Assembly: GCA_030390025.1 (NCBI GenBank)
Contig: CM059431.1
Coordinates: 127,102,001 to 127,166,000, forward strand
Reading direction: 5' to 3'
DNA from: Squalus acanthias
Taxonomy: Eukaryota
Length of the DNA stretch: 64,000 nt
The notes under the pieces are model-generated. The model was not told the DNA's origin. It saw only the letters and a program-made list of their open reading frames with translations, and ran no database searches. Numbering within the stretch: position 1 is the stretch's first letter; each line of letters starts with the position of its first letter. A program made the position numbers and the translations under genes. Shown one piece after another: positions 1 through 64,000 of this stretch.

Positions 1-161
1 TATACCCATAGTGTAATGGCACCTATATTATTTCTTAATGAAGAAAGATTCAGAAAATATTACAATTATTATCTTTTCTGGATTGGATTGCTGACACTCA
101 TAAGGCTACATAAATCTGTCTGAAATCCTTTGGCTGTATTATATAGATCTAGGTCATGAAC

Positions 162-1994
162 TGTAAAGTTTCCAAAATTTGCAGATCCCCAAAAATATCT
201 AAGGGAAAAAAAAATAAGGACTTTGGAACTTTAAAGGAACATGTCTGGACATGTACTGCACGTGATCTACCTCTGTGAATAGCAGGCTCGAGGATTGCAT
301 TGTCTGGGAATTCAAAGCCCAGCAAACATTAACATTTGGACAATAGGCCCTGGGAAAAGGCCGCCCCACCCAAAACACAGAACCCATAGGAATGCGAGGC
401 CCAGCAAGGAACCCAAAACATGAGAACAATGCAAGCTTCCATAATACAACAGCTCAACAGGACGCAAACCATTTGATTTGGTTTAGCATAGTTGAAGGCC
501 CATCAAAATTTAACAAGACAATGAACAGGCCTCACCTGAAACTCACTTCATTACGAAACCAGTTTTCGTGAGGAGTTTTTGGGGGGGGGGCGAAAAAGGA
601 CTATAATTGCAGCAGGACCCAAGATTTCTTTCTCTTTTGACTCGCCGACAACGCTGGCACAACGCTCCCTCTCAGCTCTGCCCAGAAGCCGCATGGTAAA
701 GGAAGACATTCGATGACCAGAATCACCATCAACTTACCTGGCTGGATTTCGTACTGTTAATACCCCTGTTTGGTGAGCATTATCCCTGATCTCCTGAAAC
801 CGAAACCTAGCTAGATAGTGGGATTTCTGGGAGGGATAAAGGTTTTTCTTGTATATTGTCATTCTCCCTCGCCGGTAACCGTGTGTTCCCCAAACCTGTT
901 TAAGTGTGAAGTGTGTTTAAGTTTGTTACCTTTTATTTTTAATAAAAGTTATAGGGGGAAAAATTCAGTTGGTTGCGCATCCCGTTAGCGCCTTAAGAGG
1001 GCGCTAATGGGGCGCAAAGCATCTAGTGCCCAGGCACGGCGAAGTTTGCGCCGCTCGCGAAATTAACTAGACATTTTGCAGCGGCGCTAAACACTACCGC
1101 CACGATCTCCTGCGCCGGCAGATCGTGACATCAGTCGAGTGCGCAACGCCCCGGTATCACCCCGGAGCGGATATTGAGTGGCGCCCCCTGCCTTACCGCC
1201 TGACGCTAGCAACGACAGGTTGAGGGGAGCGTTCTGCAGTCATGAAGGGAAAGGGGGAGCGTTATTTAAAGGTGACCGCTTCCTGCCTTTTATTGTTGGT
1301 GCCATTTTTGAACTACGCATTCTGAGAGAGAGAGACAGAGACTTCTGGAGAGATTCAACGTTGTGTGAAGGAATTTTGGGTACTGAGCAGCACTTTGCAG
1401 GTTCATTTTGATTTGCCATTCCTTGCATCGATTTAGAAGAGACTGTGGGGGCTGCACTCTGAGCTCTTTGCCTCGTACTCTCCATTGTTCTTTCCAGCAG
1501 ATTTGATGTGCAGGTCTCTCCAGGCCGAGATTCAAGGCTGCAATGAGCAGGATGTGGATGGAAAGCAAGATTAACCATCCCCTTTAAGAACTGGCCCGTG
1601 CCATTGTGTGTGTGTTCCATTGCTGACTGACATTACATGAGCTTCGCCAGCGCTCTGAGGTAGTGCCTCGCTCCTCGGCCTTTGCGCCTTAAGACAGGTG
1701 TGAAGCGCCTGATTTAGCGCTCCAATCACCTCCAGGGTCGATAAAAGTCAAGTTTGCAGTCGGTGGCGATAATTAGCGCCAGGCGCTAATCTTTACGCCC
1801 GGCCGATAATTGCGCCCCAAATGGGGCGATACTGAATTTCTCCCCCATAGTTCTTTAATCGGAATCTGTTGTCTACTGCATCTTTATTCACAACCCCTAA
1901 ATAAGTCCAAGTTTTGAACCTGGGGCGTGGGAGCGATTTGAACCGCTCACTGAGTCAGGGGAAAGGCTGACCCCTACCACCACCACCCCCTACA
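162..1994 (+). mobile_element. Solo LTR (Gypsy/ERV-like), interrupted by a Harbinger MITE at 954-1846
   Basis: Starts TGTAAAG (162) and ends CCCCTACA (1994). The 4-bp TSD GAAC lies at 158-161 and 1995-1998. AATAAA at 941-946. Both ends are similar to the minus-strand LTR at 45750-47233. Confidence 0.85.
954..1846. mobile_element. Non-autonomous PIF/Harbinger element (MITE family A)
   Basis: TIRs GGGGGAAAAATTCAGT / ACTGAATTTCTCCCCC, 3-bp TSD ATA, subterminal GCGCTAA repeats. An inverted copy lies at 33498-34400. Confidence 0.9.
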
Positions 1995-2324
1995 GAACAA
2001 ATGTAATCACCATTAGTAGGTATCCCATAATTTTGCACACAGATAGTCTGAGGTTTGGGTGTAGCAACCAGGTAGAGAATTGAGCATAGGGAGAGAACTG
2101 AAACAATTGGTCATGAAATGCAGCATATAGCCAGAGTAGAGCACTTAAGTAAACTGTGAGCTGAAGCAAGAATGGTTTAGGATAAAGCAGGGTGTTCCTG
2201 TAGCTGAGGATGGCAATGGAGGTATTCCTTGGGTTGAGGTTGCGACAGACGGTTTGCGAGAGCAACTGTTTCTGTTCTCTATAACATACTGTATGTTTTT
2301 GGTGAAAAACAGTGTTAAAAATTA

Positions 2325-2896
2325 AGAAAGAAAGACTTGCATTTATGTAGCTCTTTTCACAACCTCGGGATGTCCCAGAGCGCTTTTGAACTTTTGCTTT
2401 TTATATTTCAGAGTTCCAGCTTCCGTGGTATGTTGCCTTTGTAAAGAAAAAAATGACTTGCATTTATATAGCGCCATTCACAGCCCCAAAGCACTTTACA
2501 GCCAATTAAGTACTTTTTGAAGTGAAGTCACTTTGTAGTGTAGGAAATGCAGCAGCCAATTTCTGCACAGCAAGCTCCAACAAACATCAATGTGATAATG
2601 ACCAAATAATCTGTTTTAGTTATGTTGATTGCAGGATAAATATTGGCCAGAACACCGGGAATAACTCCCTGGCTCTTCTTTGAAATAGTGCAATGGGATC
2701 TTTTACATCCACCTGAGAGCATACGGGGCCTGGTTTAATGTCTCATTGGAAAGACGGCACCTCCGACAGTGCAGCAATCCCTCAGCACTGCACTGGAGTG
2801 TCAGCCTAGATTTTTGTGCTCAAATCTCTGGAGGGGGACTTGAACCCACAACCTTCTGACTCAGAGTTGAGGGTGCTACCAGCTGGGCCATGGCTG
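2325..2896 (-). mobile_element. tRNA-derived SINE (HE1-like) with an extra tail fragment
   Basis: The minus strand shows a tRNA-like head (A box region, GGTTCAAGTCCC B box) and the tail ATATAAATGCAAGTC. Same family as 15608, 39871 and 55603. Confidence 0.8.
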
Positions 2897-3104
2897 TATT
2901 AGTATTTAATACACTGCCACTTCTCTTCCAGGAATGCCCATTTTGAAGAAGTTCTACTCTTCTCTCCGACAGGATTTCAGTTTGTCTCTTTTACCTTGTT
3001 CACCTTCCATTGCTTTCTGTTTCTTTTCTCGTGTTTGATCAGGCAACTGTCTCCGGCTCTGTCTTATTCCACGTGGATTCCAACTGAAATTCCACCCTTC
3101 ACTT

Positions 3105-3893
3105 ATCCACTTCGGTAGGAAAAACAGAAAGGCAGAGTATTATTTAAATGGTGATAGATTGAAAAATGTTGATGTACAAAGGGACCTGGGTGTCCTTGTA
3201 CACCAGTCACATGCAGGTGCAGAAAGCAGTTAGGAAGGCAAATGGTATGTTGGCCTTCATTGCAAGAGGATTTGAGTACAGGAGCAAGGATGTCTTACTA
3301 CAGTTATACAGGGCCTTGGTGAGACTGCACCTGGAGTACTGTGTGCAGTTTTGGTCTCCTTACCTAAGAAAGAATATATTTGCCATAAAGTGAGTGCAGC
3401 GAAGGTTCACCAGACTGATTCCTGGGATGGCAGGACTGTCTTATGAGGAGAGATTGTGTCGACTAGGCCTGTATTCACTAGAGTTTAGAAGAATGAGAGG
3501 GGATCTCATTGAAATGTATGAAATTCTGTCAGGGCTAGACAGACTGATGCAGGGAGGATGTTTCCCCTGGCTGGGGGGTCTAGAACGAGGGGTCACAGTC
3601 TCAGAATATGGGGTAGGACATTTAGGATAGAGATGAGGAGAAATGTCTTCACTCAGAGGGTGGTGAACCTGTGGACTTCTCTACCACAGAAGGCTATGGA
3701 GGCCAAGTCACTGAATATATTTAAGAAGGAGATAGATAGTTTTCTAGACACAAAAGGCATTAAGGGGTATGGGGAGAGAGCGGGAATATGGTATTGAGAT
3801 AGAGGATCAGCCATGATCATATTGAATGGCGGAGCAGGCTCGAAGGGCCACATGGCCTACTCCTGCTCCTATTTTTCTATGTTTCTATGTTTC
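3105..3893 (+). mobile_element. CR1 LINE 3' fragment (decayed ORF2 C-terminus and 3' tail)
   Basis: Peptides LYRALVRLHLEYCVQFWSPY, RGDLIE and FTQRVVNLW; tail TTTCTATGTTTCTATG. Confidence 0.92.
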
Positions 3894-3934
3894 ATATTTC
3901 AGATCCACCTATGGTTACAGGTAGCTCCATGATA

Positions 3935-6150
3935 TTTAGTGTTCCTCAAGCCATTGCTCTCGCTGCCTCCTGAGATCCATGCTCAACGCCATGCGCTGCC
4001 ACCTGCATGCTTTCCACCTCTCTTTTCAGCAGCACCGACTCACTCTATTTCAGAGTTGTCCTGGTCTGCAGTTCAATTTCATCCTTCGCCTCATAAGGCG
4101 CATTAACAGAAAACTATTTATCTTTCTTTTAGGTGCCAAGAGCCGCAAGCTTCAACCACTCTTGAATATCCTTCTTCCCCTTCACTTTCCTCTGATCCCA
4201 GCCCTCCTTCCAATCTCACCCCTTGCCCTGTTTTCACTATCCCCTCTGGCCTTCCCCTCTCTGACCCTGAACCATTAACCCCCAGCAAAGGCCTCTGTTT
4301 CATCCCCTTATGCCCCCACTTCAATCAATTTTAAGCTCGGCGCGATGCTGAAGTCTTCTTCCATCGCCTTCACCACTGCGCCCACTTCTCCCTTTCTCCT
4401 GTCTTCAGAATTCTCATTCCACCTGGACCCCTCTCTCTGGCATCTTACCTTCTCTAGATCTTTTCATTGGGAACTGCAGGTGTGACATAAGCCGTCTCAA
4501 TTTCTCTACTCCCTTCACTCATTCTAACTTACCTCCCTCTGATCTTGCAGCACTCCATTCTCTCAGGTCCAACCCGAACATTGTCATTAAACCTGCTGAC
4601 AAGAGCATCGCTGTTGTTGTTTGGCGAACAGAATTCTACCTTGTGAAGGCTGAACGCCATCTCTCCGACACCTCCTCTACCTCCTCCTGGACCACAGCCC
4701 CACCACTGAATTTCAAGCCATTGTTTCCCAGACCGTCACTGACCTCATCTGCTCTGGAGATCTTCCCCACACGGCCTCCAAACTCATAGTCCCCCAAACC
4801 CACACAGCCAGCTTCTACCTCCTTCCCAAGATCCATAAATAGGACTGCCCTGGTAGACCCATCATTTCAGCCTGTTCTTGCCCCACGGAATGGATTTCTT
4901 CCTATCTCAACTTCATATGCCTTTTCTTGGGATATGTGGAACATTCTTTGTTCCAGTCCGCAACTCTTCTAATGCTCTCTGCTGCTTTAACAGTTTACAG
5001 TTTCCTGGCCCAAAGCGTCCTCTTTTTACCATGGACATCTCGTCCCTCTACACCTCCATCCCCCACCAGGATGGCTGCGGATGCTCCACTTCTTCCTTGA
5101 ATGGAGACCCAACCAGTCCCCATCCACCACCACCCTCCTCCACCTGGCTGAACTTGTTCTTACATTGAACAACTATTCCTTTGATTCCTCTCACTTTCTC
5201 CATATAAAAGCTGTTGCTATGGGAACCCATATGCCTTTTCGTGGGATATGTGGAACATTCTTTGTTCCAGTCCTACTCGGATCCCCTCACTCACCTCTTA
5301 TTCTGAAGGGACCGTTCCCTCCGCCACACCCTGGTCCACTCTTAAATCACCCCTAACACACACTCCCCTTCCCATGGCACCTTCCCATGCAAGTGCAGGA
5401 GATGTAACACCTGCCTTTTCACCTCCTCCCTTCCCACCGTCCAGGACCCCAAACACTTCTTCCAGGTGAAACAACAATTTACTTGTATTTCTTTCAATTT
5501 AGTATACTCTATTCACTGCTCACAATGTGGTCTCCATTGAGGAGACAAAACGCAGATAGGGTGATCACTTTGCTGAACACCTCCATTCAGTTCGTAAGTG
5601 TAACCCTGAGCTTCCGGTCGCTTGCCAGTTAATTCTCCATCCCACTCCCATTCTGACCTCGCTGCCCTTGGCCTCCTACACTGTTTCAATGAAGCTCAAC
5701 GTAAGCTCGAGGAACAGCACCTCATCTTTCAATTAGGCACTTTACAGCCTTCCAGACTCAACATAGAGTTCAGCCATTTCAGACCATAGCCACTGCTCCC
5801 ATTTTTTCGGACAGCAACTGCTGGTAATGGTTCTGCTGTTGCCATTTACAGCTCCTCTAGATCCATCTTTTGTTTCTTTACTTGTCCCAGCACCACCCCC
5901 TTTTGCCTTGCACCATGATAACTTTTGTCATTTAATCTCTCCTGCCTTCCACCCTATCAAAGACCTTAGCTTTTGTTCTTTCTTCTCCTGCCCCCTTTCC
6001 CTGCCTCTGTCCTTGCTCAAAACCTGTTACATCTGTAAGGTTTTCCAGTTCTGATGAAAGGTCATCGACCAGAAATGTTAACTCTGTTTCATTTCTGCAC
6101 AGATGATGTCTGACCTGCTGAGTATTTATAGCATTTTCTGTTTATATAAA
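3935..6150 (+). mobile_element. Decayed Penelope-like element (RT/GIY-YIG) with 3' hammerhead
   Basis: Nucleotide similarity to 12207-14765 (IKPADK, TMDISSLYTSIPH, EQHLIF). Frameshifts and internal deletions. CTGATGA-AGGTCATCGACC-AGAAA at about 6051-6075. Confidence 0.88.
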
Positions 6151-6408
6151 TACTTTTGAAGGGTAGTCGCTATTGTAATGTAGGGAAACGCAGCAGCTAA
6201 TTTCCGTAGAAGCAAGCTTCCACAAGCAGCAACGAAATAAATGACCAGATCATCTGTTTTAGGTTTTGATTGAGAGAGAAATGTTGACTAGGAAACCCCA
6301 GCTCTTCCTTGAATAGTGCCATGTTATCGTTTACGTCTACCTGAGAGGGCTGGTTTAATGTCTCATCCGAAAGACGGCACCTCCGACAGTGTAGCATTCC
6401 CTCAGTAA
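6150..6408 (-). mobile_element. Partial HE1-like SINE
   Basis: Matches the body of the SINE at 2450-2896 (GAAAGACGGCACCTCCGACAGTG). Confidence 0.75.
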
Positions 6409-6773
6409 TGGCCAGATATCAGTAGCAGACCAGCCACCTGTTATATGCCCCACCTGATTTTCCTTTCCTTTCACTTCAACCGGGCGGACTGTATTGCAGG
6501 CGGCCGATCCCCAATCAGCAGTTTACCACTCTGCCGAATGCGAAAATTACCCCTGTTATTTTTCTGTCAAAATAACCTCAGGAAATTCATGTTTTTCTCT
6601 GGGTTCATGTTTTGATACCAAATAAAGTGAGAGCTACCCTCAAGGTGTCCGTCCATTCTAATGTTGGATTCCCTAGGTTTTAGTTGTCAGTCCTTTTCTA
6701 TCAATGGGAGGAAAGTGGTGAGATTAGGAGTTGCAGTACTCTCTGTGAATGGCCAGTTTTACTGTGAGTCATT

Positions 6774-7437
6774 GGCCCAAAAATTAGTGAGGGAGCCTTC
6801 GTGCGAGGGTAAGGCTTCCCCGCGATCTCTCACTGCGCGCTGGCTTTTTCAGTCCCAGCTCGCACGAACTTGATGTTCTGGACAGCAGCTGGGCAGTGCT
6901 TCCGTATCCCACAGGCGCAGTTAATTCGTGCGAGCTGTGGGATCACGTGACTCAGTTAGAGCCAATGGCAGCACACCATCTTTCATTCATAGCTTTCACA
7001 TAAGTGCTGTGAAAGCTATGAAACTATACCCCCCAAAAGAACAGCTAAACCTCAATTAAATTTTTTTTTAAAACCATCACATTAATAAAATAAGTATAGT
7101 TAAATAAATTAACCATTTTAAACAAAAAATTAAATTTTTGAAAAAATTTAAAATCTTTTAAAAAGTTATAAAAATAAACTTACCTGTCTTTAAAGTCTCT
7201 AAAAAAGATATACCTGTTAAAAAAAATTCAAAATAATACTTAATTAACTACTTACCTTGTTAAAAGAGGGTCTTACGCCTCCTTTCTTTATGTCTAAAAT
7301 GTTCTATGCTTACCTGCGCGTTCAAAGCACTAAGTGCACAGCGTGCGCGCAGCCTGTAGCGCGCACGCGGTTCACCTAGGAACCGCCCCCTTTTGAATTC
7401 ACCAAGTGCCGGTTTTCAGCGCACTAATTTTTGGGCC
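6774..7437. mobile_element. Harbinger-type MITE (family B, AT-rich core)
   Basis: 16-bp TIR GGCCCAAAAATTAGTG / CACTAATTTTTGGGCC, TSD ATT. A related inverted copy lies at about 26725-27446. Confidence 0.88.
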
Positions 7438-7569
7438 ATTAAAATAATCATGGTGTTCCTTACGCCCTCCTAAAGGTAATGATATTCAATTCAACAGGTT
7501 CAGAAGGGGAATAGCTTCATCTTAATTCTGGGAGTTGTAGTTCAGTATCTGGTTGTGCCTCTTCATTCA

Positions 7570-9746
7570 GAGAAACTTGCTTGGGAGACTACACTAAAAG
7601 GTATGAAGGTGGACATACAATGGCTAACATTCAAGGAAATAATGCATAATTTGCAACAAACATATATTCCTCTGAGGCATAAAAACCCAAAAGGAAAAGT
7701 GATCCAACCATGGCTAACACAAGAAATTAAAGATGGTATTAAGTCAAAGGAGGAAGCTTATAAAGTTGCCAGAAAAAGCAGTCAGCCTGAGGATTGGGAT
7801 CTTTTTAGCAATCAGCAAAGGAGGACCAAGAAATTGATAAAGAAAGGGAAAATGGAATATGAGCACAAACTAGCGAAAAATATAACAACGGATTGTAAAA
7901 GTTTCTATAGGTATGTGAAAAGGAAAAGACTGGCGAAGGTAAATGTAGGTCCTTTACAGTCAGAGACAGGAGAATTTATAATGCGGAATGAGGAAATGGC
8001 AGAGAAATTAAATAAATACTTTGTTTCTGTCTTCACGGAGGAAGACACAAAAAACCTCCCAGAAATACGAGAAAACCAAGGGTGTGGAGAGAATGAGGAA
8101 CTTAAAGAAATTATTATTAGCAAAAAAACAGTACTAGCAAAATTAATGGGACTAAAAGTCGATAACTCCCAAGGACTGGATGACCTACATCCTAGGGTTT
8201 TGAAAGAGGTGGCCATTGGGATAGTGGACACATTGGTTGTCATCTTCCAAATTCTATAGATTCTGGAATGGTTCCTGCAGATTGGAGGATAGCAAATGTA
8301 ACCCCGCTATTTAAGAAAGGAGGGAGAGAGAAAACGGGGAACTACAGACCTGTTAGCCTCACATCAATAGTTGGGAAAATGCTGGAATCTATTATAAAGG
8401 ATGCAATAACTGGGCACTTAGAAACTAATAGTAAGATTGGGCAGAGTCAACATGGTTTTATGAAAGGGAAATCCTGTTTGACAAACCTATTGGAGTTCTT
8501 TGAGGATGTAACTAGTGGAGTGGACAAAGGGGAACCGGTAGATGTGGTGTATTTGGATTTTCAGTAGGCCTTCGATAATGTCCCACACAAGAGGTTGGTG
8601 AACAAAATTAGGGCACATGGAATTGGGGGGAATATACTAGCATGGATTGAGAATTGGTTAACAGACAGAAAACAAAGAGTAGGGATAAACGGGTCTTTTT
8701 CAGGAAGGCAGGCTGTGACTAGTGGGGTACCGCAAGGATCGGTGCTTGGGCCCCCGCTATTCACAATCTATATCAATGATTTGGATGAGGGAACTAAATG
8801 TAACATTTCCAAATTTGCTGATGACACAAAGCTAGGTGGCAGTGTCAGTTGCGAAGAAGATGTGAAGAGGCTTCAAGGGGATCGCGACAGGCTCAGTGAG
8901 TGGGCGAGAACATGGCAGATGGAATATAATGTGGATAAATGTGAAGTTATCCACTTTGGTAGAAAAAACAGAAAGGTAGAGTATTTCCTAAATGGTGAAA
9001 GATTGGGGAATGCAGATGCTCAAAGGGTGCTGGGTGTCCTTGTACATGAGTCACCGAAAGTGAATGTGCAGGTGCAGCAAGCCATTAGGAAGGCAAATGG
9101 TATGCTGGCCTTCATTACAAGAGGATTTGAGTACAGGAGTAAAGAAGTCTTACTCCAATTATATAGGGCCTTAGTGAGACCACACCTGGAGTACTGTGTA
9201 CAATTTTGGTCTCCTTACCTAAGGAAGGATATACTTGCCATAGAGGTAGTGCAACGAAGGTTCAGGAGATTGATTCCTGGGATGGCGGGACTGTCGTATG
9301 AGAAGAGATTGAGTAAACTAGGCTTGTGTTCTCTTGAATTCAGAAGAATGGAGAGGGAATCTCATTGAAGCATACAAAATTATTACATGGCTTGATAGGG
9401 TGGATGCTGGGAGAATGTTTCCCTTGGCTGGGGAGTCTAGAACCAGGGACCACAGCCTCAGGATAAAGGGTAGGCCATTCAGGACTGAAATGAGAAGAAA
9501 TGTCTTCACACAGAGGGTGGTGAATCTTTGGAATTCTCTACCCCAGAGGGCTTTGGAGGCTCAGTCATTGGGTATATTCAAAACAGAAGTCGATAGATTT
9601 CTGACTAGTAAGGGCATCAAGGGATATGGCGATAGGGCCGGTGAATGGAGTTGAGGCAGAAGATCAGCCATGATCTCATTGAATGGCAGAGCAGGCTCAA
9701 AGGGCCGAATGGCCTACTCCTGCTCCTATTTCTTATGTTCTTATGT
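7570..9746 (+). mobile_element. CR1 LINE, 5'-truncated; ORF2 RT broken by a frameshift and a stop
   Basis: ORFs 7555-8259, 8268-8567 and 8595-9368 carry [19 protein letters not shown] and KFADDTKL; tail TTCTTATGTTCTTATG. Confidence 0.95.
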
Positions 9747-9789
9747 AAACTTCAGATGCAAGGATAGCTTTTTTATTCCAAGAGTGTTT

Positions 9790-9906
9790 TTTCTAACTGA
9801 ATTCAAATTCTCAAGCTTCCATGGTGGGATTTGAAGTGATGTTCGATTTGATTATTAGTCCAGGCCTCTGGATTACGAGTCCAGTGACATTACCACAACA
9901 CTACCA
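9790..9906 (-). mobile_element. 5' head of a second tRNA-derived SINE (SacSINE1-like)
   Basis: The minus strand reads GTGGTAATGTCACTGGACTCGTAATCCAGAGGCC...TTCAAATCCCACCATGG. The family assignment is from memory of shark SINE heads. Confidence 0.6.
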
Positions 9907-10294
9907 TGTCCGTTAATTTGCATGCCCTATATCTTTCACATACATGCACACAATTTATTTCTCTTTCAGTATCAAATTGCGTCCCCATGTGAATTCAGTT
10001 GTATTAATCTGCTATAGCTCTGCTACATGCTAAAACAAAACCATCTGTCATCATGTGCAATCAGATCACAGGCACAAATGCATGGAGATTACCTCAATTA
10101 CTGCTGTTATGGTGATGGGATTGTTTCTACCAGTATTACCACAGCATTACTATTAAGTGAGAATTAATTGAGAGGAAGCATTAGAAAATAAAATGCAGAA
10201 GGAAAACTGATGCTTTTAAAGGAGGTATAATAATAGGGACATTTTAACAAAGTGGGTCTCAGGGCCCCTCAGTGAGGCGTTCAGCACCCTCAGC

Positions 10295-11950
10295 TCCGAT
10301 CACCAGCCTCCCCCCGACCCTCCCGATCACCAGCCACCCCTCAACGCTCCCGATCACCAGCCTCTACCCCCACCTGATCACCAGCCTCCCCACGAGCCTC
10401 CCGATCACCAGCCTCCCCCCCCGACCCTCCCGATCACCAGCCTCCCCCCCGACCCTCCCGATCACCAGCCTCCCCCCCACCCTCCCGATCATCAGCCTCC
10501 TCCCCGACCCTCCCGATCACCAGCCTCCCCCCCCGACCCTCCCAATCACCAGCCTCCCCCCGACCCTCCCGATCACCAGCCTCCCCCCGACCCTCCCGAT
10601 CACCAGCCTCCCCCCCGACCCTCCCGATCACCAGCCTCCCCCCCGACCCTCCCGATCACCAGCCTCCCCCCAGCCCTCCCGATCACCAGCCTCCCCCCCA
10701 CCCTCCCGATCACCAGCCTCCCCCCCCGGTCCCTCCCGATCACCAGCCTCCCCCCCAGCCCCCCCGATCACCAGCCTCCCCCCCGACCCTCCCGATCACC
10801 AGCCTCCCCCCGACCCTCCCAATCACCAGCCTCCCCCCCACCCCCCCCGATCACCAGCCTCCCCCCCGACCCTCCCGATCACCAGCCTCCCCCCGACCCT
10901 CCCGATCACCAGCCTCCCCCCCAGCCCTCCCGATCACCAGCCTCCCCCCGACCCTCCCGATCACCAGCCTCCCCCCCAACCCTCCCAATCACCAGCCTCC
11001 CCCCCGACCCTCCCGATCACCAGCCTCTACCCCCGACCCTCCCGATCACCAGCCTCCCCCCCACCCTCCCGATCACCAGCCTCCCCCCCAGCCTCCCGAT
11101 CACCAGCCTCCCCGCCGACCCTCCCGATCACCAGCCTCCCCCCCACCCTCCCGATCACCAGCCTCCCCCCGACCCTCCCGATCACCAGCCTCCCCCCAGC
11201 CCTCCCGATCACCAGCCTCCCCCCCCCACCCTCCCGATCACCAGCCTCCCCCCCCGTCCCTCCCGATCACCAGCCTCCCCCCCAGCCCCCCCGATCACCA
11301 GCCTCCCCCCCGACCCTCCCGATCACCAGCCTCCCCCCGACCCTCCCAATCACCAGCCTCCCCCCCGACCCTCCCGATCACCAGCCTCCCCCCGACCCTC
11401 CCGATCACCAGCCTCCCCCCCAGCCCCCCCGATCACCAGCCTCTCCCCAACCCTCCCAATCACCAGCCTCCCCCCCGACCCTCCCGATCACCAGCCTCCC
11501 CCCCAGCCCTCCCGATCACCAGCCTCCCCCCCGACCCTCCCGATCACCAGCCTCCCCCCCACCCTCCCGATCACCAGCCTCCCCCCCACCCTCCCGATCA
11601 CCAGCCTCCCCCCCCGACCCTCCCGATCGCCAGCCTCTACCCCCGACCCTCCCGATCACCAGCCTCCCCCCCGACCCTCCCGATCACCAGCCTCCCCCCC
11701 ACCCTCCCGATCGCCAGCCTCTACCCCCGACCCTCCCGATCACCAGCCTCCCCCCCGACCCTCCCGATCACCAGCCTCCCCCCCACCCTCCCGATCGCCA
11801 GCCTCTACTCCCGTCCCTCCCGATCACCAGCCTCCCCCCGTCCCTCCCGATTACCAGCCTCCCCGCCAGCCCCCCCGATCACCAGCCTCCCCCGACCCTC
11901 CCGATCACCAGCCTCCCCCCCCAGCCCTCCAGATTGCCAGCTTCCCCCCA
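10295..11950. repeat. C-rich minisatellite, unit about 26-28 bp (CCGACCCTCCCGATCACCAGCCTCCCC), about 60 copies
   Basis: Direct tandem repetition with variable C-run length. Confidence 0.97.
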
Positions 11951-12206
11951 GTCCACGCTTTGAACCCCCTGCTACTAGTACGATAGCAAAATACTGCAGA
12001 TGCTGGAAATCCGAAATAACAACAGAAAACGCTGGAAAAACTCAGCAGGCCAGGCAGCATCCGTGGAGAGAGAAAGAGAGTTGACGTTTCAGGTCGATGA
12101 CCTTTCATCAGAACTGGGAAGAGCTGGAAATCAAATAGATTTAAGGCCAGGGTAAAGCTGGGAAAAGGGGGAGGGGATAAAGGAACAAAGGAGGAGATGA
12201 AGAGAC

Positions 12207-14390
12207 ATCCCCTCTGACCTTCCCCTCTCTGACTCCGAACGATCAGTCCTCAGCAAAGGCCTGAGCTTCATCCCCTTACGCCCCCATCTCAATGAATTTC
12301 GAGCTCGGCACGATGCTGAGCTCTTTTTCCGCCGCCTCCGTCTCCGTGCCCACTTCTCTGGCCAGGAGTCTTCCCCCCGCACGGCTGACCCTTTCTCCCG
12401 CTTTCAGAATTCTCGTTCCACCTGGACCCCTCCCTCTGGCCTCTTACCCTCTCTTGATCTTTTCATTGCTAACTGCCGCCGTGACATCGGCCAGCTCAAT
12501 TTCTCTGCTCCCCTCACTCACTCCAACCTACCTCCCTCTGAACTTGCAGCACTCCATTCTCTCCGATCCAACCCTGACATTGTCATTAAACCTGCTGACA
12601 AGGGTGGCGCTGTTGTTGTTTGGCGAACCGACCTCTACCTAGCGGAAGTTGAACGCCAACTCTCTGACACCTCCTCCTACCTCCACCTGGACCATGACCC
12701 CACTACCGAACATCAAGCCACCGTGTCCAAGACTGTCACTGACCTCATCTCCTCTGGAGATCTTCCCCCCACGGCCGCCAACCTCATAGTTCCCCAACCC
12801 CGCACAGCCCGCTTCTACCTCCTTCCCAAGATCCACAAACAGGACTGCCCCGGTAGACCCATCGTTTCAGCCTGTTCTTGCCCCACGGAACTTATCTCTT
12901 CCTATCTCGACTCTATTTTTTCTCCCCTTGTCCAGTCTCTTCCCACCTACATCCGCGACTCTTCCGATGCCCTCCGCCATTTTAACAGTTTCCAGTTTCC
13001 CGGCCCCAACCGTCTCCTCTTCACTATGGACGTACAATCCCTCTACACCTCCATTCCCCACCAGGATGGCCTGAGGGCGCTCCGCTTCTTCCTTGAACAG
13101 AGGCCCAACCAGTCCCCATCCACCACCACCCTCCTCCGCCTGGCTGAACTTGTTCTCACATTGAACAACTTCTCCTTTGACTCTACCCATTTCCTCCAAA
13201 TTAAAGGTGTTGCTATGGGTACCCGCATGGGTCCTAGCTATGCCTGCCTTTTCGTGGGATATGTGGAACACTCTTTGTTCCAGTCCTACTCGGGTCCCCT
13301 CCCTCACCTCTTTTTCCGGTACATTGATGACTGTATCGGTGCCGTCTCCTGCTCTCGCCCTGAACTAGAACATTTCATTCACTATGCTTCCAATTTCCAC
13401 CCTTCCCTCACCTTCACATGGTCCATCTCCGACTCTTCTCTTCCCTTCCTCGACTTCTCCATCTCCATCTCTGGGGATAGGTTATTGACTAACATTCACT
13501 ACAAGCCCACCGACTCCCACAGCTACCTGGACTACACTTCCTCCCACCCCGCCTCCTGTAAGGACTCTATTCCATTCTCCCAGTTTCTCCGTCTCCGCCG
13601 CATCTGCTCTGACGATGCCACCTTCCATACCAGTGCTTCCGACATGTCTTCCTTTTTCCTCAACCGAGGATTCCCCTCTACCGTGGTCGACACGGCCCTC
13701 GACCGTGTCCGTTCTATCTCCCGCACATCTGCCCTCACCCCTGCCCCTCCCTCCCGGAACCACGATAGGGTTCCCCTTGTCCTCACCTTTCACCCCACCA
13801 GCCTCCACATTCAACGGATCATCCTCCGCCATTTCCGCCACCTCCAGCGTGATCCCACCACCAAACACATCTTCCCCTCACCTCCCCTTTCAGCATTCCG
13901 CAGGGACCGCTCCCTCCGCGACACCCTAGTCCACTCCTCTACCACCCCCAGCACCCCTTCCCCTTCGCCCGGCACCTTCCCGTGCACGCGCAGGAGATGC
14001 AACACATGCCCTTATACCTCCCCTCTTCCCACTGTCCAGGGCCCCAAACACCCCTTCCAGGTGAAACAGCGATTTACTTGTACTTCCTGCAATTTAGTAT
14101 ACTGTATTCGCTGCTCACGATGTGGACTCCTCTACATTGGGGAGACCAAACGCAGATTGGGTGACCGCTTTGCGGAACACCTCCGTTCAGTCCGTAAGGG
14201 GGACCCCGAGCTCCCGGTGGCCTGTCACTTTAATTCACCGCTTCACTCCCACTCTGACCTCACCGTCCTCGGCCTAATACACTGTTCCACGGAAGCTCAG
14301 CGTAAGCTCGAGGAACAGCACCTCATCTTTCGTTTAGGCACGCTACAGCCCTCTGGACTCAATATCGAGTTCAACAATTTTAGATCATAA
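12207..14390 (+). CDS. Penelope RT + GIY-YIG endonuclease; frame open from the truncation point (about 727 aa, native start missing)
   Basis: Manual translation shows no stop from 12207. Motifs IKPADKGG, GVAMG, RYIDD, C-x4-C-x2-C, VYCIRC..CGLLYIGET and RFAEH. Confidence 0.93.
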   Translation: MPSDLPLSDSERSVLSKGLSFIPLRPHLNEFRARHDAELFFRRLRLRAHFSGQESSPRTADPFSRFQNSRSTWTPPSGLLPSLDLFIANCRRDIGQLNFSAPLTHSNLPPSELAALHSLRSNPDIVIKPADKGGAVVVWRTDLYLAEVERQLSDTSSYLHLDHDPTTEHQATVSKTVTDLISSGDLPPTAANLIVPQPRTARFYLLPKIHKQDCPGRPIVSACSCPTELISSYLDSIFSPLVQSLPTYIRDSSDALRHFNSFQFPGPNRLLFTMDVQSLYTSIPHQDGLRALRFFLEQRPNQSPSTTTLLRLAELVLTLNNFSFDSTHFLQIKGVAMGTRMGPSYACLFVGYVEHSLFQSYSGPLPHLFFRYIDDCIGAVSCSRPELEHFIHYASNFHPSLTFTWSISDSSLPFLDFSISISGDRLLTNIHYKPTDSHSYLDYTSSHPASCKDSIPFSQFLRLRRICSDDATFHTSASDMSSFFLNRGFPSTVVDTALDRVRSISRTSALTPAPPSRNHDRVPLVLTFHPTSLHIQRIILRHFRHLQRDPTTKHIFPSPPLSAFRRDRSLRDTLVHSSTTPSTPSPSPGTFPCTRRRCNTCPYTSPLPTVQGPKHPFQVKQRFTCTSCNLVYCIRCSRCGLLYIGETKRRLGDRFAEHLRSVRKGDPELPVACHFNSPLHSHSDLTVLGLIHCSTEAQRKLEEQHLIFRLGTLQPSGLNIEFNNFRS

Positions 14391-14666
14391 CCTCAGCTCC
14401 AATCACATTTATATTTTATTTTATCTACCCTTTTATTTGTCCCCCCCACCTTTTTTTTCCTCCTAGAAGCTGGCAGCTGTCCTTCATTCTGCCAGTAGAT
14501 TTCACACTTCATTCAGCCTTAATCTGTCACATTAACACCACCTCTAGCCTTGCATATCTCTTAATGTCTCCCAATGTCTCTTCATCTCCTCCTTTGTTCC
14601 TTTATCCCCTCCCCCTTTTCCCAGCTTTACCCTGGCCTTAAATCTATTTGATTTCCAGCTCTTCCC

Positions 14667-14703
14667 AGTTCTGATGAAAGGTCATCGACCTGAAACGTCA
14701 ACT
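14667..14703 (+). ncRNA. Minimal type I hammerhead ribozyme
   Basis: AGTT-CTGATGA-A-AGGTC(ATC)GACCT-GAAAC-GTC^AACT: catalytic core, stem II, palindromic ACGT stem III, stem I AGTT/AACT. The antisense twin lies at about 12079-12115. Confidence 0.85.
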
Positions 14704-14959
14704 CTCTTTCTCTCTCCACGGATGCTGCCTGGCCTGCTGAGTTTTTCCAGCGTTTTCTGTTGTTACCCCTGCTACTAGTGTTCCCACCCGCCCGCTGGCC
14801 AGGCTGTCCATGTGGCCGGCTGCTGGACGGGAGGCCGCCCTACAGTATGTTAAGTTCGGCAGAGCCTCCACGTCCCCGGCCTTGCCGGCTCCTGGGCTGA
14901 TGTCGGCCCCCCCCGCACCCTCCCCGGCTCTCTGTTAATATTCCTCCTGTGCAATCTGC

Positions 14960-15225
14960 TCCTTTCTCCCATCATTGGTGGCCATGCCTTCAGCCACCTA
15001 GGCTTTATGCTTTGGAATTTGCTGTCTAAATTCCTCTGCCTCTGCATCTGCCTCTCCTCCTTTAACAGCCTGCTCTTTGACTATGCTTTGGTCACCCCCC
15101 AGCCCACCACCCCCAACTATCTCCTTCTTTAGCTCGGTATTCCATTTTTCTTTGATTACAACATTGTTTAGCACCTTGGGACCGTTGTCTATGTTAAAGA
15201 AGCTACAGGAATACAAGTTGTGGTC
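14960..15225 (+). mobile_element. L2-like LINE 3' end, decayed
   Basis: GGCCATGCCTTCAGC...TGGAAT...CTTTGACTATGCTTT...AGCACCTTGGGAC, resembling L2 tails. Confidence 0.5.
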
Positions 15226-15451
15226 CTTGTTGTTCAATAGCCTTTCAACACTCACTGCCTGGGCTCATATGTGAAAGATGGCCGCTTGGGTGAGGTACGA
15301 GAGGGCTGCAGGCTTAGGTGGAACTGTACAACAGCTTCAGTTATCACCTGCAGGAGAGAGGAAGAGAAAATAAGTGAAAAGGGAATTTGTTAAAGAAATA
15401 GCTGCTTCAATTGTTCCACAAATGTTAATATCCTGTGAGTGTCAACTTATT

Positions 15452-15541
15452 GGGGTAGATTTTCAACTTGCCACCTGGACGTAATACTGGCATTGTAGCT
15501 TGGCCACCCGTTATAGAAATCACCTGGGGAAAATCTACCCC
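15452..15541. mobile_element. 90-bp Harbinger-type MITE
   Basis: 13-bp perfect TIR GGGGTAGATTTTC / GAAAATCTACCCC, TSD ATT. Confidence 0.85.
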
Positions 15542-15607
15542 ATTGTATTTGAAGGCTCCATTAGCATTTCTCTAAATATGTAATCAAAATATTGATAATA
15601 CTGAATA

Positions 15608-15960
15608 GAAAGAAAGAACTTGCATTTATATGCTGGGAAACGTGGCAGCCAATTTGAGCACAGCAAGGTCCCACAGCAGTGATCTAAGTGACAAAAGATA
15701 ATCTGTTTTAGTGATGTTGGTTGAAGGATAAGTATTGACCAGAACACCGGGGAGGACTCCGGTGTTCTCCTTTGCATAGTGCTGTGGAATTTTTACATCC
15801 ATCTGAGAGGACAGACAGGGCCTCGGTTTAATGTCTCATCTGAAAGACAGCACCTCCAATAGCGCTGCACTGAATTGTCAGCCTAGATTATGTGCTCAAG
15901 TCTCTGGAGTGTGACTTGAACCTACGACCTTCTGATTCAGAGGTGAAAGTGCTACCACTG
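15608..15960 (-). mobile_element. HE1-like tRNA SINE
   Basis: Same head, body and tail as 2450-2896. Confidence 0.8.
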
Positions 15961-16388
15961 TCACTTTAGATGGTACCAGAAAATGTAAATAATGTACATA
16001 ATAACCATTGACATACTCATTCATACAGCAAATGTTTAGTGATTGGAACAGTTTACATTCTGATTGAATCTTGTACTCAGCTCTGCCATAAGAAAGATCC
16101 CCACTAATCCACTAAATCAACCTCACATCCTTCCTCTCTGAAAATAATTAATCCATTTTAATTTTCGAAAGTGCATTCCCTGATGTTACAACATTTCATT
16201 TCAGCAGGTAAATGTTCATGTTTATCATAAATGTTAAAGTTCTTAACAAAAATTATTAAATTATAAGGCATTCATTGACTCTATGATGACATCAGTGTCT
16301 TTAGTGTATTAATAATGTTCAGATGATGTTACTGTTCTACAGATGATCTGGGTTAAAATTATGACATGAATTTAAATTATGCCATACA

Positions 16389-16782
16389 GCATAGGATTAC
16401 ATAGGATATACGGCACAGAAACAGGCCATTCGGCCCAACCAGTCCATGCCGGCGTTTATGCTCCACTCGAGCCTCCTCCCGTCTTTCCTCATCTAACCCT
16501 CTCAGCATAACCCTCTATTCCCCTCTCCCTCATATGCTTATCTAGCCTCCCCTTAAATGCATCTATACTATTTGCCTCAACTATTCCCTGTAGTAGCGAG
16601 TTCCACATTCTCACCACTCTCTGGATAAAGAAGTTTCTTCTGAATTCCCTATTTGATTTCTTGGTGACTATCTTATATTGATGGCCTCCAGTTATGCTCT
16701 TCCCCACAAGTGGAAACACTCTCTCTGTATCTACTCTATCAAAACTTTTCATAATTTTAAAGACCTCAAGCGAAAAGAGACC
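16389..16782 (-). mobile_element. CR1 3' end fragment
   Basis: Peptide EVFKIMKSFDRVD...RRNFFIQRVVRMWN; near-identical to 59552-60004. Confidence 0.88.
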
Positions 16783-17115
16783 TGGGGGTGAAATTGGGTA
16801 TCGCACCTTTTGGGGCGCTAACTTTTGAAATTTTGAAAATTTAGCGCCAGACACTAATGATTCTGAACTTCTAGTAAGTTGGGTGTTAGCTTCCCAGGAA
16901 GGAAGTGGGGCGCTAAACCAAGCGCTAATGACCTCAGTAGGGTGCTACAGGGGCGCTACCAGCAGAGCGCTAATGAATTTCAGGTGCAATGCATTCAGCA
17001 ATGATCCTTCACACTGGTTCCTTCCAGCTCTTAAAGGGGAGGTTGCATCATTGTGCAGATGCTCATTTTCATCATTGCTGGCTTTGAGGCGACCTGTGAG
17101 CAAGTGAACCCCCTG

Positions 17116-17803
17116 ATGGCTATGGCTGTTCCCTCTCCCAGGGAAGGAGTTTGTTGGTTCACAGACATGGCATTGGAGGCATTGGTGGCAGGAGTGGAGC
17201 GAAGGAGGGCAATGCTGTTCCCGGTCACTGGAAGGAGGCCATCGCCTCAGGTGTTCAGGGCAATGTGGAGAGAAGTGGCCCAGGAGGTCTCGGCCAGTAG
17301 TGTGGTGGAACGCAGCCTGACACAGTGTCGCAAGAAATTCAATGGGCTGGATTTTCATAGGGCCGTGGAGGTGGGTTTGGAGGCATGTGGGGGGTGAAAA
17401 TTGAGAAATGTGGCAGGCGGACCTGATCCCGCCTCCATTCCGCCTCCACGCAATTTTGATAAAATGGTGTGCGGTGTTCCTGACTCCGTCCCGCCTCCAA
17501 GAGGTGGGAAAGGCCATTTATGCCCTTAACAAGCCCTAAATTGGCTCTGTAATGCCATTTTGAAACATTTTAGCTAGTTTAACCCTTTTCCGACGTGAAG
17601 CACGCCTGATGTGAAACACGCCAGTGAAACCTGGCGGGAGCACAGGTGGATAGCTGACTATCAGCTGCAGGTCTACTATTACAATGGAGATGTGATGAAG
17701 GTAGTAGTAGTATTAGGTCTGAAAGTCGCCTCTGATGCTGCTGCATTGAATGTCTTCAGAGACTGCCTGGCCTTTGCTGTGAGAGGACCTGGATGCAAAA
17801 TAA

Positions 17804-17843
<40 letters not shown>

Positions 17844-19764
17844 TGCTGCTCATTTTGCATCCAGGTCCACTCACAGCAAAGGCCAGGCAGTCTCTGAAGA
17901 CCTTCAATGCAGCAGCAATGATGACATCATCAGAGGCGACTTTCACACTGAAACCACTAATTGGTTCATGGGTTCCCACATGCTGGAACATAATTGCCCA
18001 ATTAGGTGAAAATTGCATCAATCTCCCACATCCAATTGCAGTCGGGTGGATAACACGAAATGCGGATGACACGACCCCAACCCGCCCCAGTATCAAAATC
18101 CAGCCCAATGACTTCAGTCGGGTGGTCAAGGTGAGTACATGCTTCAACAGCTCCTACATACCAGCATCTGACCCTCAGTCTGTGCACACTGCACAAACAA
18201 CCAAACCCCCACCACTCACCCACCAAACATTTTCACCTACTCAAACTCACATCCACATCTCATGCCTTGCCTACAATCACAGCTATTCAACGACGGCAGA
18301 CACATCTCCCAAACACATAGCTGGACTCTGAATCAAGCATATTTGTTTCTCTTACAGGCCAAGATGGCCCACAGTAGGACGGAACAGCAGAGAACAGGCG
18401 GGGGTGATGCTCAACTCCAACAGCTCTGAGACCTGGAGGAGTGAGTGCTCCGACTCATTGGGCAGTCAGTGACGTCGACCCCCTTGGGAGCAACAAGGAT
18501 GTTCATCCCCTCTCCTCTCATCCCACTTCCCCCTCACACCACAAACCTTTCCCACTTTCCACCTCCTGAGAATGCCTGCATTCCTTGCTTCATTCCTGTC
18601 CCCCTGCCCTCATATTAACACGAGTGTTGTGCCTTTATGCTTTCAGATAATCAGCAACCAGATGACCAGCCTATCCCTGAGCCCCCCACTGAGAGTAAGG
18701 AAGGAGAAGAGGAGGAGGAGCAAAGCACCACGTCACTGCATGTCTCACCCGCAGGCACCACCTAAGATACTGGGACTACGTGATCTTTAGAGGCTAGTAT
18801 AGTAGCGGGACCTGCACAGGGTGATGTACCGGGGATGAGCGGGCTGCAGCAAGGCCAGGGGGAAAGGGCAGCTCGGGAGCCAGCTCCCCAGAGGGCGAGT
18901 TCATGTGCAAGTTCTGCTGCACAGGACTCAGATGAGGACCTCGATGGGGAGGCGTTCACAAGAAGGGTGATGGCGATGCACACCGAGATGATAGGTATAA
19001 TGGCAAGGGTGCCTGAGAGCCTCTCAGCAATGGTAAGGAGCGTGGAGGAGTCTGCCTCCAACATTGCACAGAGCTCTGCGCACACCATGGAGCCCATCAT
19101 TTCCACTGTGCAGAGGATAGTGGACTCCCAGAGAGACCGTGCAGATCCAGACCTCATGACGCGTGTCATGGGCGACGTGGCAGCTTCCATTGCAGCACAG
19201 GTGGAAACGACGCAATGTCTTGGTGCTGTAATGCAGTCAATGGTTGCTGCCATCGAGTCTCAGACTGCTCTCATGCAGTCTCAGCTTGATGTCACGAAAG
19301 ATCTGTCTGCTGCTATTGTCGCTGGGTCCACCACAGTCCACCGGGGATCTCAAGGTGTCGCAGCAGGCCAGCAATCTGTGCTCCAGCAGATTGGTAGGGA
19401 TGCTGAGGTGCTGCCCCAGGAGAGTGGGAGTGGGTGAGTGGAGCAGGAACCTGCTGTCCTCTCTCAGGATGACAGCATTCCTGATCCCACCACTGCCACT
19501 CCGCCATTGCACTTGTTGCTGCCTGTCATCCAGCCAGCCCAGACTGCCGCCGCCCAGCCTGAGGTGGTGCAGTCTACAGCCGGGCCTTCCAGACCCAGAG
19601 CTGGTCGAGGGCATCCTGCAAGGCCATCTGTAGTCTCTGGCAGCAACACTCAGCAGCCTTTCACCAGCCCTGCTGCAGCCACTGGGGAGACACTACGTAG
19701 GAGCACTAGATTAGGAAAGGGGACTATAAAGAGGGCAAGTAAGGGTTTGCACAAAGGTGATTAG
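17116..19764 (+). pseudogene. Harbinger Myb/SANT-like (trihelix, NAIF1/MSANTD-like) gene, three exons, disrupted
   Basis: Exon 1 FTDMALEALV...WREVAQEVSA...TQCRKKFN|DFSRVVK ends at 18130 (GTGAGT). Exon 2 starts 18358 (TTACAG|AKMAHSRTEQQRTGGG). Exon 3 starts 18647 (TTTCAG). Premature stops present. Confidence 0.85.
17344..18106. mobile_element. Harbinger MITE family C nested in Myb exon 1
   Basis: TIR GGGCTGGATTTT / AAAATCCAGCCC, TSD AAT; removal restores KKFNDF. Internal (CT)n. An inverted copy lies at 54965-55599. Confidence 0.92.
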
Positions 19765-19929
19765 TCAATATTGTTGTTGTATATATGTGGTTAATGGTTT
19801 TTGATAAATTTATTACTGGAATGTTGCAGATTTGGTGCTGTATCTCATTTCAGTTCTGGGGTGTGGTGTGGAATCACAAAGTGATGGAATGATGGTGACG
19901 TGCTCAGCAATCGGAAAGAGGACTCGAAG

Positions 19930-21030
19930 TCACTGGAAACGAACTCTGATGAGGCGATCACGGACCGACCTTGCAGAACGCCGATTGAGTGGCTGCCTCC
20001 TCCATCGCTGCTGTTCATCCTCCTCCTCCTGAGGTGGTGGAGTTATGCCTGGTGGCAATGGCTGTGCCCTCATAATGGCCAAGTTGTGCAGCATGCAGAA
20101 GACGACGACGGAAAGGGACACCCACTCAGCTGAGTACTGGAGGGCTCCTCCCGAGCAGTCAAGGCAGCGGAACCATTGCTTGAGCACTCCAATGATCTGC
20201 GCAATGATGTTCCCTGATGGCAGCGTGGCTCTCATTATATGAGTGCTGGCCAGGAGTGTTGGGTTTGTGGAGGGGAGTCATGCGCCAGGTGGAGAGCGAA
20301 TAGCCCTTGTCTCCCAGCAGCCAGCCACCAGCTTGATGTGGTGGCTGGTATAGATCTGGAACACCGGTCTGGCGCAGGATGAAGGCATCGTGGCTGATGC
20401 CAGGATAGCGGATATTGATGGTGAGGATTTGTTGTGTGTGGTTGCATATTAAGTGAGTGGTAGCCTTTGCGGTTACAGAATACCTCAGGATTGTTATGAG
20501 GTGCCCACAAAGCGACATAGGTACAGTCATTGGCACCCTGCACCATGGGGAAGCCCGCTATACTGGCAAAGCCACATGCACGCTTGCGCTGCTTCTCTCT
20601 GGTCATGGGAAAGGAAATGTAGTCTTCTCCTTCTGTACAGAGCATCTGTGACCTGGTGGATGGAGCAATGGATGGCAAACTGGGAGATGTTGGAGATGTC
20701 TCCTGTCGCACACTGGAATGATCCACTGACATAGAAATTGAGGGCGAAGTGACCTTGACTGCCACTGAGAGAACCGTGGTGTTCCTGATCTGAGGCTCGA
20801 GGTCTGGCTGCAGGGGGTGGCAGAGCTCTGTGACCACCTCCTTGCTGAAGCGGAGCCTTCTAAGTCACTAGTCCTGAGTGACATTCATGCAGGAGAACTG
20901 CTACCGGCATACCCTGTTGAGAGCCCTGTTGACCCTCCTACCTCTGGCCACATTTTGCACTTTTTCTCTGTGCCTCAGTTGCCTCTGACTTGATGCTGGA
21001 GGGTGAGGTCCAGTGCCAGTACAGCCTCCA
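19930..21030 (-). pseudogene. Harbinger DDE transposase (HARBI1-like), frameshifted
   Basis: Peptides GFPMVQGANDCTYV, FCNRKGYHSLN, YPGISHDAFIL, LLGDKGY, IGVLKQWFRCLD, CMLHN, and C-terminus RSVRDRLIRVRFQ*. Confidence 0.92.
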
Positions 21031-21334
21031 TGAAAGGTTCCAAATATTGCACTTTCAAATCTCCCCTCAATGAAACAGAAGAATCTTTATGCGCCAGAAC
21101 ACTCGGAAAAATACAAAACACTGAAATCAGTCAAAAGGCCTCTTTGCCTATGTGAAACTAACAACACAGCGTTGTTGGCCGACAAAAACTAAACCTGATG
21201 TGGACGCCTTTAAATAGCGCTCCTCCAGCAGATATCCAACTGAAAGCCGTCTCCTCTACCAGAGGGTGAGAGGGAATTTTTCATCCGGGGAGTTACGGGG
21301 GCACTGCGCACGGCAATGACTCGTACCCTGCGAA

Positions 21335-22748
21335 TAATAAGTGATCTCCTATTCTTCCTAACAAAATGTAATACCTCACATTTATCTGTGTTGAATTTAA
21401 CGTGCAATTAAATGCCCATTCTGCAAGTTTATTAAGGTCTTCCTGTAATTTGATGCAGTTCTCCTCAGTATTAACTATCCCTCCTCGAATTTGGTGTCAT
21501 CTGCAAATTTAGAAATTGTGTTTTTGATTCCAAAGTCTAAATAATTAATATAAATTGTGAACAACAGTGGTCCCAGCACTGATCCTTGTGGAACATCACT
21601 ACCCACCTTCTGCCACTGTGAATAGCTATCCTTTACCCCTGCTCTCTGCTTTCTGCCTTGAAGCCAACTAGCTATTCATTCTGCTACTTGTCCCCTGACC
21701 CCGCTTTCTCTGACCATATTCATTAGTCTATTATGTGGTACCTCATTGAAGGCCTTTTGAAAATCTAGATAAATTACACCTACTACATTACCCTTGTCTA
21801 TTCTCTCTGTTACCTCTTCAAAAAATTCAATGAGGTTGGTCAAGCAAGACTTTCCCTTTTGAAATCCATGCTGACTAATCATTATTATATTTTTGGCTTC
21901 TAGATGTTCTTCTATTTTCTCCTTTAGTAGGGATTCCATTATTTTTCAAAGCTGACTGGTCTATAGCTCCCTGAACATGTTCTATCACATTTCTTAAATA
22001 TAGGTATTATGTTAGCTATCTGCCAGTCCTCTGGCACTACATCTTTTTCTAATGAATTATTGAATATGTGTAGTAATGCCTCTGCTATATCTTCCCTAGA
22101 TATTTTTAAAATGCGCGGATGTAATCCATCCGGACCAGGGTTTTTATCCTCTTTGAGTTTGATTAGTTTATTTAATATATCTCCTCTTTTTATTTTAAAT
22201 GCAGTTATTTCATTACTAATCTCATCATCCAATGTCATGTCCACCTGTTCTATCTCCCTGGTAAATACTGAGGCAAAGTAATTATTTAATATTTCTGCCA
22301 TCTCTTTATCACTGCCTGTGGTATTATCCTGTCCATCCCTTAGTGGCCCTATTCCCATCCTGACCTTCCTTTTTATATTGATTTGCCTGTAAAATATTTT
22401 ACTATTTTGTTTTATGTTCCTTGATAATTTAATTTCATAGTTCCTCTTTGCCTTCAAAATTTTTTTGACCAGTTTTCCTAATCTCTTTGTATTTTCCCTT
22501 ATCATGCTATCACCTGCTGTCCATGTACTTAATATATGTCTCCTTCCTTACCCTCAATTTTTCACTTGTGGCTTTATTCATCCATAGTGTCTCATTAGTG
22601 TTTAGCTTGTTCTTGTTTTTTTAGCAGAATATATTTTTCCTGGACTCTGTTGAACACTGTTTTAAATGTTTCCCATTGCTGTTCTACATCATTGTTTGCC
22701 AATATTGTTGTCCATTTTATTTTCCCAAGTTCTATTCTCAGCCTCATT
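21335..22748 (-). mobile_element. CR1 LINE ORF2 internal fragment
   Basis: Peptides PGPDGLHPRILK, QHGFQKGKSCLTNL and YLDFQKAF. Confidence 0.92.
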
Positions 22749-24528
22749 GGGGCCGCGACTTCCCCTACCTCGGCGGGTTCGTGGCAGGCAACATCGGTGG
22801 CAGGTCCTGACCCCGCTGCTGGCTCCAGCTGGCTCTGTAGAATGATTTTATGTTGATTGGGCTTGTTAAGACCACCCAGTGCGTTTGCCGGTCAATTGAA
22901 GAAAGTGGATCTGATGACACATTTGATGATGCGTCATCAGCTGGTTTCCTTAAAGGGACCATGGTCAAATTTATTTTTGACAGTTGTGCTGTCAGTGTTC
23001 TGCAGCATTGAGGTGCTGCAAACACTGACAAACACTCCACAGAGGTGCACGGCTACACCCAGGCTCTCCCTTGACTCCCTCCATATGCTTATGGAGGGAG
23101 TCACAGCAGGCAGTGAGGTTCTCTTCCCTTCCAATGGGCGGAAGACACCTCCCCAGAAGACCAACACAGCCTGGTTGCACATTGCCCAGGAGGGCTCAAG
23201 CAGGGATGTCGTCAGGAGGACCAGGCTGCAGTGGCGCAAAACTTTCAATGATCTCAGTAGATCACGAAACGTTAGTAAAAAGCCACACTCAACCTCATCC
23301 TGCTGTGCCACTCATCACATCCCCATCACTCTGCCTTCCCTACCCTACTCCTGCACATCCTTACTCACACCAACTTACCTTGTACCTCCACCCATCCCTC
23401 TCTCTCTATATTATCACTTCCCCATCTCACTAGCCACCCCTCACACTCACCCTCATCCTTGTCCAATCATACCAACTAACCACACACAAGGGTAGGCACT
23501 TGTGTGTTTTAGCCAATGTTCATGTAAAGTTTCTGTTAATGTGGTGTCAAACATTGAAACATTTATATTCAACACTTTGTGTTCTTGGACAGATCTGTGT
23601 GCACCTTTGGACGTGGCTTGGTGAGTTGCAGTGAATGGTGAGAAATAACAGTACCCCCCGCAATGGTGATGAGTGTGAAAGGAATGGCTTGGGCATTGTA
23701 GTTTTGCTTTATGGTGTTGGTGTGGGGTGGTGCCAACCTGGCGCATCATGTGGCTGCCAGGGTGTACAGTGTTAAATGAAATAAATCTAGCCATGGTGAG
23801 GCCATCCCTGGTGCCCTGGGCAGCAATGTGGTCAGGTGCCCTGTGTTCTGTGCAGCATCAGTTGATTGCGGAGAAGGTTGGTGTTGTTGTTAGTGCTGCT
23901 GGTGTGCCTGATGCTGCTGGTGTTGGGGCTGATCGTGGTGGGATTCTGAGGACCAAGGTGAAATAGTTTCAAGGGCACCGATGCTGATGGAATAGATGGC
24001 AGGTGAACTTGAGATGACAGAAGCGATCTGTCAATGGTGAGAGAGGTTGTTCCAAAGAGGTGACACTGGATAGAGAGTTTGCTCCAAACACGTGAAACCT
24101 GCATAAAGCTCAATCTGTCTTCCAAATGCAGTAAGCAACAGCTTCTGAGCTTTGAAAGTGAACAGCAGTGAGATGGGAGCTTTTACACCACATTTGCAGC
24201 TGTCAAGTAATGAGATGATTCCATGCTCGTACAACTCCCGACCTGCTTACCTGACGTGATCCCTAAGCAGTGTGGACCCCATGGGCAACCTCATAAAATG
24301 GTAAGATGAGCTCAAAATACTTTTTAATGGGCTGTTAACAAGGTCAGAATTACTTGAATTGCCTCCCCCGCTGCTGCGTGTTGGGTCTGTTCAGCCCTGA
24401 CAGACCCGACATCTGGGAAAGTCGCATGGCGGCAGGTTGACAGCGGGGTCCCGACCCGCAGTCAAAAAAAAAATTCCCAGCTGATCCAACAGCAAATGTG
24501 CCCGCTGAGCCCCCGAGAAATTCCCCCC
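22749..24528. mobile_element. Non-autonomous Harbinger with Myb exon 1 and an internally deleted transposase remnant
   Basis: Myb peptide LSLDSLHMLMEGV...AWLHIAQE...QWRKTFNDLSRS. 23490-24240 is homologous to 43780-44510. Right end GAGAAATTCCCCCC. TSD unclear. Confidence 0.8.
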
Positions 24529-25425
24529 AACGTTACTAATTAACATGTTAGCATGCTCGTATGAAATTTCTTTGTCCATTATTTTAACAACAAAATGTAT
24601 ATTTTAACCCATTCATTACTAGTATCGCACAGTACAATTCTATCCCATGAAGCTCATAGCTTAGAATGCAAAACCATTATTGGGTCTGGCACTTCAAATT
24701 TTGACAAAACAAATCTACTGAATTCATAAGAAAAAATATTCAGTTTTATTTCATTACCAGTAACAAGAATGATGGCAGTGGTTGATTTTATTGCCAACTT
24801 ACTACAGCATTATCAAAAATATTTTCACAGACAGAGGCCTTGCAGTGTAATGTTTAGAATGCTTTTCTGGACATCTATCTGAGCATATACTTGAACTCCA
24901 TTGTAAGCAGAATTTTCACATTAGTAAATATAATGGGTTTCACCAGCTCTCAGGTTTTGCTTTTTTGCTGGAGATAAATCAGGATGCTCCATCCGTCTTG
25001 CCTTATTGATGGTTGTCTGATACTCAATTATAGTTAGCACGTGAAGTAACTCACAACCACCTTGTCTGCTAGCTGGAGGAGGATGACAAAAAGATGAGCA
25101 ACATGGAGAATGAGGAGCGCAGAAACAAGGGGAATGAAATGTTTAATAAGTGTTTGTCAATTTTGATTTGGAGCTCTTGTCTTCAATTTGCTCCTGCTGG
25201 CAAATCATGAGAGATCTTTTATGCTCATAACAGTAAATGCACTGTCTTGAAATAAATGCCTGTTGAGTGTTAAATTATCAAAAGTGAAATTACAGATTTT
25301 CTTAGTTTTTCTTGTCCAAACAATTTGAGATAGGAGAGCAGCAGCATTTTGAAACAGGAATTCTGCAAGTGCATAAACCACAGCTACACATTGCCAGTGA
25401 GTGAAACTGGTATTACTTTTCTGCT

Positions 25426-25926
25426 ATAACAACAGAAAACGCTGGAAAAACTCAGCAGGCCAGGCCGCATCCGTGGAGACAGAAACAGAGTTAACGTTTC
25501 AGGTCAAAGAACTTTCGTCAGAACCGGAAAAAATCAGGAAATGAAATAGATTTTAAAGCAAGTATAATGCTGGGAAAAGGGGGAAGGGATGAAAGAACAA
25601 AAGGGAAGGTCAGTGATAGGATAGAAAGCAGGAGAGATTAAGAGACATTGAGAGACATTAAGAGATATTCAAGGCAAGAGGAGGTGGTAATGTGACAGGT
25701 TGAGGAACAAAGGATGGCTCTGGATGAAGTGTGAAATGTGCTGGCAGAATGAAGGACAGCTGCCAGCTTCTGGGAGGGAAGAACCAAAAAAGGCCAAACA
25801 AAAGGGTGGATAAAAAAATAAAATAAAAAAATATATATATGTGGTGGGGGCCGGGGTTATGATCTGAAATTGTTGAACTCTATGTTGAGTCCAGAGGGCT
25901 GTAGAGTGCCTAATCGAAAGATGAGG
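25426..25926 (-). mobile_element. Short Penelope 3' fragment (ORF C-terminus, 3' UTR, hammerhead)
   Basis: 12-bp TSD TACTTTTCTGCT at 25414-25425 and 25927-25938. The minus strand encodes LIFRLGTLQPSGLNIEFNNFRS*. CTGACGA...GAAACGTTAAC at about 25490-25525. Confidence 0.9.
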
Positions 25927-26724
25927 TACTTTTCTGCTGTTCAATCAATACCTCCTAAACCTTTCTTGTTTTTTGGATGCCACAGGTACTTGCCAATAAC
26001 TTCATGTAGCAGTGCAATAACCAAAATCAAATTATCTGATAGAACAGTGATGACTCAATTTGCTGCTTACTTCCACAATCTGTAAAGTTTTCAATGAAGG
26101 ATTTAAGCATCAAAACCAAAAAAATAACTGTGTCATTTAGTAGGCCTTAGGATGCCCTTGCTCAAAACAAGGATGCATATTAAATACACATTGGAAAGCA
26201 GTAAAGAGGTATTGCTGCTTGCGTAGAAATGTTGGCATTATGAAGAACGATTTGATCAGACATTAGGATGTGAGGCAGTGAACTTAGTAGAGGACGGGAT
26301 CATCAATAATAAATGGCATTTGCTTGCAGCAGCTGGCATATGCAAAATAAATGGGAGATTATAGACCACAAAATCAAGGCTTACGATAGAAATTTTCTGG
26401 AGGCAAGAACACATATGGTAGATAAAAAATGACTTGGGATAAAAGATTTCTTGAAAATATGTCTATTTTCTCTGAACATTTCATGCACAAACCTAGTAAA
26501 ATGGGAAGTGTTGGTGGCCCAGTAAAGCTGGAATGATATTAATAATGACAAGACTTCAGTAAGTCAATCAATAGACAGATTTTGTTTTGTTATATTGTAT
26601 TAGCGAGCGTTACTATTGTAGTGATGTGACACAAACCACTGCCATCAATTTAAAGCCACAATGGATCACAGAAAGAAAAGTTTTATTTAAAAAAAGCAAA
26701 ATACTTTGGAGTACACATTGCATA

Positions 26725-27446
26725 CTCACCCGTAAGACGTCCTGAAGTGCCGGTTTCCTGCATGCACTGCGCATGCGTCGGAAACCGGAACTTCCGGTCT
26801 GGTGAAGGGGGCGGTTCCTAGGTGAACCGCGTGCGCGGTAGAGGCTGCGCGCACGCAGCGAACTTAGATTTTTTTTCAGGTTTCTACGCGAGGGTAAGTA
26901 GTGAAGAACCTACGCTTATAAAAAGGAGGCGCAGGACCCGTTTTCAACAAGGTAAGTGGTTAATTAAGTATAATTTTAAATTTTTTTCAACAGGTTTATC
27001 TTTTTTAGATACTTTAAAGAAAGGTAAGTTTATTTTTATCACTTTTAAAAAGTATTTTAATTTTTTCAAAAATTTAAATTTTTGTTTAAAGTGGTTAATT
27101 TATTTAACTATAGTTATTTTATAAATGTGATGGTTTTTAAAAAAATGTATTTTAAGTTTAGCTGTTCTTTTGGGGCCGATTTCAATTTACAGATTTGACA
27201 GCTCTTCCTGTCAAATCTATGAATGAAAGATGGTCTGCTGCCATTGGCTCTCCATGGCCCACGTGATCCCAGGGGACGCATCGCACTAACTGCACCCCTG
27301 GGACACGCAAGCACTGCGCGCCGGCACTTGGAGCAGGACCAGGAGCTGAAGTTCCCGTGGGCCCAAAACACAACGGCAGGTGCGGTAGGTAAGTGCGCGC
27401 GCGATCCTTACCCCCGCGGCAAGCCGGAGAGGCGAATTTCTGGGTC
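26725..27446. mobile_element. MITE related to family B (inverted; left TIR missing)
   Basis: Reverse-complement similarity to 6774-7437 (GGGGGCGGTTCCTAGGTGAACCGCGTGCGCG and the AT core); right end GAATTTCTGGGTC then ATT. Confidence 0.75.
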
Positions 27447-27599
27447 ATTAACTTTAGTGACTTGGCCAGACTGCATTGTTTTAAATGCTAGATACAACGA
27501 TAAAGAATCTTACAGAATGTTATAGTTTAATGTTTACTTCATCCTCCCCAAAGGGTGCACGTGTACTCGGCTATATAATAAGCAAGGAGAAGCTTTGTC

Positions 27600-28030
27600 C
27601 CGATATTGGCTGTGACCATGGTCAACTATTCCTCTTCATCCTTCTTGCCCTGTTTGCAGCCTTTGACATGGTTGACCACACCAACCTCCTCCAATGCTTT
27701 TCCTCCATTGTTCAGCCAGGTGGGACTGCCCTCACCTGGTTCCATTCCTATCATTCCAGTCATAGCCAGAGAATCACCTGCAATGTCTTTACTTCTCATT
27801 CCCACACCGTTACCTCTGAAGTTCCACAAAGATCTATCCTGGGCCCCTCCAATTCCTCATCTACATGCTGCCCCTCGGCAACATCATCCGAAAACACGAC
27901 GTCAGCTTCCACATGTGCGCTGATCACACCCAGCTCCAACTCACCACTGCTTCTGATTTATAACGTTGCTTGTCCGACACTCAGTATTGGATGAGCAGAA
28001 ATTTCCTCCCATTAAATATTGGGGAAACCG
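27600..28030 (+). mobile_element. L2 LINE RT fragment
   Basis: Peptide LFAAFDMVDH...GTALTWFHSY...EVPQRSILGP, decayed L2 RT motifs. Confidence 0.8.
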
Positions 28031-28204
28031 TCCTTTTTTCTAGTTGTGCTCTTTGTAAAGTTAGACATCAGATTTAGAAAAACAGCAATGGAGTAGCTGG
28101 ACAGTGTGCTAATAATAAAGGTTAGGGTCAGAGAATGGATAGATGCTTATAAAACACGATTGGTAAAAGAAAAGGGGACCAAAATTATTGAAACTTTAAC
28201 TGAC

Positions 28205-30191
28205 ATTTTTGTGGCTGTGGTGGGAACAGGAATGCTGCAATCCAGAAAGAGCTCAGCAGGTTCCTGCTCCACTGACCCACTGCCGCTCTCCCGGGGCAGC
28301 ACCTCAGTATCCCTAGCAATCTGTTGGAGCACAGATTGCTGGCCTGCTGCAACACCGTGAAAGCCCCGTTCGACCGTGGTAGATCCAGCCATGATGGCAG
28401 CAGTCAGAGCTCACGTGGCATCAAGCTGAGACTGCATGAGAGCAGTCTGAAATTGGATGCCACCAAGCATAGACTGCATTACAGCACTAAGATATTGCAT
28501 CGCTTCCGCCTGTGCTGCAATGGAAGCTGCCAGATCGCCCATCACACGTGGCATCAGGTCTGGGTCGCCACGGTCTCTCTGGGAGTCTACCATCCTTTGT
28601 AGACTGGAAATGATGGGCTCCATGGTGTGCACAGAGCTCTGTGCAATGTTGGAGGTGGACTCCTCCACACTCCTTACCATTGCCGAGAGGCTCTCTGGCA
28701 CTCTTGCCATTGCACCTATCATCTCCGTGTGCATGCCCATCACCCTTCTTCTAAAGGCCTCCCTATTAAGGTCCACATCTGAGTCCTGTGCAGCAGAACT
28801 CGCACACAAACTCACCCTCTGGGGAGCTACCCTTTCCCTCTGGCCTTGCTGCAACCCGCTCATTCCTGGTGCATCACCCTGTGCAGATCCCGCTACTACA
28901 CTAGCCTCTAAAGAACACATAGTGCCAGTATCTGAGCTGGTGCCTGCGGGTGAGACATGCAGTGACGTGGTGTGTTCTTCCTCCTCCTCTTCTCCCGCCT
29001 CGCTCTCAACAGTGCCCTCAGGGACAGGCTGCTCAGATGCTTGCTGATTATCTGAAAGCATAAAGGCACAAGAGTCAGGTTAAGGTGAGGGGAGGGGGCA
29101 GGAATGGAGAAAGGCATGCATACAGCATGATTAGCTGGCAAGTGCGGAAAGCTTGTGGGGTGAGGGGGAATTGGGATGTGAGAGGAAGGAGTAGGGATGA
29201 ACAAACTGTTGTTGTCCCCAAGGGGGTCAACATCGCCGGTTGCCACAGCACCCACCACCTCACAGCCAATGATTTGCAGCACTCTTTCCTCCAGCTCAGA
29301 CAGTGGTTGGGTGTCAGGTTGTCCCCCGCCTGTGCGCTCCTGCTCCCTCCTGTTGTGAGCGACCTTGGCCTGCAAGAGAGAGGAAAGTGTATGAGTGAGT
29401 GTGGAGCAATGGGTTTGGGAGATGTGCCTGCCATAGTTGAATAGCTGTCACTGTGTGCAGGATGTGAGATGTCGCTGTGCGTGTTGGTCGGTCGAGATTG
29501 TTGGTGGGTGAGTGCTGGGGGTGTGGTGCTTTGGGCAGTGTGTGCAGACTGTGGTTCAGATGGTGGTATGTAGCATTTGTTGAAGCATTCACTCACCCTG
29601 ACCACCTGAGTGAGGTCATTAAATTTCTTCCTGCACTGTGTGTGGGTCCTGGGGACCACAGTGCTGCCCGAGACAGGCTGGGCTACCTCACTCCACATGG
29701 ACGACTTGTGGTGAGGGCCTCCTGCCACTTGTCAGGTAGAACACCGCCTCCATCTTTTCACTGTGAACACAAACGCCTCCAATGCATGGTTGCAGAATTT
29801 GTGGGCTCTCTCCAAGGCGCGTGCATCTGCCAACATTATGGCTGCTTGAGTTGTCTAGCTCCTTCTCCTTGACCTGTTGCTGCTGGCTGAGACAGCTGCA
29901 CAGCCAGAAATGATGAGAATGAGGTTCTACAGCATCAATGAACCTTCCTTTTAAGAACTGGAAAGAGCCTGTTGCAATGATTACTTGTGTTAGACTGCAC
30001 CTCATTTTGGTCAGCACTTCGAGTTTAATGCAACTGAGCTAGGCTATTAGCGCTTGATTTAGTGCTCCAATCCTTTTTTGTGCAATGAGACTTAATTTTG
30101 TATGCAGTCTGAAGCATTAGCGCCTGGCGTTAATTCTCAAACCTTTCAAGAGTGACCGCCCATTCCTGGGCTATAATGAATTTCTCCCCCC
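28205..30191 (-). mobile_element. Truncated Harbinger carrying a decayed Myb gene (paralog of 17116-19764)
   Basis: Peptides WSEVAQPVSG...TQCRKKFNDLTQVVR and AKVAHNRREQERTGGG; exon 3 similar to 18647-19500; terminus GAATTTCTCCCCCC. Confidence 0.87.
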
Positions 30192-30270
30192 AGGACATTT
30201 AACCTAACTATTAGTCTTCCATACTGAGCTTTGTCAAATGCTTTTTGAAAGTCTAGGTAGCCTGCACAGG

Positions 30271-30306
30271 AGTTCTGACGAAGGGTCATTGACCTGAAAC
30301 ATTAAC
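30271..30306 (+). ncRNA. Isolated, degenerate Penelope-type hammerhead
   Basis: AGTT-CTGACGA-AGGGTCATTGACCT-GAAAC-ATTAAC. Confidence 0.55.
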
Positions 30307-31768
30307 AGTGTTTATTGACTCCCTCATAATAATTGCCAATGTTTCACAAATCTCCTCTCTTGCCTTCCTTAGTACTTTGGGATAAATATCATCCATCCCT
30401 GTGAAGTCATTTGTGTTGAGGACTGTTAGGCTGTTCAGGATTTCCATCTTTTACATCAACATTATTAGTCCCACTTGAGTTACTTATGCGTGAACTGCAG
30501 AATGTTGTGGGAAAGTACACAGTGCTTGGTTGCAGTGAAAAAAGCACAAATACTGCAGGGTTGCATTAGTGGATGGGTAGATCAGAAATCTACAGAGGTT
30601 ACATTGTTGCTGAAAGAGGCATTGGTCAGACCCTGTTTGGTGTACTATGTGTAGTTCTGGTCAGATAATGTGAAAGGTATTATTGTCCTGAATGCTGCAG
30701 AGGAGAGCAAGAAACATGAATTTTGGGTATCAAGAATTTGAGTTATGTGGCCAGATTGAAGAATTTATGGTTCTTTTCTTTCTTAAAAAAAGGAGAATTT
30801 GAGGTGATCTAATTGAAGGAAATTGATAAAATTCATCCAGAAAATAGTTGCTGTAGCGCAATCTTTAAATAGAGGAGTGATAGGCATTCAAGACAGTTTC
30901 CTAGAATAATACATTATGGAACCAACCAGGGAACAGGCTATTTTAGATCTTGTATTGTATAATGAGACTGGGTTAATTAGTAATCGAATAGCAAAGGATC
31001 CTCGGGGAAGAGTGATCATAATATGATGGAATTTCACATTGAGTTTGAGTGTGAAATACTCAAGCACAACTAGAGTCTTAAACTTAAATAAAGCCAATTA
31101 CATAGGTATGAGTTGGCTAATGTAGTTTGGGAAATTAGATTAAAAGTTGTGGCAGTAGAGGCTTATAATGTTGTGAAAAATAGTATTATGCCTGAGGATT
31201 ATGAGAGCTTTAGAAACCAGCAAAGGATGACCAAAAACTTGATAAAAAGGGATAAAATAGAATATGAGAGTAAACTAGCAAGAAATATAAAAACAGATTG
31301 AAAGAGCTTCTACAAGTATGTAAAAAGGAAGAGAATAGCAAAAGTTAGTGTTTGGTGCCTTAGAGGGTGAGACAGGAGAAATTATAAGGGGGAATAAGGA
31401 AATGGCAGAGACTTTAAACAAATATTTTGTATCTGCCTTCACAGTAGAAGACACAAAGAGCATACCAAGTATAATGGAGAACCAAGGGGCTATTGAGTGA
31501 GGAACTTAAAGTATTAAGATCAGTAGAGAAAAAATACTTGAGAAACTAATGGGACTAAAAGCCGACAAATCCCCTGGGCCTGATGGCCTGCATCCAAGGT
31601 TCTAAAAGAGCTGGCTGCAGAGATGGTGGATGCATTTATTGTGATCTTCCAAAATTCCCTAGATTCTAGAATGGTCCCAACGGATTGGAAGGTAGCAAAT
31701 GTAAACCCACTATTCAAGAAAGGAGGGAGAGAGAAAATGGGGAATGACAAGCCAGTTGAAATCAGTTA

Positions 31769-33400
31769 GAATAGAATCATAGAATGGGTACAGCACAGAA
31801 GCAGGCCATTCAGCCCATCGAGTCCGTGCCGACTCTCTGCAAGAGTAATTCAGCTGGTCCAACTCCCCGCACTTTCCCCATAGCACTGCAATTTTTTTTT
31901 TCTTCAGATTCTTATCCAATTCACCTTTGAAAGCCACAATTGAATTTGCCTCCACCACCCCTACAGGCAGTGAATTCCAGATCCTAACCACACACTGCGT
32001 AAAAATGTTTTTCCTCATGTCGCCTTTGGTTCTTCTGCCAATCACATTAAATCTGTGTCCTCTGGTTCTCGACCCTTCCACCAATGGGAAAGTTTATCTC
32101 TATCTACTCGGTCTAGACCCCTCATGATTTTGAACACCTCTATCAAATCTCCTCTCAACCTTCTCTGCTCTAAGGAGAACAACCCCAGCATCTCCAGTCT
32201 ATCCATGTAACTGCAGTCCCTCATCCCTGGAACCATTCTTGTAAATCTATTTGCACCCTCTCTAAGGCCTTCACATCCTTCCGAAAGTGTGGTGCTCAGA
32301 ATTGGACACAATACTCTATTTGAGGCTGAAGCAGTGTTTTACACAGGTTCATCATAACTTCCTTGCTTTTGTACTCTATACCTCTATTATGAAGCCTAGT
32401 ATCCTGTATGCTTTTTGAACCACTTTCTCAACCTGCCCTATCATCTTCAACGATTTGTGCACATATACCCCCAGGTCTCTCTGTTCATGCACCCCTTTTA
32501 TAATTACCCCTTTAGTTTATATTGCCTCTCCTCGTTCTTCCTACAAAAATGTATCACTTCGCACTTTTCTGCGTTAAATTTCATCTGCCACGTGTCCGCC
32601 TATTCTACCAGCCTGTCTATGTCTTCTTGAAGTCCATCACTATCCTCCTCACTGTTCACTATACTTCCAAGTTTTGTGTCATCTGCAAATTTTGAAATTG
32701 TGCCCTGTACACCCAAGTCTAAGTCATTAATATATATCACGAAAAGCAGTGGTCCTAGTACCGACCCCTTTGGAACACTACTGTATACCTACCTCCAGTC
32801 CAAAAAACAATCGCTCACCACTACTCTGTTTCCTGTCACTTAACCAATTTCATATAATTGCTGCCACTGTCCCTTTTATTCCATGGGCTTCAACTTTGAT
32901 GGCAAGCCTTTATGTGGCATTTTATCAAACGCCTTTTGGAAGTCCGTGTACACCACATCAACTGCATTGCCCTAATCAACCCTTTCTGTTACTTCATCAA
33001 AAAACTCGATCAAGTTAGTTAAACACGATTTGATTTTAACAAATCTTGTGCTTTCCTTAATTAATCTATACTTGTCCAAGTGACTGTTAATTTTGTCCTT
33101 GATTATCGTTTCTAAAAGCTTCCCCACTACCGAGGTTAAACAGACTGGCCTGTAGTTGCTGGGTTTATCCTAAAAGCCTTTTTTGAACAAGGGTGTAACA
33201 TTTGCAATTCTCCAGTCCTCTGGCACCAGCTCTGTATCCAAGGAGGATTGGAAGTTTATGGCCAGTAACTTTCCAATTTCCACCTTTACTTCCCTAAGCA
33301 TCCTTGGATGCATCCTATCCGTTCCTGGTGATGTATCTACTTTAAGTGCAGCCAGCCTTTCTAGTACCTCCTCCGCATCAATTTTTATCCCAATTGTTGC
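31769..33400 (-). mobile_element. Nested CR1 LINE (different subfamily), 5'-truncated
   Basis: Tail GAATAGAATCATAGAAT; peptide LGLFSLEQRRLRGDLIEVFKIMRG. Confidence 0.9.
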
Positions 33401-33999
33401 AAGACTTCCTTACTCTTGTACTCCAACCCTCTGGCAATAAACGCAAACATGCCATTTGCCTTCCTAATTGCTTGCTGTACCTGCATGCTAACTCTATGGG
33501 GGAAAAATTCAGTATCGCCCCATTTGGGGCGCAATTATCGGTCGGGCGCAAAGATTAGCGCCTGGCGCTAATTATCGCCTCCGACTGCAAACTTGGCTTT
33601 TATCGCCACTGGAGGTGATTGGAGCGCTAAATCAGGCGCTTCACAGCTGTCTTAAGGCGCAAAGGCCGAGGAGCGAGGCGCTAACTCAGAGCGCTGGCAA
33701 AGCTCATGTGATGTCAGTCAGCAATGGAACACAGACACAATGGCGCCGGCCAGTTCTTAAAGGGGAGGGTTGATCTTGCTCTCCATCGACATCCTGCTCA
33801 TTGCAGCCTTGAATCTCGGCCTGGAGAGACCTGTACATCAAATCTGCTAGAAAGAACAATGTAGAGAACAAGGGAAAGAGCTCAGAGTGCAGCCCCCACA
33901 GTCTCTTCTAAATAGATGCAAGGAAGGGCAAATCAAAATGAACCTGCAAAGTGCTGCTCAGTACCCAAAACTCCTTCACACAGCGTTGAATCTCTCCAG

Positions 34000-34030
<31 letters not shown>

Positions 34031-34679
34031 AGAATGCGTGGTGCAAAAATGTCACCAACAAAAAAAGGCAGGAAGCGTTCGCCTTTAAATAGCGCTCCCC
34101 CAGTCCCTGCCTGACTGCAAAACGCTCCCCTCAACCTGTCGCTGCTAGCGGCAGGCAGTAAGGCAGGGGGCGCCACTCAATATCCGGTCCGGGGCGCTAC
34201 CAGCGCGTTGCACCCTCGACTGACGTCACAATCTGCTCTCGCAAAAGATTGTGGCGGTAGTGTTTAGCGCCGCCGCAAAATGTCTAGTTAATTTTGTGAG
34301 CGGCGCAAACATCGCCGCGCACGGGCGCTAGTTGCTTTGAGCCCCATTAGCGCCCTCTTAAGGCGCTAATGGGAGGCGCAAACCAACTGAATTTTTCCCC
34401 TATGTTTTTTGTAGTAGTACACACAAATCTTTCTGGACACCAATATTTAATAGTTTCTCACCATTTAAAAATATTCTGTTTTTCCTACGAATGTGGAAAA
34501 CCTCACATTTCACCACATTACACTCCATCTGCCATCTTAATGCCCACTCACTTAACCTGTCTATATCCTCTTGCATGCTCTTTGCGTTCTCCTCACATCT
34601 TACATCTATACCTTTGTATTGTCAGCAAACTTGGATACATTTCACTCGGTCTCTTCATCTAAGTCATTAATATAGATTG
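33390..34679 (-). mobile_element. CR1 RT fragment interrupted by MITE 33498-34400
   Basis: The minus strand reads ...AAAAAACATA|GAGTTAGCATGCAGGTACAGCAAGCAATTAGGAAGGCAAATGG. Confidence 0.85.
33498..34400. mobile_element. Harbinger MITE family A (inverted relative to 954-1846)
   Basis: TIR GGGGGAAAAATTCAGT / ACTGAATTTTTCCCC, TSD TAT. Confidence 0.92.
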
Positions 34680-35329
34680 TCGGGAAAATGCTGGAATCCA
34701 TTATTAAGGAAGTGGTAACAGGGCATTTGGAAAATCATAATATGATTAAGCAGAGTCAGCATGGTTTTATGAAAGGGAAATTGTGTTTGACAAATATATT
34801 AGAGTTTTGAGGATGTAACTAGCAGGGTAGATAAAGGTGAACCAGTGGGTGTAGTATATTTGGATTTCTAAAAGGCATTCGATAAGGTGCCACCTAAAAG
34901 GTTGTTCGGGCTAATATATTAGCATGGATAGAGGATTGGTTAATGGACAGAAAACAGAGAGTAGGGATAAACAGGTCATTTTCAAGTTGGCAGGCTGTAA
35001 CTAGTGTGGTGCCGCAAGGATCAGTGCTTGGGCCTCAGTTATTTACAATTTATATTAATGAAGGGACCGAATGTAATGTATGCAAGTTTGCTGATGATAC
35101 ATAGCTAGGTGGGAAAGTAAGCTGTGAGGAGGACACAAAAAGCCTGCAAAGGGATATAGACAGGTTAAGTGAGTCAGCAATAAGGTGGAAGATGGAGTAT
35201 AATGTGAGGAATGGGAGGTTATTCACTTTGGTAGGAATATTAGAAAAACAGAATATTTTTTAAATGGTGAGAAACTATTAAATGTTGGTGTTCAGAGAGA
35301 TTTAAGTGTTCTGGTACAGGAAACACAGA

Positions 35330-37602
35330 GGGGGAGAAATTCCCTTCCTTATCGCCACCCGTCAGTGTGGCGTATTGTCGAGAAAGCGAAGGCTGTCGCT
35401 CTTTTGCCAGCTGATGACAGGTCCTGGGGCGTCTTCCATTTTCATGGGCCTGGTAGCGCTGCTGTTAAGAGGTATCGCCCTTAAAAGAAAAGTGGCGGAG
35501 TGGTGATGCCAGCTGACTTAACGTCACCACAGCGAACTTTGACACTCGCGCTGAACTCAGCGCAGGTCTTAATCACGCTAGGTAAACCCAGCGTGCAAGC
35601 AGACTCACAGAGGGTCTGTCAGCACCTTCTAAAGAGACACCACACATCTTTCAGATAAGTTTGCATTTAAGCTTTTGGAGTGTTCTTTTTTAATTTTACT
35701 GAAGTAGTGGCTGTTGGCAATAGGTGTTCAAAATTATTTTAAGTGTGTAGGGAGTGCTGCTGGACACTTGCAAGGCACCGGATGGTAAAGGAAGGCCTCT
35801 GAGAAGACAGAAAATGGTGCAAATACTCAGCAGGTCAGGCAACATCCGTGGAGAGGGAAACAGAGTTCAGGTCTCAGGTCGAGATGCTGCCTGACCTGCT
35901 GAGTTTTTCAAGCATTTTATGCTGTCATTTCTGATTTACAGCATCCGCTTGCAGAGGGAAGAGGAAGACACAGATGAGGAAGAAATAGAAGAGGAAAAAG
36001 CAGAAGAGGAGGAAGCGGAAGAGGAAGAAGAGGAAGAGGAGGAATTAGAAGGAAGGATGCAACCCAGATCATTTCTGGTCGGGATATCCGGGATGGAATC
36101 AGCCACCTGCGGTCCCAGTGACCACAACTGCAATTCCCCTTTCAACATTAGTCCCACACCTTAACTTCCCTCTGTTATTGACCATCACAGCATCCTCTTG
36201 ACCACGATGCTGAAATAAAAGCCCCAACAAAGCAAACTTTCCAATCCAAATTTATCCATTTATCCATCCAATATGACATCAAAAATCAACTCATCACCCA
36301 TATGCATTCTCTTAGTGACTGTCTTGTGTATGCCTTTGCCTATCCTACTGATGTCACGCAGTGCTACCCCAGTGCCTGCAGCATGGCTGGTGGAAGGCTG
36401 CTGACTTTCAGTGGGGGACACTGCAAATGGCCTTGCTCGCCGACCTTGAGGAGCTGGTGGCTGGGTGTGTGATATCGAGTGATGGTGTTTCTTCTTCTTC
36501 TTCACTTTCCTCTCCCTCTTCTTGGTCAACCACTGTCTGGGCAGGCTGCATTTCTTGGGTGTGTGAAATGAGGAAGGCACAAGGGCGGAGTTGTGATGAG
36601 AGAGGGCAGGAAAGCAAGAGGTGCACGCCAGAAGGAGGATAACGTATGAGGATACCAGAATCTTGTATCCTTTCAGCCCCGCCACTGGCCAAGGGCTCAG
36701 CCATGCCCCTGCCAAGAACGGCCTGCACTGTCTCCTCCAAGGGGTGAAGTGAGGCTAGGAATGGGAGATGTACCTTGTGATTGGTACAGAATGTTGGTAG
36801 GTGAGTGTTTTTGGGGTGGCGGGGGGGGAGTCGTGCATTGAGCAGTGTGTGAGGCTAGTGATGCAGTTGGTAGGAGACGGCTTTTGAAGATACATTCACT
36901 GACCTTGACCAGTGGTCTGAGGTCATGAAGCTTCTTTGGGCACTGGAGCCAGGTGGTGGGGTGACACTGCTGGTAGTGACGGCCTCGGTGATGTAGTCCC
37001 ACATCATTCTTTCTAGAGGTCCTCCTGGCCGCTGTGGGTAGAGGACGTGTCTTGCAGGGTTGACCCCCTGCACAAAGCTGGAATGCTGCATGTGAGACCC
37101 TGGTTACGCCTTCCCTGGCTTGCTGAGCCACTTGTGCTGGTGCTGAAGCAGTTTTCCCATTTTTTGAGGTCCAGAAGGGCATTCAGCTTGAAGTGCTGAA
37201 GACTCCTATTTGGGACTTCTTTTTAATATTCATTTTTTTTTCTTGAAAGGCAGTAAGGGATGAAAACTGCATTTTTCACTTCATTTACATTTTTATTATC
37301 ATTGAATGCATTGTCCCTTTAATTCATAGCCCTTTTAATTGCCCACAATTCCTTGTGAACTCACAGCCTCACTCCCACAGGCTGTAAGAAGCTGGAACGC
37401 CGCTCCTGGATGTGACCTTCGGGTCGGATGCCTCCACTAATGCCACCAGGAGGGCATTACACTGTAAGTTAGCACTGGGCTAAAAATCTTTGACACCCCA
37501 GTGCGAATTTTTGCCCGGCAGCACTGCGGAAATTTTCAGCAGCCGTAAACCCGAGGCCGTGGTGACACCGGCAGGTTTTTGCCAATGTCCAGTTTCGTGG
37601 CC
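35330..37602. mobile_element. Non-autonomous Harbinger: Myb remnant (-) and acidic transposase C-terminal remnant (+)
   Basis: TSD AGA at 35327-35329 and 37603-37605. Myb peptide MMWDYITEAV...QCPKKLHDLRPLVK followed by a GT donor. The plus strand has an E-rich tract then RDIRDGISHLRSQ*. Confidence 0.82.
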
Positions 37603-39870
37603 AGAGAGTTAGCATGCAGGTATAGCAAGCAGTTAGGAAGGCAAATGGCATGTTGGCTTGTATTGCAAGGGGGTTGGAGGACAAGAGTAAGGAAATTTTG
37701 CTACAATGGTACAAGGCTTTGGTGAGACCACACCTGGAGTACTGTGCACAGTTTTGGTCTCCTTATCTGAGGAAGGATCGACTTGCCTTGGAGGCGGTGC
37801 AACGAAGGTTCACTAGGTTGATTCCTGGGATGAGAGGGCTGTCCCTTGAGGAGAGATTGTCTAGAATGGGCCTATACTCTCTGGAGTTGAGAAGAATGAG
37901 AGGTGATCTCACTGAAACATATAAGATTCTGAGGGGGATTGACAGGGTAGATAATAGAGATTGTTTTCCCTGACTGGACAGTCTAGATCTTGGGGGTATA
38001 GTCTCAGGATAAGTGGTCGGCAATTTAAGACTGAGATGAGGAGGAATTTCTTCACTCAGAGGGTTGTGAATCTTTGGAATTCTCTACCCCAAAGGGCTGT
38101 GGATGCTGAATCGTTGAGTATATTCCAGGCTGAGACAGTTAGATTTTTGGATTCTGGGGGAATCAAGGGATATGGAGATCTGGAGGGAAAGTTGGGTTGA
38201 GGTCAAAGATCAGCCATGATCTTATTGAATGGCAGAGCAGACTCGAAGGGCTGTATGGCCTATTCCTGCTCCCATTTCTTATGTTTTTATGAGTGGGAGT
38301 CGAGGGCATAACTCAATAAGAAGGGAAGTTTTGCAAAACTATTTTCACCTGACGGGTAATAGAGTAATAGAATGTTACCAGAAAAGACCATTGAAGCAGA
38401 CAGTATAAATAGAGTTGAGAAATAATTGGCTACATTTCTGTAGAGAGGAGGCATTGAGGAATCTCAAGTGTTGATGGGTAGGTACAGTTAGTCAATAAAA
38501 AAGGGACAATCTTCTGAGCTTAATGTCTCCTGTTCCTAAATGTTCTTACATTCTTGACTACATATAAAGTTGATGGACCTACCTTTCCCTTGATGAAAGC
38601 ATTAAGTGGTTTCACATTCCCCACTTTCTCGATGGCCGGAATTTTCTGTACCTGGGCGGGTCGGGTGCAGGCGGTTGACGTGGTGGGTCGCGACCCCGTT
38701 GCTGTTTCAATCCCGCTGCAGAATACGGCTTTGCGTCAATGGGGTGTTACCCGGCCCTATTAAATGGTGCGGGTCTGATGATGTCATCCATGACGTGTTT
38801 TCAGCCGGTAGATTTAAAGGAGCCACGGCCACATTGCATTTGAAGGTTCGTCTAGGAGTGTGCAGTCACTGCACTGGAGCTTCTGATTGTTCCAAACACT
38901 TGGAAACATGACTGAACAGAGGCAGAGGGCTGCACCCAGCTTCTCCGATGACTCCCTCCATATGCTTGTGGAGTGAGTCAGAGCACGAAGGGAGGTCCTC
39001 TTCCTTTCCGATGGGTGGAAGAGACCTCCCCAGGAGACAAAAAGAGCCTGGCTCCAAATTACAGAGGAGGTCAACAGCAGGGAGATGGTCAGTTCGACCT
39101 GGGTGCAGTGCCGGAAACGTTTCAATTATCTCATTAGATCAGAAAAGGTGAGTACAAAGCCACACTCAACTTCATCCTGCTCTGCCTCTCATCACATCCC
39201 CACCACTCTGCCTTCCCAACACTACTCCTGCACATCATTACTCACACCAACATACCTTGCATGTCCACCCATCCCTCTCTCTCTATCACATCCCCATCGA
39301 ACTAGCCACCCCTCACACTGATCCTCATCCGAATGCAATCATAACAACTAACAACACACAAGGAGGCCATTTGGCTTTGGCACCCCACTCCATCATAGTC
39401 TCCCTCTAAAGATCTAACCCTTCCATTCATTCCATCAGTCTCACTCAACCTTCTCTTCTTTCCCTCCTTGCAGGAAAAGAGAGCCCACAATAAGCGGGAG
39501 AGGGAGAGAACTGGAGGTGGACCTCCATCATTTGCCACCCTCACAACAGCAGAGGAGGCTGTGTTGGAAGTATCGGGATTGGCCGAGCAGCTGGAGGTGG
39601 GAGACGGAGAGAGGGAGACATCTCAGCAACCTGGTGACAGAATTACACATCAAACAGCTACAGGGCATAAATCAGTCACTCATGTGGGGATTGATCTCAT
39701 CGGACACTGAATGGTCATCAAGTGCATAATGGTATCTGTACCCATTATTCGTAGGACATATCTAACTCGTCTCTTTACTCTCCCACAGGTCCATCAAGAG
39801 CCACACCTCCGCCCCCCCCCCCCCCCCACCACCACCGCACACTCCCCTCCCCCCCCCACTGTCCAGGAGG

Positions 39871-40313
39871 AAAGAAAGATCTGCATTTATATAGCACCTT
39901 TCAAGACCACCGGACAGCTCAAAGCGCTTTACAGTTAATGAATTACCTTTGAAATGGAGTCACTGTTGCAATGTGGGAAATACGGCAGCCAACTTGTGCA
40001 CAGCAAGGTCCCACAAACAGCAATGTGATAATGACCAGATAATCTGCTTTTATTATGTTTGTTGAGAGATAAATATTTGCCAGGACACCGGGGATAACTC
40101 CCCTGCTCTTCTTTGAAATAGTGCCTTGGGATCTTTTACGTCCACCTGAGAGAGAAGACGGGGCCTCGGTTTAACGTCTCATCTGAAAGACGACACCTCC
40201 GACAGTGCAGCACTCCACTAGAGTGTCTGCCTAGCTTTATTTGCTCAAGTCCCTGAACCCGCAACCTTCTGACTCAAAGGCGAGTGTTCTACAAACTGAG
40301 CCACAGCTGACAC
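39871..40313 (-). mobile_element. Full-length HE1-like tRNA SINE
   Basis: The minus-strand head reads GTGTCAGCTGTGGCTCAGTTTGTAG...GGTTCAGGG; conserved body and tail. Confidence 0.85.
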
Positions 40314-42909
40314 TGAGAGGAAGAGGAAGACGACTCCTCAATAAAAGCTGAATATAGGGAGTTAGGAGGTAAATTGAAAAATAGGATCTCAAAGGTAGTA
40401 ATCTCAGGATTGCTACCAGTGCCACATGCCAGTCAGAGTAGAAATAGAAGGATATTTCAGATGAATATGTGGCTAGAGGAATGGTGCAAGGGGGAGGGAT
40501 TCAAATTCCTGGGACATTGGAACCGGTTCTGGAGGAGGTGGGACCAGTACAAACTGGACGGTTTGCACCTGGGCGGGACTGGAACCGATGTCCTAGGGGG
40601 AGTGTATGCTAGTGCTGTTGGGGAGGGTTTAAACTAAAATGGCAGGGGGTTGGGAACCTGTGCAGGGAGACAGAGGAAAGGGAAGCAAGGATAGAAACAA
40701 AAGACAGGAAGGAGAAAAGCAAAAGTGGAAGGCAGAGAAATCAAGGGTGTAAATCAAACAGGGCCACAGTAAATAATAATTCTAAAAGGACTAAGAGTGT
40801 TAAAAAATCAAGCCTGCAGGCTTTGTGTCTTAATGCGAAGCATTCGTAATAAGGTGGATGAATTAGCTGCGCAAATAGATGTAAACGGATATGATATAAT
40901 TGGGATTATGGAGACATGGCTCCAGGATGACCAAGTCTGGGAATTCAACATCCAGGGGTATTCAATATTCAGGAAGGACAGGAAAAAAGGAAAAGGAGGT
41001 GGGGTAGCATTGCTGGTTAAAGAGGAGATTAACACAATAGTAAGGAAGGATAATAGCGCTGATGATGTGGAATCTGTATGGGCAGAGCTGAGAAATACCA
41101 AGGGGCAGAAAACATTAGTGGGAGTTGTATACAGACCCCCAAACAGTAATGCTGAGGTTGGGGATGGCATTAAATGGAAAATTAGAGATGCGTGCAATAA
41201 GGGCACAGCAGTTATCATGGGTGACTTTAATCTACATATAGATTGGGCTAACCAAATTAGTAACAATATTGTGGAGGAGGAATTCCTAGAGTGTATACGG
41301 GATGGTTTCTTGGACCAATGTGTCGAGGAACCAACTAGAGATCAGGCCATCTTAGACTGGGTATTATGTAATGAGAAAGGATTAATTAGCAATCTTGTTG
41401 TGCGAGGCCCCTTGGGGAGGAGCGATCATAATATGATAGAATTCTTCATTAAAATGGAGAGTGAAGTAGTTGACTCAGAGACTAGGATCCTGAAATTAAA
41501 TAAAGGAAACTACGATGGTATGAGGCACAAGTTGGCTAGGATGGATTGGGGAATGTTACTTAAAGGGTTGATGGTGGATAGGCAATGGCAAACATTTCAA
41601 GATCGGATGGATGAACTACAGAATTTGTTCATCCCTGTTTGGCACAAAAATAAAACAAAAAAAGTGACTCAACCATGGCTAACAAGGGAAATTAGGGATA
41701 GCATAAGATCCAAGGAGAGGACATAGAATTTGGCCAGAAAAAGCAGCAAACCTGAGGATTGGGAGCAGTTTAGGATTCAGCAAAGGAGGACAAAGGGATT
41801 AATTAAGAGGGGGAAAATAAATTATGAGAGTAAGCTTGCAGTGAACATAAAAACTGACTGTAAAAGCTTCTATAGATATGTAAAGAGAAAAAGATTGGGG
41901 AAGTCAAGCGTAGGTCCCTTGCAGTCAGAATCAGGGGAATTTATAATGGGGAACAAAGAAATGGCAGACCAATTAAATACATACTTTTGTTCTGTCTTCA
42001 CAAAGGAGGACACAAATAACCTCCCAGAGATGTTGGGGAACATAGGCTGTAATGAGAGGGAGGAATTGAATGAAATCAGTATTTGTAGGGAAATGGTGTT
42101 AGGGAAATTGACGGGATTGAAGGCCGATAAATCCCCAGGGCCTGATAATCTACATCCTAGGGTACTTAAGGAAGTGGCCCTAGAAATAGTAGATGCATTG
42201 CTGGTCATCTTCCAAAATTCTATAGACTCTGAAAAAGTTCCCATGGATTGGAGGATAGCTAATGTAACCCCACTATTTAAAAAAGGTGGTAGAGATAAAA
42301 CGGGGAGTTATAGGCCAGTAAGTCTGACATCGGTAATGGGGGAAATGCTAGAGTCCATTATAAAAGATGTAATAGCAGAGCACTTGGAAAACAGTGACAG
42401 GATCGGACAAAGTCAACATGGATTTACAAAAGGTAAATCATGCTTGACTAATCTACTGACATTTTTTGAGGATGTAACTGGTTGAATAGATAAGGGAGAA
42501 CCAGTGGATGTGGTGTATTTGGACTTTCAGAAGGCTTTCGATAAGGTCCCGCATAAGAGATTAGCGTGCAAAGTTAAAGCACACAGGATTGGGGGTAAGG
42601 TACTGTCTTGGATAGAGAACTGGTTGGCACACAGGAAGCAAAGAGTTGGAATAAATGGGTCTTTTTCCGAGTGGCAGGCAGTGACTAGTGGGGGTACCGC
42701 TGGGATCGGTGCTAGGACCCCAGCTATTCACAATATATATTAATGATCTTGACGAGGGAACTAGATGTAATATCTCCAAGTTTGCAGATGACACAAAGCT
42801 GGGTGGGTATGTGTGCTGTGAGGAGGATGCAGAGAAACTCCAGTATTAATTGGACAGGTTGGGTGATTGGGCAGATGCATGGCAGATGCAGTATTAATAG
42901 GATAAATGC
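40314..42909 (+). mobile_element. CR1 LINE: ORF1 esterase-like C-terminus, ORF2 APE endonuclease and partial RT
   Basis: ORF1 VISGLLP...DGLHL. ORF2 ETW, YRPP, GDFN, SDH, YRPVSLTS and KFADD. Stops present. Confidence 0.93.
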
Positions 42910-44502
42910 GAGATACCCTCACCTCGGTTGGTCCCACGCAAGATAGAGTAGTGTTATAACCTGGTGTGTCACAACTCACAAGTCAGCAAGAGCAGATGGT
43001 GGAGACAGGGACAGCAGTGGGGACTCCTCGCCAGAGGGCGCAGGACACTCCCAGCTCTGCTCAGCCGCATGCAGATGTTGAGTCTTGGGGGCCATCCAGA
43101 AAGAGGGTGATCCTGGAGGTGCAGGAAGAAGTGCAGGAGGCTGTGACATGTTTTGTGACCGCAATGTCTGCAAATGTTCAGAGAATGGAAGAGTCCATCT
43201 CCAACATGAGCATCACCATGTCGTAGGTGATGGCAACTGTAGGCTCTTCCATGGAAAGGATTGCCGCCTGCATGGAGCAGCTGATGTGCTATCTTTGGAG
43301 AATAGATGGCTATAGAGAATAGATAGCAGAGGCTCATAGACCTCCTCTCTAGCAGGGATGTCAAGGTAGACATGGGTCCTCCTGGCCCAACTGATGTGCA
43401 GCATCTCCAGCTCCTTGCTAGCAGGGAAGTACGGGTGGCCCATGAAAGGGATGAAGGTGAAAGGGGAGATGGAACTGAGGGCGCCTCTCAAAGCAATTAC
43501 ACTTCTCCCCCGTTGCCACCCTCTCAGTCAGAGCCCCAGATGGCTCCTTGGATCGCGATGGCCGAGTCTGCTCCTGCACAGTTGCAGGAGGAGCAGACTT
43601 TGGCGGGGCCATCAGAGGCTCCAAAACCCAGAGTACGTCCACCAAGAGTGTCTCAGCAGCAGGGAAGTGAGCAGGCTGCCTCTACCTCTGCTAAAGCCAC
43701 AGGGATAGCACCTCGTAGAAGCACATGTAAGAGAAAGATGACACACAAGTAGATTCATAAGGATAGCCACTTGGGTGTTTTATTCAATGTTAAAGTTAAG
43801 TTTCCGTAAATGTGATCACAACCATAAAAATCTTTATTTTCTCCATTTTCCGGTCTTGGAGAAATTTGTGTGCACCTTTGGAAGTGGATTACTGAGTTGC
43901 AGTGAATGGTGAGACATAACTAACTGTACCTCCAGCAGTGGTGAATGGCTTGGTCATTGTGGGGATGGTTTATGCTGTTGGTGTGGGGTGGTGCAACATG
44001 TGGCAGCATGTGGCAGCCATATGGGTGTACAGCATAAAGTTAAGTAAATCTGGCCATGATGAGGCCATCCCTGGCCTCCCGGGCAGCAATGTGTTCGGGT
44101 CCTGATGCTCTCTGTCCTTTGCAGCATCAGGTGGTTGCGAAAAAGGTTGGTGGTGTTGTTGTTTGTGCTGCTGGTGTGCCTGGTGCTGCTGGTGTTGGGG
44201 CTCATCGTGGTCAGATTCTGAGTACCAAGGTGTGAAAGTATAAACGGCACCCATGCTGATGGAATAGATGGCAGGTGAAGTAGAGTTGACAGAAGCAATC
44301 TGTCAATGGTGAGAGAGGTTCTTCCAATAAGGTGAAACTGGATGGAGACTTTGCTGGAAACACTTGCAGCCTGCAGATAGATAAATCTGTGCTGGCAATG
44401 TAATCAGCAACAGCTTCTGCCTGAAGAAAGCGATCAGCTATGAGGTCGAAGCTTTTATAGTACATTTGATGATGTCAAGTAATCAGCTGGATCAATGGCC
44501 AC

Positions 44503-45747
44503 TCAACTCCCGCATGAGGTTGACACCCGGGAGAAGGGACAACCATCATTCATTCCCATGGCCTCCAGAACTCCCTCCCGGATAGCGGCGTACCCACCCT
44601 GCCCTCTTTTACTCTCTGCGGAGAGGGACTGGTAGATTTTGCTATCTAGGGAGAACAGGAGCATTTTTGCCATCTCGGCATCATCGCAGTCGTTGATGCC
44701 CGCTGCCTGTTCCACTTCCATGAAGTGGACCGAGGGGTCCCCCTTTTGGGTGAGCTTGCCCAGGTGGCTTATCATAGCTCTAAGCTGTTGGGTGCCATGG
44801 GGAGCCAATAATTGGCTTTCAAGGGGTCCTTGAGCCCCACCACTTCCAGGCGAGCCAAACCTTTGCTGTCGGACCGGGCACATCGGCCCCGGCTCCGACC
44901 TTTCCTGCATTGGTTCACCCACCCCTCCCTGCTGCCAAACCGAGTCAAAACCCGACGCCACAGGTGGTGGTGTGCACTCCCTGCCAGCCTCACAAATCGT
45001 CCGTCCCTCCTGCTGCCAAACCAGGTCGTTCCCCGGCGCCACAGGTGGCGTCCGAACAGTTTCCGCCTACCCCTCTAGGTCCACCCGGGCCGCACCCGGG
45101 CTTAGTAAGCATACCATGCCTTTCGCCCTGGACAGAGCAAGGTTCAAACTCTCGGTTTGTTTCTGGCAGGGGCTGTGATCTCCCGCCTCATACACCCTAG
45201 TGCTTGCTATCTTGTAAGCTGCCTGGACGTGTCTCAACCTCTCCTCCTGCTCTCTTACTTGTTTGGCAAGGCGGGCGTTCTCTTCCCGTAACACCAGTTC
45301 ACTGGTTTTAGCTTTGGTGACCTGACACTGAAAATATTCCTGCCTGTTTCTATGCTTTTCCACTAACTGCATTTTTTCCTGATTTCGGGTGGTTAGCTCA
45401 TTCAGTAATGTTTCCCCTGCTAGGACCCTTGCTTGAGACAGCTGAGCAGACTCCCGCAGCTCTGCTTTATGTGCCTCGACACGTTTGTCTAACAGCTGGA
45501 TCTGTCGTTGGGGGCAGATCAACCAGATGGCCTTTTCCACAGATTTCTTGTGGTCCTTGCTCTCAGTCCATTTAGCTGCAGCGTCTATTGGACGCTCAGC
45601 ACGCAACAGACTGAGTACCCATTTCTTGGTTACGTTCACTTTCTCGAACACATAAGAGGAAATCCTCTCTTCCATCTTGGTTCTCTCCTCAAAAACAGTT
45701 TCCACTGCATCACGTCCCTTTTGCCAAGGTCCTGCCACGGTTGCCAT
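44503..45747 (-). pseudogene. gag-like region of an LTR retroelement (probable coiled-coil N-terminus, capsid-like C-terminus), truncated
   Basis: ORFs 45067-45747 and 44503-45042 lie immediately downstream of the LTR and PBS. The gag identity is inferred from position. Confidence 0.6.
45729..45746 (-). promoter_or_regulatory. Primer-binding site, probably tRNA-Arg(TCG)
   Basis: TGGCAACCGTGGCAGGAC lies 3 nt after the LTR end. As I recall the vertebrate tRNA-Arg(TCG) 3' end (GTCCTGCCGCGGTCGCCA), it is complementary except for two CpG-type transitions. Confidence 0.7.
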
Positions 45748-45749
45748 TA

Positions 45750-47233
45750 TGTAGGGGGGGTGGTTTGTGTCAGCTTCACGTCTGACTTCTGAACACTTCG
45801 AAGTGCTCCCACTCCCTTGGTTCTAGACCTTGGACTTATTTGGGGGTTGTGATAGAAACTGCAGCAGACAACTGGTTTTGATGCAAGAACTTTGATCTTT
45901 ATTCAAGAAAGTAAAACACAACACAAACACTCTTAACACTCTAAAAGTGGGGAACACTTCGGTACAAGTGAGGGAAATAACATTAGAAGAATACTTCACC
46001 CCTCCCAATCCCACTTTACTAGCTAGGTTGGACTCCAGAGGACCAGGGATGATACTCACCAGAATCCTTGACAGTTGGGCTAGTTCGCGGTTTTCGGGTT
46101 CGCTCTATATGTTGGTTGGTGTCTGCTGTACCCCGTACGCAGTAGAGGACTTCAACTGCGTATCTGGCCAGTCTTCGCGAGTCCGCTGATGACGTAGGGT
46201 GCGTATTGGATTTATCAGGTGAGTACCCACTTTTCTTTGGTTTAGGAGTAGGGTTTAGAGTTTTTAAGGGAAAATCTTACCCAGGGGTAAGTCAGGAGTA
46301 GATTGTAGAGTGGAAACTTCGCGGATCTTCGGGTTTTCTTCGAGTTGGTTTTCTTTGGTCACGGTGGCCCAAATATTGGTACTTGGTGTTCGGTTGGTTG
46401 TTTCGTGAGGGCCTTGTTGCCGCGAGGTGTCCGATGGTCACTGAGGCGGTCGTTCTGGTTTCTTCTCGTGTCAGCCTACTTTGTTGGATAGTCTGGCCTT
46501 CGAGCTGTCGACCTCCTGGCTGGACACGGAAAGCTGAACGATGATGTTTTTAGAACTGTGTTGCGGAGAATGCCTCCGTCGATGTCTTCTTGTTCTTCCT
46601 TCCTCTTCTTCTTTTTCAGGTTGAGAACGGGCCTTCAATTATACCCATTGAAGCTCCCTTATCTGCGCGCCAAATCAGGTCTCGGTATTTGTTAGTTTTG
46701 GCGGGCTCGTCAACGGTAACTGGTTTGTTAAGGTGTGAAGTGGTTCTGGGATGGCCCCATCCTGTCGATTTGCCACTTAATCGGAGTTTGATTGTTCTTA
46801 TGTTTTGGGTTTTCTTGGCTGGGCCTAGGATTTCTATAGAGTAGGCTGAAGTAATCTGTTTTATGCATGTCTTAATGGGCTCTGTAACTTGGGGTGGAGA
46901 CTGTTCTCCTCAGGTTTATTGTTAGGATGCTAATGTCTGATAGGGGCCGATTTAAACTTCCAGCAAGATCATGCGGTTCCCCAGACAGTTCCCATTAGCT
47001 CCAATACCCAAACTGGTTTTACAGAGGTTGAGCCCACCTTCCTTCACAGCCTTTTCTCCCTTACAAGCCCAGACATGTCTTTTAAAAAAAAAAACTTGGT
47101 TTTTGCTCTAAAATGTCCTTCGGTTAAGCCCAATGCACTTCACCACCCTGTAATAGTTAGAAAAGAGTCCAAAGTCTTTTTCCTTAGGGTTTTTTAGAGT
47201 TATGGGGGATTTGTGAATTTTGAGAATCTTACA
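45750..47233 (-). mobile_element. 5' LTR (about 1.48 kb)
   Basis: Minus strand TGTAAGATTC...AATAAA...CCCCCTACA; both ends similar to the solo LTR 162-1994; followed by a PBS. Confidence 0.85.
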
Positions 47234-47494
47234 GACCCGCCTCCGATCGCACCCGCACTGACCCCAGAAAATTCCGGCCAATATTACTCATGTCACGTTC
47301 AATACATGTGGGAATGATAATAGTAAACCAGTATCAGATTGATCTGTCCTGGTATCAAGATAGTATAGAAGGGTTGAGAATATTTAGTAATTCGCATCAA
47401 ATGTTATTTCCTTGTGCTTGTCAAATGATTCTAATAAACTTAACACCACAGCAGGGATTTTATTTTTTATTGATTTGAATGGGGGACACTGCTG

Positions 47495-48115
47495 TATTAC
47501 ATAGTATTACGTAGTATTTACAACACAGAAACAGGCCTTTTTGGCACTGGTCCATGCCAAAGTTTATGCTCCACACGAGCCTCTTCCCACCCATCTCCAT
47601 CTAACACTATCAACATATCCTTCTATTCCTTTCTCCCTCATGTAATTATCTAGCTTCCCCTTAAATGCATCTATGCTATTCGCTTCACCTACTCCTTGTG
47701 CTAGCCAGTTCCACATTCTCACCACTTTTTGGGTAAAGAGGTTTGTCCTGAATTTATTAGTGATTATTTTATATTTATGGCCCTTAGTTCTGGTCTCCTC
47801 TGCAAGTGGAAACATCTTCTCTACATCTACCCTATCAAACCTTTTCATAATCTTGAAGACATCTATCAAGTTACCCCTCAGTCTTTTCTTTTCTAGAGTA
47901 AAGAGCCCCAGCCTGTTCAATCTTCCTGATAGGTATAACCTCTCAGTTCTGGTGTCATTCTCATAAATCTTTTTTGCACTTTCTCCAGGGCCTCTGTATC
48001 TTTTTTATAAAATGGAGACCAGAACTGTTCACAGAACTCCAAGTGTGCTCTAACCAAGGTTCTATACAAGTTTAACATAACTTCTCTGCTTTTCAATTCT
48101 ATCCCTCTAGAAATG
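47495..48115 (-). mobile_element. CR1 3' fragment
   Basis: Peptide LGLFTLEKKRLRGNLIDVFKIMK...FTQKVVRMWN. Confidence 0.9.
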
Positions 48116-51014
48116 AGAAATGATATTGTACAACTCCATTACAAATTTAAATCAACTTCTGTTCACTATACATTGAAACTTTAAAACATAAAGCTGAGAT
48201 GCCCAAGGTCTACTATAAATAAAATGGAACTGCAACAGCTTGTACCATAGTCTATTCCCCAGATCTCTCAGAACTGTCACTCAATAGACACGAGCTGTGA
48301 CTGAATACTCCAAAGACTATGTACTCAGGGACTTCCAAAATTATTTCCAACAGATGGTAAAAATGGTACACTAATATGAGTAAAGTGGTTTAGTCTTGTA
48401 AAGAAAAAATTACATAGTTCTGTGTGGTATAAAGTACCAGTGGAAACCAACAGCACAGCTTTTAACCCATATTAAACCCATAATACATCTCTATTACACA
48501 AAACATGACCATCGTAGCCTACGTATTGAGTCATGGATATATCAGAAAGGGTTTAAGTAAGTAAGACAGGGTGACTGAGTACACTGAGGTACAACTAAGT
48601 AATGCTGCAATAAAATGCAAAGTGTACATGATTCAGAGCATGTGGTGGTTCACTGTTTACAATGAAAGTTCTCCACAAAAATAATCTTGATGACTCATTT
48701 CTTTGATCTTTGAAATGATTGCATATGATATTAGCATAACTTACTTTGCTAAATGTTCATGTGCTCATGTTGAACACAGTAATTTCTAGACTTTGTAATC
48801 AGGTGCAGCTCCTGAATACTGATTCAAATGTGAATCACTGACACCAGTGAAGGAACACACTTATTTTTACATTATCTCCTCACCATCTGTTATTATAATA
48901 CAATTTAATTTTTGCAATAGGCAGTGGAATTTTCTTTCAGAATCGTGCTCTTAATCACAATTGCTTTATTGTGAATTCAACTTTCCACTGGGACTAATTG
49001 GTCTAAAAGTTGTACACGATGATGAATAGTTATAATTTTCCAAAATTTTGCAAACATACTTAGTTATTAAATGATATGCAGATAGAAAGGCCAAATAAAA
49101 CTGTCAGAAAAACACAATTAACGCAATAACAACCCTTAGGTTGCATGGGTTTCAAAACCAATTTCTTACTAGTGTCCACAATCCTAAATAGCTGTGATAC
49201 TACCCTGCAACTCGGTTCCAAATGTTTAAAAGAGAGTCCATATCAAATTATGAGGATCTAATTTGTTTGTTTCATTTAATACCGTGACAAAAATCTATCG
49301 CCTTTAAATGGCAATAGTTTACAAGATATGGTACATTGCAGAATTATTTTTAAAGAAACCATAACCTTAAATGTCCTCAAAATGAATTGCCCCTTTTTAA
49401 AGAAAATGTGCTCGCTGGTGGCCTATAGAGGGAATCACACACAGGTGTCTGGGTCTGCTCATTTGTATAACTATTGGGGCAGTCATTGACGTAAACCAAG
49501 TGTAAAATGAGTGTAAGAAGCTGAACTACCTGGAAACTTCTATGCAGCCTTTAAAAAGACATTTCATCCTGTACTCTTCAGCAGCAGACTGGGGGACAAA
49601 CAGGTAAGAGGAACCGTGATTGGCCCGTTCACTTTACTCTCTAATAACTTCACGGTATGACTTTGCAATATTTTTATTATACTTGCACTGAATTATGACT
49701 ATGCAGATAGTAGCTGGACCCAGAGGGCAGCAGAGCGTGGCAAAAGCCAGAGAAGAAGAATGCTGAACTTCACTGCTTCAGACATCCAAGCTCTTCTTGA
49801 GAAAAGCAAAGGCAGGAGGCACTGGTCACTGGTTCCTGGGTGTGGATGCCACAAAACCACCCAGAAAAGTAACTCATGCCACCTAGAAGGAAGTGGCCCT
49901 GGTGCTGATTGCCAACTCCCTGACCCCCAACACTACAGGGCAGAGCTGCAAAAAGTTCAATGACCTCATCGGGGTTGGCAAACAAACACACTGGGCACAC
50001 TCTCCTTTCTTCCTTGCCCACTCTTGGCACCAGCACACTCCTCACCCTCTCAAAGGAAAACTTGCACAACTATCCCTTCACACTGTACTCTGATGGAGGG
50101 CGGTTGTAACTCGCCATCTTGCTCTGTGGCTAAACAGCTCCCATCAGAAGAATTACTTACATGCACAACCCTAAAGCTCCTTCCTCCAGTTTAACAGCCT
50201 CACAGCCCCGCATCTCATACTTCACCTCTCACACATTACTTGGCACACACTCAACTGTTAGCCTTAACCTCATTTACTTTATTTTCTTGCAAGACAAATT
50301 GGCACACAATGCCCACCAAGGGCAGGCCACCGGAGGGGCATTGCAAAATTAAATCTCTCACCCCTTTGAGGACAAGGCCATACAGCTTGTGGGCACTCAT
50401 GGAAGATGTAAAACTCTTGCTATGGAAGATAGTGAGGTTGGCAACACCTTCTGGTGCCTGGTTAATAACTGAGCACCTACACTGTCACCTTGACATTTTA
50501 CCAAAACACCATAAAGATATAAACTTCCAGCCCGTGCTCTGTCTCCTTAATCCCGAGGAAGTAATTCTCACCCATTCTAACCTTCTGCCCTCCTTTCTGC
50601 AGATGGGGGGGCACAGGAGAAGCAAGATGATAATGATGATGATGAAGAGGAGGAGGGGAGATTTTGTTCTCCTGCACTGCGTTATACCAATTATAGTGAG
50701 GAAGAGGAGATGAAGATCAGCCCACCCATCAAGTGCAGCTGCGTCTTCCTGCCCTGTCTTCTTTTACCCAAGCCCCTCCATCTGTGGCACTTTATTCCTC
50801 TCTTCAAAGCACCAGCTTAGAGACTTTCACCCAGGAGGAATTAGATAGTGGTAGTGCAGATGTGGTACTGGGTGATTCACAGAGCTTCAGAGAACTGGAG
50901 GAATGGGGAGTGGATGATGTATCCTGTTCCTAGCGGAGTCTGATGAGATGGCTGCCATTGACTTTGGAGCTCTGGGATCCAGAACTCATAGGTACTTGTC
51001 TAAAAAGAAGGATG

Positions 51015-51725
51015 TTTGAGGACTTTGATACAGTTCCTCTGGAAAGGCTGGTACTGAAAATAAAGAAAGCGGAAATCAGTAGAAATATTTTACAATGGAT
51101 ACTTAATTGTTTGACTGACAGAACCCACAGATCAGTGGTACATGATTGCCATCAGCCTGGGATTATTTTACTAGTGGGTCCCACAGGGGTTTGTTTGAGA
51201 CCTCTTTTGTTTAATGATTTCATAAATGTTAAGAGCTAAGAATCGCAAGCACAGTGCCTATATTTGGACATGATGCAAAGTTAATGAACAGGATAAGCTA
51301 CAGGAGAATTTTGAATATACTTGGGAATTGAGCAGACAGGCGGCAGATGAAATTCAATGTAGAGAAATGCAAAGTGCTTCACATGGGGACAAAATTCCAG
51401 GAAGGGTCCATTACCTAAATGGAAAGAAAATGCACATGGAAAATGACAGAGATCTAGGGGTCCTGATTGAAAATAAACTGAAGCTATCGCAACAATGCTC
51501 GGTGGCAGTCTGTAAAGCAAACCAAATGTTGGAATGTATTAAAAGGTCAATATTGAGCCAGAAGAGTGAGATAATCCTGCCACTTTCTAAATTATTGGTG
51601 TGACCACATTCATAATATTGTATACATGTACAGTTCCGGTTGCAGCAGTACAAAAAGGATATTGCAGCTATTGCAAGGCTATAGACGACAGCAACCAGAG
51701 GGATCGAATGATGAGGAGTGATCAC
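51015..51725 (+). mobile_element. Old CR1 RT fragment
   Basis: Peptide DRDLGVLIENKLKLSQQCSVAVCKANQML. Confidence 0.8.
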
Positions 51726-51733
51726 ATAAATTG

Positions 51734-53220
51734 TGATGTGGAGATGCCGGTGTTGGACTGGGGTGGACAAATGTGAGAAGTCGCACAACACCAGGTTATA
51801 TAGTCCAACAGCTTTATTTGAAATCACAAGCTTTCGGAGCGCATCTCCTTCATCAGGTGAAGTGAAGAGATGCATATAGGCACAGCATATATAGTCAGAG
51901 AACACTGCCAGATGATCACAGTTAATCTTTCCAACTGCCCTTTATCACACCTCGGCAGAGAGATAATCACAGCAATCAAAGGTGTGGATGGTGTCCAAAC
52001 AGGTCAGTCAGGAAGACATTACATCAAAGACAATGAGGTGGGGTCACAAGGGTCAAATGTGGCAGATGCTGGTGTCTGTATGGAAAACAGAATTTTTTTT
52101 TTGCTGGAAATCACAGCAGGTCCGGCCGCATCTGTGTAGAGAGAACAAGCCAACGACGACTCGAGTCTGGATGACTCTACGTCAGGTGGGGTTACATGTA
52201 GCATGACATGAACCCAAGATCCCGGTTGAGGCCGTCCTCATGGGTGCGGAACTTGGCTATCAGTTTCTGCTCGACGATTTTGCATTGTCGTGTGTCTCGA
52301 AGGCCGCCTTGGAGAACGCTTACCCAAAGATCGGAGGCTGAATGTCCTTGACTGCTGAAGTTTTCCCCAACTGGGAGGGAACACTCCTGCCTGGTGATTG
52401 TTGCACGGTGTCCATTCATACATTGTCACAGTGTCTGCATGGTCTCGCCGATGTACCATGCTCCGGAGCATCCTTTCCTGCAACGTATGAGGTAGACAAT
52501 GTTGGCCGAGTCACATGAGTATGTACCATGTACCTGGTGGGTGGTGTCCTCACGTGTGATGATGGTATCTGTGTTGATGATCTGGCATGTCTTGCAGAGG
52601 TTGCCGTGGCAGGGTTGTGTGGTGTCGTGGTCGCTGTTCTCCTGAAAGCTGGGTAATTTGCTGTGAACGTTGGTCTGTTTGAGGTTAGGCGGCTGTTTGA
52701 AGGCGAGTAGTGGAGGTGTGGGGATGGCCTTAACGAGGTGTTTGTCGTCATCGATGACATGTTGAAGGCTGCAAAGAACATGGCGTAGTTTCTCCGCTCC
52801 GGGGAAGTACTGGACGACGTAGGGTATTCTGTTGGTTGTGTCCCGTGTTTGTCTTCTGAGGAGGTCTATGCGATTTTTCGCTGTGGCCCATCGGAACTGT
52901 TGATCGACGAGTCAAGCGTCATATCCCGTTCTTACAAGGGCGTCTTTCAGCATCTGTAGGTGTCCATCGTGTTCCTCCTCGTCTGAGCAGATCCTGTGTA
53001 TTCGCAGGGCTTGGCCATAGGGGATGGCTTCTTTAACGTGGTTAGGGTGGAAGCTGGAGAAGTGGAGCATCGTGAGGTTGTCCGTGGGCTTGCGGTAGAG
53101 TGAAGTGCTGAGGTGTCCGTCTTTGATGGAGATTCATGTGTCCAAGAATGAAACCGATTCTGAGGAGTAGTCCATGGTGAGTTTGATGGTGGGATGGAAC
53201 TTGTTGATGTTATCGTGTAG
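51734..53220 (-). mobile_element. Second Penelope family, 5'-truncated and decayed
   Basis: Minus-strand peptides NKFHPTIKLTMD, WYIGET and EQKLIAKFRTHEDGLNRD; 3' UTR with a hammerhead. Confidence 0.87.
51824..51860 (-). ncRNA. Minimal hammerhead ribozyme (second Penelope family)
   Basis: Minus strand TCAC-CTGATGA-A-GGAG(ATGCG)CTCC-GAAA-GCTT-GTGA; palindromic AAGCTT stem III. Confidence 0.8.
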
Positions 53221-54964
53221 TCACAAGGCAAACTAGACGAACTTTAGTTTATTTTTGTCTAGCAATTCTTACATTCCTATGTAAAATGATAACCACATGC
53301 AGGCCCTGAGGTCACTCTCTGAGGATGTACGGCAATTGAGATGCAACTCTTGAGTCTACAGATGTCCTTTGCGGCAATATCACAGAAGCTTTGTCTTCAT
53401 TGCAATTACCAATGGAGCATGTGGCAGTTACAGTGGAATCTGCAGCAGATCTCCACCCCCACAGAATCAAAGAATGCAGCTCTGGAAGCAATAAGGGACA
53501 AACTGGAGTGCAATATAAATCGAGGCTTCCAAACTTGCCGACTGCTGTTTGTCGGGGCTTTCAGGTTCCGATTTCTGCCATTAGACCAGTATTCCTGCTG
53601 ATCATTAGAGCCACAGTCCCAGGGCTCAGTGGAATGTTGATGGCTGGCATTGACCTGCCTGATACTGCTGCTTCTCAGGGCAACAGCACATGCCAGGCCT
53701 GTGATTTTTCCCTCACAGCACGACATCAGTGGAATGTGGGGCGGCACTGTTGTGCCCAGGGACAAGTGGCAGAGAAAGCTGCCGTGAGATAAGGGCCACT
53801 TCAGCCCCATGAGTCTTTTTGCACAGCATGAGCAGCCAACCACCTCCCGCGATCCTGGCCCTTGAGTGACAACTAGAAGAAACATGAAAATATGTATTCA
53901 AAAAAAGGCAACTGTAGGCACCCAGGGGAAGCACAATGTCAAGGAAGAGTAGGATGATTACATCCATTTTGGAATTCACTATAATAAAACAGAATGTGCA
54001 CTGACATTGTGCTTTACGAGTTTAAACTCATACAGGAAGGGTTGCACTTATGTGATGTTGATGTCTTCACTCAAGTGATGATGATTGGCACAGTCATGGG
54101 GCATATTGAGCTGCTGTGTTATCATGTGGTAGGATGGGTTGTGTGATTGAGGGAGTATGGCTTTTTTGAGAGGGTGGGAGAAGGAGGTAAGGCTGTCTTG
54201 TCAAAGGTAGACTGTACCACAGAAGAGAAGACTTCAGTGATGACTTGTGCTGTGATGCCTCTTGCAATAAATTCTGCCTGAATCTCATTAGCTCCTTCCT
54301 GATGTGCTCCTCCTTCTCCATGATAATGGCATACAAGTATATGTGTATAGTGAGTGCTCTTGAGAACCCCTGTCTATAGGTAGGACGTGGGGGTGGGAGA
54401 GATCTGAAAATCTGCTGGTGGGCTGATCCTATGAGAAGTAAGTCCAGGAGTATGTAGGTAGAATGAGAAACAACATCTTAAAAGCATTTCCCAACTGCAG
54501 CAATCGGTATTCCAAATCTTCAGACTGTTCTGTGTCTGGAACTCCGCTCATAAATGGATGGATTGTGGAAGGGCTCAAAAGTGTAGCAAAACTTGGGGGG
54601 AAGCATTTTAAAGGTGCACAAGTGGCGGAAACAACATTCACCTGAATTTCCTCACTAAAAAAACCTGCGCCATTTATACAACACTAATACACTGAAAATG
54701 GCGAAGAACTTCACACCCCATATGTTATGTAACAGCCAGATAGGCACCGTATTAGGAACATGTCAGTTTAAACATTAACATCTCACCATTTAAACAGATT
54801 AAAATGCATTCTGATGCTTTACTTATGCCATTTAAAAGTGATTAATAGGAAGCAGCATACAAGAAAAGGGTACACAACAGAGATGAGTGTTTTGACTAAG
54901 TTGGGTTTGGATTCAGACACTTGTATCCAAGCTCATCACCAATTATGTCTAATAGAAGGTATAT

Positions 54965-55599
54965 GGGCTGGATTTTGATACGGGGCGGTTGGGGTTGTGT
55001 CATCCACTTTTCGTGTTATCCACCCGACTGCAATTGGATGTGGGAGATTGATGCGATTTTCACCTAATTGAGCAATTGAGTTCCAGCATGTGGGAACCCA
55101 TGAAACAATTAGTGTTTTCAGTCTGCAAGTCACCTCTGATGATGTCATCATTGCTGCTGCATTGAAGGTCTTCAGAGACTGCCTGGCCTTTGCTGTGAGA
55201 GGACCTTGATGCAAAATGAGCAGCAGCAGCCCTAAGTCTGCTCCCAGATATTTCTTCACCACCACCACATTGTAATAGTGAACCTGCAGCTGATAGTCAG
55301 CTATTGAAATGTGCTCCCGCCAGGTTTCACATTCGTGGTTCAGAACAGGCGTGCTTCACGTAGAAAAAGGGTTAAAATCACAAAGGCCTTTCAAAATGGC
55401 ATTATAGAGGCAATTCAGTGCTTGTTAAGGGTCTTAACGGCCTATCCCGCCTCTTGGAGGCGGGACGGAGTCGGGACCAGCAGACACAATTTAATGAAAA
55501 TTGCATGGAGGCGGGCTTATGCCCGCCCGTCAGTTTTTGCAATTTTAACCCCCCACACACCTCCAAACCCGCCTCCACGGGTCAATGAAAATTCTGCCC
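54965..55599. mobile_element. Harbinger MITE family C (inverted copy of 17344-18106)
   Basis: TIR GGGCTGGATTTT / AAAATTCTGCCC; TSD TAT/TGT. Confidence 0.88.
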
Positions 55600-55602
55600 T
55601 GT

Positions 55603-57995
55603 GTGTCAGCTGTGGCTCAGTGGGTTGCACTCTCTAAGTGGGAGGGGCTAGGAGTGAGCAGGTGCTGCTGGGTGCTTGATTACTGCAGGGAGTTGGAGTG
55701 AGTTCGTAAAAAGTTGTTGGTGTTTTTTTTTTCAGGTTTTAGGGCCTTTTTGGGCCGTAAACAGCAGCCAGATGGCTGCTGGGGGGCCCCAGGAGGTTTG
55801 GAAAAGAAAACACGGTGGTGGTTCAGTGTGAGGATAAGGAGATACGAGCTTGGGATATTATCCAGGCGGTACATGAGGACTGCGGCGAGGGAAGCTGTTT
55901 TGCTTGCCGACCAAAGCCGAATGTTGGGTTCGAAGTGCCGGTCAGTGGCCGAGAGGAGGTGGAAAGACTTTTACTGAGTTTGAAGGTTGTAGATAAGTTC
56001 TTGGAGGTATCTCTGCTATATTCTGAAGAGCTGATGGTCTCATTCTTAAACCTGCCGGTTTATATTGAGGACGTTGTGCTAATCAAAAAGTTGGAGTTGT
56101 GGGACATTAAAATATGCTCGGTAATAAAGAGGAGATACTATCCAGGAACGCGGGTAGCAGATGGAACCCGTTATGTAAAGGTACGGTTCCCAGAGGGGGT
56201 GAAGTCATTGCATGAAATTCAAGACAATGGAAGAAGTACAATTCTTTTGGGTACTGCATGATAACCAGGTGAAGGTTTGTTATTATTGTCTTGGACACGA
56301 CCATCTTGTAAGAAGCTGTCCAGGCTTGTACTGTTATAACTGTGGTGAGTCTGGACTCATCGCTCGGAGCTGCAAGGCAGAGTGCTGTGGGGTGTGTCAC
56401 AAAGGCCCCATCCGCTGTGAGTGTGAGGCAGAAGGAAGCCCCTTGAGTGATGAGGAGATGGGAGAAGGAGAAGGAGAAGGAGCAGGAGGTGTGAGTGGAG
56501 CCACTGGAGGAGCAGAGCAGGCGGAGGAACAGCTGGTGAATGGAAGGAGAAAAGAGTGCAGGAAGAGGCAGAAACTAGCGGAGCAGAGAACAGGATGGAG
56601 ATGGTGGAAAACACACCAAGTACAGTGGAAAAGGACAAAGACAGCAGTGGGCAGCACGGGTCGAGGGCCATAATACGGCTCGGCTCTCCCTAAAGAATCT
56701 GGTGTCCGCGGGGGGAGAGGAGGTGGGAGCAGGCTGTGGGGTAAGTGTAAGTTCTCCAAAGAAAGATGGGTAGTCGGACATCTCAGGGAGCAGGAGGGGG
56801 CAAGACAAGAAGAGGGTGCAAGAGGCAGGAGCCCTAAAAGAGCAGCAGGATGGGAGCAGGGAGACAATGACGCCAGAAGGGAGCAAGACAGGTGCAGATG
56901 CACCATTGTCCCAGAGAGAGAAGAAATGGGGAGCAAGGGTCAGTGGTGGAGATGAAGCCAAAGGGAGTGGCACTGTTGGAGAAACCGTGATAACAGGAAG
57001 ACTCTCTAAGGGAGATTATGTATCTGACAGGGAGCAGGGACGGGAGGTTACAGAAGAGCTCGAGAGTGAGGAGTCAGAGGGGGACAGAAACATGGAAGTG
57101 GGGGGTGGGGTGGCATCGTGTAGAAAGGGAAAGGTTAGTGAGGAGCAGAAGGAGGGAGAAGAGGCAGCTCCTCGGCCCAAACCTAATGTAAGGAAGAGGC
57201 TGCAACTGCAGGGAAGGTTCAAACAGGAGGTGAAAAAGAGCCGGAGGCTGCAGGATAAAGCAACAGCTGCCCAAAAAGTTGGGAAGGAGCATGAGAGGAG
57301 GGAAGGGCCGGAGATTAAATGATGGGGGGATTATCAGGCACACTTCCCTTATTAGGAGCCATGATTACTGATCAATTTTTAAAGTACAATAGATTAGTAT
57401 ATGTTACGGGAGACAAATTAAACTTTAGGTTTTGATGTTAATATGTGGTGGAGGAATGGGTGTGCAGAGCGGCGGAATGGATTTGTATGATACAATGGAA
57501 TGATTACGATGTTGTAAATGTTTTTAATGCTCAATAAATAATATATATTAAAAAAAAGTGGGTAGCACTCTCGCCTCTGAGTCAGTAAGTGGTGGGTTCA
57601 TGTCCCACTACAGAGAATTGAGCACAAAAATCTAGGCTGACACTTCAGTGCAGTACTGAAGGCATGCTGCACTGTCAGAGGTACTGTCTTTTGGATGCGA
57701 TATTAAACCGAGGCCCCGTCTGCTCTCTCAGATGGACATAAAAGATCCGCTAGCACTATTCCGAAGAAGAACATCGTACCCCAGCTAATAATTATCCCTC
57801 AATGAACATCACAAAAAAAGACAGATTATCTGGTCATTATTACAGTGCTGTTTGTAGGAGCTTGCTGTGCGCAAATTAGCTGCTGCATTACTAAAATTAC
57901 AAAAGTGACTATACTTCAAATGTAATTCATTGGCTGCAAAGCTCTTTGGGTGTCCTGAGGTCATGAAAGGCACTATATAAATGCAAATCTTTTGT
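55603..57995 (+). mobile_element. HE1-like SINE split in its tRNA head (55603-55634 and 57557-57995)
   Basis: GTGTCAGCTGTGGCTCAGTGGG... resumes after the insert as GTGGGTAGCACTCTCGCCTCTGAGTCAG...GGTTCATGTCCC. Confidence 0.88.
55635..57556 (+). mobile_element. L1/Tx1-like retrocopy encoding only ORF1 (zinc-knuckle protein), polyadenylated
   Basis: 16-bp TSD AGTGGGT(T/A)GCACTCTC; AATAAA at 57533 and an A tail. Frameshifted ORF about 55772-57322 with GTRYVKVRFPEGV, CYYCLGHDHLVRSC and CYNCGESGLIARSC. No endonuclease or RT. Confidence 0.82.
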
Positions 57996-58429
57996 TCTTT
58001 ACAAGGAGGTTAAAGTGAATTCCATTAATACCTTTGTCTCTGTCCTTTAGATTTTATTATGTTTATTTTAATTTGAGTAAAGTATCTCTAATGCAGCTCA
58101 TTATACTATGCAGGATAAATCCAGCAATCTCATACCCCCAGCATGGAACCTTGCTTTAAGGGAGTGTGGGTGGGAAAATCGGCACTGCATTGCTGTAGCC
58201 TTTTCACCATCCCGTGCTCCCTTTGCGCAAAACTCTCAGCTGGGAGCATGAGTTCATTCAACATAACCTTCCTTTTGGAATTCTGCAACAAATTCAATCA
58301 GATAGTGAAGCAGTTTTCTCCAAGAATGGACAGCCCATCCCATGCTAACATAGCACATTCAAATTATGATATTCTCCCATATCATTCAGTGAAATAAAAT
58401 ACTTGTCAAATCATGAGGTGCATACCACT

Positions 58430-59212
58430 CTTCTTCTTAGGTAGTCCCTCAGAACCGAGGATGACTTGCTTCCACATTAAAAATGAGTTCTCAGGTGACT
58501 GATGGGTCCAATGCGGGACCTACAGTCTCTGTCACAGGTGGGGCAGACGGTGGTTGAAGGGGCGGGTGGGTGGGGTGCTTGGGTTGACGTGCGCTGCTTG
58601 CGCTTGGCTTCCACTTGCTCCCGGCGAAGAGACTCGAGGTGTTTGGCGCCTTCCCGGATGCTTCTCCTCCACTTTGTGTGGTCTTGGGCCAGGGATTCCC
58701 AGGTGTCAGTGGGAATGTTGCACTTTTTCAAGGAGGCTTTGAGGGTGTCCTTGAAGCATTTCCTCTGCCCACCTGGGGATCTCTTGCCGTGCCAGAGCTC
58801 CAAGTAGAGCGCTTGTTTTGGGAGTCTCGTATCAGGCATGCGGACGATGTGACCCGTCCATCGGAGCTGAGCGAGCGTGGTCAAAGCTTCGATGCTGGGG
58901 ATGTTGACCTGAGCGAGAACACTGACGTTGGTGCGCCTATCCTGCCAATGGATTTGCCGGATCTTGCGGAGGCAGCGTTGGTGGTACCACTCCAGTGCTT
59001 TGAGGTGCCTGCTGTACATGGTCCATGTCTCTGAGGCATACAGCAGGGCGGGTATCACTGCTGCACTGTAGACCATGAGCTTAGTGCTGGGTTTGAGGTC
59101 CTTGTCTTCAAACACTCTCTTCCTCAGGCGACTGAAGGCTGCACTGGCACACTGAAGGTGGTGTTGGACTTCGTCATCGACATCTGCCCTTGGTGACAGT
59201 AGGCTCCCGAGG
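58430..59212 (-). mobile_element. RTE-clade LINE 3' fragment
   Basis: ORF 58477-59115 reads TKLMVYSAAVIPALLYASETW...LRWTGHIVRM...CPTCDRDCRSRIGPISHLRTH; (AAG)n tail. Confidence 0.9.
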
Positions 59213-59551
59213 TGCTTGTGAAATCAATTGCCAAATGCCTGAAATGATATATGCTACACAGAATAATACATTTTAGTGTGTCCCAATGCATTTCACAGTG
59301 ACTGTGTTATGCTTGGTGTAAAACATCTGTAGTGTCATAATCTGTCTGAAATAAGTCTACTGTAAACTACTGATACCATTTATAGCGATGCCATTTCAAA
59401 AGATGGGCTGTGTTAAAATACCACTTAGAAATGATGTGTAGCACAAAACATAATTTGTTTCCTGCTAAAACTGATTGATGTGCAATATTGCAATTTTAAC
59501 TGCAGGATATCTGTACAGCTGTGTTTATCTGGAGAGACAGTAGATTTATTA

Positions 59552-60004
59552 CATAGGATTACATAGGATATACGGCACAGAAACAGGCCAAATGGCCCAA
59601 ACAGTCCATGCCGGCGTTTATGCTCCACTTGAGCCTCCTTCCCTCTTTCCTCATCTAAATCTATCAGCATAACCCTCTATTCCCCTCTCCCTCATATGCT
59701 TGTCCAGCCTCCCCTTAAATGCATCTATACTATTCGCCTCAACCACTCCCTGTGGTAGCGAGTTCCACATTCTCACCACTCTTTGGGTAAAGAAGTTTCT
59801 TCTGAATTCCCTATTTGATTTCTTGGTGACTATCTTATATTGATGGCTCTAGTTATGCTCTTCCCCACAAGTGGAAACATTCTCTCTGTATCCACTCTAT
59901 CAAAACCTTTCATAATTTTAAAGACCTCTATTAGGTCACCCCTCAGCCTTTTTTCAAGAGAAAAGAGACGCAGCCTGTTCATCCTTTCCTGATATGTATA
60001 CCCT
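59552..60004 (-). mobile_element. CR1 3' end, interrupted by the Gypsy LTR
   Basis: Peptide LFSLEKRLRGDLIEVFKIMKG; same subfamily as 16389-16782. Confidence 0.9.
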
Positions 60005-60630
60005 TGTTGAGGCTGCCGCGAAACACGAATTAAGGCTGAATCCATGTGTGTTAAACAAGAGACTTTTTAATCAACTGCATGGTCAAAATGGCTGAACAGA
60101 ATGCTCCCAGAATTCTCTGGAAAAATCCTGAGGCCCCGCCCACTCTTGCCTTAAAGGTAAGGTGCCTTAAAGGGAAGGTGCATCGATATATTGTCCTTGG
60201 ACGGAAATGTGGATAATGCCCATTTAGGTGGCGATCCGCCACACAGCTCCCACCAGAATCCGCTTCGGAGGTGTGGACGAGACGGTGCGGCGGTCTGATG
60301 GGCCGGCCGGAGCGGCTCTTGTAGGACGCCGGTGGACGTGGAACGGCCGGGCGTGGAGTAGCTGGGTGAACCGGCTTGAGGGCAGGTCGGCCGCGTGGAG
60401 GTGGACGAGCTACAGGGACCTGCTCACCGGGCTCCGAGTGTGCTGGCTTGAGTCGGTCAACCGACACTTTTTCGGTCCTGTCGCCCACTTGCAGGGTGAA
60501 AAATTTGTCCCCAGCCTGTAGCACCTTGTAGGGCCCGTCGTACGGGGGTTGAAGGGGTCCGCGATGGGCGTCATGCCGGACAAAAACAAACCGTGCCTGG
60601 TGCAGGCTTAGTGGGATGTGTGAGGTGGAT

Positions 60631-62904
60631 TCACCGTGTCGGGCAATGAGCACCGGGGCGAACTGCAGCCGGTGAGGCGAAGTCGTGGCGTTGCTGGTCG
60701 GCTGACCAGGGTGTCGTGGCGGTGGGCAGGAACTCGCCGGGTACGCGCAGCGGCTGACCGTACACGAGCTCTGCTGCCGATGCATGGAGGTCTTCTTTAA
60801 CCGCGGTGCGCAGGCCGAGGAGGACCCACGGAAGTCGGTCGGTCCAGGCGCTGTCCTGGAGGCTGGCTCGAAGAGATGCCTTCAAGGATCTGTGGAACCG
60901 CTCACACAATCCATTGGCTTGGGGGTGGTACGCTGTGGTGCGGTGAATGGTCACCCCGAGATTGCGAGCGACGGCGGTCCAGAGTTCAGAGGTAAATTGC
61001 GGACCTCTGTCCGACGTCATGTCGGAGGGGACGCCGAACCGTGCAACCCAGGTGCTGACGAAGGCTCTGGCGATGTTGGCGGTGGTGGTAGAGGTCAGTG
61101 GGATTGCCTCGGGCCAGCGTGTGGTGCGGTCAACGATGGTCAGCAAGTGCGTGTGGCCTTGCGACGGCGGCAGGGGCCTGACGATGTCCACGTGGATGTG
61201 GTCGAATCTCCGCGAGGGGACGGTAAACTCCTCGAGGGGTGCTTTCGTGTGTTGCTGTACCTTGGCCCGTTGGCAGGCTAGGCAGGAGTTGGCCCAAGTA
61301 CGCACATCCTTGCGAAGGCCGCGCCAGACGAAGCGGTTGGCTACCAATTTGATGGATGCGTGGGCGCCGGGGTGGGAGAGGTTGTGGAGAATGTCGAATA
61401 CCCGGCGGCGCCAGGACGCTGGGACGATGGGCCGAGGTTGACATAGGGATATGTCGCACTTGACCATGACTGCGGTCGGGCCACAGGCGACGTCGGCCAG
61501 GCGTAGCTCTGGTAGGTTGGTGGGTGCGGAGAGCAGATCAGGGTCGGTGATCTGGTCTGCTGCGAGTTGAGCGTAGTCGACTGCCAGGTGTGTGGCGTGG
61601 ATGGTGGGGCGGGAGAGGCAGTCGGCTACCACATTGTCTCGGCCGGAGACGTGTTGGATGTCCGTGGTGAACTCGGACACTGCCGCGAGCTGGCGCTGCT
61701 GCCTGGCGGACCAGGGGTCAGTTGTCTTTGCCATTGCAAATGTCAGGGGCTTGTGTTCGACAAACACAGTGAAGGGGTGGCCCTCAAGCAAAAACCGGAC
61801 CGCCAGGAACAGCGCGAGGAGCTCGCGGTCGAAGGTGCTGTACTTGACCTCCGGGGGGCGTAGTTGGCGGCTGAAGAAGGCAAGTGGTTGCCAGGCGCCG
61901 TCGACCCACTGCTCATACATGGCGCCGACCGCGTGGTCGGAGGCGTCCGTGGTGAGCGCTACCCTGGCATTGGGCCGTGGGTGCGCGAGCAGGGTGGCGT
62001 TGGCGAGCGCGGTCTTCGTGGAGTCAAAGGCGGCGGACGCGTCTGCCGTCCATTCGACCGCCATCTTGCCGCTCCTGCCCCGGAGGGCTTCATACAGGGG
62101 CCTCATGAGGGACGCCGCTTTTGGGATGAAGCGGTTATAGAAATTCACCATCCCGAGGAACTCCTGGAGGCCTTTGATGGTGGTGGGGCGGGGAAATTGT
62201 TGGATGGCCTGCACCTTGGTGGGCAGGGGAATGGCCCCAGCATGGGTGATGTGGTGGCCGAGGAAGTCGATCTTGTCCAGGCCGAAGTGGCATTTGGCTG
62301 GGCTGAGGATGAGCCCGTGGTCGCTGAGGCGCCCGAACAGGATTCGAAGGTGTTCGAGGTGTTCCTGCTTGGAGGAACTGGCTACCGGGATGTCGTCCAG
62401 GTAGACAAACAGGAACTTCAGGTCCCGAAGGACCGAGTCCATGAGCCGTTGGAATGCCTGGGCCGCGTTTTTGAGGCCGAAGGGCATCCGCAGGAACTCG
62501 AACAGTCCGAAGTGGGTGATTACGGCCGTCTTGGGGACGTCCGCGGGGTGGATGGGGACTTGGTGGTAGCTGCACACCAGGTCGACCTTGGAAAAGACTG
62601 AGCGGCCGGCCAGTCTAGCCGAGAAGTCCTGAATGTGCGGCACGGGGTACCGATCAGGGGTGGTGGCGTCGTTGAGGCGGCGGTAATCCCCGCAGGGGCG
62701 CCAATCTCCGCCTGGTTTGGGGGCGATGTGGAGTGGGGAGGCCCAGGGACTGTTGGAGCGGCAGATGATGCCGAGCTGTTCCATGATGGCAAACTCGGTC
62801 CGTACGATCTCCAGTTTGGTCGGGTCCAGCCTGCGGGCGTGGGAGTACACTGGGGGGCCTGTGGTGGGGATGAAGTGTTCCACCCCGTGTTTGGTGGCCT
62901 CCAC
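60631..62904 (-). CDS. Gypsy Pol: RT, RNase H, integrase (C-terminus continues frameshifted to about 60245)
   Basis: Motifs MPFGLKNA, YLDD, TTDASD, YSTFDRELLA, HNLSHPG...CLAC, SDRGPQF and ANGLCERFHR. Confidence 0.92.
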   Translation of the reverse strand: MEATKHGVEHFIPTTGPPVYSHARRLDPTKLEIVRTEFAIMEQLGIICRSNSPWASPLHIAPKPGGDWRPCGDYRRLNDATTPDRYPVPHIQDFSARLAGRSVFSKVDLVCSYHQVPIHPADVPKTAVITHFGLFEFLRMPFGLKNAAQAFQRLMDSVLRDLKFLFVYLDDIPVASSSKQEHLEHLRILFGRLSDHGLILSPAKCHFGLDKIDFLGHHITHAGAIPLPTKVQAIQQFPRPTTIKGLQEFLGMVNFYNRFIPKAASLMRPLYEALRGRSGKMAVEWTADASAAFDSTKTALANATLLAHPRPNARVALTTDASDHAVGAMYEQWVDGAWQPLAFFSRQLRPPEVKYSTFDRELLALFLAVRFLLEGHPFTVFVEHKPLTFAMAKTTDPWSARQQRQLAAVSEFTTDIQHVSGRDNVVADCLSRPTIHATHLAVDYAQLAADQITDPDLLSAPTNLPELRLADVACGPTAVMVKCDISLCQPRPIVPASWRRRVFDILHNLSHPGAHASIKLVANRFVWRGLRKDVRTWANSCLACQRAKVQQHTKAPLEEFTVPSRRFDHIHVDIVRPLPPSQGHTHLLTIVDRTTRWPEAIPLTSTTTANIARAFVSTWVARFGVPSDMTSDRGPQFTSELWTAVARNLGVTIHRTTAYHPQANGLCERFHRSLKASLRASLQDSAWTDRLPWVLLGLRTAVKEDLHASAAELVYGQPLRVPGEFLPTATTPWSADQQRHDFASPAAVRPGAHCPTR

Positions 62905-63147
62905 GGAGAAGGTCGGATTGGTAAGGGCCGGGAATTCGGCCAGGAGTGCCGAGTAGTCATCCGTGGCCCGGGCGTGTCACTGTGACGCCATGTTGCCAGG
63001 TTGACGGGGGGCCATGGCGCCCAGGATGGGGGACATGGTGTTCATGTCCACGAGGCGGTGATGAGGGATGTCTACCAGTAGGCCGTGGGCGCACAGGAAA
63101 TCTGCGCTGATGAGAGGGGAGAGCACCTTGGCAGTGATGAACTCCCA

Positions 63148-64000
63148 TCAGTAGCGGCAACAAGTGAGGTCGAGGGTGACTGTCTGGGTGCCGTACGTCC
63201 GGATTTCCGAGCCTTTAGCAGCAGCCAGCGCCGGTCCTCGTTCGCCCTTTTGGATGTCGAGGGAGGAGGCCGGGATGATGCTGTGCTGAGCCCCAGTGTC
63301 GCACAGGAACCGGCGGCCGGTTTTGTCATCCGTGACGAACAGCAGGGAGCCCGCGTGACCCACGGCCATCGCGGGGGCTGGTACGGGGTCGGACTTGAAA
63401 GAGCAGGGAGGTGTGCACCGTTGTGCCCTGGCGCCGAACCGTGCGTGGTAGTAACAGTGGTCCGGGTTAGTGGGGCGTGAAGGCCCCGTGGGCCTGGTGG
63501 CAGGCCCTTGTGGCCGCGTGGTGGCCAGTGAGGGGCGCGCCCAGGCATTGGCTGCCAGGTCCGGAGTGACGTTGCGGCTGGAGTGAGCGGACAGCAACTT
63601 GTCGGCCTCATCGGCCAGGGCTTCCAGGTTCGTGAGGCCGGACGCCACAATCGCTGGGCGGATGCTGAGAGGGAGCTGGCGGCTGAACAGCGTGCGGAAG
63701 AGGGATCCGGGTGGGCTCTCGTCGGTGAGGGACAGCATGTGGGAGAGGAGGTCTGACGGTGAGGCATCACCGAGGCCTGGAAGGTCGAGGAGGTGGCAGT
63801 TTCGCTGATATGCCGAGGCCGTAAATTTTTTAAGGAGCACTGTCTTGAGATGTGCGTACTTGCCTTCCTCTGGTGGGTTCTGCAGCATTGTCCAAACCTT
63901 CGAAACTGTGGCGCTAACGAGTGATGTGACGAGATAGTCGTACTTCGTCCCATCTGTGGTGATGCGTCGCAGCCGGAATCGAGATTCAGCTTGGAGAAAC
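63148..64000 (-). pseudogene. Gypsy gag and aspartic protease; a stop separates it from pol
   Basis: Peptides CYYHARFGARAQRCTPPC and RRFLCDTGAQHSII; in-frame TGA at 63148-63150. Confidence 0.85.

What the first reader, a model, noticed from the sequence alone, without database searches (positions are those of the whole stretch)
33495..37605. Two different Harbinger elements inserted at the same nucleotide of two independent CR1 LINE copies
Seen: removing MITE A (33498-34400, TSD TAT) from the minus-strand CR1 gives AAAAAAC-ATA-GAGTTAGCATGCAGG. Removing the Myb-bearing element (35330-37602, TSD AGA) from the plus-strand CR1 gives AAACAC-AGA-GAGTTAGCATGCAGG. The homologous position is identical, although the elements have different internal sequences and the host copies differ. 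Established: zebrafish Harbinger3_DR has an extended palindromic target preference (about AAACAC-CWG-GTCTTT). Inference: an abundant CR1 subfamily carries a preferred Harbinger landing site, so a DNA transposon may be using a LINE as a multicopy safe harbour.
Basis: partly seen in the sequence, partly recalled or inferred. Interest (0 to 1): 0.72.

Follow-up and report, generated by a model that had tools for sequence, protein, structure and literature searches.

The report
Harbinger landing hotspots inside CR1 LINEs
Two different cut-and-paste (Harbinger) transposons sit at the same base of two unrelated copies of a common LINE repeat, as do about 235 more genome-wide, likely because that spot spells the short mirror-symmetric landing sequence these transposons prefer everywhere; it holds only about 0.1% of their copies and LINEs overall are not favoured, so it is an ordinary hotspot and not a safe harbour.

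Summary
Observation confirmed. Both elements, both 3-bp duplications and the shared CR1 position are as stated. The elements share no internal similarity, and the hosts are independent copies (85% identical, no shared minority letters). Both are deletion derivatives of two-gene Harbingers.

The site is a real hotspot: 255 genome matches, 92 of the first 100 listed at the exact base, from many families in both orientations, about 350 times chance. It is not the main landing place:
- It holds about 0.1% of elements (0 of 293 unselected ends).
- A CR1 site 190 nt upstream is about half occupied (1,873 filled, 1,649 empty).
- CR1 3' tails are also hit.
- CR1 bodies overall are not enriched (18 of 112 ends against 17.5% cover).

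A palindromic target matrix learned outside CR1 resembles the zebrafish Harbinger3_DR consensus and ranks these two sites 3rd and 4th of 1,959 CR1 positions. Best reading: known Harbinger target preference multiplied by LINE copy number. Unexplained: the strongest site is 2-4 times fuller than a rough motif-only estimate. The scan has reported Harbinger hotspots in CR1 several times elsewhere in this genome.

The parts
33393..33497 (-). CR1-type LINE host 1, 3' piece (downstream of the insertion), including one copy of the duplication
   Evidence: 89% complementary to 37601-37707; alignment
33495..33497 (.). 3-bp target site duplication of MITE A, left copy
33498..34400 (.). MITE A, 903 bp non-autonomous Harbinger; 16-bp TIRs (33498-33513; 34386-34400, one base short)
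   Evidence: Both halves match the ends of a transposase-bearing 4.2-kb element in L209 (90% and 80%); 26,562 exact TIR matches in the genome
34401..34403 (.). 3-bp target site duplication of MITE A, right copy
34401..34680 (-). CR1-type LINE host 1, 5' piece; 5'-truncated at about 34680
34682..35329 (+). CR1-type LINE host 2, 5' piece (reverse transcriptase region)
   Evidence: RVT_1 hit at 34898-35101, E 3.5e-6, below the curated cut-off
35137..35139 (+). Empty, degenerate copy of the stronger CR1 hotspot (profile position 1086), 190 nt upstream of the finding's site
   Evidence: Sequence. This copy differs at two bases from the variant that is about half occupied genome-wide
35327..35329 (.). 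3-bp target site duplication of element B, left copy
35330..37602 (.). Element B, 2,273 bp Harbinger derivative: transposase core missing, decayed Myb-like gene on the minus strand, asymmetric ends
   Evidence: Relatives L149, L248 and L203 at 78-84%; relative L216 has a DDE_Tnp_4 ORF (E 1.7e-27) ending where its similarity to B begins
36645..37091 (-). Myb/SANT-like ORF remnant, frameshifted
   Evidence: No Pfam hit by itself; 48% identity, E 8e-33, to the L203 ORF, which hits Myb_DNA-bind_5 only weakly (E 0.0055, below cut-off)
37603..37605 (.). 3-bp target site duplication of element B, right copy
37603..38291 (+). CR1-type LINE host 2, 3' piece to its short repeat tail
954..1846 (.). Second MITE A copy (91% identical) with its own 3-bp duplication, in flanks with no CR1 match

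Best explanation
Many Harbinger DNA-transposon families in this genome have inserted independently, in both orientations, at one base of CR1 LINE copies, likely because their transposases prefer a palindromic target of about 15-17 bp and this base is one of a few good matches in a LINE present in very many copies. Shown: 3-bp A/T-rich duplications; a half-site that, read outward, is a purine (mostly G), then A/T, G/C, T, a pyrimidine and T; several sharp peaks along CR1 and in CR1 3' tails; no overall CR1 excess. Inferred: the transposase, with its Myb-like partner, reads this DNA sequence directly, as reported for zebrafish Harbinger3_DR. Also inferred: occupancy of a CR1 site is set by match quality multiplied by how long that CR1 subfamily was exposed to active Harbingers. 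The LINE is likely a passive, repeated substrate.
For: (1) Peak and independence: 92 of 100 listed matches at one offset, with many different termini. In the 30 loci examined, resolved elements show 3-bp duplications, both orientations, and 67-88% identity between related inserts, so they were not carried along by one young CR1 master. (2) A matrix trained on 196 ends outside CR1 bodies and tails ranks positions 241, 1277 and 1086 as 1st, 3rd and 4th of 1,959. It scores the 1086 site about 8 times above the finding's G variant (2,013 against 242). The observed filled-to-empty odds are 1.13 against 0.16, about 7 times. (3) The half-sites of site 1086 are used outside that CR1 context: 326 and 96 matches, controls 1 and 0. 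Combining them predicts 13-27% occupancy for a full site, the same order as the about 53% seen. (4) No CR1 excess: 18 of 112 unbiased ends against 17.5% cover, binomial p 0.80; 22 of 112 with tails. (5) Harbinger3_DR is described as highly specialised for a palindromic 15-bp consensus (PMC3016246, passage). Hotspots of one element inside another, including DNA transposons in both orientations, are described in PMC2836564 (section 13).
Against: (1) The matrix scores the all-A variant of the finding's site (818) above the G variant (242), yet occupancy is about 0.7% against about 14%. The A-variant subfamilies are younger (92-95% within-group identity against 88.6%), which would explain it, but age and sequence were not separated. 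(2) The 2nd-ranked position (1202) had no insertion among 293 ends, while low-ranked ones had some (position 298, rank 25, four loci; position 1408, rank 52, two loci). (3) The motif-only estimate for site 1086 falls 2-4 times short. Its denominators come from base composition only, with an assumed correction. (4) The rank of position 1277 is inflated because the CR1 alignment holds copies picked for that site. (5) The CR1 profile covers only about 2 kb of the 3' end, and the unbiased sample is small (112 ends, not all independent).
Confidence: 0.82

Rival explanations
1. Harbingers are steered to CR1 itself, by recognition of longer LINE context or by tethering to LINE chromatin or newly inserted LINE DNA, and use it as a safe harbour.
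For: One CR1 site is about half occupied, 2-4 times above the motif-only estimate. In the unbiased sample several CR1 positions and the 3' tail recur. The matrix misranks some sites.
Against: CR1 bodies are not enriched (18 of 112 against 17.5%). About 80% of ends lie outside the profiled CR1 body and tails. The finding's site holds about 0.12% and the strongest site about 1% of elements. The same half-sites work outside CR1. Dada, the real multicopy-targeting DNA transposon, is described as strictly target-specific (PMC3706591, passages); this is not.
Confidence: 0.1
2. Insertion is only motif-driven, but selection removes inserts elsewhere and keeps those in dead LINE copies, which inflates the CR1 peaks.
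For: It would account for the 2-4-fold excess at the strongest site without any targeting. Dead LINE copies are presumably neutral (inference).
Against: Most of a 3.7-Gb genome is likely neutral too, and CR1 bodies show no overall excess. Selection cannot make single-base peaks.
Confidence: 0.05
3. The filled copies descend from one or a few ancestral insertions spread by CR1 retrotransposition, duplication or gene conversion.
For: The two hosts abut head to head. Most inserts in the younger A-variant hosts have one terminus type.
Against: A and B share no significant similarity. The hosts share 0 minority letters. Inserts at the site belong to many families in both orientations, and related ones are only 67-88% identical, below the identity of their young host subfamilies.
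Confidence: 0.02

Closest known systems
Harbinger3_DR / Harbinger3N_DR of zebrafish (Sinzelle et al. 2008; primary paper not held; seen as a passage of PMC3016246)
   Same: 3-bp duplication inside a palindromic 15-17-bp target. The outward half-site has G, T, G/C, T, pyrimidine, T in both. Two-gene structure (DDE transposase plus Myb-like protein; PMC9179366, passages).
   Different: Here the central triplet is A/T-rich rather than C-W-G, and the preference is looser (no matrix position above 0.7). It is shared by many families in one genome. I found no paper placing Harbinger hotspots in CR1.
Nested-element hotspots in the human genome (Levy, Schwartz and Ast, PMC2836564; abstract, passages and section 13 read)
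   Same: Elements, including DNA transposons (MER1/hAT in MIR3, both orientations), pile up at single positions of other repeats; target motifs can be read from such sites.
   Different: That paper does not mention Harbinger (0 occurrences in the main text). It also reports a general excess of nesting, which I do not see for CR1 here. I did not see per-site occupancies near 50% in the parts I read.
Dada and Pokey, DNA transposons that target multicopy RNA genes (PMC3706591, passages)
   Same: A DNA transposon found repeatedly at one base of a multicopy sequence.
   Different: Dada is strictly target-specific for snRNA/tRNA genes. Here at most about 1% of elements sit at any one CR1 body site, and many families share the same sites.

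Membership tests
PIF/Harbinger DNA transposons | 3-bp target site duplication | tested here: met
   Both elements; most complete MITE A copies among 119 ends
PIF/Harbinger DNA transposons | Terminal inverted repeats | tested here: inconclusive
   Met for MITE A (16 bp). Element B's two ends match each other poorly, though each resembles a terminus type seen in other copies
PIF/Harbinger DNA transposons | DDE transposase of the DDE_Tnp_4 type in the element or its autonomous partner | tested here: met
   Absent from A and B themselves. Present in L216, a relative of B (E 1.7e-27), and inside L209, whose ends match both halves of MITE A
PIF/Harbinger DNA transposons | Second ORF with a Myb/SANT-like domain | tested here: inconclusive
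   B's frames give no Pfam hit and no protein-database hit. They match the L203 ORF at E 8e-33, which hits Myb_DNA-bind_5 below cut-off
Harbinger3_DR-type target preference | Extended palindromic target of about 15-17 bp | tested here: met
   Matrices from 119 MITE A ends, 122 unbiased ends and 196 non-CR1 ends; the centre triplet differs from the zebrafish consensus
Target-specific (safe-harbour) DNA transposons such as Dada | Most copies inserted at one site of a multicopy target | tested here: not met
   About 0.12% at this site and about 1% at the strongest site; 0 of 293 unselected ends here
Target-specific (safe-harbour) DNA transposons such as Dada | Enrichment in the target repeat as a whole | tested here: not met
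   18 of 112 ends in CR1 bodies against 17.5% cover
CR1 clade LINE (hosts) | Reverse transcriptase ORF2, 5' truncation, short tandem 3' tail | tested here: met
   RVT_1 hit; tails and truncation
CR1 clade LINE (hosts) | Placement in the CR1 clade by reverse-transcriptase phylogeny | not tested

The most novel reading that the evidence does not exclude
Harbinger transposases here get a real boost from LINE context beyond the 17-bp motif, enough to fill about half of all copies of one ORF2 site and to crowd the 3' tails, so that DNA transposons act as a sequence-directed breaker of particular CR1 subfamilies and select on the LINE's sequence at those sites.
Probability: 0.12. Interest if true: 0.65.

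Novelty: new member of a known kind. Interest (0 to 1): 0.28.

Why it matters
As it stands it is a clean natural read-out of Harbinger target choice. Thousands of near-identical LINE sites act as replicate substrates, so occupancy by sequence variant measures the preference in vivo, and about 50% occupancy at one site shows how strong it can be. There is also a practical warning: same-base insertions of related elements are common here, so shared insertions are unsafe as phylogenetic markers, and chimeric CR1-Harbinger consensus sequences are likely in repeat libraries. It does not show a new LINE-targeting strategy.

Tried and rejected
Local duplication or inversion of one filled host: rejected. 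Spread of one insertion by a CR1 master copy: rejected by family diversity, both orientations and insert divergence. The finding's site as the main landing place: rejected. Pfam and a protein-database search of element B's own frames gave nothing for Myb or transposase; identity came from relatives. Counts of the two half-site words, and of filled and empty tail repeats, in the sampled DNA were not obtained. So the motif-only estimate rests on base composition, and tail occupancy per site is unknown. The one-base contrast within one subfamily rests only on small by-eye counts in the listings (about 5 and 7 of 100 rows) and is not used as evidence. The loci could not be cut out, so their far ends and host sequences were not checked; many rows share a flank and may come from other repeats. 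From the 381 termini, those with nine 12-letter starts that looked internal were dropped before mapping (122 to 112 in the unbiased set). Sinzelle et al. 2008 is not held. No supplements were read; those of PMC2836564 may hold per-site occupancies.
Full report
1. The observation. MITE A runs from 33498 to 34400 with a 3-bp duplication on both sides. Element B runs from 35330 to 37602, also with a 3-bp duplication. The hosts are a minus-strand LINE fragment (34680 down to about 33393) and a plus-strand fragment (34682 to 38291). Aligned without the inserts, the two duplications fall on the same LINE position. What I tested is a reverse-transcriptase hit (RVT_1, E 3.5e-6, below cut-off), 5' truncation and tandem tails.

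2. Independence. A and B share no significant similarity. The hosts are 85.3% identical over 353 nt. Host 1 has a median of 86.1% and host 2 of 88.8% to 29 of 30 empty same-type copies from elsewhere, and those copies are 88.6% identical among themselves. In 358 alignment columns host 1 has 35 minority letters and host 2 has 20, with none shared. So these are two insertions into two independent LINE copies.

3. What the elements are. MITE A matches both ends of a 4.2-kb element in L209 (positions 1-371 at 90%, 389-903 at 80%), which contains a transposase segment homologous to a DDE_Tnp_4 ORF (E 1.7e-27). That ORF lies in L216, a relative of B, and ends where L216's similarity to B begins. B's minus-strand remnant matches an ORF of relative L203 (48%, E 8e-33) that hits Myb_DNA-bind_5 weakly. 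B's own frames gave no Myb or transposase hit. Both are therefore non-autonomous Harbinger derivatives. The two-gene layout is as described in PMC9179366 (passages).

4. The site genome-wide. The genome has 3.71 Gb. A search for the LINE flank followed within 0-30 nt by a Harbinger-type end gave 255 matches and 0 for the reversed control. Of the first 100 listed, 92 are at the exact base. Of the other eight, 4 are at a second site about 24 nt upstream, 1 is at the site with a shortened terminus, and 3 are elsewhere (counted by eye). The termini are of many types. In the 30 loci examined, resolved elements have 3-bp duplications, lie in both orientations, and related ones are 67-88% identical. 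Empty sites number 916 with G beside the duplication and 11,684 with another base. With 58 and 34 of the 100 listed rows of each kind, occupancy is about 14% (12-16%) and about 0.7%. Chance would give about 0.7 insertions in all, so the peak is about 350-fold. All counts need exact matches and are lower bounds.

5. The site is minor. In 1.09 Mb sampled at regular steps (L172-L280) I found 112 validated ends, which extrapolates to about 190,000 elements. About 235 at this site is about 0.12%. None of 293 ends not chosen for the site lies there (upper bound 1.3% if ends were independent, which they are not fully). The same mapping shows other peaks: profile position 1086 (six loci), 298, 241, 997, 1408, 1673 and 1790. 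Position 1086, 190 nt upstream, has 1,873 filled against 1,649 empty matches, about half occupied and about 1% of all elements. The 8-bp tandem tails of other CR1 subfamilies hold 13 further junctions. Yet CR1 bodies take 18 of 112 unbiased ends (16%; 10-24%) against 17.5% cover, and 22 of 112 with tails. The profile covers only about 2 kb of the 3' end, so true CR1 cover is likely higher.

6. Mechanism. Matrices from 119 MITE A ends, 122 unbiased ends and 196 ends outside CR1 bodies and tails agree on an A/T-rich triplet flanked by palindromic half-sites. These resemble the half-sites of the Harbinger3_DR consensus quoted in PMC3016246 (passage), but the centre differs. The non-CR1 matrix ranks positions 241, 1277 and 1086 as 1st, 3rd and 4th of 1,959. 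It predicts a ratio of about 8 between site 1086 and the finding's G variant; the observed ratio is about 7. Each half of site 1086 is used outside that LINE context (326 and 96 matches). Assuming independence and composition-based denominators, a full site should be 13-27% filled, against about 53% seen. Direct sequence read-out by the transposase is inferred from this and from the zebrafish element; it is not shown here.

7. Results against this reading. The matrix scores the all-A variant above the G variant, the reverse of the observed occupancy. Those subfamilies are younger (92-95% within-group identity), which likely explains it, but this was not separated from sequence. The 2nd-ranked position had no insertion in the sample, and some low-ranked ones did. 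The rank of 1277 is helped by how the aligned copies were chosen. The 2-4-fold shortfall at site 1086 may be estimation error, flanking positions not modelled, or a real context effect.

8. Comparison and novelty. Single-position hotspots of one element within another, including DNA transposons in both orientations, are described for the human genome (PMC2836564; abstract, passages and section 13). True multicopy targeting by a DNA transposon is Dada (PMC3706591, passages), and its defining feature is not met here. Six literature searches listed no paper on Harbinger hotspots in CR1. The library lacks most subscription papers, including the primary Harbinger3_DR paper, and I read no supplements. 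Earlier notes of this scan report the same kind of hotspot at CR1 sites and tails in this genome; I saw them after my tests and they are not independent support. Verdict: a real and strong hotspot, likely explained by a known target preference; a new member of a known kind; interest 0.28.

Noticed in passing
window 35137-35139; L061, L156, L167, L213, L243, L267: A CR1 ORF2 site 190 nt upstream of the finding's site is the stronger hotspot: 1,873 filled matches (95 of the first 100 rows at the exact offset, 2 rows double-counted) against 1,649 empty.
   Followed up: yes
L072, L079, L136, L146, L147, L150, L153, L157, L170, L172, L222, L235, L238: 13 junctions (4 of 112 unbiased ends, 9 of 181 MITE-A-enriched ends) sit in the 8-bp tandem 3' tail of other CR1 subfamilies; 11 have the ORF2 C-terminus just upstream. 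Some tails hold two elements one repeat unit apart (L079, L087, L135).
   Followed up: partly
L034, L050 (profile position 1253): A small second peak about 24 nt upstream of the finding's site: 4 of the first 100 rows, two mapped.
   Followed up: partly
L139, L171, L271: Three independent insertions at one base of another, unidentified repeat with no CR1 match: hotspots are not limited to CR1.
   Followed up: no
genome-wide: Harbingers are very abundant: 26,562 exact MITE A ends, and about 380,000 ends of all families extrapolated from 1.09 Mb. If this is a cartilaginous fish (my recalled impression from the LINE type, untested), it bears on PMC9179366, which found none in elephant shark and asked for other species to be checked (passages).
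   Followed up: no
window 38635-39318: Another Harbinger-type element with a Myb_DNA-bind_5 ORF at 38977-39318 (E 6.7e-5).
   Followed up: no
window 32534-34680 and 34682-38291: Three CR1 fragments packed together, two of them head to head with no gap at about 34680; they appear to be independent insertions.
   Followed up: partly
window 10285-11954: A long GC-rich minisatellite of short degenerate units.
   Followed up: no
window 40317-40634: ORF with a weak GDSL-lipase hit (E 1.5e-4, below cut-off) upstream of a CR1 ORF2, likely the esterase-type ORF1 known from some CR1/L2 LINEs (recalled).
   Followed up: no

Follow-up and report, generated by a model that had tools for sequence, protein, structure and literature searches.

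The insert at positions 55635-57556 of the 64-kb window (the whole stretch of DNA that was analysed) is, in what we judge the likely reading, a decayed copy of a multi-copy LINE family that carries only ORF1, derives from a sequence-specific Tx1-type element and was moved in trans into the heads of SINEs. It is 1,922 nt long, is flanked by 16-nt duplications found by sequence comparison within the window, has the parts given below and lacks ORF2; its family is multi-copy in three organisms, and its 5' junction recurs in other copies. The features of the locus are as follows.

55603-55634 (+): head of the host SINE, its 5' 32 nt, with an A-box-like motif at 55613-55623; aligned to empty heads
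55619-55634 (+): left target-site duplication, 15/16 identical to the right one, starting inside the A-box-like motif
55635-55771 (+): 137-nt 5' UTR, T10 run at 55723; family contigs cover the region
55772-57322 (+): decayed ORF1 of ~517 codons, stop at 57320-57322
55794-56201 (+): predicted tandem RRM-like region of ORF1 (AlphaFold2, Foldseek)
56278-56424 (+): two CCHC knuckles (56278-56319 and 56332-56373), then a Cys cluster (56386-56424)
56425-57322 (+): C-terminal part of ORF1, acidic and of low complexity, with a comparable acidic tail in relatives
57319-57435 (+): 38-codon mini-frame whose ATGs overlap the ORF1 stop
57436-57556 (+): 3' UTR with AATAAA at 57533-57538 and an A tail
57557-57572 (+): right target-site duplication, 15/16 letters as in the left one
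57573-58004 (+, end approximate): remainder of the host SINE, with a B-box-like motif at 57595-57605, body and tail

When the insert and one duplication are taken out, an unbroken SINE head is obtained that can be aligned with three empty copies in the window, at 2896 (-), 40313 (-) and 15960 (-); all three copies that cover the head are uninterrupted at the site. The host SINE shares 70-77% identity with four further SINE copies of the window. The 16-mer of the duplication has no further site with two or fewer mismatches anywhere in the 64-kb window, the insert has no second copy there, and the pre-insertion site, unlike an L1-type target, is not AT-rich. An earlier, sequence-only reading of this DNA had given the coordinates, which proved exact, and a 16-bp duplication, AATAAA and an A tail, which were confirmed. 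Its description of the target as a tRNA-like SINE stands in part: A-box-like and B-box-like motifs were identified by eye in the SINE head, but neither ARAGORN nor Rfam calls a tRNA there, and 'tRNA-like' is a label that we take from these motifs. The 64-kb window contains no tRNA gene and no 5S match. We take the host to be SacSINE1-like from its length (~460 nt) rather than from alignment to a reference. For whale shark, copies of 97-463 bp are reported, with which the ~460 nt of the host are compatible.

Just upstream of the host SINE lies a repeat (54964-55599) that matches window positions 17344-18107; among the organisms of the sequencing runs described below, organisms A and B have it in great abundance, and organism E almost lacks it. 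Elsewhere in the window, an uninterrupted 729-codon frame (12201-14390, +) encodes, as judged by eye, a Penelope-type RT carrying a GIY-YIG endonuclease at its C-terminus, with a 1.7-kb C-rich tandem repeat (10285-11954) upstream of it, and a GC-rich stretch at 60051-62976 (-) contains long Gypsy-like pol frames (RT, RNase H and integrase by eye).

ORF1 begins at the sole upstream ATG after the 5' UTR, at 55772. Its frame is broken near 55788, 56205-56215, 56528 and 56667, and there is an in-frame stop at 56771-56773. The break at 56205-56215 was demonstrated by tblastn, with homology at 55791-56210 in one frame and at about 56203-56560 in another, and we infer the remaining breaks. AlphaFold2 modelled the predicted RRM-like region from a 26-row alignment with a pLDDT of 93.7, and the top Foldseek matches of this model were tandem-RRM proteins (E 1e-4, TM about 0.44). 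The decayed two-knuckle ORF1 described earlier was borne out: the frames are broken and the CCHC knuckles are present, the second lacking its His in the window copy (a degenerate position), and a third Cys cluster follows them. A profile search on ORF1, which had been proposed at the time, gave a Pfam zf-CCHC match at E 3e-4, and the relatives of the protein are retroelement ORF1s; no L1 ORF1 Pfam family is listed for the insert. At the 3' end, the A tail consists of eight A's (57550-57557), the final one being common to the tail and the right duplication.

No match to 13 full-length ORF2 relatives was found inside the insert by tblastn at E<=1, in agreement with the earlier observation that it has neither endonuclease nor RT. 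A short peptide after ORF1 had been proposed as the end of ORF2, and we find that it ends the 38-codon mini-frame. A local HMM built from 16 ORF2 C-termini placed the mini-frame ninth among 2,498 window peptides, with a non-significant E of 5.7. With an end-anchored ORF2 C-terminal profile, a test picked after the local HMM result, the end of the mini-frame ranked second of 1,663 (z 5.0) and none of 5,000 shuffles scored as high; the score was 16.9, versus 27-46 for true ORF2 ends. The top-ranked anchored peptide, at 7161 (-), comes from an AT-rich stretch and was considered a chance match on inspection. The first ~16 residues of the mini-frame resemble, by eye and qualitatively, the leader found ahead of the APE domain in relatives. 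The mini-frame is likely to be an in-frame fusion of the first ~16 and the last ~21 codons of ORF2, and the element would then have undergone an internal in-frame ORF2 deletion of about 1,240 codons.

A phmmer search with ORF1 returned 376 relatives with E<=0.001, of which the 150 listed share 33-48% identity with it. They are of CCHC type, with fish and mollusc among their sources, and in gene models 4 of the 18 scanned are fused to an APE or RT domain. Seven relative loci came from metagenome contigs (171 stretches scanned); these are distant and have no useful DNA similarity to the insert. Intact APE-RT ORF2s of ~1,280 aa lie downstream of the ORF1 relatives in L001, L002 and L004, and three of the seven loci fetched (L001, L002 and L005) are inserted in 5S rDNA. 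These last three are different Tx1-type elements that occupy about one position near the 5' end of 5S units, in a Mutsu-like manner; L002, a complete element, is flanked by 5S sequence at either end. In the best segment, the match of the window ORF1 to L001-L005 is 37-42%. A 65-row tree of ORF1 places the window sequence on a long branch outside the 5S-containing group, without a supported sister, and it is excluded at 100/100 from the 25-row group that holds L001 and L002. The insert is Tx1-type by association, through its ORF1 homology and ORF2-type end with no RT of its own, and it is not Mutsu.

No close family member emerged from the protein searches, of which one gave a single match among 296 candidates and another none among 12; a further metagenome scan (321 stretches) and a viral scan (34 stretches) contained none. 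No autonomous partner was found in the protein, metagenome and viral searches. For two of the ORF1 relatives, P0004 and P0010, all cluster members sit on contigs of ~1.8-1.9 kb, about as long as the insert, apart from one P0010 member at 2.2 kb, and clusters of other relatives sit on contigs of 5-6 kb; the P0004 and P0010 sequences may be further ORF1-only elements or else reflect assembly breaks. P0001, a Coilia grayii gene model, contains three copies of this ORF1 type, which suggests tandem or clustered elements.

Other copies were judged from the contigs of public sequencing runs, 4 of the 24 listed runs being aligned, at 80% likeness. According to the word index, at least 20 runs from 7 studies, under 6 organism labels, contain 12-41% of the insert's words, which corresponds to about 93-97% identity assuming an even spread. 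Runs X1, X4 and X13 (organisms A, B and E) have depth in all 30 bins of the region. The median depth of the body is 43,707, 178,591 and 14,075, respectively, versus 16-43 for long single contigs, a contig depth that is no copy number and translates into a crude range of tens to thousands of copies. Depth is 10^4-10^5 across the 22 body bins in the three runs and is noisy, varying 5- to 10-fold between bins. The bin with the ORF1/tail junction stands at 0.82, 1.04 and 0.89 of the median in X1, X4 and X13 (in the latter two, about half of both its neighbours), and the tail at 0.39, 1.98 and 1.60, with no strong 3' pile-up. Records that run on unlike the insert make up a share of 0.01, 0 and 0.02. 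The family is multi-copy over the whole 1.9 kb in these three organisms.

The individual breaks were read from 15 listed of 310 joint rows and 18 listed of 1,913 loose-end rows, whose ranking rule is unstated. None of these 18 loose ends lies near the junction or the 5' end of the insert, and rows at the window copy's own lesions do appear among them. Together with the even depth, this lends indirect support to an ORF2-less junction common to the copies. The contigs listed include none that bridges the ORF1/tail junction or spans the whole insert, and no whole second copy. Near 55788, 56211, 56528 and 56667 other copies show extra letters or alignment breaks, and their knuckle codon is unlike the degenerate one of the window copy, whose lesions therefore look private; the ORF1 of the family was probably open at the time of spread. 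One X4 joint, from 55966 to 56529 (depth 64.5), represents an internally deleted family copy without the second RRM and the knuckles. In organism E the repeat upstream of the host SINE is lacking (depth 36) and the whole insert is nevertheless present, so the family is not restricted to the window locus or lineage. The runs listed for the insert include no RNA runs, which has no bearing on expression.

The 5' junction was followed from the third base of the insert, 55637. Relative to the interior median, its depth in X1, X4 and X13 is 0.34, 2.72 and 1.69, the family letter accounts for 96-99.8% of it, and the alignments from this base reach back 35-36 nt, to the first bases of the SINE and no further. 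Were the flanks random, the junction words would be unique and their depth well below that of the interior, as we infer from the way contigs are built. Record 17 of X4 (576 nt, depth 39) covers 55606-55789, differs there at 28 positions and by 3 gaps, and has no alignment to the window's upstream flank; it represents another locus, with a different flank and an identical 5' junction. Other copies, in three organisms, thus repeat the 5' junction with the SINE head, and random flanks, the case that the sequence-only reading had set against its own proposal, were not seen either at 55637 or in record 17. For the 3' junction elsewhere there is a single X4 joint (57558 to 57550, at depth 47), which fits a variant tail leading into the same target. 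In run X21 (organism G), 10 reads with family letters fall on the insert, in five parts of it, the SINE body has none, and at least one read, from one read pair, extends at least 16 nt upstream of the insert; in organism G the family may exist in the absence of this SINE, and a real tRNA gene could be its site there.

A recurring junction might also be inherited, if an ORF1-only family carried the SINE head along or if an old composite of SINE plus insert was amplified. The evidence on other copies comes mostly from the 5' junction, and excerpts of PMC4494074 describe RNA-gene heads added 5' in SINEU. We consider such inheritance unlikely, given that the window SINE resumes exactly at the break with a 16-nt duplication, that nine T runs of at least four on the sense strand of the insert would stop polymerase III, that the polyadenylation signal of the insert precedes the SINE body, and that X4 implies a further 3' junction. 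In X1, X4 and X13 the SINE is 25-68 times deeper than the insert, and an ORF1-only family with little target preference could strike SINE heads simply because SINEs are abundant. To this explanation we assign very little probability: an untargeted insertion has, at the SINE density of the window, a probability of about 3e-5 of landing on that base and strand of a SINE head, and the interior-like depth of the third base would imply junction words common to many copies.

The remaining alternatives concern the family itself. Its members could be mostly full-length Tx1 elements, the loss of ORF2 being private to the window copy or to a minor subfamily; the junction has no bridging contig among those listed, its bin lies below both neighbours in two of the three runs, and internally deleted single copies do occur, as the X4 joint from 55966 to 56529 illustrates. 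Nevertheless, depth is flat from 5' UTR to tail and even across the junction in three runs, no loose end falls in 57320-57390 among the best-supported rows, where lesion breaks are listed, and the deletion is apparently in frame, with clean ORF2 ends. A deletion private to one copy, which had been raised at the outset as evidence against a family, was not seen, and we find a private loss quite improbable. The insert has the poly(A) tail and duplication that a processed pseudogene of ZCCHC3 or another zinc-knuckle gene of the host would also show, and some ESM Atlas clusters near P0004 contain ZCCHC3 RNA-binding domains (5/30 and 1/30 matches). However, no ZCCHC3 domain is listed in the frames of the insert or in 18 relatives, gene models fuse four relatives with APE or RT, the tail has an ORF2-like end, and the family is multi-copy with a repeated landing site; this origin, which had likewise been named as a refutation, found no confirmation in a retroelement-type ORF1, and its probability is close to negligible.

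Under the preferred reading of an ORF1-only family moved in trans, the founder would have been a Tx1-type element that lost ORF2 internally and in frame and retained its promoter, ORF1 and 3' end. Its transcript would be made by RNA polymerase II, as the polyadenylation signal and several T runs suggest; together, this signal and the nine T runs speak against a transcript read through from the SINE by polymerase III. The ORF1 protein would be made in cis and coat its own transcript, and the APE and RT of an autonomous partner would copy the RNA by target-primed reverse transcription, the partner endonuclease nicking the SINE head at one fixed A-box site with a 16-nt stagger. Lacking an endonuclease, the passenger would have to owe its site preference to the partner in trans. 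The promoter of the host SINE would be inactivated because the insert puts the B box about 1.9 kb from the A box. The proposal of a non-autonomous 'half-Tx1' family, put forward from sequence, gains support from the whole-length multi-copy depth and the recurring 5' junction. As a more speculative extension, which we regard as possible though doubtful, a Tx1-type endonuclease that reads the tRNA D-arm/A-box, perhaps first for real tRNA genes, may use shark SINEs as safe sites, and the ORF1-only derivative may now be its main form, splitting the promoter of each SINE that it enters and carrying a fusion of the ORF2 ends after the ORF1 stop.

If the preferred reading is true, Tx1 joins a short list of LINE lineages that have yielded ORF1-only passengers, and SINE promoters become an added Tx1 target. 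Such a passenger would offer a natural test of the RNA features (3' UTR, ORF2 tail remnant, ORF1 in cis) that a sequence-specific LINE requires for copying another RNA, and with each insertion disabling a SINE promoter, this interaction between repeat families could be counted in shark assemblies.

Non-autonomous LINEs that encode ORF1 are represented, in excerpts of PMC5753468 and PMC5786205, by HAL1, HeT-A and Ag-Sponge, from the L1, Jockey and CR1 clades. Like the insert, they retain a 5' UTR, ORF1 and the 3' end, have lost ORF2, and show poly(A) and a target-site duplication. The insert shares with HAL1 a LINE-type ORF1, the lack of endonuclease and RT, the poly(A) and the duplication. In the passages of these two sources none of the three comes from Tx1, whereas the insert has an RRM-plus-CCHC ORF1 and is apparently site-specific. 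HAL1 proper was ruled out, as there is no L1 ORF1 Pfam family and the relatives are CCHC-type.

Tx1 families are described in parts of PMC3706591 and PMC4494074 as targeting U2 (Keno), 5S (Mutsu), the tRNA-Leu spacer (Dewa), microsatellites and transposons, and the latter source calls a Tx1 family sequence-specific when >20% of its flanks are of one sequence type. Mutsu, Keno and Dewa resemble the insert in their homologous ORF1, in the ORF2-like C-terminal end and in a site near a polymerase III-type 5' end; they differ in being autonomous, whereas the insert has no ORF2 and a SINE head as target. Mutsu was ruled out (no 5S in the window, ORF1 outside the 5S-targeting tree group), as was Dewa (no tRNA genes in the window, and an insertion inside a SINE head where Dewa sits in a spacer).

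Targeting of other transposable elements, as proposed here, is described for Tx1 in excerpts of PMC4494074, with Tx1L in Tx1D, Tx1-Mar and SINEU-3. SINEU-3 is there a non-autonomous passenger of Tx1-Mar with the same preference and an expected 16-nt duplication. In that text, however, the targets of Tx1L, Tx1-Mar and SINEU-3 are DNA transposons or LTR elements rather than a SINE head, and SINEU-3, of snRNA-gene origin, encodes no protein, whereas the insert carries ORF1. Dada DNA transposons resemble the insert in targeting the A-box region of tRNA genes, but differ in their DDE protein, unrelated to that of the insert, in their short duplications and in having no poly(A) (excerpts of PMC8869645 and PMC3706591). 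Neither an ORF1-only Tx1 element nor a Tx1 element aimed at SINE heads is described among the papers listed by full-text searches; Tx1 is unmentioned in PMC13343379. Every component of the system has a precedent, and what is new is their combination rather than a principle.
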